DNA of 39,373 nucleotides from IMG/VR virus record IMGVR_UViG_2534681996_000012. One strand, written 5' to 3'. Position numbers and translations under genes: made by a program. The notes under the pieces are model-generated. The model was not told the origin of the DNA. It searched no databases and saw only the letters and a list, made by a program, of their open reading frames with translations. Positions 1 through 39,373 of this stretch are shown here, piece after piece. The stretch's first letter is position 1, and every line of letters begins with the position of its first letter. Source of the DNA: a virus (taxonomy: Duplodnaviria; Heunggongvirae; Uroviricota; Caudoviricetes).

Positions 1-516
1 ATGAAATTTAAAAAATGTCTTCTGCCTGTGGCAATGTTAGCGTCATTCACTCTGGCAGGATGCCAGTCAAATGCTGATGATCATGCCGCCGATGTTTATC
101 AAACCGATCAACTGAATACCAAACAAGAAACTAAAACCGTTAATATTATTTCCATTCTTCCCGCAAAAGTTGCCGTAGACAACTCCCAAAATAAACGAAA
201 CGCACAAGCCTTCGGCGCGCTTATTGGTGCAGTCGCTGGCGGTGTTATTGGCCACAACGTCGGGTCTGGCAGCAATTCCGGAACGACGGCAGGTGCAGTT
301 GGCGGCGGAGCTGTTGGCGCGGCAGCGGGTTCTATGGTGAATGATAAAACCTTAGTGGAAGGTGTTTCTCTAACGTATAAGGAAGGCACCAAAGTGTATA
401 CCTCCACCCAGGTGGGTAAAGAGTGCCAGTTTACGACAGGTTTAGCCGTTGTTATTACCACGACGTATAACGAAACGCGTATTCAGCCAAATACCAAATG
501 TCCTGAAAAGAGCTAA
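1..516 (+). CDS. Lipoprotein with glycine-zipper (SlyB/YcfJ-like) region
   Basis: N-terminus MKFKKCLLPVAMLASFTLAGCQS carries a lipobox (LAGC); central Gly/Ala-rich stretch GALIGAVAGGVIGHNVGSG; ORF begins at window base 1. Confidence 0.6.
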   Translation: MKFKKCLLPVAMLASFTLAGCQSNADDHAADVYQTDQLNTKQETKTVNIISILPAKVAVDNSQNKRNAQAFGALIGAVAGGVIGHNVGSGSNSGTTAGAVGGGAVGAAAGSMVNDKTLVEGVSLTYKEGTKVYTSTQVGKECQFTTGLAVVITTTYNETRIQPNTKCPEKS

Positions 517-531
517 TGATCAGGAGGAGTC

Positions 532-1071
532 ATGAAGAAAGTTTTTCTTTGCGCCATCTTAGCCTCCTTAAGCTATCCGGCTATCGCCTCATCATTGCAG
601 GATCAACTCTCTGCTGTCGCAGAAGCGGAACAGCAAGGTAAAAATGAAGAGCAAAGGCAGCATGACGAATGGGTCGCGGAGCGCAACAGGGAAATCCAGC
701 AAGAGAAGCAACGTCGCGCAAACGCCCAGGCCGCCGCTAACAAAAGAGCGGCAACGGCAGCGGCAAATAAGAAAGCTCGTCAGGATAAACTGGACGCCGA
801 AGCCTCTGCGGACAAAAAACGCGATCAAAGTTATGAAGATGAGCTACGCAGCTTAGAGATTCAGAAACAAAAACTGGCGCTGGCGAAAGAAGAAGCCCGC
901 GTTAAGCGAGAAAACGAATTTATCGATCAGGAACTGAAGCACAAAGCTGCGCAAACCGATGTGGTGCAATCTGAAGCTGACGCAAACAGGAATATGACTG
1001 AGGGCGGTCGAGATCTGATGAAAAGCGTGGGCAAAGCAGAAGAGAACAAATCGGACAGCTGGTTTAATTAA
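532..1071 (+). CDS. Secreted charged coiled-coil protein, function unknown
   Basis: RBS AGGAGG upstream of ATG; signal-peptide-like N-terminus MKKVFLCAILASLSYPAIAS; K/E/R/A-rich body; followed by intrinsic terminator. Confidence 0.55.
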   Translation: MKKVFLCAILASLSYPAIASSLQDQLSAVAEAEQQGKNEEQRQHDEWVAERNREIQQEKQRRANAQAAANKRAATAAANKKARQDKLDAEASADKKRDQSYEDELRSLEIQKQKLALAKEEARVKRENEFIDQELKHKAAQTDVVQSEADANRNMTEGGRDLMKSVGKAEENKSDSWFN

Positions 1072-1114
1072 TCGATGTAAGTAACTTCAAGCCTATAATT
1101 CTTGAAGATAAAAA

Positions 1115-1141
1115 ACCCTCTGTAGTAACAGAGGGTTTTGT
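1115..1141 (+). terminator. Rho-independent terminator after the 532-1071 gene
   Basis: Stem ACCCTCTG / CAGAGGGT with 6-nt loop followed by TTTTG; preceded by inverted repeat CTTCAAG-N9-CTTGAAG at 1085-1107. Confidence 0.7.
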
Positions 1142-1288
1142 TCATTCATAGTGCAGGGTCAAATTATTCCCACTCAATTATTTACGGATACCATAACCAA
1201 TTGACTGATAACAACTTCCTGCAACATGATTTTCACCGTACCGTTTTATATACCGTCACCGGAAATCAGTACCATGAAAAATGCCATG

Positions 1289-1771
1289 CTATCTTGTCAG
1301 GGTGTCATACTGTTTTTCGCAGACTCTTCCGGCTTCGGCTGCCCGGTCAGCATACTCTGCCAGTTGTCTGTTTCTCTCGAGAGATTTGCTGAGCACGTCG
1401 GCAAGCAAAACTCCGGTGTCTGCGGCTGACGTCCCAGCGCCGACAATGGCGTTATACTGCCTGAGCTGCTCACGGATGGCAAAGAGTTGTTGCTGCAACC
1501 TGCCAGCGCGAGCGGCAGCATCAAGAGCATCATTGCGCGCCTGGTCGATTCTCTGCTGCGCTTCACGTTCATTGGTCACTTTCTCCTGTTCGTAGTACTG
1601 ACGAACTTTGTCTTCTTCGTCTTTGCGGTCTTCTTCCGCCTGCGCATACCCGGCATCGTACTGGCGACTGCCGTGTATATTCCAGGCAACCACTCCGACG
1701 ATGAACAGAGCAGCAAGCATCACCACGATAATCAGTTGTTTCCAATATGCTTTTACGAATGCCCAGATCAT
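1289..1771 (-). CDS. Rz-like i-spanin
   Basis: N-terminal TM segment ([18 protein letters not shown]) then charged coiled-coil; ATG overlaps endolysin stop (ATGA); last gene of lysis cassette. Confidence 0.7.
1297..1572 (-). CDS. Rz1-like o-spanin lipoprotein embedded in Rz in another frame
   Basis: ATG at 1572 with AGGAG 9 nt upstream; signal peptide [26 protein letters not shown] with lipobox; Pro-rich mature part; lies wholly inside the Rz ORF. Confidence 0.6.
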   Translation of the reverse strand: MNVKRSRESTRRAMMLLMLPLALAGCSNNSLPSVSSSGSITPLSALGRQPQTPEFCLPTCSANLSRETDNWQSMLTGQPKPEESAKNSMTP

Positions 1772-2397
1772 ATAGCCAGCACCTTACTGGCAGTGACGTA
1801 CCGCGAGCGCCGGTCGTCGATGCCGTTCCGGCCACCATTGATAATCAGAGTTACACGTGCAATATCACCGGTATACTTCATGCATCCTTTGCTGGCAAAG
1901 AACCACGCCGCGCTACGAGCCGCGTATTCGTCCTGCGCCAGCAGTTCAGGATTCTCCAGCAGGTCAACTTTCATACCGTTTCCGCAGTCACGATAGTTAT
2001 TCAAACCGGTAATCTGGATAAGCCCGCGCCCACGGTAATTCCAGCCATCGCCGGGAGCATTGTTACCCATGCGTTTGCTGTAAACCAGATTTGCGATCGC
2101 GCGCTGGCGCTCAAGTGGCAATGGTGGTTCACCAGCACGGCGCCCCAGTGCATTAGCCTGTCCCTGGGTGAGGCGTCCAGTCCTGACAAAGCTCGCCAGT
2201 CCGCTGACGCTGTAGTTGAAATTTTCCTGCAACCGGGTGAAGCCTCCAGACTCATGCCCGACCTGAGCAATAAACATTGCCTGATCTTCTGGTTTGCTGA
2301 TATCAAACTCTTTCATCGCAGAAGTTATATGCGAGAACCAGCGTGCGGCCAGCGCCTCGCTAATACCAGCAGCTCGTTGGAATTGTTTAATCTCCAT
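1768..2397 (-). CDS. Endolysin, glycoside hydrolase family 19 (chitinase-like lysozyme)
   Basis: Motifs [12 protein letters not shown] and [12 protein letters not shown] characteristic of GH19 phage endolysins; RBS GAGGT; between holin-like genes and Rz. Confidence 0.8.
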
Positions 2398-2695
2398 GTT
2401 TAGACCTCGTTATTTTGAAAATCTGAACAACGTTACCGCGAGTTTTAATAACCGCAGCTAGCATGACAGCGTTGATAATGACCTCAGATAAATCCACAGC
2501 CATTGGCGTACGTAACCAGATTGCATAGGCGACACGAACAGGAATACTGGCCGCAGCAACAATCAGGAAATAAGCAAGCCATCCTCCCCACCTTCGGTGT
2601 TGAGAGCCGTTACGCCGGAATGTGACAACGCGAATTGCTATGCCAGTGCAAATAACTGCATTGGTGATAAGCAAAAAAAACTCATGCGTTACCAT
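2387..2695 (-). CDS. Small membrane protein, holin/antiholin candidate
   Basis: Three hydrophobic segments and charged C-terminus; ATG 2695 with GGGGAG RBS; overlaps neighbours on both sides. Confidence 0.45.
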
Positions 2696-3086
2696 CGTCT
2701 TTTCTCCCCGGAATTAACTCGCGTGGATTATCGGAACGGTGATAAAGCCATATACCAATTCGCACAGCGACAATTGACGACACAAATGCGCCAGCAGAGA
2801 AGACGATCCCTTTCTCGAAAGAGTCCTGCGTGATGGTAGGGATCAGGCTGGCTACACCGATAAGGATGGATGCTGTAGGTTTGTAAAAGAGAAGGCCACA
2901 GAGAAAGCTAAGCATCGACAAGAGTACGCGACGACGAATGGGATACTCTACTGCAGAGGTAACAAAAATAACCGCTCCAGCCAAAGACCCCAAAGCAACC
3001 TCAGGAGGTGCTCCTGCTATAACCGCCACCAGAGAACTCATGCTAAGCCACTGATTTAAAGACTCACTGGTTATCTGAACTGACAT
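2682..3086 (-). CDS. Holin candidate
   Basis: ATG at 3086 preceded by GGTGG (track start 3095 is GTG); hydrophobic helices, charged C-terminal tail; first gene of lysis cassette. Confidence 0.55.
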   Translation of the reverse strand: MSVQITSESLNQWLSMSSLVAVIAGAPPEVALGSLAGAVIFVTSAVEYPIRRRVLLSMLSFLCGLLFYKPTASILIGVASLIPTITQDSFEKGIVFSAGAFVSSIVAVRIGIWLYHRSDNPRELIPGRKDDGNA

Positions 3087-3322
3087 AAAAACCACCGTTT
3101 AATGTGCATATGCCCCCCTAATTTAAGGGGTTCATCATACACAATAAACCACATGTGGTTAAACAGGTAATTCATTGTGATACTAATGTTAAACTCATTA
3201 CTGCCGAAAAAGTGTCACTGATTAAAACACGGTAGAGAAATTATTAACGAGTAATTTAGGCATAATTACAATATTTAAGTTATTAATTCACTGATTTAAT
3301 CAGTAAAAGATAGCTATAACAT

Positions 3323-3343
3323 ACCACCTCCCAAGGAGGTGGT
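3323..3343 (-). other. Perfect 9-bp stem-loop 26 nt downstream of tail-spike stop
   Basis: ACCACCTCC-CAA-GGAGGTGGT; on the minus strand followed by a moderately U-rich tract; possible attenuator or RNA-stability element between tail spike and lysis genes. Confidence 0.45.
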
Positions 3344-3368
3344 TTAGGAATAACAATAAAATATGTAC

Positions 3369-5384
3369 TTACGCACTTCGTAATAAATGTTTAGACATAG
3401 CAGCAATACAGAAACAAGATAAGTCAGCGTAATTTACACCATACATATCCGATTCTTTATCATAAGTAACCAGAGAATAGTCTGTAGGGTTAAGATTATA
3501 TTTCTCCATAATCAGCATTACTTCTTGAGCCATACATCCGAAGTGATACTTATCAGATTCTGCATCTGTCCATTTAAACTTTATCATGCTAATGGCTAAT
3601 TCTAGCCCTGCACTATACTCTGCCGTAGATATCTCATACACATCTTTACATCTACCGTCAGATGTTTGTATTACACCATTAGTTGCAAAGACAGTTTGCC
3701 ATCTACGACTAGATTGACCACAAGTTCTTTGATTATCTATCTGGGGGGCAACACTACCATCTATACGCAAATAGTTATCTTCCGCTTGTGCGCCTCCCAT
3801 AACACCTTCTAAAAAAGGCAATCCTTTGTGATTATTTACAATGAATTTATTGGAGGTATCTTCTGATATTCCGGTGCCAGCATCTGGACCTATAAAAATA
3901 TTACCATTTCCAGTTGGTAATTTTCTTCCTGCTCTTGCTCCTATCATAACATTCAGGTCACCTGAGGATAGGGAATTGAGAGCATCAACACCAATTGCTG
4001 TATTAAAATTACCTGTGAGAGTCCCAGTGTATGGGTTCTTAGTTGATGATACTCCTCGCAATGCTCCATTACCTATAGCTGTGTTATGATCACCTTGCTT
4101 TAACTCCCTACCAGCTGCATTACCAATAAGGGTATTTCCATTACATTTATCATACCCAAGACGTACACCTTGAGGGTCTGTGTAGATGCCAGTACGCATT
4201 CCTGCAGAGCGTCCTATTGCAACATTAGCTTCTCCAGAATGGAGTTGCTGCAAAGCTGACATACCAACTGCAACATTGAACCTACCATCCTTACACTCGT
4301 TTAGCGCATCCCTGCCAATACCAATCATGTTATTTCCAGTGGTGGCTTTCTTCAAAGCATTAATACCTATACTGATAATCTCTGTTCCAGAAAATGGCGA
4401 CTTATCTGTAAGATCATCTTCTAGAGTATCTCCTGACAAACCACCCACACCAACCACGATTGTGTTAGTGCCGCTAGTTATGTTGCGACCAGAACTTGGT
4501 CCAAGCAAAACCAATTGATTACCTTTACCAGAGTCAGTGTAATTTTTTGCGGCATCATAACCTAAAATAAGGTTGCTATGAGACTGAGCTACATTGGTAA
4601 ACGGAATTCGTTCCGCTCCTGTCTCTTTAATTATTTTTCCTGGGCCATAAAATCTTCCATTAATATCTTCCGGCAATAAATACGTGCCATCAGGAACATA
4701 AACACCTTGTGGCGAAGCAGATGCCGCGGCAATGAAAGCATCTGTATCATTTGTGACTCCATCACCTTTAGCGCCAAAGTCAAGAACACTGACAGTATCC
4801 CGCATCTTATCCTGAAACGTTCTATATACCGCGCCTGAACCATACTGAATAAACCAACCAAAACCACCAACAACCCCGGCGATTGCAGCATCGACATAAT
4901 TACGCATTGAGCGATTATTTACAGCGTCCTGCTCAAGTGATGGATCTGCAAGGTTAGAAATTCTGTTTTGCTTTGCATCGTAATATTTTGCAAGCAAAGA
5001 TGGTTTCATCAATGCACGTCTGAACCACCCAAAACATTGCTGGATCAGCATCGTCAGGTAGTCAAAGGCATCTTCATGCACTTCGGGGAAAAACTTTCCC
5101 TGATTGCGAAGGTCTGTCTCCTGCACTACATCAAGCACACGATCTATCGTAATTCGCCATCCAGCAGCAAGCGGCGACGGAAGAACAACAGAACCGCCAC
5201 TATAAGTGCCCGCCCCAGTTACCGTATAACCGGTATCCAGAACCAATTCTGTTACGTTCCCGTTCAGGTCAGACACCTGAACAACCAGGTCGGATTTTTT
5301 GAAAATACGGAAGGTATACGGAAATGATGTCGTAACGCCGTTACCTGTGTATTCGTTGTGGTCAACTTCGGTTGAGACCGTCAT
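3369..5384 (-). CDS. Tail spike/fibre: T7 gp17-like N-terminal adaptor, beta-helix depolymerase-like centre, C-terminal intramolecular chaperone (peptidase S74-like)
   Basis: N-terminus MTVSTEVDHNEYTGNGVTTSFPYTFRIF...LVVQV resembles T7 tail-fibre N-terminal domain; VLDFGAKGDGVTNDTDAF beta-helix signature; C-terminal region resembles autoproteolytic chaperone domains; RBS GGAG. Confidence 0.8.
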   Translation of the reverse strand: MTVSTEVDHNEYTGNGVTTSFPYTFRIFKKSDLVVQVSDLNGNVTELVLDTGYTVTGAGTYSGGSVVLPSPLAAGWRITIDRVLDVVQETDLRNQGKFFPEVHEDAFDYLTMLIQQCFGWFRRALMKPSLLAKYYDAKQNRISNLADPSLEQDAVNNRSMRNYVDAAIAGVVGGFGWFIQYGSGAVYRTFQDKMRDTVSVLDFGAKGDGVTNDTDAFIAAASASPQGVYVPDGTYLLPEDINGRFYGPGKIIKETGAERIPFTNVAQSHSNLILGYDAAKNYTDSGKGNQLVLLGPSSGRNITSGTNTIVVGVGGLSGDTLEDDLTDKSPFSGTEIISIGINALKKATTGNNMIGIGRDALNECKDGRFNVAVGMSALQQLHSGEANVAIGRSAGMRTGIYTDPQGVRLGYDKCNGNTLIGNAAGRELKQGDHNTAIGNGALRGVSSTKNPYTGTLTGNFNTAIGVDALNSLSSGDLNVMIGARAGRKLPTGNGNIFIGPDAGTGISEDTSNKFIVNNHKGLPFLEGVMGGAQAEDNYLRIDGSVAPQIDNQRTCGQSSRRWQTVFATNGVIQTSDGRCKDVYEISTAEYSAGLELAISMIKFKWTDAESDKYHFGCMAQEVMLIMEKYNLNPTDYSLVTYDKESDMYGVNYADLSCFCIAAMSKHLLRSA

Positions 5385-5488
5385 GTTAAATCTCCAGATA
5401 GTCGCAGCACCCGTTGCGCCGCATATCTGGTTATTCTATTACCTGAAAAACCACATATGGATAGAAATACTGTGAATATAAATAGATA

Positions 5489-5503
5489 TTACCTTTTAGG
5501 TAA
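5489..5503. promoter_or_regulatory. Operator-like palindrome TTACC-TTTTA-GGTAA in the tail-spike/accessory divergent region
   Basis: Perfect half-sites; 38 nt upstream of the LexA box. Confidence 0.5.
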
Positions 5504-5540
5504 TTTGCAAAACGTGCTGGATAGCAAACAAATTATTTGA

Positions 5541-5560
5541 TACTGTATAAATATACAGTT
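5541..5560 (+). promoter_or_regulatory. LexA (SOS) box
   Basis: TACTGTATAAATATACAGTT matches CTGT-N8-ACAG consensus with AT-rich centre (18/20 to TACTGTATATATATACAGTA); about 20 nt upstream of the 5581 ATG; degenerate half-box at 5470-5485. Confidence 0.8.
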
Positions 5561-5580
5561 ATTGCATGGAGAAGATTAAG

Positions 5581-5838
5581 ATGCAGCAGTATCACTATCC
5601 ACTGGAAGACGGATTTACCGAAAGGATTCACACGCCGGGAGGCGTCAAGTCACTGGTGGAGGGATCGCACTTGATGAAATTACTCCGGGATCTCGATAAG
5701 GATGGATTTAATGTCGATGGCCCACTTGCCGAACTGACTGCACTGATTAACTACGTCACCAGCTCACAGATGTCTATGCAGGATCTGCAAACACATCTCG
5801 ACTATTGTGCCGAACAATTACGAAAACAAACCAGATAA
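5581..5838 (+). CDS. Small protein sharing a C-terminal domain with the downstream Bro-N antirepressor; antirepressor-like regulator candidate
   Basis: ATG 5581 with GGAG 9 nt upstream (track start 5566 lacks RBS); IHTPGGVKSLVEGSHLMKLL...DLQTHLDYCAEQ aligns with IHSPSGVLGLTENSLLMNLL...DIQTHAEYIND of the 6152-6838 product. Confidence 0.55.
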   Translation: MQQYHYPLEDGFTERIHTPGGVKSLVEGSHLMKLLRDLDKDGFNVDGPLAELTALINYVTSSQMSMQDLQTHLDYCAEQLRKQTR

Positions 5839-5869
5839 GGTTTGCAATTGCCAAGTGGAGTGCTTATAT

Positions 5870-5884
5870 TTACCTTTGCGGTAA
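5870..5884. promoter_or_regulatory. Operator-like palindrome TTACC-TTTGC-GGTAA between the small LexA-controlled gene and the antirepressor
   Basis: Perfect half-sites; followed by hairpins and a weak terminator. Confidence 0.5.
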
Positions 5885-5978
5885 ATTTACATCGCACTCC
5901 TCTTGTGCCATAGTAATCGGGCACTGGCAAAATCCAGTGCCGGGATTGGCGTCCCGAGTTACTACAGAGGCACATATG

Positions 5979-5998
5979 CCGCATAAGCGGTTTTTTTT
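5979..5998 (+). terminator. Weak intrinsic terminator (short stem plus T8)
   Basis: CCGC-ATAA-GCGG followed by eight T; sits between the small LexA-controlled gene and the antirepressor. Confidence 0.45.
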
Positions 5999-6151
5999 AT
6001 GTGTAAAGCGCACCTATTCTATGGTGGGCTGTGTGGGGGCACCGAAAGGTGCGCCGGGTCCTTTGTAGCCGGTTACGCCAACCCTGCACAGTTCACCACC
6101 AACCGATTGGCGTCGGTAGTGGTGATTAACCTAACTACAAAGGTGATCACT

Positions 6152-6838
6152 ATGACTGCTAACGTAACCCCATCTGTTTTTCATTTTGAATCAGAAGCAA
6201 CCATTCGAGCCATTGTTATTGATGGAAATCCTTGGTTTGTTGCCAAAGACGTTATTAAAGCTCTTCAACTGACAAACCCCACTATGTCAATAAAATCTCT
6301 TGATGATGATGAAAGGGCTAAATTTAACTTAGGCCGTCAAGGCGAAACCAATATTATCAACGAGTCAGGCCTCTACACACTGATCCTCCGCTGCCGCGAT
6401 GCAGTAACACCAGGCACTATCCCCTACCGCTTTCGCAAATGGGTTACAGGTGAGGTACTTCCTCAGATCCGCCGCACCGGAAGTTACATTAAAAACTCGC
6501 TCCCGCAGGAAGAACGCATAAAGATGGTTGCCGACCAGGTAGCCAACGCCACGGCGTCAGCAGTGATGCAGGCAATGAAGATAGAGAACAAAACCTACAG
6601 CGCCCCGCTGAAGCCCGGCTACCGCAGCCTGATTCATTCTCCGTCTGGTGTTCTCGGCCTGACGGAGAACTCACTGCTGATGAATCTGCTGAACCAGTTA
6701 CAGGACGACGGGCACGACGTATCGGGCGCGGCGGCGGAGCTGACCACCATGTTCTGTTACATCGTTGGTGTGAGCAAATGCCTGCGTGATATCCAGACCC
6801 ACGCGGAGTACATCAACGACAAGGCAGGGTTCTTCTGA
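6152..6838 (+). CDS. Bro-N domain antirepressor-like protein
   Basis: N-terminal IRAIVIDGNPWFVAKDV...ESGLYTLILRC...FRKWVTGEVLPQIRRTGSY is a Bro-N signature; ATG 6152 with AAGGTGA 5 nt upstream; track extension to 5999 spans a terminator and is rejected. Confidence 0.75.
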   Translation: MTANVTPSVFHFESEATIRAIVIDGNPWFVAKDVIKALQLTNPTMSIKSLDDDERAKFNLGRQGETNIINESGLYTLILRCRDAVTPGTIPYRFRKWVTGEVLPQIRRTGSYIKNSLPQEERIKMVADQVANATASAVMQAMKIENKTYSAPLKPGYRSLIHSPSGVLGLTENSLLMNLLNQLQDDGHDVSGAAAELTTMFCYIVGVSKCLRDIQTHAEYINDKAGFF

Positions 6839-6847
6839 CGGGCGGCG

Positions 6848-6870
6848 GCACAGGGATGTGCCTTTAAAAT
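6848..6870 (+). terminator. Stem-loop after antirepressor gene
   Basis: GGCACA-GGGA-TGTGCC followed by TTTAAAAT. Confidence 0.4.
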
Positions 6871-6904
6871 AATCATTGGCGATGTGATGTAGATTCGCGT
6901 AATA

Positions 6905-6919
6905 TTACCTTAAAGGTAA
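6905..6919. promoter_or_regulatory. Operator-like palindrome TTACC-TTAAA-GGTAA upstream of the toxin/antitoxin-like pair
   Basis: Perfect half-sites, 43 nt upstream of the 6962 ATG. Confidence 0.5.
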
Positions 6920-6961
6920 ACCTGTTTTTATTTTATACCTGTAACTTACCGGAGATTAAAG

Positions 6962-7288
6962 ATGACAAAACTTGGATTCGTGATGAGAGGTCCGGTAAGA
7001 AGCGGAACTCATGCAAAGCGTAGCAAGAGTCGTATTTTTACTGGTAAGGTTGTAGCACGTAAATCAGCTATTGGCTCGTTCAATAGTGAAAATGCGGCAT
7101 TGCGCCATATTTTTATCAGCACAAAGCCAAGAGCATCCGCTGATGTGCATACAATGACTATTCCTATCACAAAGAATATAAAGCGGATAAAAAAGCTCTC
7201 ATCTGCAGAATCAAAAGAGATATCTTTCCGCCAGCTTAACTCATTAGAAACGCATATGAAGGAAGAGGAATTCGATGTTTTTGAGTGA
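6962..7288 (+). CDS. Basic small protein with acidic C-terminal tail; antitoxin candidate
   Basis: GGAG RBS; K/R-rich N-terminal half; C-terminus ...LETHMKEEEFDVFE; stop lies 12 nt after the downstream gene's ATG. Confidence 0.4.
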   Translation: MTKLGFVMRGPVRSGTHAKRSKSRIFTGKVVARKSAIGSFNSENAALRHIFISTKPRASADVHTMTIPITKNIKRIKKLSSAESKEISFRQLNSLETHMKEEEFDVFE

Positions 7289-7787
7289 GTATAGCGGGAA
7301 GGTTATACCTACTGGTGAGTTTAAAACTGATGACTTTCTGATTTCGCTAAAAGATGCTTTTAAACAACACTGGCGTCATGGTCATCATCCTGATCTGGGA
7401 AAAGATACTCTTTTTGAAAGACCAGACGAAGTATTAGGTTTCCATCTCAGAAAGGTTCATGTCAATATTGGTGAATATGCATCATATTCATACTCATGTA
7501 CTGAACAGTGTTGGGATGAGTGGTCATATGGATTGATTGATGAACAAGGAAATTACAGGCCAAAACCAACCAGTAACGCATATCTCATATATGCAGTCAA
7601 TGAAATAAGAGATGCAGCCTTACTAGCTTATTGGGACCCGCCCGCACACACCAAAGCTAACGCAAAAGTTTGGATGGATTCCGTATTGAATTTCACAAAA
7701 TTATTTCATGAACGAACGAATACAGCTCCACTTAGTAGAAATGTTTATCCGTGGGATTATTCGTACAAATCCAAAAAGCCTGCATAG
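7275..7787 (+). CDS. YafO-like toxin candidate (ribosome-dependent mRNA interferase family)
   Basis: Blocks DDFLISLKD, PDLGKDTLFERPD, FHLRKVHVNIG, AYLIYAV and ALLAYWDPPAH resemble the YafO signature as I recall it; GAGGAA RBS; AT-rich. Confidence 0.45.
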   Translation: MFLSEYSGKVIPTGEFKTDDFLISLKDAFKQHWRHGHHPDLGKDTLFERPDEVLGFHLRKVHVNIGEYASYSYSCTEQCWDEWSYGLIDEQGNYRPKPTSNAYLIYAVNEIRDAALLAYWDPPAHTKANAKVWMDSVLNFTKLFHERTNTAPLSRNVYPWDYSYKSKKPA

Positions 7788-7868
7788 TAGTTTTTTATGG
7801 ACGAAACAAAAGTCAGTGCTACACTCATTGACGCCACATTGAGGTGGATTATAGATGGAAATTTCACA

Positions 7869-8030
7869 ATGAAAAAAGCATTTGCTGCACTGTTCGTTTT
7901 GTTGTCTCTGGTAGCTTCAACTCAGGCCTTTGCCGGTCGTTGTCAGCACGACAGCGATACTGCCGCTGACGGCTCCCGCTGCGGTGGGCGTTCTGCGGAT
8001 TCCCGCCCGGGTGGCGGTGGCATTCGTTAA
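7869..8030 (+). CDS. Small secreted peptide (about 53 aa)
   Basis: Classic signal peptide MKKAFAALFVLLSLVASTQAFA then Cys/Gly/Asp-rich mature peptide; weak RBS; track start 7797 places the signal peptide internally so ATG 7869 is preferred. Confidence 0.4.
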   Translation: MKKAFAALFVLLSLVASTQAFAGRCQHDSDTAADGSRCGGRSADSRPGGGGIR

Positions 8031-8036
8031 AAACAA

Positions 8037-8052
8037 GGCCGCGAAAGCGGCC
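8037..8052. terminator. Bidirectional terminator hairpin between convergent accessory genes
   Basis: GGCCGC-GAAA-GCGGCC; TTGTTTTT follows on the minus strand and a T-rich tract 15 nt away on the plus strand. Confidence 0.6.
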
Positions 8053-8053
8053 T

Positions 8054-8065
8054 GTGACATGTCAC
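8054..8065. repeat. 12-bp perfect palindrome GTGACATGTCAC (copy 1), embedding the stop codon of the 8062-8358 gene
   Basis: Identical palindrome recurs at 28286-28297 in the same relationship to a stop codon and a terminator. Confidence 0.7.
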
Positions 8066-8358
8066 GTTCCTTTTCTGAATGATAGCCGTTCGAAAAATGA
8101 TGACATTCCACCGCAGACAATAGCAAAGATGATCCCACCAAAGAAGAGAAGGCCAGCCTGCCACCACTCCCACCGCCATACATCCACAGCGCCAACCATA
8201 CCAACAATCGCTCCAACAAATGGAATATAGCTCACGATGAAAGCAATGGGGGCTGCAATTATCCAGTGCAATCCCCACCATGATTCAAGCCCAGCCATAA
8301 TTGCTGCCAACTGAAAAAGACCAACGACGATATAAACAATGAATCCTATAGCTTGCAT
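8062..8358 (-). CDS. Small integral membrane protein, function unknown
   Basis: ATG 8358 with AGGTGA 5 nt upstream; three hydrophobic helices; lies between the last internal virion gene and the plus-strand accessory island. Confidence 0.5.
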   Translation of the reverse strand: MQAIGFIVYIVVGLFQLAAIMAGLESWWGLHWIIAAPIAFIVSYIPFVGAIVGMVGAVDVWRWEWWQAGLLFFGGIIFAIVCGGMSSFFERLSFRKGT

Positions 8359-8554
8359 GTAGTCACCTAATTTACCCAGTAAAAATAAGAGGCCTCCCCT
8401 CAATAAGGCTTGCAACAAGAACTACTCCCTGCACAACAAAGATGAACCAGCAAATAGCTTGAGTCTGAGGGTTAAGAAAATATTTGTAGCGGTCAATAAA
8501 TAACAATCCACCAGAAATTATCACACTCAAAATAATTAAAAACACAACACTTCC

Positions 8555-11029
8555 TTATTGCGGAGTGACATCCTGTGGTCGCCACCAGTATGTCTGGTTA
8601 AACTCTTTCTTCGAACGTTGCTCCATTTTACGCAAATAACCTGGTGAAAAATACTCCTGCATCTGGTTAAAGATCATGTGATCGAGAGCCGCCTTCAAGT
8701 ACCAGAGATTCGCACCAGGCATCAAACCTTTCCCCAGCTTCACCAGATCACCACCAGTCTGCTCACTCTTCCCTTCCACAGCATTTAACGGTATGCCCTG
8801 AGCAATCTTCACTACATCATCAACCAGACCAGCTACCGGGCCAAGCATCGACGCCAGCGCGCCGCTCCCGTACCTAGTGTGGTCAGAGAAAAGAAAATCA
8901 CCGTACAACCCAGCCCCGCCACCTTTTAAAAATGCATTTATCCAGAATTTAACCATGTGGTCACCGGTCATTTCCTTTGGATTTCTCCCATTAATAAGAT
9001 CAGTAATCTGCATGGAAAGAGCACCAAGCATGGTTGTGCTTGCTAAAAACGTTGCTATATATGCTGCACGCCCACCAGCAGACGGCATACCCATAGCGCG
9101 TGACCAGTGACGCATAACAACCGAGATAGGGAACGATTTAAACAGGAAAACACTTCTCGTTAATTCACCTTTCCATGTTCCACGCTGAAGACCAGACCCT
9201 ACGAACATCTGCTCACGTGCGCCCGGTGTAATAACAGCCATATCAACTTCTTCAGTTACGGCACCGAGCAGTTTACGCATTGCCTCAAATTTCACGCGTT
9301 CAGGCTCACCAAGATGTTTAACTGCTGAATCAGGGATACGCATAATGCTTTCCGGTGTCAGCATCGTATTATTACCGTTCCCCCAGTCCTCCTGTTGCGC
9401 CAACTTCCATACGCTCCAGTCTGTGTCAGTAATCCCTTTGCTTTTCAGGATACGAAAATCAGAGTCATCGAGGCGACGAAGGTCTGGTGTCCGTGACACT
9501 ACTTCTCCCAGGCTTCCCATCATGGTTACGCCATAGGCGCGCTTGTGCGCATCTGACCATGCTGTAAGCCCACTGGCACGCATTACCGCCGTTGCAGCCC
9601 AACGAGACACAGACGGCCCCATATTATCCATCGCCCAGCGGTTAACGCTGCCAAGTAGAGATTCCATCGCCAGGCCAGCGCGGCGCGCCCGCGCAAGCTC
9701 AGTACGGTTCGTTGGGTCCATAGCTTCAAGCTGGTTGCGAAATAACTGGTTCATTGGAAGGTTGGTAACCTTCGCAGACAGATACATGGTTCCAAGATCA
9801 GAGAACGATGACAGCAACGCGGATCCGAGTCTGCTGGCAACCAGCCAGTTGCGGATATTGTCAGACCATCGCGCGATGTGGGGATTCGCTACAGGCTGTG
9901 TTTTTCCGGAAATAAAGTTGTACAAGTTCTCTGTTTTGTTCGCCAGACGCTCGACGCTACCGGTTTTACTCGGGTTAGCTGTTGCCGTTTCTGCCTTAAC
10001 CTGATCAAGAAGGGAGCGGAAAACATGATCGGGGTTTGGACCATATGTTTCCACCAGAGCAATATCTTTACTGATACCTTCCAGGTGACCGACCATGATT
10101 TCCCATAGAGAGCGATCGCCATAAAGTTGCTGATATTGCAGATAGGAATCTGCATCTTTGAAATGTATCTGTCGTGATGCATTACCACGGTTAGCACGTG
10201 CGCCGGAAATTCGCATTCCGGTATCAGTAAGCTTATTCAGCCCACCAGTAGCGATCGTGTTATAAGCCTCTCCAAGAAATGCAGACAACTCGGCATCGTT
10301 CATCAGTTGTCCATCGGCTCGGGTATAATATTTGCGATCCAGCTTACCTATAACATCGCTAACCCATTTATCTTTTGATACCGCCCCAACCTTTTCCATA
10401 GAATGATGTTGAGGGATCCCCCAGTTTTCGAGATAGCCAATGTCCCCACCAGCATCATTAAACCGGCGGCGGAGTAGATCTGTCACTTCTCTCCACGCCT
10501 TAGCACCTTTTCTTGCTTTAGCATTGCCAGTATTTTGCCCTCGCATTTCATATACCAGGTCACGCACGCCCGCTTCATCTTCAAACAGGCCAAAAAAGCG
10601 AGGATCAACTGCTTCGAATGCCTCCTGCAATTGACTCAATGCATAATCACGGGTGGCTTTTGTTCTGGATTCAACAGAGAGGAAATTAGATTTACCGTCT
10701 GCATTAAAAGCAATAGTACGGTTAAGAGCGCCAAGTTTCCCATCAGCCCCTTGATAGCTATTGATAAATTTATCCAATCTCTGACGTGCGGCTATAGTGA
10801 GGGCCACACGACGTTTCTTTAATGCCGCTTCTCGCTGTAATTCTTCAGATGCCAATTGTGCTGCACGATATAGCCGCTCTGATTCGGAAAGTTGTCTCCA
10901 CGACATCGGGTCATCACGAGCAATGGAGCGCATATTTCGATAAATGCGGTCTTCAATGTTCTGTATTTCTCGCGCCGTTAACGTGCGCTGCGCCGCCTGC
11001 TGGACCGCTTGTATACATTCCTGTCTCAT
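8555..11029 (-). CDS. Internal virion (ejection) protein, C-terminal part of a gp16-like module
   Basis: 824 aa; position after the other internal virion proteins and before the tail spike. Confidence 0.55.
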   Translation of the reverse strand: MRQECIQAVQQAAQRTLTAREIQNIEDRIYRNMRSIARDDPMSWRQLSESERLYRAAQLASEELQREAALKKRRVALTIAARQRLDKFINSYQGADGKLGALNRTIAFNADGKSNFLSVESRTKATRDYALSQLQEAFEAVDPRFFGLFEDEAGVRDLVYEMRGQNTGNAKARKGAKAWREVTDLLRRRFNDAGGDIGYLENWGIPQHHSMEKVGAVSKDKWVSDVIGKLDRKYYTRADGQLMNDAELSAFLGEAYNTIATGGLNKLTDTGMRISGARANRGNASRQIHFKDADSYLQYQQLYGDRSLWEIMVGHLEGISKDIALVETYGPNPDHVFRSLLDQVKAETATANPSKTGSVERLANKTENLYNFISGKTQPVANPHIARWSDNIRNWLVASRLGSALLSSFSDLGTMYLSAKVTNLPMNQLFRNQLEAMDPTNRTELARARRAGLAMESLLGSVNRWAMDNMGPSVSRWAATAVMRASGLTAWSDAHKRAYGVTMMGSLGEVVSRTPDLRRLDDSDFRILKSKGITDTDWSVWKLAQQEDWGNGNNTMLTPESIMRIPDSAVKHLGEPERVKFEAMRKLLGAVTEEVDMAVITPGAREQMFVGSGLQRGTWKGELTRSVFLFKSFPISVVMRHWSRAMGMPSAGGRAAYIATFLASTTMLGALSMQITDLINGRNPKEMTGDHMVKFWINAFLKGGGAGLYGDFLFSDHTRYGSGALASMLGPVAGLVDDVVKIAQGIPLNAVEGKSEQTGGDLVKLGKGLMPGANLWYLKAALDHMIFNQMQEYFSPGYLRKMEQRSKKEFNQTYWWRPQDVTPQ

Positions 11030-11034
11030 TTAAT

Positions 11035-12837
11035 TTAACCTCTCAAGAAACACGCCACAGCGACATCAAACAGGCTGGAATCCTGTATTGCCTGCTCACT
11101 TTCCCTGTTCGCTTCATCCAGTACTTCACGCGCGCTGCGCGATTGTGGATTACCATCATCATCCAGCACGGTGATTATCATGTCAGGTGATTCAAGCAGC
11201 GAGTCTTCAGCTATGCGCAGATCAATATCTCCTGCCTGATCCGCCATCATTTTTTGTTCTGCCTGTTGCAATATTTTATCAGGCTCAAAAGGAGCTACTT
11301 CGTCTGGCGTCCTGACCTCTGCTGTTTTATAGAATGAAACAGCCTGAGCATTAAGTTCACTTTCTGCCTGCTGTCTCCGAGCCAGTTCTGCTCGAGCTTC
11401 AAAAAACTGACCGCCAGGCTCATGCGGTGCCAACGCGTTACGAGAAAATTCCAGGCGTTCTTGTGCCTCCCGGATTCGTTGGTCAATATCGCGAAGTCTG
11501 GCCTGTTTATCTGATCGAGCACGAGATAAAGCCTTACCGCTACCGGTTGGCTCTTCTGCAAGAATTTGTGCGCGCTGTTCAGTGAGATTTTCAATAATTC
11601 GTTGGCTATTAGCGATTTCAGACTGGTAAACCTGTCTATCTCCACGCGGCAAAAGCTGCGCGGCCTGTTCTTCAAGCAACCGATTTTCTATAGCGCGCGC
11701 CGTTACTCCATCATCTACAGATGACAGAGCCTCATTAACTGCCTGAGACAGCAGACTCTTGCGCCCAGGAATTTCACTGAAAGATGCAGACTCAACAATG
11801 CTGGCAACGTCTACAGGTCTCCCCTGGCTAACATCAGACATGGCTTTTCGCAGAGCCTGAATGTGCGAATTACGCGAAAGCACGTTGATCGGAACGCCGG
11901 GAGCAATATCAATTTCAGCATGATGAGCGGCATTCGCCGCCAGTGCAGCATCAATATCAACTGGTGAAAAATTTGGTGCGCTTGTAGACTCGCCGCGAGA
12001 GTTAATAAATCTGCCGACACCACCAAACGCCACCCCAAGAACAGCATCAATAGCAATTGCCTGTCGATCCAACACATCATACTGGTTAGCCATTTCGCTA
12101 TAGCCACCATCACGAAGCGTTTTTGCAGTAAGCCCACGCTGTGCCATACCGAACGCAATATTTGTACCTGCGGCATAGGCAATATCTGGCGTTGCACGTA
12201 CTGCTGTTGCTGCGGCGCGTCGCACTGAACTCTCACCCGTCCGCGCAAGCTGAGCCGCCACACCTTCCGCCAGCGCACCACCAGCACGTAACCCGAGGCT
12301 CATAGGGATCAGTGTTCCGGCACCAGCAGTAATGCCCTGCACTAATCCCGCTTCCTGCGCCGTCCTGAAATCAACACCCTGTGCTGTCAGCCGTTCAAAC
12401 TCAGAAAAACCCTGTAGCGAAGTTACCGCCGCCGCACCTCCGACAGGACCACCGAGCGTTGTACCGACAACAGCCTGCCCGCCCATATCGAACAACCCAT
12501 AAAGAACCTGCCCGGCGGTTCCGGTTGTCGCGGCATCAGGCGTCAGCCGCTTAACCTGCTGCTCTGCTAGTTTTCTCTGCTCGGCAATGTATGAAACTGA
12601 AGTATCATTGAGCGAGGTGTTTTCGTTAATAAACTGAGCAATCGGGGATACGATTTTATCCATCCCTGCCCATAGCAACTGATCTGGCTTTGCCACCAGC
12701 CCGGAGTACAAACCAGACAATGCCGCTCCTACAGCATTGTCGAAAAAACCAACATCGCTGTTAAAGCCCGCTGGATTTGATGCTGCTTCGTCAAGTTGCT
12801 GATTCTGGTTTACTGGATTAAGGCCAAAGTAACTCAT
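11035..12837 (-). CDS. Internal virion (ejection) protein
   Basis: 600 aa, Gly/Ala-rich; position in internal-core gene block; start overlaps upstream stop. Confidence 0.55.
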   Translation of the reverse strand: MSYFGLNPVNQNQQLDEAASNPAGFNSDVGFFDNAVGAALSGLYSGLVAKPDQLLWAGMDKIVSPIAQFINENTSLNDTSVSYIAEQRKLAEQQVKRLTPDAATTGTAGQVLYGLFDMGGQAVVGTTLGGPVGGAAAVTSLQGFSEFERLTAQGVDFRTAQEAGLVQGITAGAGTLIPMSLGLRAGGALAEGVAAQLARTGESSVRRAAATAVRATPDIAYAAGTNIAFGMAQRGLTAKTLRDGGYSEMANQYDVLDRQAIAIDAVLGVAFGGVGRFINSRGESTSAPNFSPVDIDAALAANAAHHAEIDIAPGVPINVLSRNSHIQALRKAMSDVSQGRPVDVASIVESASFSEIPGRKSLLSQAVNEALSSVDDGVTARAIENRLLEEQAAQLLPRGDRQVYQSEIANSQRIIENLTEQRAQILAEEPTGSGKALSRARSDKQARLRDIDQRIREAQERLEFSRNALAPHEPGGQFFEARAELARRQQAESELNAQAVSFYKTAEVRTPDEVAPFEPDKILQQAEQKMMADQAGDIDLRIAEDSLLESPDMIITVLDDDGNPQSRSAREVLDEANRESEQAIQDSSLFDVAVACFLRG

Positions 12838-15347
12838 TGCGGAATATCTCCGGAGAATCTCTGACGCTTCTGTGTCAGATCAAGAACAACAGGAGAACCA
12901 TCATCTTTCAGCAGATAACCAGTACCAAGTTTCACCAGGTACTGACTATCGCCGTAACTTTGCAAACCATACTGACCAGGCGGTGTTTTTATCCCGGTGC
13001 CGACCACTTGTTCATTCCAAGCCTGATTAACCTGCTTATCGAATTGCTCTGCAGACATTCCCCACGGCAAAAGGACATTCCCCATTCCGTTATAGTCATG
13101 CACGCCACCTGTAGCTACGTTAACAGCCTGCTTCCAGATATCAGTGTCAATTTCGCCTGATATCACGCCTTTTTTCGCCATCACACCAGCGTAATAGTCC
13201 TTTGCGATCTCGTATGCCATTGATGCCCCCTGAGCATCACCAGCAAATGCATCCTTCACCATGTCAGAAAACTCAAGGCGAAGATCAGCATCTTTAGGCA
13301 TCGGAATACCTTTCGCATCATCAGTACCTTTACGAGCCGCCGCGCCAGTAAGAATTGTCTGCGCAGCGGTTTCAGGAGACACGGAAACATCCGGATTAAA
13401 CCAGTTTTTTTCTGCCAAAATACCACCAGGCTTGTCCATCAGTATCCCGGCAACGGCAGCAGATGGAGCGTTGGCACTGATCTGCTGTAGTGCTGACATA
13501 TACACCTGCCCACCACCAGTGCTCTGCCTGATGGTATCGAGATATGCTGCCTGTTGGGAAACTGGAGCATCACGAAAGAAAACACCGATCTGATTGGCCT
13601 CGTCTTTGGAAAAGAACGTCAGTGGAGTGCCATATGACTTAGCAAGGTCACTGACCTGAGCAGCACGCAAGGCAACGCTCTGTCCAAAGTTATCCTTATT
13701 GCTCATGTCGATAGGCTTTGCCTGTCCGGCGGCAAGAGAGAACTGTACAGGATCAGCCTGTCGCTGCTTTATCACCTGACTTGCAGCCGACACAACGTTG
13801 TCATAAAGAGCGGCTCGTGCCGCATAACCCTCCCCTGTCTCACCAGTATCCGGGCGTAATTGCTCAACATATGCTGTAATGCTGCTTGTCGGCATGTTGC
13901 GGAAAGAGCCTATATACTGTCCGGCGATTTGCGTATTTCTGAACTCGGTATATCGCAGGTTTCCTTCTCTGACTCCATAAGCTGCAATAAAATCAGCCTC
14001 ACCAGGTGGGTTAGGAAATTCAACGCCCCGCATATACGCAGCTGTCGCATCGCGAACCTTGCTGTCAATCATCGTTTTATATTCAGCCTGCTGCTGCCGA
14101 CGCAGTTGATCCGCCTGTCGCATAAAACTTGCCTGCGCCTCAGGAGATGCCGCATCGAATGCTGCATTACCGGTATAGCGTTTGGTGTTGGTTGGAATTG
14201 TTGATAAACCAAGTGCTGCACTGACACCAGCAGTTAACTGCTGATCACTGTATGGCTGGCTACCGTTCTCATGATGGATAATGGCTGCACAAAGCGCCTT
14301 CAGGGTATCAGGATTTGATGCATCGAGAGGCTCATCAGCAGAAACGCCAAGTTGTTCGCACACTGCTTTGATATACGACATAGTGTCATTTTTATCAGTA
14401 GGCGGTGCCCAGCGATTAATTATCTCGCTGACGGTATCAATACCCTGCCGCTGATACGACATCAGGTTCCGCCCTAATGCACGAATCCCGTGTTCAGGTG
14501 TTTCGAATTTAGCAAATCTACCATCATCACCGGTCTGGCCTACCCACGGATTAGTTTTGCTGTATTCGAGATTTCCGGGGTTATTGTTGCGTATGCCACG
14601 GACACGCTCGGAAGAGCCACTATCTGTTACAGCACGGCGAGCTCCAGCAGCAGTATCACTTAACTCGCCATTACTTTGGATGAATGCGGTCGCATTGTTT
14701 GCCGACCACTGGGACAATGCTGCATCAGCAACCTTCTCTTTAAACTCGATTTTCTTGGTCTGTATTTGCTCGTCGCTCCAGCCATGTGCAGCACCGTACT
14801 CCTCAATTTGCTGGAAAGTTTGCTTATTAGCCAATACGTATGCGGCATTGTCGCCATACAATGCTGCGGCATTTTTACCATTGTTCAGCAGCGTCGCCTG
14901 AAACTGACCTTCTTCGTAGGCATTAATTTGCCCTATCTCGTGCCGCCCGGCCTGCGTAGTGAACTGAATGCGCTGCTGCTGCGCCTGCTGCATGAAAGCA
15001 TTACGAGCCTGTTCATCCGGCAGCGACATAGCCAGTTGTTCGACCTGAGCATCAAACTGCTGCGTATACTCATGGCCTTTTCCAATAGCATTTTTCCCTT
15101 TCAGGTTAAGCAAACCTGTTTCAGGGTTATTCAGCAGATCACTGCTTATCTGACTGAGGTTAAGAGATGCCTCCTGAGCCAGAGCGATATTGGCACGCTG
15201 TTTTGCCTGCCCCAAAACATCAATTGCCTCTGTCCCTGCCCGAACAAAAGCATCACCAATACCTGGCTGAGAAAACGTCTGCAAGCCTGCTGACTGAACT
15301 CCACGGCTCTCAACCTGGCGTCCGGATACTGTTGGTACGACTGGCAT
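12834..15347 (-). CDS. Internal virion (ejection) protein, possibly with a muralytic segment
   Basis: ATG 15347 with GGAGG upstream, overlapping upstream stop (TAATG); contains GIRNNNPGNLEYSK...FAKFETPEHGIRALGRNL reminiscent of virion peptidoglycan-hydrolase domains. Confidence 0.55.
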   Translation of the reverse strand: MPVVPTVSGRQVESRGVQSAGLQTFSQPGIGDAFVRAGTEAIDVLGQAKQRANIALAQEASLNLSQISSDLLNNPETGLLNLKGKNAIGKGHEYTQQFDAQVEQLAMSLPDEQARNAFMQQAQQQRIQFTTQAGRHEIGQINAYEEGQFQATLLNNGKNAAALYGDNAAYVLANKQTFQQIEEYGAAHGWSDEQIQTKKIEFKEKVADAALSQWSANNATAFIQSNGELSDTAAGARRAVTDSGSSERVRGIRNNNPGNLEYSKTNPWVGQTGDDGRFAKFETPEHGIRALGRNLMSYQRQGIDTVSEIINRWAPPTDKNDTMSYIKAVCEQLGVSADEPLDASNPDTLKALCAAIIHHENGSQPYSDQQLTAGVSAALGLSTIPTNTKRYTGNAAFDAASPEAQASFMRQADQLRRQQQAEYKTMIDSKVRDATAAYMRGVEFPNPPGEADFIAAYGVREGNLRYTEFRNTQIAGQYIGSFRNMPTSSITAYVEQLRPDTGETGEGYAARAALYDNVVSAASQVIKQRQADPVQFSLAAGQAKPIDMSNKDNFGQSVALRAAQVSDLAKSYGTPLTFFSKDEANQIGVFFRDAPVSQQAAYLDTIRQSTGGGQVYMSALQQISANAPSAAVAGILMDKPGGILAEKNWFNPDVSVSPETAAQTILTGAAARKGTDDAKGIPMPKDADLRLEFSDMVKDAFAGDAQGASMAYEIAKDYYAGVMAKKGVISGEIDTDIWKQAVNVATGGVHDYNGMGNVLLPWGMSAEQFDKQVNQAWNEQVVGTGIKTPPGQYGLQSYGDSQYLVKLGTGYLLKDDGSPVVLDLTQKRQRFSGDIPQ

Positions 15348-15892
15348 TATAATCCTCCGGGTAATCTGGTTCCTGCTGCTGCCCCGATTGGCGCAGGGGT
15401 GCTTTGAGTAAACGGACTCCACGTCCCACCAAACATCTGGTACGCACCGTATGCCTTCAGAGGCGCAGTGAGCAATGTTGTTGCTGCTCCCACATTCCCC
15501 TGTTTACGGGCTGAACTGGCTTCTGCTTTATAGTTGGCAGCCTGAACCTGATAACCGTAAGCCTCGCGTTGCGCGTTATTCACCGTCGTCAGCGAATCAA
15601 GAGCGCCAAACTGAGCAGTGTCACCAAATATATCCAGCGCGTTACCGGTAGATAAATCAGCGCCGGTAGCCCCCATTGTCGCCGCCTGTGTACCAAGCCG
15701 CTGTCGGGTCTCTCTGCGCCGTTGCTCAGCTTCAGCGTTACCCCTGTTTATTGCATCATTTGCCTGAGCTGTGGCTATATCTGCGTTCGCTTCTGCAACC
15801 TTCGAGGCATACTTTCCCTGTTGGTACTGGGTGTATGCCTGAATGCCACTCATGGCGAGCATTGCGCCACCAGCAATAACCGGATCGCACAT
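15347..15892 (-). CDS. Internal virion protein (gp14-like position)
   Basis: 181 aa, Ala/Gly/Gln-rich; position after tail tubular B. Confidence 0.5.
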   Translation of the reverse strand: MCDPVIAGGAMLAMSGIQAYTQYQQGKYASKVAEANADIATAQANDAINRGNAEAEQRRRETRQRLGTQAATMGATGADLSTGNALDIFGDTAQFGALDSLTTVNNAQREAYGYQVQAANYKAEASSARKQGNVGAATTLLTAPLKAYGAYQMFGGTWSPFTQSTPAPIGAAAGTRLPGGL

Positions 15893-16356
15893 TATTTTCT
15901 CTCCATGTGAAATCTGTGGAAATTAAGACCAAGAGCACCATAAGGCGCGGCTTCTTCAAGCCTGAATCCAAGCCAGTGCAGCCATGCTTTGGCAACATGG
16001 TTTCGCTCGTCGACATAGTTTTCCAGGCGCGGATAAACTGCCAGCATCTGCTGCAATACAGGGCGGCAGTGGCGAAGAAATGTCTTCTGATATTTTTCGA
16101 TACGGCTGGTTCCGACCAGCCAGGGCGTACCATTGCCACCGATCATTGACGCCGGAGATACGCCAAACATGGTTACCAGTTCTCCGTTCGCAAATCCTGA
16201 CCAGGCCATAGTCGCAGTACGCAGACCAACACGCAGCGCATCTTCGGTAGTCATCAGCGATACCGCATACAGTTCGTCAATATCAGCCTGACGAACATCC
16301 GGCAAAATCATCTGAAGATGCTCTTCGGTAGCGGGAATAATTTGAACGTCGATCAT
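15892..16356 (-). CDS. Virion-associated protein (gp13-like position)
   Basis: 154 aa directly downstream of tail tubular B with overlapping start/stop. Confidence 0.45.
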   Translation of the reverse strand: MIDVQIIPATEEHLQMILPDVRQADIDELYAVSLMTTEDALRVGLRTATMAWSGFANGELVTMFGVSPASMIGGNGTPWLVGTSRIEKYQKTFLRHCRPVLQQMLAVYPRLENYVDERNHVAKAWLHWLGFRLEEAAPYGALGLNFHRFHMERK

Positions 16357-18827
16357 CAGAATCCCCCAACAGTAAGGCGAGGAATAACGGCAAGAACAGA
16401 CAGCGGCAACGGGTCAAGCTGACGGATTTTTACACGTCCGTTTTTGCCCCAGTTACTGTCCAGTTTCACTTCTACTTTTCCGGTAGCATCATCAACAGGA
16501 TCATCGTAGAACTCGAATTCACGCTGTGGATATTCGTACCATTTACCGCCAGGCGTAGTCGCCCAGATGCCGCGACTGGCATTAACAACCAGAGTAACGG
16601 AGGGGATCACCTGTTTTTTGTCCAGCAGCGTTTCCTGTCCGTTAATGTTGATATCCAGTGTTTCGAATTCAGCAGTTATTGGCAGGCCGATGTGCACTAC
16701 AGCCCCCGGAGATTCCAGCGTGACGGCACCTCCGGAAACTACTTTCTGTGGTTCCACGTTCGCATCAGAGAGAATGTTTACGGTCTGGCCTTCAAGATGA
16801 GACAGGCCTCCAAATGTCCGGCGCGCCATCTGCCAGTTCGTGGTGCCCACATTCCTGAGGGATGGCGGGACGTTCCTGTTAGCACGAACCACTACAGCGG
16901 TATTACTGGTTACAGAAATAATGTCGCAACGTAATTCTTTTGACACCTCATCGCCAGTATCAGGATCAGTTCCGGTATAAGGGAACTGTAGTTGCGCGCC
17001 GACATCACTACTGGTGAAGTACGCACCACCAGAAACACTGATTGTATATTCCGCGCGGTAATCCCATTCGCCAGAACCACCAGTGATGATCATCGTTCTG
17101 TCAGACGTATTTCTTCCATCATAGCTAAGGCCAGAATCAACAAAGAAAGCATCTTCATCGCTGGTAAATAAACGGCTGGACAGTCGCTCGATGTATCTCA
17201 CTGTTTGCCCGTTAACGGTTCGGTTAACGACGAAATACACCGCATCTTCATTGCCTTCGCTGATACTGCATGTGCTTTCATATTTTCCGGTACTGGATTG
17301 TGGTGCCCATGCAAAAACCTGCTGATCACGCAAATAGGTCATCACCAGTAATTTACCGTCATCACGGATGCAGAAGGCGCTGGAGTAAGGGACTATTGAG
17401 AAGCACCAGTCAACAATGCTGTGCTTCTGAAAAAGATGATTGGCAAGGATAGTAAGGTCGTTCCCCTGATAGCCGTCAACATCGAATGAGTAGGCGAGAT
17501 CACGGACAACACTGCCTTTCTCCTGGACGAACAGAGCAATATTCGCCACGGCAATTGGTGGGACATTGCTCGAGCCATTTGATCCCTGAGAGCTGAATGC
17601 AAATGATGATGGGGTAAGCACTTTGTTCTGGTCGCCAGTGATGACGTACTCACCTCCGGAAGTCAGCGCCACCAGCGAACCAACATCAATCAGGTGACGG
17701 ATCTCATTAACCTGACGCCCGGCATAGGTGTAGATAATTCTGTCGTCATCCTGCGTAGGATTGCTTTTGCCAAAATCCTTATAATCCCCAGTACGGCTGG
17801 CCCAGATAGTCTGAGGGAACGCAGTCGATGCGGCGAAGTAAAGACGTTGTTGATAATAAACAACAGTGCCAGGATAACCATTAACACTGTTCCAGGCATA
17901 TTTAGCCCATTTATAGCTGGCATTATCCTCGCCAACGACCTGCGAAGGGATATAGGAAATCACCTCGGCAGTTGCAGTAGTGCCGTTTACAGCAGTGATA
18001 CGGGCAATGCCAAAACCACTGTGCAGATACTCCCACTCAATGCCAGTATCATCATCACCGGATCCGCCCCAGCCATCCCATGATGTGCCTTCTGTATGCG
18101 AAGGGCGCAAAGTGCCTGTTTTGCCTGCTGTAACGGCGCGATAGTAGTTACTGTCTGCACGGCGAATATCGCCAATCGACGTACTCTTACTGGTTTCCCA
18201 TACCGGCACTGAATCCACTGCAGGCTGTTCCAGATAGAACAATTTGCCTACCTGCTCCGCGCCAAAAATAGAGGCGCTTGCCGTTAACGTAATTGTCCCG
18301 GTGCTGGCGCTGGCATAAACCGTCACTGACTCGTCAATATTGATATCTTCAAATGGCCCGTTCTTCGTTACCACATCAACCAGTTGCCAGTTGTCATGCG
18401 CATAGCGGCGCAACTCTTTCGGCGGGTATGCCGGGTGAACCAGCGTAAGCACGTCGGCGCTTTGCGTAAATTTAATTCGGAACAGATCGGCTTCAGTATA
18501 TGGCGTGGCAATTTCATAAATAACATTGCTGCTGTTCAGCACCAACGCACCATCTTTGATAACGCGCATGTACTGGTGCCCGAACTCCAGAGCATAGGTC
18601 TGAACCGTCGAGAACTGGAACGGGATCAGGCGGCATTTCCGATTTGGGTATTTGGCGGCACCGACAAAACGCGTACCAGGTCGATTCTCAACGCCGCCAT
18701 ACTGCCGCACGATAAAGTTATCGCACTTGCGCAATGCCACCTGGTACTTCGCCATGTCGATACGACCGTACAACGACGGTCCAATCTCACCACCGGCAAA
18801 GCTGGGCTGGATCCAACTGATAGCCAT
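16356..18827 (-). CDS. Tail tubular protein B-like (nozzle)
   Basis: 823 aa; size and position match T7 gp12; N-terminus MAISWIQPSFAGGEIGPS resembles T7 gp12 MALISQSIKNLKGGIS. Confidence 0.65.
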   Translation of the reverse strand: MAISWIQPSFAGGEIGPSLYGRIDMAKYQVALRKCDNFIVRQYGGVENRPGTRFVGAAKYPNRKCRLIPFQFSTVQTYALEFGHQYMRVIKDGALVLNSSNVIYEIATPYTEADLFRIKFTQSADVLTLVHPAYPPKELRRYAHDNWQLVDVVTKNGPFEDINIDESVTVYASASTGTITLTASASIFGAEQVGKLFYLEQPAVDSVPVWETSKSTSIGDIRRADSNYYRAVTAGKTGTLRPSHTEGTSWDGWGGSGDDDTGIEWEYLHSGFGIARITAVNGTTATAEVISYIPSQVVGEDNASYKWAKYAWNSVNGYPGTVVYYQQRLYFAASTAFPQTIWASRTGDYKDFGKSNPTQDDDRIIYTYAGRQVNEIRHLIDVGSLVALTSGGEYVITGDQNKVLTPSSFAFSSQGSNGSSNVPPIAVANIALFVQEKGSVVRDLAYSFDVDGYQGNDLTILANHLFQKHSIVDWCFSIVPYSSAFCIRDDGKLLVMTYLRDQQVFAWAPQSSTGKYESTCSISEGNEDAVYFVVNRTVNGQTVRYIERLSSRLFTSDEDAFFVDSGLSYDGRNTSDRTMIITGGSGEWDYRAEYTISVSGGAYFTSSDVGAQLQFPYTGTDPDTGDEVSKELRCDIISVTSNTAVVVRANRNVPPSLRNVGTTNWQMARRTFGGLSHLEGQTVNILSDANVEPQKVVSGGAVTLESPGAVVHIGLPITAEFETLDININGQETLLDKKQVIPSVTLVVNASRGIWATTPGGKWYEYPQREFEFYDDPVDDATGKVEVKLDSNWGKNGRVKIRQLDPLPLSVLAVIPRLTVGGF

Positions 18828-19435
18828 CAGGACAACCTCGCAATGGTAAACTCATCAACCGGTGGCTGTGGTTCCTGTGATTCATTCTGGCTATGCGAGC
18901 CAGCACTAAGAATCACGCGATTGTACATATTGAGGGCAAACGTACCGAGGTCTGCATTCCCAGTCAGCGCCATGTTAATAGCTGCCGCAAGACGCCAGGC
19001 CAACGCCTCCATAAAAATGGCATCAAACATGTTCACATCTGTAACGCGAGAGACATACTTGAGCCATGCCTGAGGCTGATCTGTGTAGATCAACTTTCCT
19101 GTTCCGTTGGTGTCTGCACCAACTTCGTACTGAACGCGCATTGATGCTGTTGGATTGCGTACACCAGGAAGCATAATTTCAGTAATGCGCAGACAATCTG
19201 ACGGGTACTGGTACGCATATTCCCAGTCAGGCGGTGGATTGCTCGTATCTGCAAGCGCCACGCGTTTGGTAGCAAAGTTCCAGTCAAAATCAGAAAGCAC
19301 AGCATCACGGCAGGCCTCAAAGTGCAGCGAACATTCCCCCGCTTCCTTGCTGGCTTCCGTCAGGCTGTTAATGCTGCGGCTGTTGCCAATATTGGACAGC
19401 GCACGATTACAGATCTCTACTACAGAGGCCATCAC
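18827..19435 (-). CDS. Tail tubular protein A-like (gatekeeper)
   Basis: 202 aa; N-terminal VEICNRALSNIGNSRSINSLTE resembles T7 gp11 AVNDILASIGEPPVSTLE; precedes tail tubular B. Confidence 0.6.
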   Translation of the reverse strand: MMASVVEICNRALSNIGNSRSINSLTEASKEAGECSLHFEACRDAVLSDFDWNFATKRVALADTSNPPPDWEYAYQYPSDCLRITEIMLPGVRNPTASMRVQYEVGADTNGTGKLIYTDQPQAWLKYVSRVTDVNMFDAIFMEALAWRLAAAINMALTGNADLGTFALNMYNRVILSAGSHSQNESQEPQPPVDEFTIARLS

Positions 19436-19755
19436 TCACCTCCGTTACCGTACAGAGTTTCAGCCGCTGATTTTTCTACATCCCCGGAAACAGGAGCGAT
19501 CGCCATATCAGTGATCTGCAGATCGGCGCTGCGATTAACGCCATCGTCAGTTTCTCTGGCAGACAGGCCTCGAATAACAGCCTTTGCAGTTATCATCACT
19601 TCTGTTCCGACGCCCTTAGGTTGCGCCTTCAGCTTATTCAATGTGTCGTTATTCAGCGTGATGCACAGCCCCCACGGGTATTCATCGCGAGTTCTGGTTT
19701 CTCCGCTCTCATCCTGGTAGCTGTCAGTGCCGGTTTTGAGGTTTACGAGTTCCAT
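19432..19755 (-). CDS. Hypothetical virion-module protein
   Basis: ATG 19755 with AGGAG 6 nt upstream (track start 19761 is GTG). Confidence 0.5.
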   Translation of the reverse strand: MELVNLKTGTDSYQDESGETRTRDEYPWGLCITLNNDTLNKLKAQPKGVGTEVMITAKAVIRGLSARETDDGVNRSADLQITDMAIAPVSGDVEKSAAETLYGNGGE

Positions 19756-19766
19756 ATACACTCCTG

Positions 19767-19789
19767 CAATAAAGGGGCCGAAGCCCCTT
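19767..19789 (-). terminator. Intra-operon intrinsic terminator/attenuator
   Basis: On the minus strand GGGGC-TTCG-GCCCC followed by TTTATTG. Confidence 0.55.
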
Positions 19790-19805
19790 GTCTGATCCGC
19801 GAGGC

Positions 19806-20141
19806 TTACACGCCCAGTTCTTTACGCTTATCTGCGATCTTCTCGCGGAGCGTTTCGGCTTTGGCGTTATGGTGTGGCTTCTCGTTAAAGAGCAATTCGT
19901 ACTCTTCACGGAGCTTATCCAGTTCACCATCATCTGACACATCGTTGATGATTTTGGTGCTGATTGCTGCCATTGACACCTTTCCTGCAACTTTTGCTTT
20001 TGCCTGTCTGGCTGCATCGTTAACAGGTTCCAGTGCGCTACCAGGCTCACCTTCGTATTCGATTTCTGCCCCCTCCGGCCACAGAGTGTTATGGATATGA
20101 GAGAGGCGCAGAACGCGGTATCTTGGTTTCTCACCTGACAT
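19806..20141 (-). CDS. Hypothetical protein
   Basis: ATG 20141 with AAGGTGA 5 nt upstream (track start 20150 is GTG). Confidence 0.5.
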   Translation of the reverse strand: MSGEKPRYRVLRLSHIHNTLWPEGAEIEYEGEPGSALEPVNDAARQAKAKVAGKVSMAAISTKIINDVSDDGELDKLREEYELLFNEKPHHNAKAETLREKIADKRKELGV

Positions 20142-20151
20142 CGATATCACC

Positions 20152-20589
20152 TTAACCAGTTACTTTTGAGCGGATCGGATACGGCGTATTGGCATCAACA
20201 TCAAGACTGATACCAGCAGTGAATTCGCCAGCCGTTAGTGGGCCAGTTGCGACGGAGTAGTTAACACGCAGATATCGCTGAACACCGGCAGGCACCTTTG
20301 CAGAAACAACTCGTTTACCTGCTGTCAGGGCGGTCTTTGCCAGTGCGCCACTATCATAAATAGTGGTCCATGAGCTGTTATTCTCACTCGTCTGCAACTG
20401 GATGTTTACAGTTGCATCACCGCTTGCCGTGGCGGCTGTGCTAACCAGCACCCAAAACTCAAGCGGGTAACCCACGCCGATATCACGACGTTTTCCGTCA
20501 ATTGGACCGAGATCGATTACGTCAGTAGAAGCCGCGGTATCAGTTACCGCCTGTGCTTCGGAGAACATCAACAGTTTGTCGGTGATCAT
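20152..20589 (-). CDS. Hypothetical protein, possible capsid decoration/accessory protein
   Basis: ATG 20589 with GGAGAAAG RBS; immediately downstream of major capsid gene; Thr/Ser/Ala-rich. Confidence 0.45.
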   Translation of the reverse strand: MITDKLLMFSEAQAVTDTAASTDVIDLGPIDGKRRDIGVGYPLEFWVLVSTAATASGDATVNIQLQTSENNSSWTTIYDSGALAKTALTAGKRVVSAKVPAGVQRYLRVNYSVATGPLTAGEFTAGISLDVDANTPYPIRSKVTG

Positions 20590-20604
20590 CTTCTTTCTCC
20601 ATTA

Positions 20605-20624
20605 GTGGGTCTGTTACGACCCAC
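20605..20624 (-). other. 7-bp stem-loop 17 nt downstream of major capsid stop
   Basis: GTGGGTC-N6-GACCCAC; no U-tract, so more likely a processing/stability element than a terminator. Confidence 0.4.
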
Positions 20625-20640
20625 AGGTTAATAACAGGCG

Positions 20641-21633
20641 TTACACCACGCGGGCTTCTGTTTCCAGAAGCGCATCAGTTTCACGGATTGGTACACCACG
20701 GAATGACGTCCACCACTCGCCTTCAGTCTCTTTTACGCTAATCGCCAGAGATGTTTTCTCCAGAGACTGCAAATCAAGAGCCTGGCCTACAGTGCGGTTC
20801 ATGTAGAACACCGGGCGCCCCATGCCACGGTTTGGAATGCGATGCAGTGCTTTAACCATCAACTTCGCAATATTTGCGGCAGAGGAAGGTTCTGAAAGAT
20901 TGCTGACATCGATGTTTGCAATGCGAACAACATAACGCCAGTCACGCAGAGCAAGTCCGTTATCCCATTTGTAATGGGTACGGTAGCCTTCGTACTTGCC
21001 GCCATTAGCATCTTCCAGTGTCACCTGGCCTTTATCTTCCATCTGAATGCCAGCCTTCTGCCCTTTCGGGAAGATGCCATGCACGGTGTTTTCGCCCCAC
21101 ACCACTAACCAGATTGAGGTGTTATCTGTACCCGTGCCACCAGCATCAATGATGTTCTGAGCATTACCTGCAGACAGGCTGGAATAGCGGGAGGACAGTC
21201 CCATAAACTGCTGAGGGTTAACGCTGGAATCACCATAAAACAGCGTCTGCGCCATCTGCTGATTCATCGCTTCAATAAATGCGCGGTCTTCAGACAGGCG
21301 GAATTCGGCGGTATTGCCGTTCAGATCAGCCAGTGACTTATCGACTTCAGCATAGGTTTCCAGCATGCCAACGGAATCGGTTACCTGCACTGTGGTTGAT
21401 TTGCTTGGCTGTACGCCATAGTTCAGCAAACGCCAGGTAGCTGAAGGTAAACCAGAACGAATGGTGGTTCGGTGTCCGGTAGGAAGGTTCCCTTCGACAA
21501 AAGGCATATCCTGAAGGATCGGGTTAGTTTGACCGAGAAGCTCGATAATCTTATCGACTTTCCCGTTTGGATCGACGCGCTTACCCCAGTCAGCCAGCGT
21601 TAGCGCAGTTAAGCCTTTAACAGCCATTGTCAT
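20641..21633 (-). CDS. Major capsid protein
   Basis: 330 aa directly after scaffold gene; GAGAGGAA RBS (the second ATG at 21627 is better spaced). Confidence 0.75.
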   Translation of the reverse strand: MTMAVKGLTALTLADWGKRVDPNGKVDKIIELLGQTNPILQDMPFVEGNLPTGHRTTIRSGLPSATWRLLNYGVQPSKSTTVQVTDSVGMLETYAEVDKSLADLNGNTAEFRLSEDRAFIEAMNQQMAQTLFYGDSSVNPQQFMGLSSRYSSLSAGNAQNIIDAGGTGTDNTSIWLVVWGENTVHGIFPKGQKAGIQMEDKGQVTLEDANGGKYEGYRTHYKWDNGLALRDWRYVVRIANIDVSNLSEPSSAANIAKLMVKALHRIPNRGMGRPVFYMNRTVGQALDLQSLEKTSLAISVKETEGEWWTSFRGVPIRETDALLETEARVV

Positions 21634-21641
21634 TTCCTCTC

Positions 21642-22337
21642 TTATTTGCCATAGAGCACTTCGGCCGCACTACGCTGGCCTTCATTACCACCGGTGACCA
21701 TGCCATCTTCAGACATCGCCTTTCCGATTTTCACGAACGTTTTGACCAGATCAGGGTGATTACCCAGCCCGGTGGTGTTCAGATATTCTTTGAGTTCAGG
21801 TGTCCCGAACTGGTCAAGCGCACGCTGTGCGGCGCTAAGGTTAGAAATCAACTTGTCGCCACCGATTTCTTTGTCAGCTTTTACATCCGCAGCCCACTGC
21901 TCGGTTGTTTTCTGCCAGGCTTCTGCCTGGCGCTGCTGAACACCTGCCAGAATCTTCGGATAAGCATCAACCAGCTTTTGCGCTTGCTCGTTGGTCAGGT
22001 TAAGTTCTCGCGCCACCGGCTCGAATTCCTTCAACGCTTCTGTATCCAGCTCTACGCCTTCGGCAGCCTGAAACTCGTACTTCTCAGGCGCACCCTCTGG
22101 TTTATCGCCGTCCTTTTTTTCATCCTGCTTATCGTTTTCAGGCTTTTTGTCATCAGCAGGTTTATCGCCATCAGCAACAGGTTGTGGCTTATCACCTTCC
22201 TGTTGTGATGGATCACCAACTGGAGCAGGGTTATCACCTGCAGGCGCTGACGGTTCTGACGCAGCCGGAGCTGCTCCACCATCGACTGGTTGCTCATTGC
22301 AAAGACGGCGATACAGCAAACGCTCAAATAAATTCAT
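21642..22337 (-). CDS. Scaffolding protein
   Basis: ATG 22337 with AGGAG 5 nt upstream (track start 22343 is GTG); acidic Pro/Ala/Asp/Lys-rich low-complexity N-half, helical C-half; between portal and capsid. Confidence 0.65.
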   Translation of the reverse strand: MNLFERLLYRRLCNEQPVDGGAAPAASEPSAPAGDNPAPVGDPSQQEGDKPQPVADGDKPADDKKPENDKQDEKKDGDKPEGAPEKYEFQAAEGVELDTEALKEFEPVARELNLTNEQAQKLVDAYPKILAGVQQRQAEAWQKTTEQWAADVKADKEIGGDKLISNLSAAQRALDQFGTPELKEYLNTTGLGNHPDLVKTFVKIGKAMSEDGMVTGGNEGQRSAAEVLYGK

Positions 22338-22339
22338 GA

Positions 22340-22636
22340 TCACTCCTGTTCACTGGCCTCTTTGGCCATCTTCAAATACTGTTCAGGGCAATGCGCCATA
22401 ACGCGCTGAAACAGTTCCAGCGCCAGATTGCGTTGCCCCTCATTAAATGCCATTGCCATAGCATCCATCGGAGAGATAGCGGAAAACACCCGGCCTTTCT
22501 CCAGCACAGACCAGACAACGCGACGCCCATGTTCACTGCTCATGACAAAGCGAATGTCATCAATTTCACGCTGTGCCATGTCACGTTGCTTACGGGCGTT
22601 TTCTTCTTTCAGTTGATCGTCTTCGTAATCTGTCAT
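22340..22636 (-). CDS. Hypothetical 98-aa protein between portal and scaffold
   Basis: Overlaps portal stop and scaffold RBS. Confidence 0.5.
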   Translation of the reverse strand: MTDYEDDQLKEENARKQRDMAQREIDDIRFVMSSEHGRRVVWSVLEKGRVFSAISPMDAMAMAFNEGQRNLALELFQRVMAHCPEQYLKMAKEASEQE

Positions 22637-24312
22637 TGTGATTGCCCACCCTGACCACTAACTACATTCGCCATAGCTGACAAAACACTCGGATCCGAAG
22701 TTTTAGCTTCGCTTAGCGTTTTGGCACCCTGTGCCGCCGCCATCCCCATCGCCATCATTTGTTGCTGCTGTTGCTGCTGTGCCCGTTGCTGGCGAGCCTG
22801 CTCAACCTGTTCCTGCGGAACAATGACGGTTGGAGACACTCCGGACATATCAGCGAATGCATCGATCGCCTGATCAACGTTGAGTTTGTCGAGAGCTTCT
22901 GGTTTCGCTTGCGCAAGTTGACCAATGAAGTTAACCGTGGACGCCAGACTGGACAGGCCGATAGACTTCTGCGCCTGAGCCATGACGGAAATGTATTCGA
23001 CCTTCAGGGGCATACCTTCCATCGCGTCAGGCGGTGGCGGCAGCATGTTTTTACGCACCATCATCGAGAAAGCGCGGTCAATGAGAGGGTTAAGACATTC
23101 GTCGTTCAGACGCTCCAGAACCGGCCCCAACATCAGAAGCTTTTCTTCTTTCATTTCGATCACTGCTTCAACAGGCATCGAGCGGGTATTGATGTTCTGC
23201 AACATCATGAACAGATCGACAAAGTAGGCGCTGTTAATGATTTGGCGGGTGTCCTGAATGTCTGCTACCAGATCTGCTGTACTGGGGTTAACCAGATAAG
23301 CAGGCCTGAAACCATCCTGACCAGTAATCTGATCGATATACGTGATGTCGCCAGGAAGAAGAGAGGCGCGCTGATTCTTGAGGGAAGTCGGAGCAACCAT
23401 CGGCGGATTGGTGGCTTTATCAATCAACTGCGACTTGCGCTTCTGGAGAAGCTGCAATGCCTTAACAGGTCCAAGCGCCAGCATACCCGGGCATGATGAT
23501 CCATAAACATCTTCGCCGTTAACTTCCCAGCGCGGAGCCATAATTGGAAACTCATCGAATCCGGACTCACGCAACAACTTGTCGTTATCGCCGCCAACCT
23601 CGTAATAAACCGATTTGAATGGCTTGTTCTTGCTATCCAGCTTCGATGTATCGCGGTCAATGTTCGGGTAAACCGAATGCATAACTTCAATCCACTTCTC
23701 GTAGGTGCCGCTTTCCCACATGCTTTTTACGGATTCGCTGACGTTATTTAGCCCGAACTCCTGAACAAGCTGACGAACAGTCATAGAGAACTTGCGAAAA
23801 CAGGTGTCCACACTGCCACGAGGTGAGTTAGCCAGGTAGTAACTGCCTATCGGGAATGGCATTGTGCGAATGATGTCCTCGTCATCCTCCAGCACCGCCA
23901 TTGCACCAGTGCTGTATGTACCGAGGCTTCCGTATAACTGCGGCAGCGACTGGTAGAGATTCGACTTATTGAACATATCGTTCATACGGTTCTGCACCGC
24001 CTCAAGCCACAACTTAACAGGTCCATAATCCATCATTTCAGGATCTGGCGTAGCCAGGCGAAACCACGGACGCGCTGGGCTTGTGATGCCTGACATCATG
24101 CCGCTGGCGAGAGTGCGCGCCGCCATAGTCCCGGTCGAATCAATAATGCGTGTATTGCGTCGATCGTTACGGTTGACCTCAGAAGTCAGAAAGCGGGAAC
24201 CACGCGGGTTGATGTAATCACTCAACTCGCGCCAGTGCGGCTCGAACGACTGACGCTCGCTTTCAAGTTGTGCGAACTGTTTGTTCAATCGCTCTTTAGT
24301 TGTTTCCGCCAT
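22633..24312 (-). CDS. Portal (head-to-tail connector) protein
   Basis: 559 aa; GGAG RBS; Gln/Ala/Met-rich C-terminal tail as in T7 gp8; located between terminase and scaffold. Confidence 0.8.
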   Translation of the reverse strand: MAETTKERLNKQFAQLESERQSFEPHWRELSDYINPRGSRFLTSEVNRNDRRNTRIIDSTGTMAARTLASGMMSGITSPARPWFRLATPDPEMMDYGPVKLWLEAVQNRMNDMFNKSNLYQSLPQLYGSLGTYSTGAMAVLEDDEDIIRTMPFPIGSYYLANSPRGSVDTCFRKFSMTVRQLVQEFGLNNVSESVKSMWESGTYEKWIEVMHSVYPNIDRDTSKLDSKNKPFKSVYYEVGGDNDKLLRESGFDEFPIMAPRWEVNGEDVYGSSCPGMLALGPVKALQLLQKRKSQLIDKATNPPMVAPTSLKNQRASLLPGDITYIDQITGQDGFRPAYLVNPSTADLVADIQDTRQIINSAYFVDLFMMLQNINTRSMPVEAVIEMKEEKLLMLGPVLERLNDECLNPLIDRAFSMMVRKNMLPPPPDAMEGMPLKVEYISVMAQAQKSIGLSSLASTVNFIGQLAQAKPEALDKLNVDQAIDAFADMSGVSPTVIVPQEQVEQARQQRAQQQQQQQMMAMGMAAAQGAKTLSEAKTSDPSVLSAMANVVSGQGGQSQ

Positions 24313-24326
24313 TTCAATGACTCCGG

Positions 24327-24533
24327 TTACTGACCAAGCAGCGTTTTACCGCTGGTATTAGCGGTTGATGTGTCGCCCTGAGAACCGGTAAGCAGCGTAG
24401 AACTACGACCAGCAGCAGCGCGACGGCGACGTGTTTCTTCGTCGCGGGCATCAACAACGGCGGCATCCTGCTCCTGTGGTGCTGCCTGAACTTCTGGTGT
24501 TGCAGGCACTGATGGTGAGCTACCCATGCACAT
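24327..24533 (-). CDS. Hypothetical small protein upstream of portal
   Basis: ATG 24533 with GGAG 9 nt upstream; its translation-initiation region TCAATGACTCCG is duplicated in front of the portal ATG. Confidence 0.4.
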   Translation of the reverse strand: MCMGSSPSVPATPEVQAAPQEQDAAVVDARDEETRRRRAAAGRSSTLLTGSQGDTSTANTSGKTLLGQ

Positions 24534-24623
24534 ATCAATGACTCCGTACGCAATTAAATTATTACCAATTTAACCACATATGATTTATTTATCGTAGACA
24601 GTTGACATTTAACGCACGAATTA

Positions 24624-24638
24624 TTACCTTTCAGGTAA
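24624..24638 (+). promoter_or_regulatory. Operator-like palindrome TTACC-TTTCA-GGTAA downstream of a TTGACA hexamer
   Basis: TTGACA at 24602-24607; palindrome sits where a -10 element would be; upstream of tRNA-Arg. Confidence 0.5.
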
Positions 24639-24960
24639 CCAAAGAGTTCATTCCGGTTACTAACCTGACTGGCTTGTCGTTAAATTGAACAGGTGGAGTG
24701 AGCTTTTATTTTGAGCAGTACGGCGTATGGCACATGCGCCGATAGCGGTCTGGATACGTTTAAGGGGCACCCTCCCTTGCTCGGGCAAACGAACCAGGTA
24801 GCCGGAATGTGCAAGTCGAGCGGTTTTATTCCGCGCACGGGGATTCACCATCCCGGCGATTCGGTGTGACGCCTCGGAAGAGACGAGGGTACAACGATGA
24901 GAGCATTTATGGAGCCGCGACAAAGTGTGGCGCCTTAACAGGCTAAGTGCTCTCAGCGTT

Positions 24961-25037
24961 GTGGCATTAGCTCAGTTGGACAGAGCAACCGCCTTCTAAG
25001 CGGTTGGTCGCAGGTTCGAATCCTGCATGCCACGCCA
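24961..25037 (+). tRNA. tRNA-Arg (anticodon UCU)
   Basis: Cloverleaf folds by hand: acceptor GTGGCAT/ATGCCAC, D-stem GCTC/GAGC, anticodon stem ACCGC/GCGGT with loop CTTCTAA, T-arm GCAGG-TTCGAAT-CCTGC, discriminator G and encoded CCA. Confidence 0.85.
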
Positions 25038-25200
25038 GAATCACACCTGAGGACCGTGATGCCAGAAGTTCCAGGGGCTTGGCGGTGATGGTTTCCCTTG
25101 AAGGACTACCACCGCCCTTTTTACAGCAGGACGCCATTGCGATGACTTCATGCTGTAAACCAGTACAGCCACGGAAGGCGGAACTCATTGCTTCCAGTTC

Positions 25201-25225
25201 GCCCGGTTCGTCCGGGCATTTTTTT
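25201..25225 (+). terminator. Rho-independent terminator downstream of the tRNA
   Basis: GCCCGG-TTCGT-CCGGGC followed by ATTTTTTT. Confidence 0.75.
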
Positions 25226-25230
25226 GCCTG

Positions 25231-25259
25231 ATGACCACAAATTACCTTAAAGGTATAAT
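25231..25259 (+). promoter_or_regulatory. Sigma70-like promoter (ATGACC-17-TATAAT) overlapped by operator-like TTACC-TTAAA-GGTAT
   Basis: Perfect -10 TATAAT at 25254-25259; operator variant at 25242-25256. Confidence 0.55.
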
Positions 25260-25284
25260 CATGAAAAACTTTAAGGTAATTAGT

Positions 25285-26109
25285 ATGTTCGAATCGTTCA
25301 AAGAGCTGTTTTTATCTACTGCCAATACTGCCGTGCATCGAGCTAAAAACCCTGTGCTTGGTGCTTTTGTTATGTCCTGGTGCGCCTTCAACTGGAAATC
25401 ACTTCTTTATCTATTTTTTAGCAAATCAAATATAATAGATAAAATTTCATACATCTCAGATAACAGCACATGGAAAACTGTTATGTTTTATCCATGCTTA
25501 TCTGTAATTACTATCTGCTGCCTATTACCATGGGTAAACAATATCATTAACGTATGGCAAGCAAAGCCTCTTGATAATAATGACTCAATCGAAAATCACC
25601 GGAAGGCAAGAAAAATACAACGTGAAACACGGCTACAGAGATTGCTGGCTAAAAAAGACATTACTTACGAAAAAGTAAAAACAGGCGCTGAAAAAAACAT
25701 TCAAGACATGAAAGAGGAAATAATTCTTTCAAAAGACAGAATGGGACAACTCACATCTGAATTGAAAGAGAGGGAGACAGAACTGCGCGCAGAACAAGCT
25801 CGTATTTTAGAATTATCTAAGGTTATTGATGAAACAACATCTAAACTAGAAAATCTAGAAAAAGCTCACAAAAATTTAAAAAACGAATATGAGTCCTATA
25901 AGAAAAACATTCCTTTGGCAACAAATAATACAATTGCTAATGGGCTTGTAGGTCTAAAATCATTACAAGACCTTAATGAGTCCGTAAAGAAACTTGGCGT
26001 TACTGGAATTAACAATCCAGAAATCAATACATTATTGAATAATCCTCTAGTAAATATAAATGGTGGTTTAAATTCCACCTATCAAAGAAAATTAAAAACA
26101 CAAAAGTAA
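25285..26109 (+). CDS. AT-rich accessory protein: two N-terminal TM helices plus long C-terminal coiled coil
   Basis: ATG 25285 with AAGGT 7 nt upstream (track start 25231 lies upstream of the predicted promoter); hydrophobic segments VLGAFVMSWCAFNWKSLLYLFF and VMFYPCLSVITICCLLPW; K/E-rich heptad-like C-half; stop 3 nt from the convergent terL stop. Confidence 0.55.
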   Translation: MFESFKELFLSTANTAVHRAKNPVLGAFVMSWCAFNWKSLLYLFFSKSNIIDKISYISDNSTWKTVMFYPCLSVITICCLLPWVNNIINVWQAKPLDNNDSIENHRKARKIQRETRLQRLLAKKDITYEKVKTGAEKNIQDMKEEIILSKDRMGQLTSELKERETELRAEQARILELSKVIDETTSKLENLEKAHKNLKNEYESYKKNIPLATNNTIANGLVGLKSLQDLNESVKKLGVTGINNPEINTLLNNPLVNINGGLNSTYQRKLKTQK

Positions 26110-26112
26110 AAA

Positions 26113-27582
26113 TCATTCAAATGGGTCATAGTCTGTTATAGCCCTGCCCTGCTGCTGCCGTGGGTCATTAGTTTTCTTGGCTACCGGGAAAGCAAACGTC
26201 AGCAGTAGCGCATCGCCTTTACCCGGCGAACGCCCAAGCCGCTCTTTGATATCTTCCTTCGGTTCGATAACGATTTTACCGTCCACACGAACTTTGTACT
26301 CTGCCGCCGACAGGTCATCCGCTGTTTCCTGGTCATCCAGCATCCCGCCGAGCCTCAGCCATGTCTTGCATGAGTTGAACATCTCCCCGCGCTTGTTAAG
26401 CATCTGCGGGTCAGTAGACGCGCCACCGAACGGAACAAGTTGCCATGTACGGCCCCAGCCATCACCGATTGACTTCAGACCGGTTCCGTAACCGAAGTCG
26501 ATGAACACCGCGTCAGCCTGATACTGGTCTTCAAAGTCAGCGATACGCTTCGCCATAATCAGATCGTCGGTGGTCTTGTTACCAGTCCATAGCACCTTAC
26601 TGTGCAGCCCCTGCCGCAGGTATATCACAGCGTCATCAACGCCGGAGTATGCCGGGTCAACGCCGATTATCACCGGAGCATGTGCCACCTGCGCAGCGGT
26701 GACCACCCGTTTCATTGCCTCGTCAGTAAGTCCGGTAGGGATAAACTGCAATTCAGATGCATCCGGGAATATGCCGCGCACACGGATTTTAACGAAGTCG
26801 CTGTCTTCCCCGTAGTCATCAACCCATTTCTGCAACTGCTGTTTGTTGGTGCCTTCCACCGTCCGGCTGTCAATCTGCGCAGTTTTCCAGCGGTGTTTAT
26901 ATTTGCGGAAACATTCGCGGAAACGCCCGGTGTTACGTGTAGGGTTTCCGAACGCCACCCAGATAATCTCAGTGTCTTCGTCCGTTAGCGCCCCCTCAGC
27001 AACTTCCCACACCAGATCCGCAATGTTCGACGCTTCATCGAATACCACGATGATGCGTTTGCGCTCGTTGTGTAGTCCGGCGAATGCCTCAGTGTTGTGC
27101 TCAGACCAGGGGATTGCGTCAGCTCGCCACCGCTTGTCGTGCCCAGGATCATTGCTGTACATCGCGGTAGCGGTACAGGTAAACCAGTCTTTCGTGATAG
27201 CAAGGTTCGACCACTTGATAATTTCCGGCCAGGTCTTCGTTCGTAGCTGGTTGTCGGTGTTGGCGGTCACCACGACCTTACAATCCTCGCAAGTGGACAT
27301 GCCCCAGTTGATCAGCATTGAGATGAATGCGGATTTACCAATACCGTGACCAGAAGCGCGTGCCAGCATAAGCGGCTGATAGCGCGTCTCTGGATTCTGC
27401 AGGTGATCACGTATCTCTCGGAACGCATCAGCCTGCCACTGACGTGGGCCGGTAGCATGTGCCAGTTCAGTCCCCTCTTCCCCCCACGGGAACGCATAGA
27501 GGGCATAGCCAAGCGGATCGTGAGTGAACCCTGCAATATCCTCGATCAACTGCTCTTCAGGAGATAACGCTGTATCTGTCAC
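26113..27582 (-). CDS. Terminase large subunit
   Basis: 489 aa; P-loop-like SGHGIGKS; C-terminal nuclease-like region VIIGVDPAYSGVDD; overlaps small-subunit gene by 4 nt. Confidence 0.9.
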   Translation of the reverse strand: MTDTALSPEEQLIEDIAGFTHDPLGYALYAFPWGEEGTELAHATGPRQWQADAFREIRDHLQNPETRYQPLMLARASGHGIGKSAFISMLINWGMSTCEDCKVVVTANTDNQLRTKTWPEIIKWSNLAITKDWFTCTATAMYSNDPGHDKRWRADAIPWSEHNTEAFAGLHNERKRIIVVFDEASNIADLVWEVAEGALTDEDTEIIWVAFGNPTRNTGRFRECFRKYKHRWKTAQIDSRTVEGTNKQQLQKWVDDYGEDSDFVKIRVRGIFPDASELQFIPTGLTDEAMKRVVTAAQVAHAPVIIGVDPAYSGVDDAVIYLRQGLHSKVLWTGNKTTDDLIMAKRIADFEDQYQADAVFIDFGYGTGLKSIGDGWGRTWQLVPFGGASTDPQMLNKRGEMFNSCKTWLRLGGMLDDQETADDLSAAEYKVRVDGKIVIEPKEDIKERLGRSPGKGDALLLTFAFPVAKKTNDPRQQQGRAITDYDPFE

Positions 27583-28172
27583 TGATTACCATCCTGACGT
27601 TCTTTGAGTCGCTTCCTGGCTGCTGCTATGCGATCAGCAATTGTCACATTCACATTAACATCCAGACGTTCTTTGAACGCGTTGACATCAACATGCTTAC
27701 CAATCAGCTCAAGGTTCTTCACCTTGTCAGGCCATTTAATTTTTTTGAGGATTGTCTCTATCGAATCCTCGTTCATGTTCATGATGGTCGATGACAGATC
27801 AAAGCCACTAAGCGTAGTGCGCCAGATTTTCGGCCACTCACGGATTGGTTTAAGGCTCCCATCGTCGTTGAGGATGTCGATCACGTCCATCTGGTCGATC
27901 TCCACCAGGCGCATGAGAACGTAATCAGCACTGACGCGCATTCGTTTGTTGCGCTCCTCCATCAACTCGGCAATCCGTTTTTGAATGCGTTCATCGCGCA
28001 TCATGACACTGGCTTTAACTGCCGCTGTATTTGGGGAGAATCCTGCGTTAATCGCTGCCTGAGTCTGGTTTTCAGGCGTTTTGATGTATGACTGGCAATA
28101 AGCCTCCTGCATTGCTGTTAGTGGCTTAAATTGCGTTGATTTGCGTTTATAGGTTTTAGGTTCAGCAGGCAT
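27579..28172 (-). CDS. Terminase small subunit
   Basis: Basic N-terminal region; ATG 28172 with GGTGG 5 nt upstream; track start 28253 is TTG and would place a terminator hairpin inside the ORF. Confidence 0.6.
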   Translation of the reverse strand: MPAEPKTYKRKSTQFKPLTAMQEAYCQSYIKTPENQTQAAINAGFSPNTAAVKASVMMRDERIQKRIAELMEERNKRMRVSADYVLMRLVEIDQMDVIDILNDDGSLKPIREWPKIWRTTLSGFDLSSTIMNMNEDSIETILKKIKWPDKVKNLELIGKHVDVNAFKERLDVNVNVTIADRIAAARKRLKERQDGNQ

Positions 28173-28182
28173 CATAACCACC

Positions 28183-28214
28183 GTGGTAATAGTTACCGTT
28201 GTGGTAATAGTACC
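28183..28214 (-). promoter_or_regulatory. Tandem direct repeats GTGGTAATAGT(T)ACC just upstream of the terS RBS
   Basis: Two copies 18 bp apart, each containing GGTAA-TAG-T(T)ACC; sit between a terminator and the first late gene. Confidence 0.4.
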
Positions 28215-28217
28215 ATG

Positions 28218-28244
28218 CAAAATAAAGCCGCCATAGTTGGCGGC
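28218..28244 (-). terminator. Intrinsic terminator upstream of the late (packaging) operon
   Basis: On the minus strand GCCGCCA-ACTA-TGGCGGC followed by TTTATTTT. Confidence 0.65.
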
Positions 28245-28285
28245 AGTATTCAAAACCCATCAAATTCATCATGCATAATCTACTC

Positions 28286-28297
28286 GTGACATGTCAC
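28286..28297. repeat. 12-bp perfect palindrome GTGACATGTCAC (copy 2), embedding the stop codon of the 28294-28635 gene
   Basis: Same palindrome as 8054-8065; TGA stop occupies the same positions within it. Confidence 0.7.
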
Positions 28298-28635
28298 ACT
28301 ATTAATTTCGTTTCATGCCAGCCTTTAGTCACCCAGCATTGCGAGTCACCATTACACGGGCATGAATTAACTGGAACTCTCTCGCCGCACTTACCGCAAC
28401 ATTTTCTGCTGATCGATTTTATACGCCCGCGCACGCGTGCATCATCCTGGCGGATCAGTAACGCTATATACTCACCAAATTCGTAAGGCGCACGCCCGGG
28501 GCGACGCGTGGCACAGTTACGCTCCAGCATTTCAATTTCCTGAGCATCAAGCACAATTTCCAGCTTACGCACACCAGATGCAGCTTGTCTGGCTCTCTGA
28601 GCGGCTTTGCGCTCTGCTGCTGATTTAGCCATCAA
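28294..28635 (-). CDS. Small basic protein with C-terminal Cys-rich zinc-finger-like motif; late regulator candidate
   Basis: CCGKCGERVPVNSCPCNGDSQCW; last early-region gene immediately upstream of the terminator and terS. Confidence 0.4.
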   Translation of the reverse strand: MMAKSAAERKAAQRARQAASGVRKLEIVLDAQEIEMLERNCATRRPGRAPYEFGEYIALLIRQDDARVRGRIKSISRKCCGKCGERVPVNSCPCNGDSQCWVTKGWHETKLIV

Positions 28636-28906
28636 TATTCACCTTTATCGCGTACACCTTTACCGGTTTATCGCCGAAGTGGGGATGTGTGATTGTCTTG
28701 ATTTCATATCCGTTATACGGGACGTCAATTCTGCGGCTGGAATCGTCGCGCTTCGGATATCCCTTTGTGATAATCAGGCGGTCATACTCCCGGAACATAA
28801 TTCGCTTATTCCAGTAGTCATTACACAGGCGATACTCTTCCGTTTTCTCTCCGCGAATCATGGCATCGAAGTATTCACCTTTGACGGCAAGTTGCAGGTT
28901 AGCCAC
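28625..28906 (-). CDS. Hypothetical protein
   Basis: 93-aa ORF in tightly packed minus-strand early-region array. Confidence 0.45.
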   Translation of the reverse strand: MANLQLAVKGEYFDAMIRGEKTEEYRLCNDYWNKRIMFREYDRLIITKGYPKRDDSSRRIDVPYNGYEIKTITHPHFGDKPVKVYAIKVNIDG

Positions 28907-29450
28907 GGTTAACCTCCTGCGGCGGTTCTGGTAGTGGTATCCAATTGATTACATCGCATTCAGGTATGCTGATATCATCACCAAGCCACCCTTGACCTTC
29001 AGACCAGCATTGCACGTAATACCCGTATTCTGTGTTCACTACGCACCACTGCCCGTCATCCGGCATTCGCTCACTACAACTTATCCAACCATCCGGAGTT
29101 ACCGGAGAGTTGCCAGACAACGCGTTCTGCAACCGTTCAAGCTTAACGTATTCCTGAACCCTGTTTCCGTCGCACGCTTGAATCCATTGCGCGGCCTTTT
29201 GCGCATCAGTGTGAAAGGCACAAGTGCGACCGTCATCAAATTGCATTTCGTAGAGGTCAGCAACCTGTTCAAACTGCGTGTGTGGCAACTTGTAAGTTTG
29301 GCTTACAGTCTCGACTTCCAGCGATGCCAGTGCAATTCGTGCCAGTTCCCTAAGATTTTCGCTATATGGTGAAGTATTATCACGATTGATTATGTGATTA
29401 GCTGTATCTATGAGAACTTGCTTTTGTTCTTCTCTGGTCATAGTGGTCAT
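28899..29450 (-). CDS. Hypothetical protein, DUF551-like C-terminus
   Basis: C-terminal NWIPLPEPP motif recalled from DUF551 phage proteins. Confidence 0.45.
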   Translation of the reverse strand: MTTMTREEQKQVLIDTANHIINRDNTSPYSENLRELARIALASLEVETVSQTYKLPHTQFEQVADLYEMQFDDGRTCAFHTDAQKAAQWIQACDGNRVQEYVKLERLQNALSGNSPVTPDGWISCSERMPDDGQWCVVNTEYGYYVQCWSEGQGWLGDDISIPECDVINWIPLPEPPQEVNRG

Positions 29451-29451
29451 A

Positions 29452-29751
29452 TCACATCACCCTGAAGCCGTTGCATTTACGTAAGAAATCGCAGATATAG
29501 CCCTTCATTTTTTCATGCCAATCTCGATCATTCCCATTGCACCAACCATCAGGTGGAGTCCAGTTTTCTATCAGAGCAACCATTTTCTTTGCTTTCGCCG
29601 GAGTAGCTGTTGCGGTATCGCAGTAATGACGAGTGTCAACCAACGCATCCATACCATCGATATCAAGTACGCAAAACCATGTGTGATTCGGCATTCCAAC
29701 AGATGGTATTTGTTGCCCACGTCGACGTTTATCAATAAGACATACAGTCAT
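29452..29751 (-). CDS. Hypothetical protein
   Basis: 99-aa ORF, overlapping starts/stops with neighbours. Confidence 0.4.
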   Translation of the reverse strand: MTVCLIDKRRRGQQIPSVGMPNHTWFCVLDIDGMDALVDTRHYCDTATATPAKAKKMVALIENWTPPDGWCNGNDRDWHEKMKGYICDFLRKCNGFRVM

Positions 29752-30293
29752 GGTTCCACCTTCTCTATTTGCTTAAGACCGTCTCTCACTGCATTAAGTA
29801 CGCGTTCCAGATACTGGTATTTCGGGTTTGGTGCCGTTGGCCAGTCGGCATACCACGGATCATCACCAAAGAGATTCAGCAGTTTGTTACCGACACCGAA
29901 ACAACAGCAGCTTTCTTTTACGTCATCGGCGTTTTCCGCCTCGTCCCACATTTCTCGAGCCTGTACCGCGTCGATTTCTCTCTCTCTTCGTAACTTTATG
30001 ATTTCTGACTTCACGAAAAGCAGATTTGCATCGTTGTCATCGTCGACCGTGCTTCGCAGTTGAGGGTCGAAATAGCCGATTAGATACTCGTTGCTGACCC
30101 GCTTAATGAACGTCTGCACATCATCACCGCCCATAGCAAACCAAGCCGCAGTCCACGCTTTTCCGTAGCAGGTGATGGTGATTCTTCCCTTACCAGGTTC
30201 GTAGTTTTCAATCATCACTCTAACCGGATCTAGTCGCTCTGCACCGGTTATAACGAATGACAACACATCAATCTTTTCAACCGTTACACTCAC
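29748..30293 (-). CDS. Hypothetical protein
   Basis: 181-aa ORF in nin-like region. Confidence 0.45.
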   Translation of the reverse strand: MSVTVEKIDVLSFVITGAERLDPVRVMIENYEPGKGRITITCYGKAWTAAWFAMGGDDVQTFIKRVSNEYLIGYFDPQLRSTVDDDNDANLLFVKSEIIKLRREREIDAVQAREMWDEAENADDVKESCCCFGVGNKLLNLFGDDPWYADWPTAPNPKYQYLERVLNAVRDGLKQIEKVEP

Positions 30294-30817
30294 TGGTTGC
30301 CTCCTTTGCGAAGCTCAGCGGCGAAGGCTACTGCGTGATCATGATGTTCAAGTGTGTATGCACACTCCGCAAACATCTCCACGCCCTGCGCTCGTACTTC
30401 AGCCAGGAAAGCATCGGTGGCTGGAATGGGCTTTTGTGGTGATATAGCAATGCGAATTGTCTCAAGGTCTGGATCTGTTTCCGCTGCTGGCACCTTGATA
30501 TAACCCATCTGCACCCCATTCATGATGAACCTGCGACGGTCATCACATATCGCCTTAAGCCCCGCATTCTCCGCTGCCAGCGCCGAAAACTTCTCGTGTG
30601 CCAACTTAACAGCCGCATCAGCCTGCTTAATTGATTCAATCGCTTTCTGGTGGTCTTCGGCCAGCGCATTAGCACGCACCAGTTGCACTTCCAGTTGCGT
30701 TGCCAAATCGCTGAGCAGCTTTGCCACACTACGCATATCAACGGCACCACATTCAGCTTTCAGTTCCGAAGCCATCTCATGCCCGGCGGAAACTAACCCT
30801 TTGATATTACTTTCCAT
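30290..30817 (-). CDS. Hypothetical protein
   Basis: 175-aa ORF in nin-like region. Confidence 0.45.
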   Translation of the reverse strand: MESNIKGLVSAGHEMASELKAECGAVDMRSVAKLLSDLATQLEVQLVRANALAEDHQKAIESIKQADAAVKLAHEKFSALAAENAGLKAICDDRRRFIMNGVQMGYIKVPAAETDPDLETIRIAISPQKPIPATDAFLAEVRAQGVEMFAECAYTLEHHDHAVAFAAELRKGGNQ

Positions 30818-30878
30818 CTTTACCCTCGCTTATCCACATAACTTATTGATTACATTGATAACTAAAAAGATCGTCGAT

Positions 30879-31223
30879 TCAGAACTCTTCGATGTTCCAG
30901 CCACCACCTGCTTTCTTTGGTTTAACCGTTACCCCGATGATTCGGAACGGATACTGATCTGCGGCGACTTTGGTTTTCACCCTGGCGTCGTCGGTCCAGA
31001 AACCTTTCACTTCGTGCAGTTCCATCTCGCCGGTGGCGAGCATCACAGCAAAATCGGGCGTATAGAACGTGTTGTCAGCTAACCGCAGCTTGATACCCTC
31101 AAATCGATACCAGGCTATTTCCCCTGCACGTTTACGCAGCTCAAGGTGCTGGCAATACGCAGATTCTGTTTTGTTCATCTGGCCTGTTTTGAGTCGACCA
31201 AGAGCCTGTATCTGTTTTCTCAT
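30879..31223 (-). CDS. Hypothetical protein, DUF1064-like
   Basis: 114 aa; YTPDF motif; RBS overlapped by operator-like palindrome. Confidence 0.4.
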   Translation of the reverse strand: MRKQIQALGRLKTGQMNKTESAYCQHLELRKRAGEIAWYRFEGIKLRLADNTFYTPDFAVMLATGEMELHEVKGFWTDDARVKTKVAADQYPFRIIGVTVKPKKAGGGWNIEEF

Positions 31224-31226
31224 GAT

Positions 31227-31241
31227 TTACCCCTGAGGTAA
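31227..31241. promoter_or_regulatory. Operator-like palindrome TTACC-CCTGA-GGTAA overlapping the RBS of the 30879-31223 gene
   Basis: Perfect half-sites; imperfect copy TTATC-TAACA-GGTAA at 31289-31303. Confidence 0.5.
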
Positions 31242-31340
31242 TTAAAAACCACATAAGACACGAAATCAATAGATTTTAGAATACTTTATTATCTAACAGG
31301 TAATTATCGAAACGTAAAAAAATGCGCTATCGCGCTGGTA

Positions 31341-32141
31341 TTACTTGATAAATCCTGCCGCCTTTCCTCGCCTGTATTCCTCCATCAGCCACTGCGCCGG
31401 TGTTATTCCCCCAAGGGTGGCGGCGTTAGGCATGCACCCGAAACTTCGCCCTGGTGGATGGTAAACGTCTCTCCCTGTGTCCGGAGGCGTACTCATGGGT
31501 TCTGGCTTTGCCTGTATGCTGATCACCGGATCGGGTATCTGCTGTCCGGAAGCCACCTTTTTCGCCCAATCATCGAGCAGCCTGCGCGCGTGTTTCTCAA
31601 CCTCTATCTCGCTAAGCTGGCGCTGATACATTGCACGGCGGGTATCACATACGACCCAGTACATAACCGGATGCCGCCACGGGAATCTTTCGGGACCACC
31701 AGGATATAAACTTTTTTCCTTGCTGTACCGGTGAAACTCCGTCATCACATCGTCAATGGTGACGCCAAGAACCATCTTGCTGTCTTTGCACCACTTGATG
31801 AATTGCCCTGGCGACGGCCAGAACGGAGAATCACTGGCGCGGGCGTGGCGCATACCAGCAGAAACCTGTTCACGGGTTCGGATCCCCCCTTCGGCAAACG
31901 CAGCAATCCACTGCTGTTTTGCAGCAACTTCCTGCTCTGGCGTCTTCAGGTTGGTTACCACTGCCGCCGGAAACAGTTGTTTCAACTGTTTGAAAAGGGC
32001 ATCAACAAGCCTCTCTGCTGACATGTTCACTACGTTGTCATTGTTGACGTACTGATGCTCATAACCTGACATGCGAGAAAGGGCTTCTCCGTCACGGTTT
32101 TGTATTGCGGTAAAAACGTTGTTCACAAGAAATCCTCCCAT
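31341..32141 (-). CDS. Replication protein, lambda P-like (helicase loader)
   Basis: QWIAAFAEGGIRTREQVSAGMRHARASDSPFWPSPGQFIKWC parallels lambda P QWVLAFRENGITTMEQVNAGMRVARRQNRPFLPSPGQFVAWC; start may be GTG 32126. Confidence 0.75.
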   Translation of the reverse strand: MGGFLVNNVFTAIQNRDGEALSRMSGYEHQYVNNDNVVNMSAERLVDALFKQLKQLFPAAVVTNLKTPEQEVAAKQQWIAAFAEGGIRTREQVSAGMRHARASDSPFWPSPGQFIKWCKDSKMVLGVTIDDVMTEFHRYSKEKSLYPGGPERFPWRHPVMYWVVCDTRRAMYQRQLSEIEVEKHARRLLDDWAKKVASGQQIPDPVISIQAKPEPMSTPPDTGRDVYHPPGRSFGCMPNAATLGGITPAQWLMEEYRRGKAAGFIK

Positions 32142-32938
32142 GCTTCAGGGCTGTTCCAGTGCGGAACGTTGTTATCAGGTAATGTTGATTGCTTCTGTCT
32201 GCTAATCTGCAGCCGCCTTGCCAGCTTCTGCTCCCACTGCGCCTGATGGTATGCCTTACCCTCAGCCATCCAGTAAATTCTGAACTCTGCAAGTTCCTGT
32301 GCCGTTGGCAGACTGTCCAGGTAGATCCCCTGCAATGAGCTTTTCCGAAGAAAGTCATCTGATGGTTGCCATTGTTCATGCATGACAAATTTGCCTAATT
32401 GCCCTGGCCCACCAGGAGGAACAAAGTTATTCATCACGGCGTTGTTTGCGCCGGGGTCATGAGGCACAGAATCCCCGGTTTTTGTCCTGCTCTCCCTCTC
32501 TTGGTTAAATGACTGGTTATATGACTGGTTCTGGATCCCGTTTTTGGGATCATTCAACATCCCGTTTTTGGGATCATTCAACATCCCGTTTTTGGGTATA
32601 TTCCCGTTTTCGGTAACATTACCGTTTTCGGGTTCATTGCCCCCCTCCCGGTTGCCTTTAATGTTCCCGTTTTTGGTTATATTAAGAGAGAAAACCCGCA
32701 CTCTTTTTGTCGCTCCCTTTCTCTCTCCGGTATCTGAAATAAGCCCCATTTTCATGAGCGATATAAGCCCGGCCTGCACGGTTTTTTTATTCAGGCAAGT
32801 GTCTTTAACGAGGCGTTCTATGCTGGGGTAGCAGAGGTTATATTCATCGGCTCTGTCAGCCATCGAGAGCAGTATGAGCTTTAATGATGAGCTACCTGGA
32901 TCTGTCTCCCAGGCCCAATCTGTTGCATGTCTGCTCAT
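32123..32938 (-). CDS. Replication initiator, lambda O-like, with internal origin iterons
   Basis: GGAG RBS; N-terminal HTH-like region; Asn/Gly/Pro-rich repeats encoded by DNA iterons; directly upstream of P-like gene. Confidence 0.7.
   Translation of the reverse strand: MSRHATDWAWETDPGSSSLKLILLSMADRADEYNLCYPSIERLVKDTCLNKKTVQAGLISLMKMGLISDTGERKGATKRVRVFSLNITKNGNIKGNREGGNEPENGNVTENGNIPKNGMLNDPKNGMLNDPKNGIQNQSYNQSFNQERESRTKTGDSVPHDPGANNAVMNNFVPPGGPGQLGKFVMHEQWQPSDDFLRKSSLQGIYLDSLPTAQELAEFRIYWMAEGKAYHQAQWEQKLARRLQISRQKQSTLPDNNVPHWNSPEAWEDFL
32537..32676. repeat. Origin-like iterons (six copies of CCCGTTTT(T)(C)GG) inside the O-like gene
   Basis: Two perfect 24-bp tandem copies CCCGTTTTTGGGATCATTCAACAT at 32537 and 32561, then shorter copies at 32585, 32603, 32622, 32666. 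Confidence 0.7.
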
Positions 32939-32953
32939 GATTAATCTCCGCTA

Positions 32954-33154
32954 TCAGCTTGAATGTTGTGGGGAGGAATTAATCATGATCTGCTTAATCT
33001 CAGCCCTGATGCGACGGTTTGATTCCATGGTGCACTCAACACAGTGTCCGTTGTAAACCCAACGTTCACTGTCATGTCCGTGCTTACATGGTTTTCCGGT
33101 GTAGTAGCGTTTAAGTCCGCGCTTTGCGGCATCAATACGTGTAATGATTTCCAT
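32954..33154 (-). CDS. Small Cys/His-rich protein (zinc-ribbon-like), start uncertain
   Basis: GKPCKHGH...HCVEC motif; candidate ATGs at 33154 and 33190; track start 33217 would include a terminator hairpin. Confidence 0.35.
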   Translation of the reverse strand: MEIITRIDAAKRGLKRYYTGKPCKHGHDSERWVYNGHCVECTMESNRRIRAEIKQIMINSSPQHSS

Positions 33155-33203
33155 GGTAAGCCCTGTTATTAGCATTGGGATTACGGTCATTTTGTGCTGA
33201 CAC

Positions 33204-33234
33204 AAAAAAAAGATCAACCAGATTTGGTTTTTTA
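33204..33234. terminator. Terminator-like hairpin with T/A tracts on both sides, downstream of the Cro-like gene
   Basis: AACCA-GATT-TGGTT flanked by A8 upstream and T5 downstream; operator variant TTACC-TTTGA-GGTGC follows at 33235-33249. Confidence 0.5.
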
Positions 33235-33304
33235 TTACCTTTGAGGTGCGAATAGATATGAAAAGACCGCCGGGTGGCGGTCTACAGAGGGTTGTGGCTG
33301 GATA

Positions 33305-33535
33305 TCATGAGTAGAAGAAGTATGCCAGTTCTGCTTTTGAGCGCAGCCATTGTCTTGTTTTACAGGCTTTAAAAAGCCCATTCATCAATACTTTACCTGG
33401 CATTTTGCGCTTACCTGTTAAGTGAGTCTGGATATAGTGACTCGTCGTTCCGGCTTCCTGTGCGAAGGCTTCACGCTCATCCGGAGTAAGTGCAAGCCAG
33501 TGCTTTTTGAAATCGAAATGTCCGTTATCGCTCAT
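33305..33535 (-). CDS. Cro-like HTH regulator
   Basis: 76 aa, divergent from the repressor gene across an operator-bearing intergenic region; HTH-like segment EREAFAQEAGTTSHYIQTHLTG. Confidence 0.5.
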   Translation of the reverse strand: MSDNGHFDFKKHWLALTPDEREAFAQEAGTTSHYIQTHLTGKRKMPGKVLMNGLFKACKTRQWLRSKAELAYFFYS

Positions 33536-33571
33536 AGCTATTGCCTGATATTTATTTCAGATAATAAATAT

Positions 33572-33634
33572 TCACCCATAAGGTAACAAAAATCAAGGAT
33601 AGTTACCTATGGGGTGCATTTACCTGTTGGGTAA
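33572..33634. promoter_or_regulatory. Immunity-region operator cluster (three TTACC-N5-GGTAA-type sites) with divergent promoters
   Basis: TCACC-CATAA-GGTAA 33572-33586, TTACC-TATGG-GGTGC 33603-33617, TTACC-TGTTG-GGTAA 33620-33634; plus AT-rich inverted repeat TATTTAT-N8-ATAAATA at 33549-33570. Confidence 0.6.
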
Positions 33635-33689
33635 TATTGCTTTAAATTGAATCATCTACTGATTCATATACGAGGCGATTTTCCAGAAA

Positions 33690-34274
33690 ATGAAAAGTAT
33701 CCAGGACGTCCGCAGGCAAAATCTCAACGACTTGATCGACCGTGAATTCAATGGTGTTCAGACGCGGATGGCAGAAAAACTTGGAACTCAGGCAAATCTG
33801 GTAAACCGCTGGGCTCTTGGCAAGAAGGTTATCGGCGACCAGGTTGCGCGAAAAATTGAAGCTGCCGCCAATAAACCCCGTAACTGGCTTGATATCGATC
33901 GCTCGCTTTCTCAGGAAGGTTTTCAGCCTGTCGGCCCAAGCGACATTGGTCAGCTGGCGGCTCACAACCTGGAACGCTGGATGAGCGAAAGCCGCGACCT
34001 TTCAACACAGGGAAAACTTCACCGCGCATCCGGCGTCGCCCAGGTGACAATCAGCCGCCTGTTAAACAATGAGGTCAGCGTTTCCATTTCCACCCTGGAG
34101 AATGTTGCATCCGCATTCGGGCGTCACGGCTATGAATTACTGATTCACCCGCACGACCCTGCGACCATCAACTATGACCGCTCGCGCTACGCATTGTTAC
34201 CCGAAACCGAGAAAGCAAAGATCGAAAGTTACATTGAATTTGTCATCAACCAGAACGAAAAAAACAAACAATAA
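33690..34274 (+). CDS. Prophage repressor, tandem HTH domains, no LexA-like peptidase domain
   Basis: Two XRE-type HTH-like segments (MAEKLGTQANLVNRWALGKK and LHRASGVAQVTISRLLNNE); no Ala-Gly cleavage site or Ser/Lys dyad; followed by terminator and operator-controlled promoter. Confidence 0.65.
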   Translation: MKSIQDVRRQNLNDLIDREFNGVQTRMAEKLGTQANLVNRWALGKKVIGDQVARKIEAAANKPRNWLDIDRSLSQEGFQPVGPSDIGQLAAHNLERWMSESRDLSTQGKLHRASGVAQVTISRLLNNEVSVSISTLENVASAFGRHGYELLIHPHDPATINYDRSRYALLPETEKAKIESYIEFVINQNEKNKQ

Positions 34275-34294
34275 AATCATATTTTTCAGTAAGT

Positions 34295-34320
34295 AAGCCG
34301 CCTTCTGGCGGCTTTTTTAT
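34295..34320 (+). terminator. Rho-independent terminator after repressor gene
   Basis: AAGCCGCC-TTCT-GGCGGCTT followed by TTTTTTATT. Confidence 0.75.
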
Positions 34321-34331
34321 TGTCTACACAA

Positions 34332-34408
34332 TTACCTTAAGGGTAATTTTTTTAACTCATATCTATTGACACCAAACCAAATACGCATAATCATTACCTC
34401 AACGGTAA
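34332..34408 (+). promoter_or_regulatory. Early-left promoter (TTGACA ... CATAAT) flanked by two perfect operator palindromes
   Basis: TTACC-TTAAG-GGTAA at 34332-34346; TTGACA 34366-34371; CATAAT 34386-34391; TTACC-TCAAC-GGTAA at 34394-34408. Confidence 0.6.
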
Positions 34409-34427
34409 CAGACCGAGGTAACAAGTT

Positions 34428-34580
34428 ATGCAGTGGAAAATCATCAACGGTTGGTACTGCGTTACTGCATGCGGATTCATGAGCTGGAAGTTCCGCACCT
34501 TACAGGAAGGCATTAAGTGGGCTTTCGTCAGCAAAGAAGCTCGCGATGTGGCCAACGATAACGAGATATGGGAGGGCTGA
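34428..34580 (+). CDS. Small 50-aa ORF, first gene of early-left operon
   Basis: GAGGT 9 nt upstream of ATG; stop 2 nt before the next gene's ATG; Trp/Cys-containing hydrophobic N-terminus; below the track's length cut-off. Confidence 0.35.
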   Translation: MQWKIINGWYCVTACGFMSWKFRTLQEGIKWAFVSKEARDVANDNEIWEG

Positions 34581-34582
34581 TA

Positions 34583-34882
34583 ATGAACGTTAATCAGCAG
34601 CAAAATCTTCAAAAAATCATGCTGGCATTCGACAAGGACTACCGCCTGTCAGAGCAGCTATATGACCGACAAGTTGAACTGATCGAGAGCATCCGGCTTC
34701 ATCAACTAGCCTCAACTTTCGACGCTGTAACAGGTAAAGGCGTTCGCCAGGAAGTACTGGAGGCCGCTAAAGACAGTCCAGAGTTCGAAGAACTGATGGA
34801 TTCCTACCGGCGCGAGGCAATGGCAATTATCGCGCGCTGGGATCTGGCTGATCAGCTTGATGGGCAGAGGGACGCGGCATGA
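34583..34882 (+). CDS. Hypothetical protein
   Basis: ATG 34583 with GGAGG 6 nt upstream (track start 34568 lacks RBS); stop overlaps next start. Confidence 0.5.
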   Translation: MNVNQQQNLQKIMLAFDKDYRLSEQLYDRQVELIESIRLHQLASTFDAVTGKGVRQEVLEAAKDSPEFEELMDSYRREAMAIIARWDLADQLDGQRDAA

Positions 34883-35700
34883 AACCGGGAATTTATTTCG
34901 ACATCAGCAACGAAGACTACCACGCCGGGGACGGCGTGAGTAAGTCGCAACTGGACATGGTTGCCAAGAATCCGGCGCTTCTTAAATGGGTTCAGGCAGC
35001 ACCAGAAGACGAAGAGAAAAAGTCTGCACTGGATATGGGAACCGCATTGCACTGTCTGCTTCTGGAGCCTGGAGAGTTCGACAAACGCTTCATTGTTTCG
35101 CCGAAATTCGATCGTCGGACGAAACAAGGTAAAGCTGACGAAGAGGCATTTCTTCGTGATGTGGCGGATATGGGGATTACGGTACTTGATGCCGAGCAGT
35201 GGCGGAAACTGGAGCTGATGCGTGATAGCGCAATGGCTCACCCGGCGGCACGCTGGATGTTGGAAGCACCTGGTTACTGCGAAGCATCAATGTACTGGAA
35301 CGATGAAGAGACGGGTGAGTTGTGCCGAATTCGTCCAGACAAATGGCTGAACGAGCACAACGTGATCGTCGACGTGAAAAAGGTTGCAGATATGGACCGT
35401 TTTGCACGCCACATCGAGGAGTTCCGCTACCACGTGCAGGACGCAATGTACCGCGAAGGCGCAATGAGGGTTACTGGTCAGCCACATGGTTTTTTCTTTC
35501 TTGCCGTGAGCGAAAGCATTGATTGTGGTCGGTATCCGGTACGCGTGTTCGAGCTGGATGCGCCGGATGTCGATGCCGGGCACGCTCTGTTCCGCCGGGA
35601 TCTGAATACCTATCACGAATGCCGCATCAACGATGAATGGGGCGGAGTGGAAATTATTAAACGCCATGACTGGGCACGTAAACAGGATATGTACGTATGA
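34879..35700 (+). CDS. PD-(D/E)XK-type nuclease (recombination exonuclease candidate)
   Basis: Motif ...RPDKW...IVDVKK consistent with a D...(D/E)xK active site; translationally coupled to the RecT-like gene. Confidence 0.55.
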   Translation: MKPGIYFDISNEDYHAGDGVSKSQLDMVAKNPALLKWVQAAPEDEEKKSALDMGTALHCLLLEPGEFDKRFIVSPKFDRRTKQGKADEEAFLRDVADMGITVLDAEQWRKLELMRDSAMAHPAARWMLEAPGYCEASMYWNDEETGELCRIRPDKWLNEHNVIVDVKKVADMDRFARHIEEFRYHVQDAMYREGAMRVTGQPHGFFFLAVSESIDCGRYPVRVFELDAPDVDAGHALFRRDLNTYHECRINDEWGGVEIIKRHDWARKQDMYV

Positions 35701-36578
35701 GCAATGATATCGCAATCACATCACAACCAGGCGCAACTGTAGGCACTGCTGCGGCAATCTTCAGCCCCGAGGGCATGAATCAACTGGTGCGTTTCGCGGA
35801 GTTGATGTCACAAAGCAAAGCGACTGTACCGGAACATCTTGAAGGCAAACCTGCCGATTGCCTGGCGGTGACCATGCAGGCGGCACAGTGGGGAATGAAC
35901 CCTTTCGCCGTGGCGCAGAAAACGCATGTGGTAAACGGAAAGTTAGGCTACGAAGCACAGTTGGTAAACGCGGTCGTATCCTCTTCCAGCCTGCTGGCGA
36001 CACGCCTGAATTATCGCTGGAGCGGTGACTGGTCGAATGTTAACGGCAAAACAGATAAATCACCGAATCTGACGGTAACTGTGTCAGCAGTTCTTAAAGG
36101 AGAAGCAGAACCACGTGAGCTTACCATCAGTATGGCGCAAGCAGGAGTGCGTAACTCTCCATTGTGGGAACAGGATCCGCGCCAGCAACTTGCCTATCTT
36201 TGCACGAAACGATGGGCTCGCTTGCACGCTCCTGATGTACTTCTCGGTGTTTACACCCCTGACGAATTACAGGAAACGGCACCGCGCGTTGAGCGAGACA
36301 TTACTCCGCAAACGACCACTGCTGCGGGAATGAACAGTCTGATCAACGCTAAACAAGTGAAAAAGCCTGATGAGCAAACGCGTAAAGCGGATAGCCGTGA
36401 TCCAGAAGAAATGCTAATGGCCTTTACCAGCGCAGCGATGAATTACAGCACTGTCTCCGAACTGGATAAAGCTTACAAATACATTGCACAAAAACTTTCA
36501 GATGATGACGAACTGCTGGCAAAAGCCACCGACGTTTACAGCGTTCGTCGGGAAGAATTAAACGAAACATCTATGTAA
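35697..36578 (+). CDS. RecT/Redbeta-like single-strand annealing protein
   Basis: Central region GMNPFAVAQKTHVVNGKLGYEAQLVNAV resembles RecT-family core; ATGA overlap with upstream nuclease gene. Confidence 0.55.
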   Translation: MSNDIAITSQPGATVGTAAAIFSPEGMNQLVRFAELMSQSKATVPEHLEGKPADCLAVTMQAAQWGMNPFAVAQKTHVVNGKLGYEAQLVNAVVSSSSLLATRLNYRWSGDWSNVNGKTDKSPNLTVTVSAVLKGEAEPRELTISMAQAGVRNSPLWEQDPRQQLAYLCTKRWARLHAPDVLLGVYTPDELQETAPRVERDITPQTTTAAGMNSLINAKQVKKPDEQTRKADSRDPEEMLMAFTSAAMNYSTVSELDKAYKYIAQKLSDDDELLAKATDVYSVRREELNETSM

Positions 36579-36627
36579 CCACCACCGCGGCGCCACGCGC
36601 GCCGCACTGCAACCAAGAGAGGTATTT

Positions 36628-36876
36628 ATGAAAGGTGCATTAGGTAAGAAGGAACTCCTGGCGGTGGTGCCACTGTCATGGAGCACTATCGACCGTATGG
36701 AGCGCGCAGGGGAATTTCCTAAACGCTGGTATATCACCGATAAACGCTGCGCATGGAACCGTGATGAAGTTGAGCGTTGGCTTGATGAACGTCAGGCAGC
36801 AAGCCCGGCAGAGTTCCAGGGTAAAAAACCTCCTGTTCAGCAACGTGTATATCGTCCCGTGAGCAACGCGGCATGA
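36628..36876 (+). CDS. AlpA/excisionase-like small DNA-binding protein
   Basis: 82 aa; LLAVVPLSWSTIDRMERAGEFP...WNRDEVERWLDERQ resembles AlpA-type HTH; GAGAGG RBS. Confidence 0.5.
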   Translation: MKGALGKKELLAVVPLSWSTIDRMERAGEFPKRWYITDKRCAWNRDEVERWLDERQAASPAEFQGKKPPVQQRVYRPVSNAA

Positions 36877-36985
36877 GTGTGCTGCTAAGGCACTGGAGCA
36901 AATGGTCAGGATGGTACTTATTCCTGGCCTCTGTTTCTGCATGGCTTTATCTGCTGGCATTAATTTTCAGAGAGGGTTGGATTAA

Positions 36986-37285
36986 GTGAGAAAGTTAAGC
37001 CGACTTGAAAAATATCACATGAACAAGGTTTCAATGCGCAGCCCTTCAAAGGTTGTTGCCGTTACTCCTGCGGCGATAGAGATCGAAAAACGCGCGATTG
37101 AAAGAGAGAAAAAAGGGCAGTTCCGCATTGCCGCCCACCTTTGGCTTCAGTGTATGGATGTTGCTTCTGGTGATGTTGAGCGTGCAAGGATCGCGGTTCG
37201 CAGGGACCAATGTATCACAAAAGGTAACGGCCTTCGCCGTGGCGACTATAGCGGTATAGGATGTTGCGGGGTGGTTTATGACTAA
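36986..37285 (+). CDS. Hypothetical protein
   Basis: GTG start with AGAGGG 9 nt upstream; stop overlaps methyltransferase start. Confidence 0.4.
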   Translation: MRKLSRLEKYHMNKVSMRSPSKVVAVTPAAIEIEKRAIEREKKGQFRIAAHLWLQCMDVASGDVERARIAVRRDQCITKGNGLRRGDYSGIGCCGVVYD

Positions 37286-37928
37286 GAAATACACACTAAT
37301 CTATGCAGATCCACCCTGGGTATACCGGGACAAAGCCGCAGATGGTAATCGCGGTGCCGGTTTTAAATATCCGGTTATGAGTGTGATGGATATCTGCCGC
37401 CTTCCTGTGTGGGATTTGGCCGATGAAAACTGTCTGTTGGCCATGTGGTGGGTGCCAACACAACCACTCGAAGCACTAAAAGTTGTTGAAGCCTGGGGAT
37501 TCCGTCTGATGACCATGAAGGGATTCACGTGGATAAAATGTGGTAGTCGACAACCAGATAAACTGGTTATGGGTATGGGTCACATGACTCGCGCCAATAG
37601 TGAAGATTGCCTGTTTGCAGTAAAGGGAAAACTACCTCCGCGCATTAATGCAGGGATCGTTCAGTCATTTACCGCACCGCGGCTTGAGCATTCAAGAAAA
37701 CCAGATGTCGTTCGTGAAAAACTTGTGCAATTGTTAGGCGATGTTTCTCGCATTGAACTGTTCGCCCGCCAGTCGTCTCATGGCTTCGATGTTTGGGGTA
37801 ATCAGTGCGAAGACCCGGCAGTGCAACTACACCCTGGATACGCGTTGGATATTGCCAGATTAACAAATGCATTCAGCAATGCTCCGCTGTCACCAACAGA
37901 CAACCAGGGGCGGGAGCGTGCAGCATGA
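37278..37928 (+). CDS. N6-adenine DNA methyltransferase, MT-A70 family (orphan)
   Basis: Catalytic DPPW motif in LIYADPPWVY; GGGGTGG RBS; no adjacent restriction enzyme gene. Confidence 0.8.
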   Translation: MTKKYTLIYADPPWVYRDKAADGNRGAGFKYPVMSVMDICRLPVWDLADENCLLAMWWVPTQPLEALKVVEAWGFRLMTMKGFTWIKCGSRQPDKLVMGMGHMTRANSEDCLFAVKGKLPPRINAGIVQSFTAPRLEHSRKPDVVREKLVQLLGDVSRIELFARQSSHGFDVWGNQCEDPAVQLHPGYALDIARLTNAFSNAPLSPTDNQGRERAA

Positions 37929-38119
37929 ACCGGGCATCACCAGCAGATTTAAGGAAATGCCTTGAAACTGCAAACATGCTTGCACACAGCGGGATCAGGT
38001 TTGTTCCAATTCCCGCTGTCACCGATGCTGAATTTGCAACGCTGTCAGCAATATTCGCAGACAAAATTGAATCACTGGCAGCAGAAGCCGAGATGGAAGA
38101 AAATCAGCAGAATAATTAA
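37925..38119 (+). CDS. Hypothetical small protein
   Basis: ATG 37925 overlaps methyltransferase stop (ATGA); track start 37805 is a less likely in-frame extension. Confidence 0.4.
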   Translation: MNRASPADLRKCLETANMLAHSGIRFVPIPAVTDAEFATLSAIFADKIESLAAEAEMEENQQNN

Positions 38120-38122
38120 ACG

Positions 38123-39373
38123 TTATTCCCCCGCCATCCACTTCTCAAACTTCGACGGGGAGAACGGAATCAGATCCGTATGCTCCCCGTCAATCCAAGA
38201 ATCAATCATATCGGCCCACTGCTGCAACATGTAGGCGCGCTGTCTGGCGTATTCCGCTTTGTTATATACGGCGCGCACACCTTTCTGCTCATGTGCCAGA
38301 GCCTTTTCAATCCAGTCTGAAGGATAACCAGCCTCATGCAACAACGTACTGGCTGTACGGCGCATATCGTGTACGGTGAAGTCCTGAATATGCTCACCAT
38401 CTTCATTTATTATTTTCACCGTTCTGTCGATCAGAGAGTTCAGTGCGGCATTAGATAATGGCTTCCGGAAATTGTAACGACCAGGAACCAGGTATTCACT
38501 TCCACCAGCGCACATCTGCAACCCGACCAATATATCCTGTGCCTGTTTAGGCAGGTAAATAACGTGCGCCCGGCTTCCTTTCATGCGGTCTGAAGGAATT
38601 GTCCATGTCCATTTTTTAAAATCTATTTCATCCCACGTTGCATTGGTGAATTCGCCCTTACGAACCATAGTGATAAGCACCAGTTTTAAAGCCATTTTCA
38701 TAGTGCCCATAGCACCAATGGCATCCAGCGTGCGGAAGAACAGGCCAATTTCTTCTGGTGTCAGTGTTCGCTCTCGTGGTTTAAATATGGCGATAGACGA
38801 AGGTTTAATGTCAGCCGCAGGATTAAACAAACCATGACCACGGTCATTGGCGTGACGGTATACGCTACTGATGATCTCCCTGGCCTGCACTGCTGTTGCC
38901 CGGCCACCGCGTTCGACAATCCGGTCACACAAATCACGAACCATCGATGTGGTAATTTCAGCCATCATTTTATTGCCAAGAACCGGAAGTATGTCACGGT
39001 CGATCACCGCCTGTTTCATTGCGCGGGTACTGTCAGCCAGGATGACGTGTTTCATATAACTGTCGGTATGTACCGCAAACGTCTCGGCACCACGAATCTT
39101 TTTGATACCGTCACGTTTAGCCGCAGCCGGTGACTGGCCTGCTTTAAGCAGCTTCTTTGCAGCAATCAGTTCTTCTCGCGCTTCTGCCAGGCTGATACCG
39201 TCACGCCCATACTGCCCGATTACCAGCGTTTCGCGGCGACCGTTGATACGGTAGTCGTAGCGAAACGAGACCGTGCCTGACGTAAGCACAGCTACATACA
39301 GCCCGTCACGATCGGAGACCTTGTACAGTTTGTCCTGCGGCTTGAGGTTTTTTAATTTTGTATCGGTAAGCAC
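38123..39373 (-). CDS. int: Tyrosine integrase, P4-like (N-terminus runs off the window edge)
   Basis: N-terminal LTDTKLKNLKP arm-binding-type sequence; C-terminal catalytic HDMRRT and GVRAVYN (Tyr); ORF open to base 39373. Confidence 0.9.
   Translation of the reverse strand: MLTDTKLKNLKPQDKLYKVSDRDGLYVAVLTSGTVSFRYDYRINGRRETLVIGQYGRDGISLAEAREELIAAKKLLKAGQSPAAAKRDGIKKIRGAETFAVHTDSYMKHVILADSTRAMKQAVIDRDILPVLGNKMMAEITTSMVRDLCDRIVERGGRATAVQAREIISSVYRHANDRGHGLFNPAADIKPSSIAIFKPRERTLTPEEIGLFFRTLDAIGAMGTMKMALKLVLITMVRKGEFTNATWDEIDFKKWTWTIPSDRMKGSRAHVIYLPKQAQDILVGLQMCAGGSEYLVPGRYNFRKPLSNAALNSLIDRTVKIINEDGEHIQDFTVHDMRRTASTLLHEAGYPSDWIEKALAHEQKGVRAVYNKAEYARQRAYMLQQWADMIDSWIDGEHTDLIPFSPSKFEKWMAGE

Follow-up and report, generated by a model that had tools for sequence, protein, structure and literature searches.

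Near one end of an E. coli prophage lies a gene for an adenine methyltransferase with a DPPW motif. What does this enzyme methylate, and when is it made? The window, the entire 39,373-nt stretch of DNA analysed here, is the genome of a phiV10/epsilon15-type (Uetakevirus) temperate podophage found as a prophage in E. coli. Our preferred answer, to which we give a probability of about one half, is that the gene encodes a Dam-like GATC DNA methyltransferase made upon prophage derepression.

The gene and its place in the prophage

The open reading frame occupies positions 37278-37928 on the + strand and begins with the first start codon past the upstream stop. Its 216-residue product was assigned to the MT-A70 family (beta-class) of N6-adenine methyltransferases from Pfam, tblastn, the PGAP name and an AF2 model. 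It is the orthologue of phiV10 gp33 (PhiV10p33), which is annotated as 'putative adenine methylase'. By tblastn it is 97% identical to gp33 and 99.5% identical to its counterpart in phage ZX5; it is identical to RefSeq WP_000163467.1, given the PGAP name 'MT-A70 family methyltransferase' in the prophage of E. coli strain E1. Epsilon15 and the Enterobacter phage Tyrion also carry the methyltransferase, at 76-80% protein identity. The 1.5-kb stretch from the AlpA gene to the DUF1382 gene is 98% identical to phiV10 and, used as a query, was found with 100% identity in the E1 prophage, adjoining guaA. This module is present in 558 of 5,426 complete E. coli genomes, about one in ten. A locus search of IMG/VR returned only copies that are 97-100% identical, and diversity was drawn from species-representative genomes instead. 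As in phiV10 (97-100% identity), the gene fills the slot between the PerC and DUF1382 genes, near a convergent integrase; apart from RecE/RecT, annotated in phiV10 as one fused gene, nothing material differs. The methyltransferase is a standing component of the phiV10/epsilon15 group and no recent insertion. The gene is annotated and widespread, its family has been studied by experiment, and its sequence and context are those that it has in phiV10: it is an ordinary, correctly recognised accessory gene.

Upstream of the operon lie the prophage repressor gene (33690-34274, + strand; PHROG regulator/repressor families, phiV10 gp40) and a terminator identified by the terminator scan (34295-34314). 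A candidate early-left promoter, TTGACA-17-AATCAT (34366-34394, + strand), is sigma-70-like, agrees with 10 of the 12 consensus positions and sits where epsilon15 has annotated repressor operators. The methyltransferase starts about 2.9 kb downstream of this site. No + strand terminator is predicted from the site onwards before position 38119, and a scan confined to sigma-70-like promoters found no further such site on the + strand between 34394 and the methyltransferase.

The early-left genes are closely packed or overlapping and run in the order two small ORFs, RecE-like, RecT, AlpA/Xis-like, membrane protein, PerC, methyltransferase and DUF1382, with the methyltransferase second to last. 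The RecE-like PD-(D/E)XK exonuclease (34879-35700) and the RecT annealing protein (35697-36578), both on the + strand, were identified from Pfam PF12684 and PF03837 and from the epsilon15 annotation. Between the RecT and AlpA genes, a GC-rich hairpin without a T-run (36587-36605, + strand; fold energy -17.3 kcal/mol, z-score -1.29) is the counterpart of a stem-loop annotated in epsilon15 as 'transcriptional pausing'; it is no predicted intrinsic terminator. The hairpin is followed on the + strand by an AlpA-family excisionase/regulator (36628-36876; Pfam PF05930, phrog_66), a 38-residue membrane protein (36873-36989; phrog_17484, E 4.7e-27; phiV10 gp35 is annotated as membrane protein) and a 99-residue PerC-family small regulator-like protein (36986-37285; Pfam PF06069, E 6e-7; phrog_868, E 6.5e-62). 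The PerC-family protein also gives a weak, below-cutoff match to NCBIfam ANR_neg_reg. The stop of the PerC ORF overlaps the methyltransferase start by 8 nt. On the other side, the gene for the 64-residue DUF1382 protein (37925-38119, + strand; Pfam PF07131, E 1.3e-30) starts at 37925 inside the GCATGA of the methyltransferase stop, giving a 4-nt ATGA overlap. Its own stop lies 3 nt from the stop codon of a tyrosine integrase that converges with the operon (38123-39373, - strand; Pfam Arm-DNA-bind_3, Phage_int_M and Phage_integrase). The DUF1382 protein is 51% identical to the product of the gene after the methyltransferase in Stx phage TL-2011c. It also has a homologue in phage lambda (31050-31196), a phage without an MT-A70 gene. 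We take the lambda homologue to be orf63 of the exo-xis region, and the methyltransferase would therefore sit in an exo-xis-like region.

A sequence-only reading of this locus had placed the gene in an early-left operon, and the layout bears this out: the gene is at the distal end, downstream of the repressor gene and the candidate promoter. From this arrangement we infer that the methyltransferase is expressed early after derepression. The same reading took the gene to be translationally coupled to its small neighbours. The overlaps of 8 nt and 4 nt are real, but overlap is generic among phages; in other phages the MT-A70 start is nearly always overlapped by the upstream gene, whatever that gene's identity. 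Such overlap at the start reflects how tightly phage operons are packed and is no evidence for a particular partner.

The methyltransferase is also, as had been claimed, without a partner restriction gene. The phiV10 annotation lists no restriction endonuclease, nor does the PGAP annotation of the E1 prophage and its host neighbours guaA and guaB, and none was detected by Pfam and PADLOC scans of the window ORFs that differ from phiV10. When PADLOC was run on these window-specific ORFs, the methyltransferase model alone matched and the linked endonuclease of a Type II R-M system was not found. The enzyme is solitary (orphan), with no cognate endonuclease adjacent to it or elsewhere in the element. 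One further candidate methyltransferase, ORF 1-516, was rejected; it bears the PHROG label "DNA methyltransferase" and is a TraT-like lipoprotein with an LAGC lipobox and a glycine zipper.

The MT-A70 catalytic domain

Residues 5-176 of the methyltransferase align with positions 1-172 of the 172-position Pfam MT-A70 profile PF05063 (E 3.8e-22; 79.5 bits, the curated cutoff being 23.9 bits). Its PHROGs family is DNA methyltransferase, and PADLOC matches it to a Type II methyltransferase model with E 4.7e-77, a point in favour of DNA as substrate. The catalytic motif IV, DPPW, was read from the sequence at residues 11-14 (37308-37319, + strand). In an alignment of 30 homologues with 60-97% identity, P12 and W14 never vary, with conservation of at least 90% at D11. 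Conservation among the homologues also delimits a C-terminal block, ELFARQSSHGFDVWGNQ (residues 160-176; 37755-37805, + strand), of the form ELFAR...WGNQ; all 30 homologues keep E160, F162, W173, G174 and N175, and at least 90% keep R164. This block aligns with the equivalent block in ciliate MTA1-type chains, and we take it to correspond to the ELFGR...GNQ block with which METTL3 binds AdoMet. The motif order is permuted: motif IV comes first, close to the N-terminus, and the AdoMet-binding block follows.

The AF2 model has a pLDDT of 75.6 and a pTM of 0.77, with low confidence in loops 19-30 and 98-104. Its top Foldseek matches are METTL3 (TM 0.65-0.70, E 5e-14) and Tetrahymena MTA1; by sequence, phmmer places ciliate MT-A70 chains as the nearest solved relatives (E 2.5e-13). 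Profile, motif order and the predicted METTL3/MTA1-like fold all assign the ORF to the MT-A70 family, as the sequence-only reading had recognised from the DPPW motif. METTL3-METTL14 (mRNA m6A) and ciliate MTA1c (DNA 6mA at ApT) share the fold, the DPPW motif and the AdoMet-binding block with the phage protein; however, they are only about 20-25% identical to it and are obligate heteromers with accessory nucleic-acid-binding subunits, whereas the phage protein is a bare 216 residues. Pfam and the AF2 model reveal a bare catalytic domain with no separate target-recognition domain.

The variable loop IKCGSRQPDKLVMGMG (residues 86-101; 37533-37580, + strand), located by alignment, is a candidate substrate-recognition loop. 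Model confidence is partly low here, the pLDDT falling below 50 at residues 98-104. This loop type is common to the methyltransferase and the Stx-phage enzymes; most homologues of the methyltransferase have the version HKTNKHKGNSAI-GMG, and homologues of the BZS1/HK639 type have an insertion of 23-24 residues at this point. The C-terminal tail (residues 188-216; 37839-37925, + strand) is, judging from the alignment and the pLDDT, lineage-specific and largely predicted to be disordered, with pLDDT below 50 at residues 201-216. The usual length of the MT-A70 family here is 188-200 residues, and the tail is a lineage-specific extra.

GATC in DNA or ribosomal RNA as possible substrate

Several relatives of the methyltransferase have reported activity. 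In a dam- host, p32 of Serratia phage BZS1 made plasmid DNA MboI-resistant and DpnI-sensitive and is thus GATC-specific; HinfI and Hin1II (m6A-sensitive) sites were still cleavable, hence its specificity is not relaxed (PMC7556043). The MT-A70 enzyme of Tn1549 (M.EfaBMDam) is also GATC-specific, as cited in that paper (PMC7556043). PhiBZS1_p32, which belongs to the HK639 gp35 group, and M.EfaBMDam resemble our enzyme in family, similar size and solitary status, and the PhiBZS1_p32 group shares with it the integrase-proximal early region of temperate phages. PhiBZS1_p32 differs in its loop type, and the GATC specificity was measured in those enzymes only. The transfer of specificity from p32 is uncertain because the two proteins have only 40% identity and p32 has a 23-residue insertion after residue 95, in the candidate recognition loop.

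The Stx-phage enzyme, gp13 of TL-2011c, is closer. Over residues 1-187 it aligns gap-free with the methyltransferase at 83% identity; beyond residue 187 the match ends. According to Gong et al., REBASE annotates the Stx2a-phage enzyme group as GATC enzymes, and M.EcoGV, a close relative of the Stx2a-phage enzyme, methylates GATC in vivo when overproduced (PMC10810198). M.EcoGV is listed as a GATC enzyme also in PMC6602927. The same loop type, the alignment without indels and the reported GATC specificity of this 83% identical group suggest that GATC may be the target of our enzyme as well. TL-2011c, which we take to be a near relative of the O104:H4 Stx phage, has two annotated methyltransferases only, one belonging to an R-M pair and the other being the MT-A70 enzyme, a set that fits M.EcoGV being the Stx-phage MT-A70 gene. 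Across the codons for DPPW, the mutagenic primer used in PMC10810198 agrees with TL-2011c, and the peptide that it specifies is identical.

A Dam-like GATC methyltransferase would act as follows. As a conserved solitary MT-A70 enzyme (beta-class, motif IV first) of phiV10/epsilon15-type podophages, encoded in what appears to be a repressor-controlled early-left operon, it would be made on infection or induction along with the recombination genes, as the layout suggests. Its most likely target would be the adenine of GATC in DNA, the same as that of host Dam, and rapidly replicating, possibly recombining phage DNA might in this way become fully GATC-methylated while host Dam is limiting. With no cognate nuclease encoded, a dam+ host would gain no new motif. 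The earlier expectation that the enzyme would imprint a new methylation motif on lysogens is not supported as it stands. The gene lies behind the candidate repressor-controlled promoter, and the specificity reported for relatives is GATC, for M.EcoGV in PMC10810198 and PMC6602927 and for BZS1 p32 in PMC7556043. Because host Dam already modifies this site, even an active enzyme would not be expected to add a motif. The absence of an extra m6A motif, proposed earlier as a refutation, likewise cannot discriminate in a dam+ strain because GATC coincides with the host Dam site. The methyltransferase will probably escape notice when methylomes of dam+ strains are compared, its predicted site being the Dam site.

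Other observations count against GATC. Purified M.EcoPA8orf6770P, of the 83% identical Stx2a-phage group, shows SAM use near background when supplied alone with dam- DNA in vitro (PMC10810198). The GATC report for M.EcoGV is second-hand and rests on overexpression, and a GATC enzyme would duplicate host Dam with a selective benefit that is not obvious. The phage sequence itself is uninformative: its 150 GATC sites give an observed/expected ratio of 0.98 (zero-order) or 0.76 (Markov), similar to other palindromes, and being neither avoided nor tellingly clustered they are compatible with every specificity reading.

The weak activity of the Stx2a-phage enzyme by itself leads to a different proposal, in which our methyltransferase would be an RNA (16S rRNA) adenine methyltransferase tuning prophage induction, alone or with a different partner. 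M.EcoPA8orf6770P forms a 1:1 complex with PNB-2, the 143-residue product of the upstream gene; this complex prefers RNA over DNA more than 13-fold, with 16S rRNA preferred, and it raised spontaneous Stx prophage induction (PMC10810198). The published activities of M.EcoPA8orf6770P and M.EcoGV thus conflict, being 16S rRNA with PNB-2 for the one and GATC DNA in vivo for the other. With them our enzyme shares the subfamily of the catalytic subunit and the variable-loop type; in the Stx2a phages, too, a DUF1382 gene comes next and the locus is near the integrase end of the prophage. The 83% identity of the catalytic domain and the presence of the mRNA enzyme METTL3 among the nearest solved structures also favour RNA. 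The backbones differ, however (Sepvirinae versus Uetakevirus), and where the Stx2a phages have PNB-2 upstream the window has a PerC gene. A tblastn search found no match to PNB-2, the subunit that directs the rRNA preference, anywhere in the window, nor is the upstream PerC protein similar to it. The C-terminal tail of the Stx-phage enzyme is suspected by the authors to bind PNB-2 (PMC10810198); past residue 187, our alignment shows the tail of the window's enzyme to be unrelated to this STEC-type tail. With PNB-2 absent and the tail replaced, the mechanism reported for rRNA cannot be carried over directly to the phiV10-type enzyme. The modified rRNA base was moreover never identified in PMC10810198, and the upstream neighbour varies widely among homologues. 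We consider an rRNA enzyme unlikely here. In HK639, a PNB-2 homologue is encoded two genes upstream of the MT-A70 gene, a further difference from the window.

The distinction matters, as published work disagrees on DNA versus RNA as the substrate of the phage MT-A70 clade, and in the phiV10-type gene nature supplies a variant lacking PNB-2, which would make a clean test case. In the Stx2a phages, the gene of the close relatives is linked to spontaneous induction and virulence (PMC10810198).

Self-protection and candidate partners

Anti-restriction self-protection, the function that the sequence-only reading had favoured, is a plausible role for the orphan methyltransferases of phages as a class. 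Applied to this enzyme, it would mean a DNA methyltransferase with its own non-GATC or relaxed specificity, shielding incoming or replicating phage DNA and giving a new m6A motif when expressed. This is a common role of solitary phage methyltransferases in early operons, a bare catalytic domain lacking a separate recognition domain would suit it, some homologues adjoin C5 methyltransferases, and E. coli prophage enzymes of relaxed specificity exist, for example M.EcoGI and M.EcoGII (PMC5778455). M.EcoGII-type enzymes, however, come from a different family, and the cleavable HinfI and Hin1II sites show that BZS1 p32 is not relaxed (PMC7556043). GATC is, moreover, the only specificity reported for this MT-A70 clade (PMC7556043, PMC10810198, PMC6602927). 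A non-GATC or relaxed enzyme thus seems improbable. The classical phage Dam enzymes (T4, P1, VT2-Sa; alpha class), M.EcoGI and M.EcoGII are likewise solitary phage-borne adenine methyltransferases, but they belong to unrelated or distant families with other domain orders and sizes, making this a functional analogy only. As a rule such enzymes are silent in lysogens, and their presumed role is the protection or marking of phage DNA (PMC5778455, PMC4659465).

The gene might also encode a catalytic subunit with essentially no activity of its own that needs a small co-encoded protein, PerC-family or orf63-like DUF1382, for substrate binding; it might even be a regulatory relic. The solved MT-A70 enzymes, METTL3-METTL14 and MTA1-MTA9-p1-p2, are heteromers, and the Stx homologue needs PNB-2 (PMC10810198). 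Against this, BZS1 p32 is active when cloned alone (PMC7556043). What lies upstream varies from phage to phage: PerC in the window, small ORFs in Tyrion, HK639 and yong1, a DUF1317 gene in one Klebsiella phage, PNB-2 in the Stx phages. The context of MT-A70 loci was also surveyed in 50 species-representative genomes and is mixed. At 9 of 43 loci the upstream neighbour is a PerC-like gene, more than for any other kind; the PerC-like gene directly overlaps the methyltransferase start in 5 of the 9, and in 3 of the 9 the PerC-like protein has an extra wHTH-like N-terminal domain, all of which would favour a partnership. In most Uetakevirus-type loci, however, other genes lie between PerC and the methyltransferase. 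DUF1382 was rejected as an obligate partner, having a homologue in lambda, where there is no MT-A70 gene, and being missing from the 50 diverse loci. Nor did a relationship between PerC and PNB-2 come to light: BLAST found none, and hhalign gave a probability of 0.3% with thin alignments. A subunit dependent on either small protein is therefore quite doubtful, and we continue to prefer a Dam-like GATC enzyme. Elsewhere in the survey, MT-A70 is at some loci preceded by a NinB-like gene and followed by a RusA-like gene, and at two a C5-cytosine methyltransferase adjoins it; these MT-A70 contexts are DNA-metabolism neighbourhoods, which favours a DNA substrate.

A more specific version holds the PerC protein to be the nucleic-acid-binding partner of the MT-A70 enzyme, as PNB-2 is in the Stx phages. 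The two-subunit holoenzyme would have a specific RNA or DNA target and would tune induction or host physiology, rather than modify bulk phage DNA. If true, it would be the first biochemical role in phage biology for PerC/Pch-like proteins; we regard it as very improbable. Two PerC-methyltransferase fusions, P0003 and P0004, were considered as Rosetta-stone evidence and rejected. They look like single frameshift (single-base) or deletion events on single contigs, which also counts against a need for PerC, and the PerC search found no such fusions beyond these two. In P0239, the N-terminal half of PerC is joined to DUF1382.

Mosaic alleles of the methyltransferase gene

The allele of the MT-A70 methyltransferase (37278-37928, + strand) found in Stx phages is similar to the window enzyme only as far as residue 187; the tail beyond this point corresponds to window positions 37839-37925. 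The homologous protein P0076 is a hybrid. Its N-terminal half is of the type found in Serratia phage BZS1 and phage HK639 and carries a 24-aa insertion, and its C-terminal half and tail are of the window type. The P0076 hybrid and the end of similarity to the Stx allele at residue 187 together show intragenic recombination. Judged from these alignments, the methyltransferase gene is a mosaic (window 37839-37925; homologues P0076, P0019 and P0007). In several Stx2a-converting phages of O157 (tblastn records H86-H91) the match to the methyltransferase is limited to residues 94-187. Such truncated matches fit the reported disruption of the phiPA2 allele by IS629 (PMC10810198).

Neighbouring genes

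Three homologous loci in Dryocola and Buttiauxella prophages (L108, L109 and L112) have a gene that overlaps the MT-A70 start and encodes a protein of 147-170 aa, the upstream ORFs terminating at about 2504-2510 of each locus. These proteins possess an extra wHTH-like N-terminal domain as well as a PerC-like C-terminal half. The architecture is reminiscent of PNB-2, the upstream-encoded partner of an MT-A70 enzyme from a Stx2a phage; profile comparison of the L108/L109/L112-type proteins with PNB-2 gave no significant relationship. A homologue of PNB-2 (55% identity) was located in phage HK639 as gp37 (912-1340 of locus L088), two genes upstream of the MT-A70 gene, thus PNB-2-like genes occur outside Stx phages too. 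The HK639 MT-A70 gene belongs to the same group as BZS1 p32, the member shown to be GATC-specific.

In one genome the N-terminal half of PerC is fused to DUF1382 in a 102-aa protein (P0239). The joining implies an in-frame deletion that took out the methyltransferase gene, so the prophage can be carried without it.

The early-left operon and other loci

The integrase gene faces the early-left operon tail to tail, with only 3 nt between their stop codons (38119-38123). No terminator was predicted between these stop codons, thus early-left transcripts would enter int in the antisense direction. RecE-like and RecT proteins are encoded by two overlapping ORFs in the window (34879-36578), as they are in epsilon15, whereas the phiV10 record (29722-31482) annotates a single fused gene.

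A tRNA-Arg(TCT) (24961-25037, + strand) adjoins an ORF of 292 aa (25231-26109, + strand), which beyond its assignment to phrog_4780 (function unknown) has only weak coiled-coil matches of the SMC, LmuB or DruC type. Since both sit between the terminase and portal genes and oppose the minus-strand structural operon, the pair resembles a moron. A glycine zipper and an LAGC lipobox are present in the TraT-like lipoprotein encoded by the ORF at 1-516 (+ strand). The name 'DNA methyltransferase' given to its PHROG family, phrog_1277, is apparently a labelling error of the database. Rfam matches to isrK RNA (5921-5997, + strand, 74 bits) and C4 antisense RNA (6017-6103, + strand, 79.5 bits) lie at the beginning of an ORF of Bro-N/antirepressor-like type (5999-6838, + strand). 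This arrangement looks like an immI-type system as in P1/P7, here carried by this podophage, with an antirepressor under antisense control.
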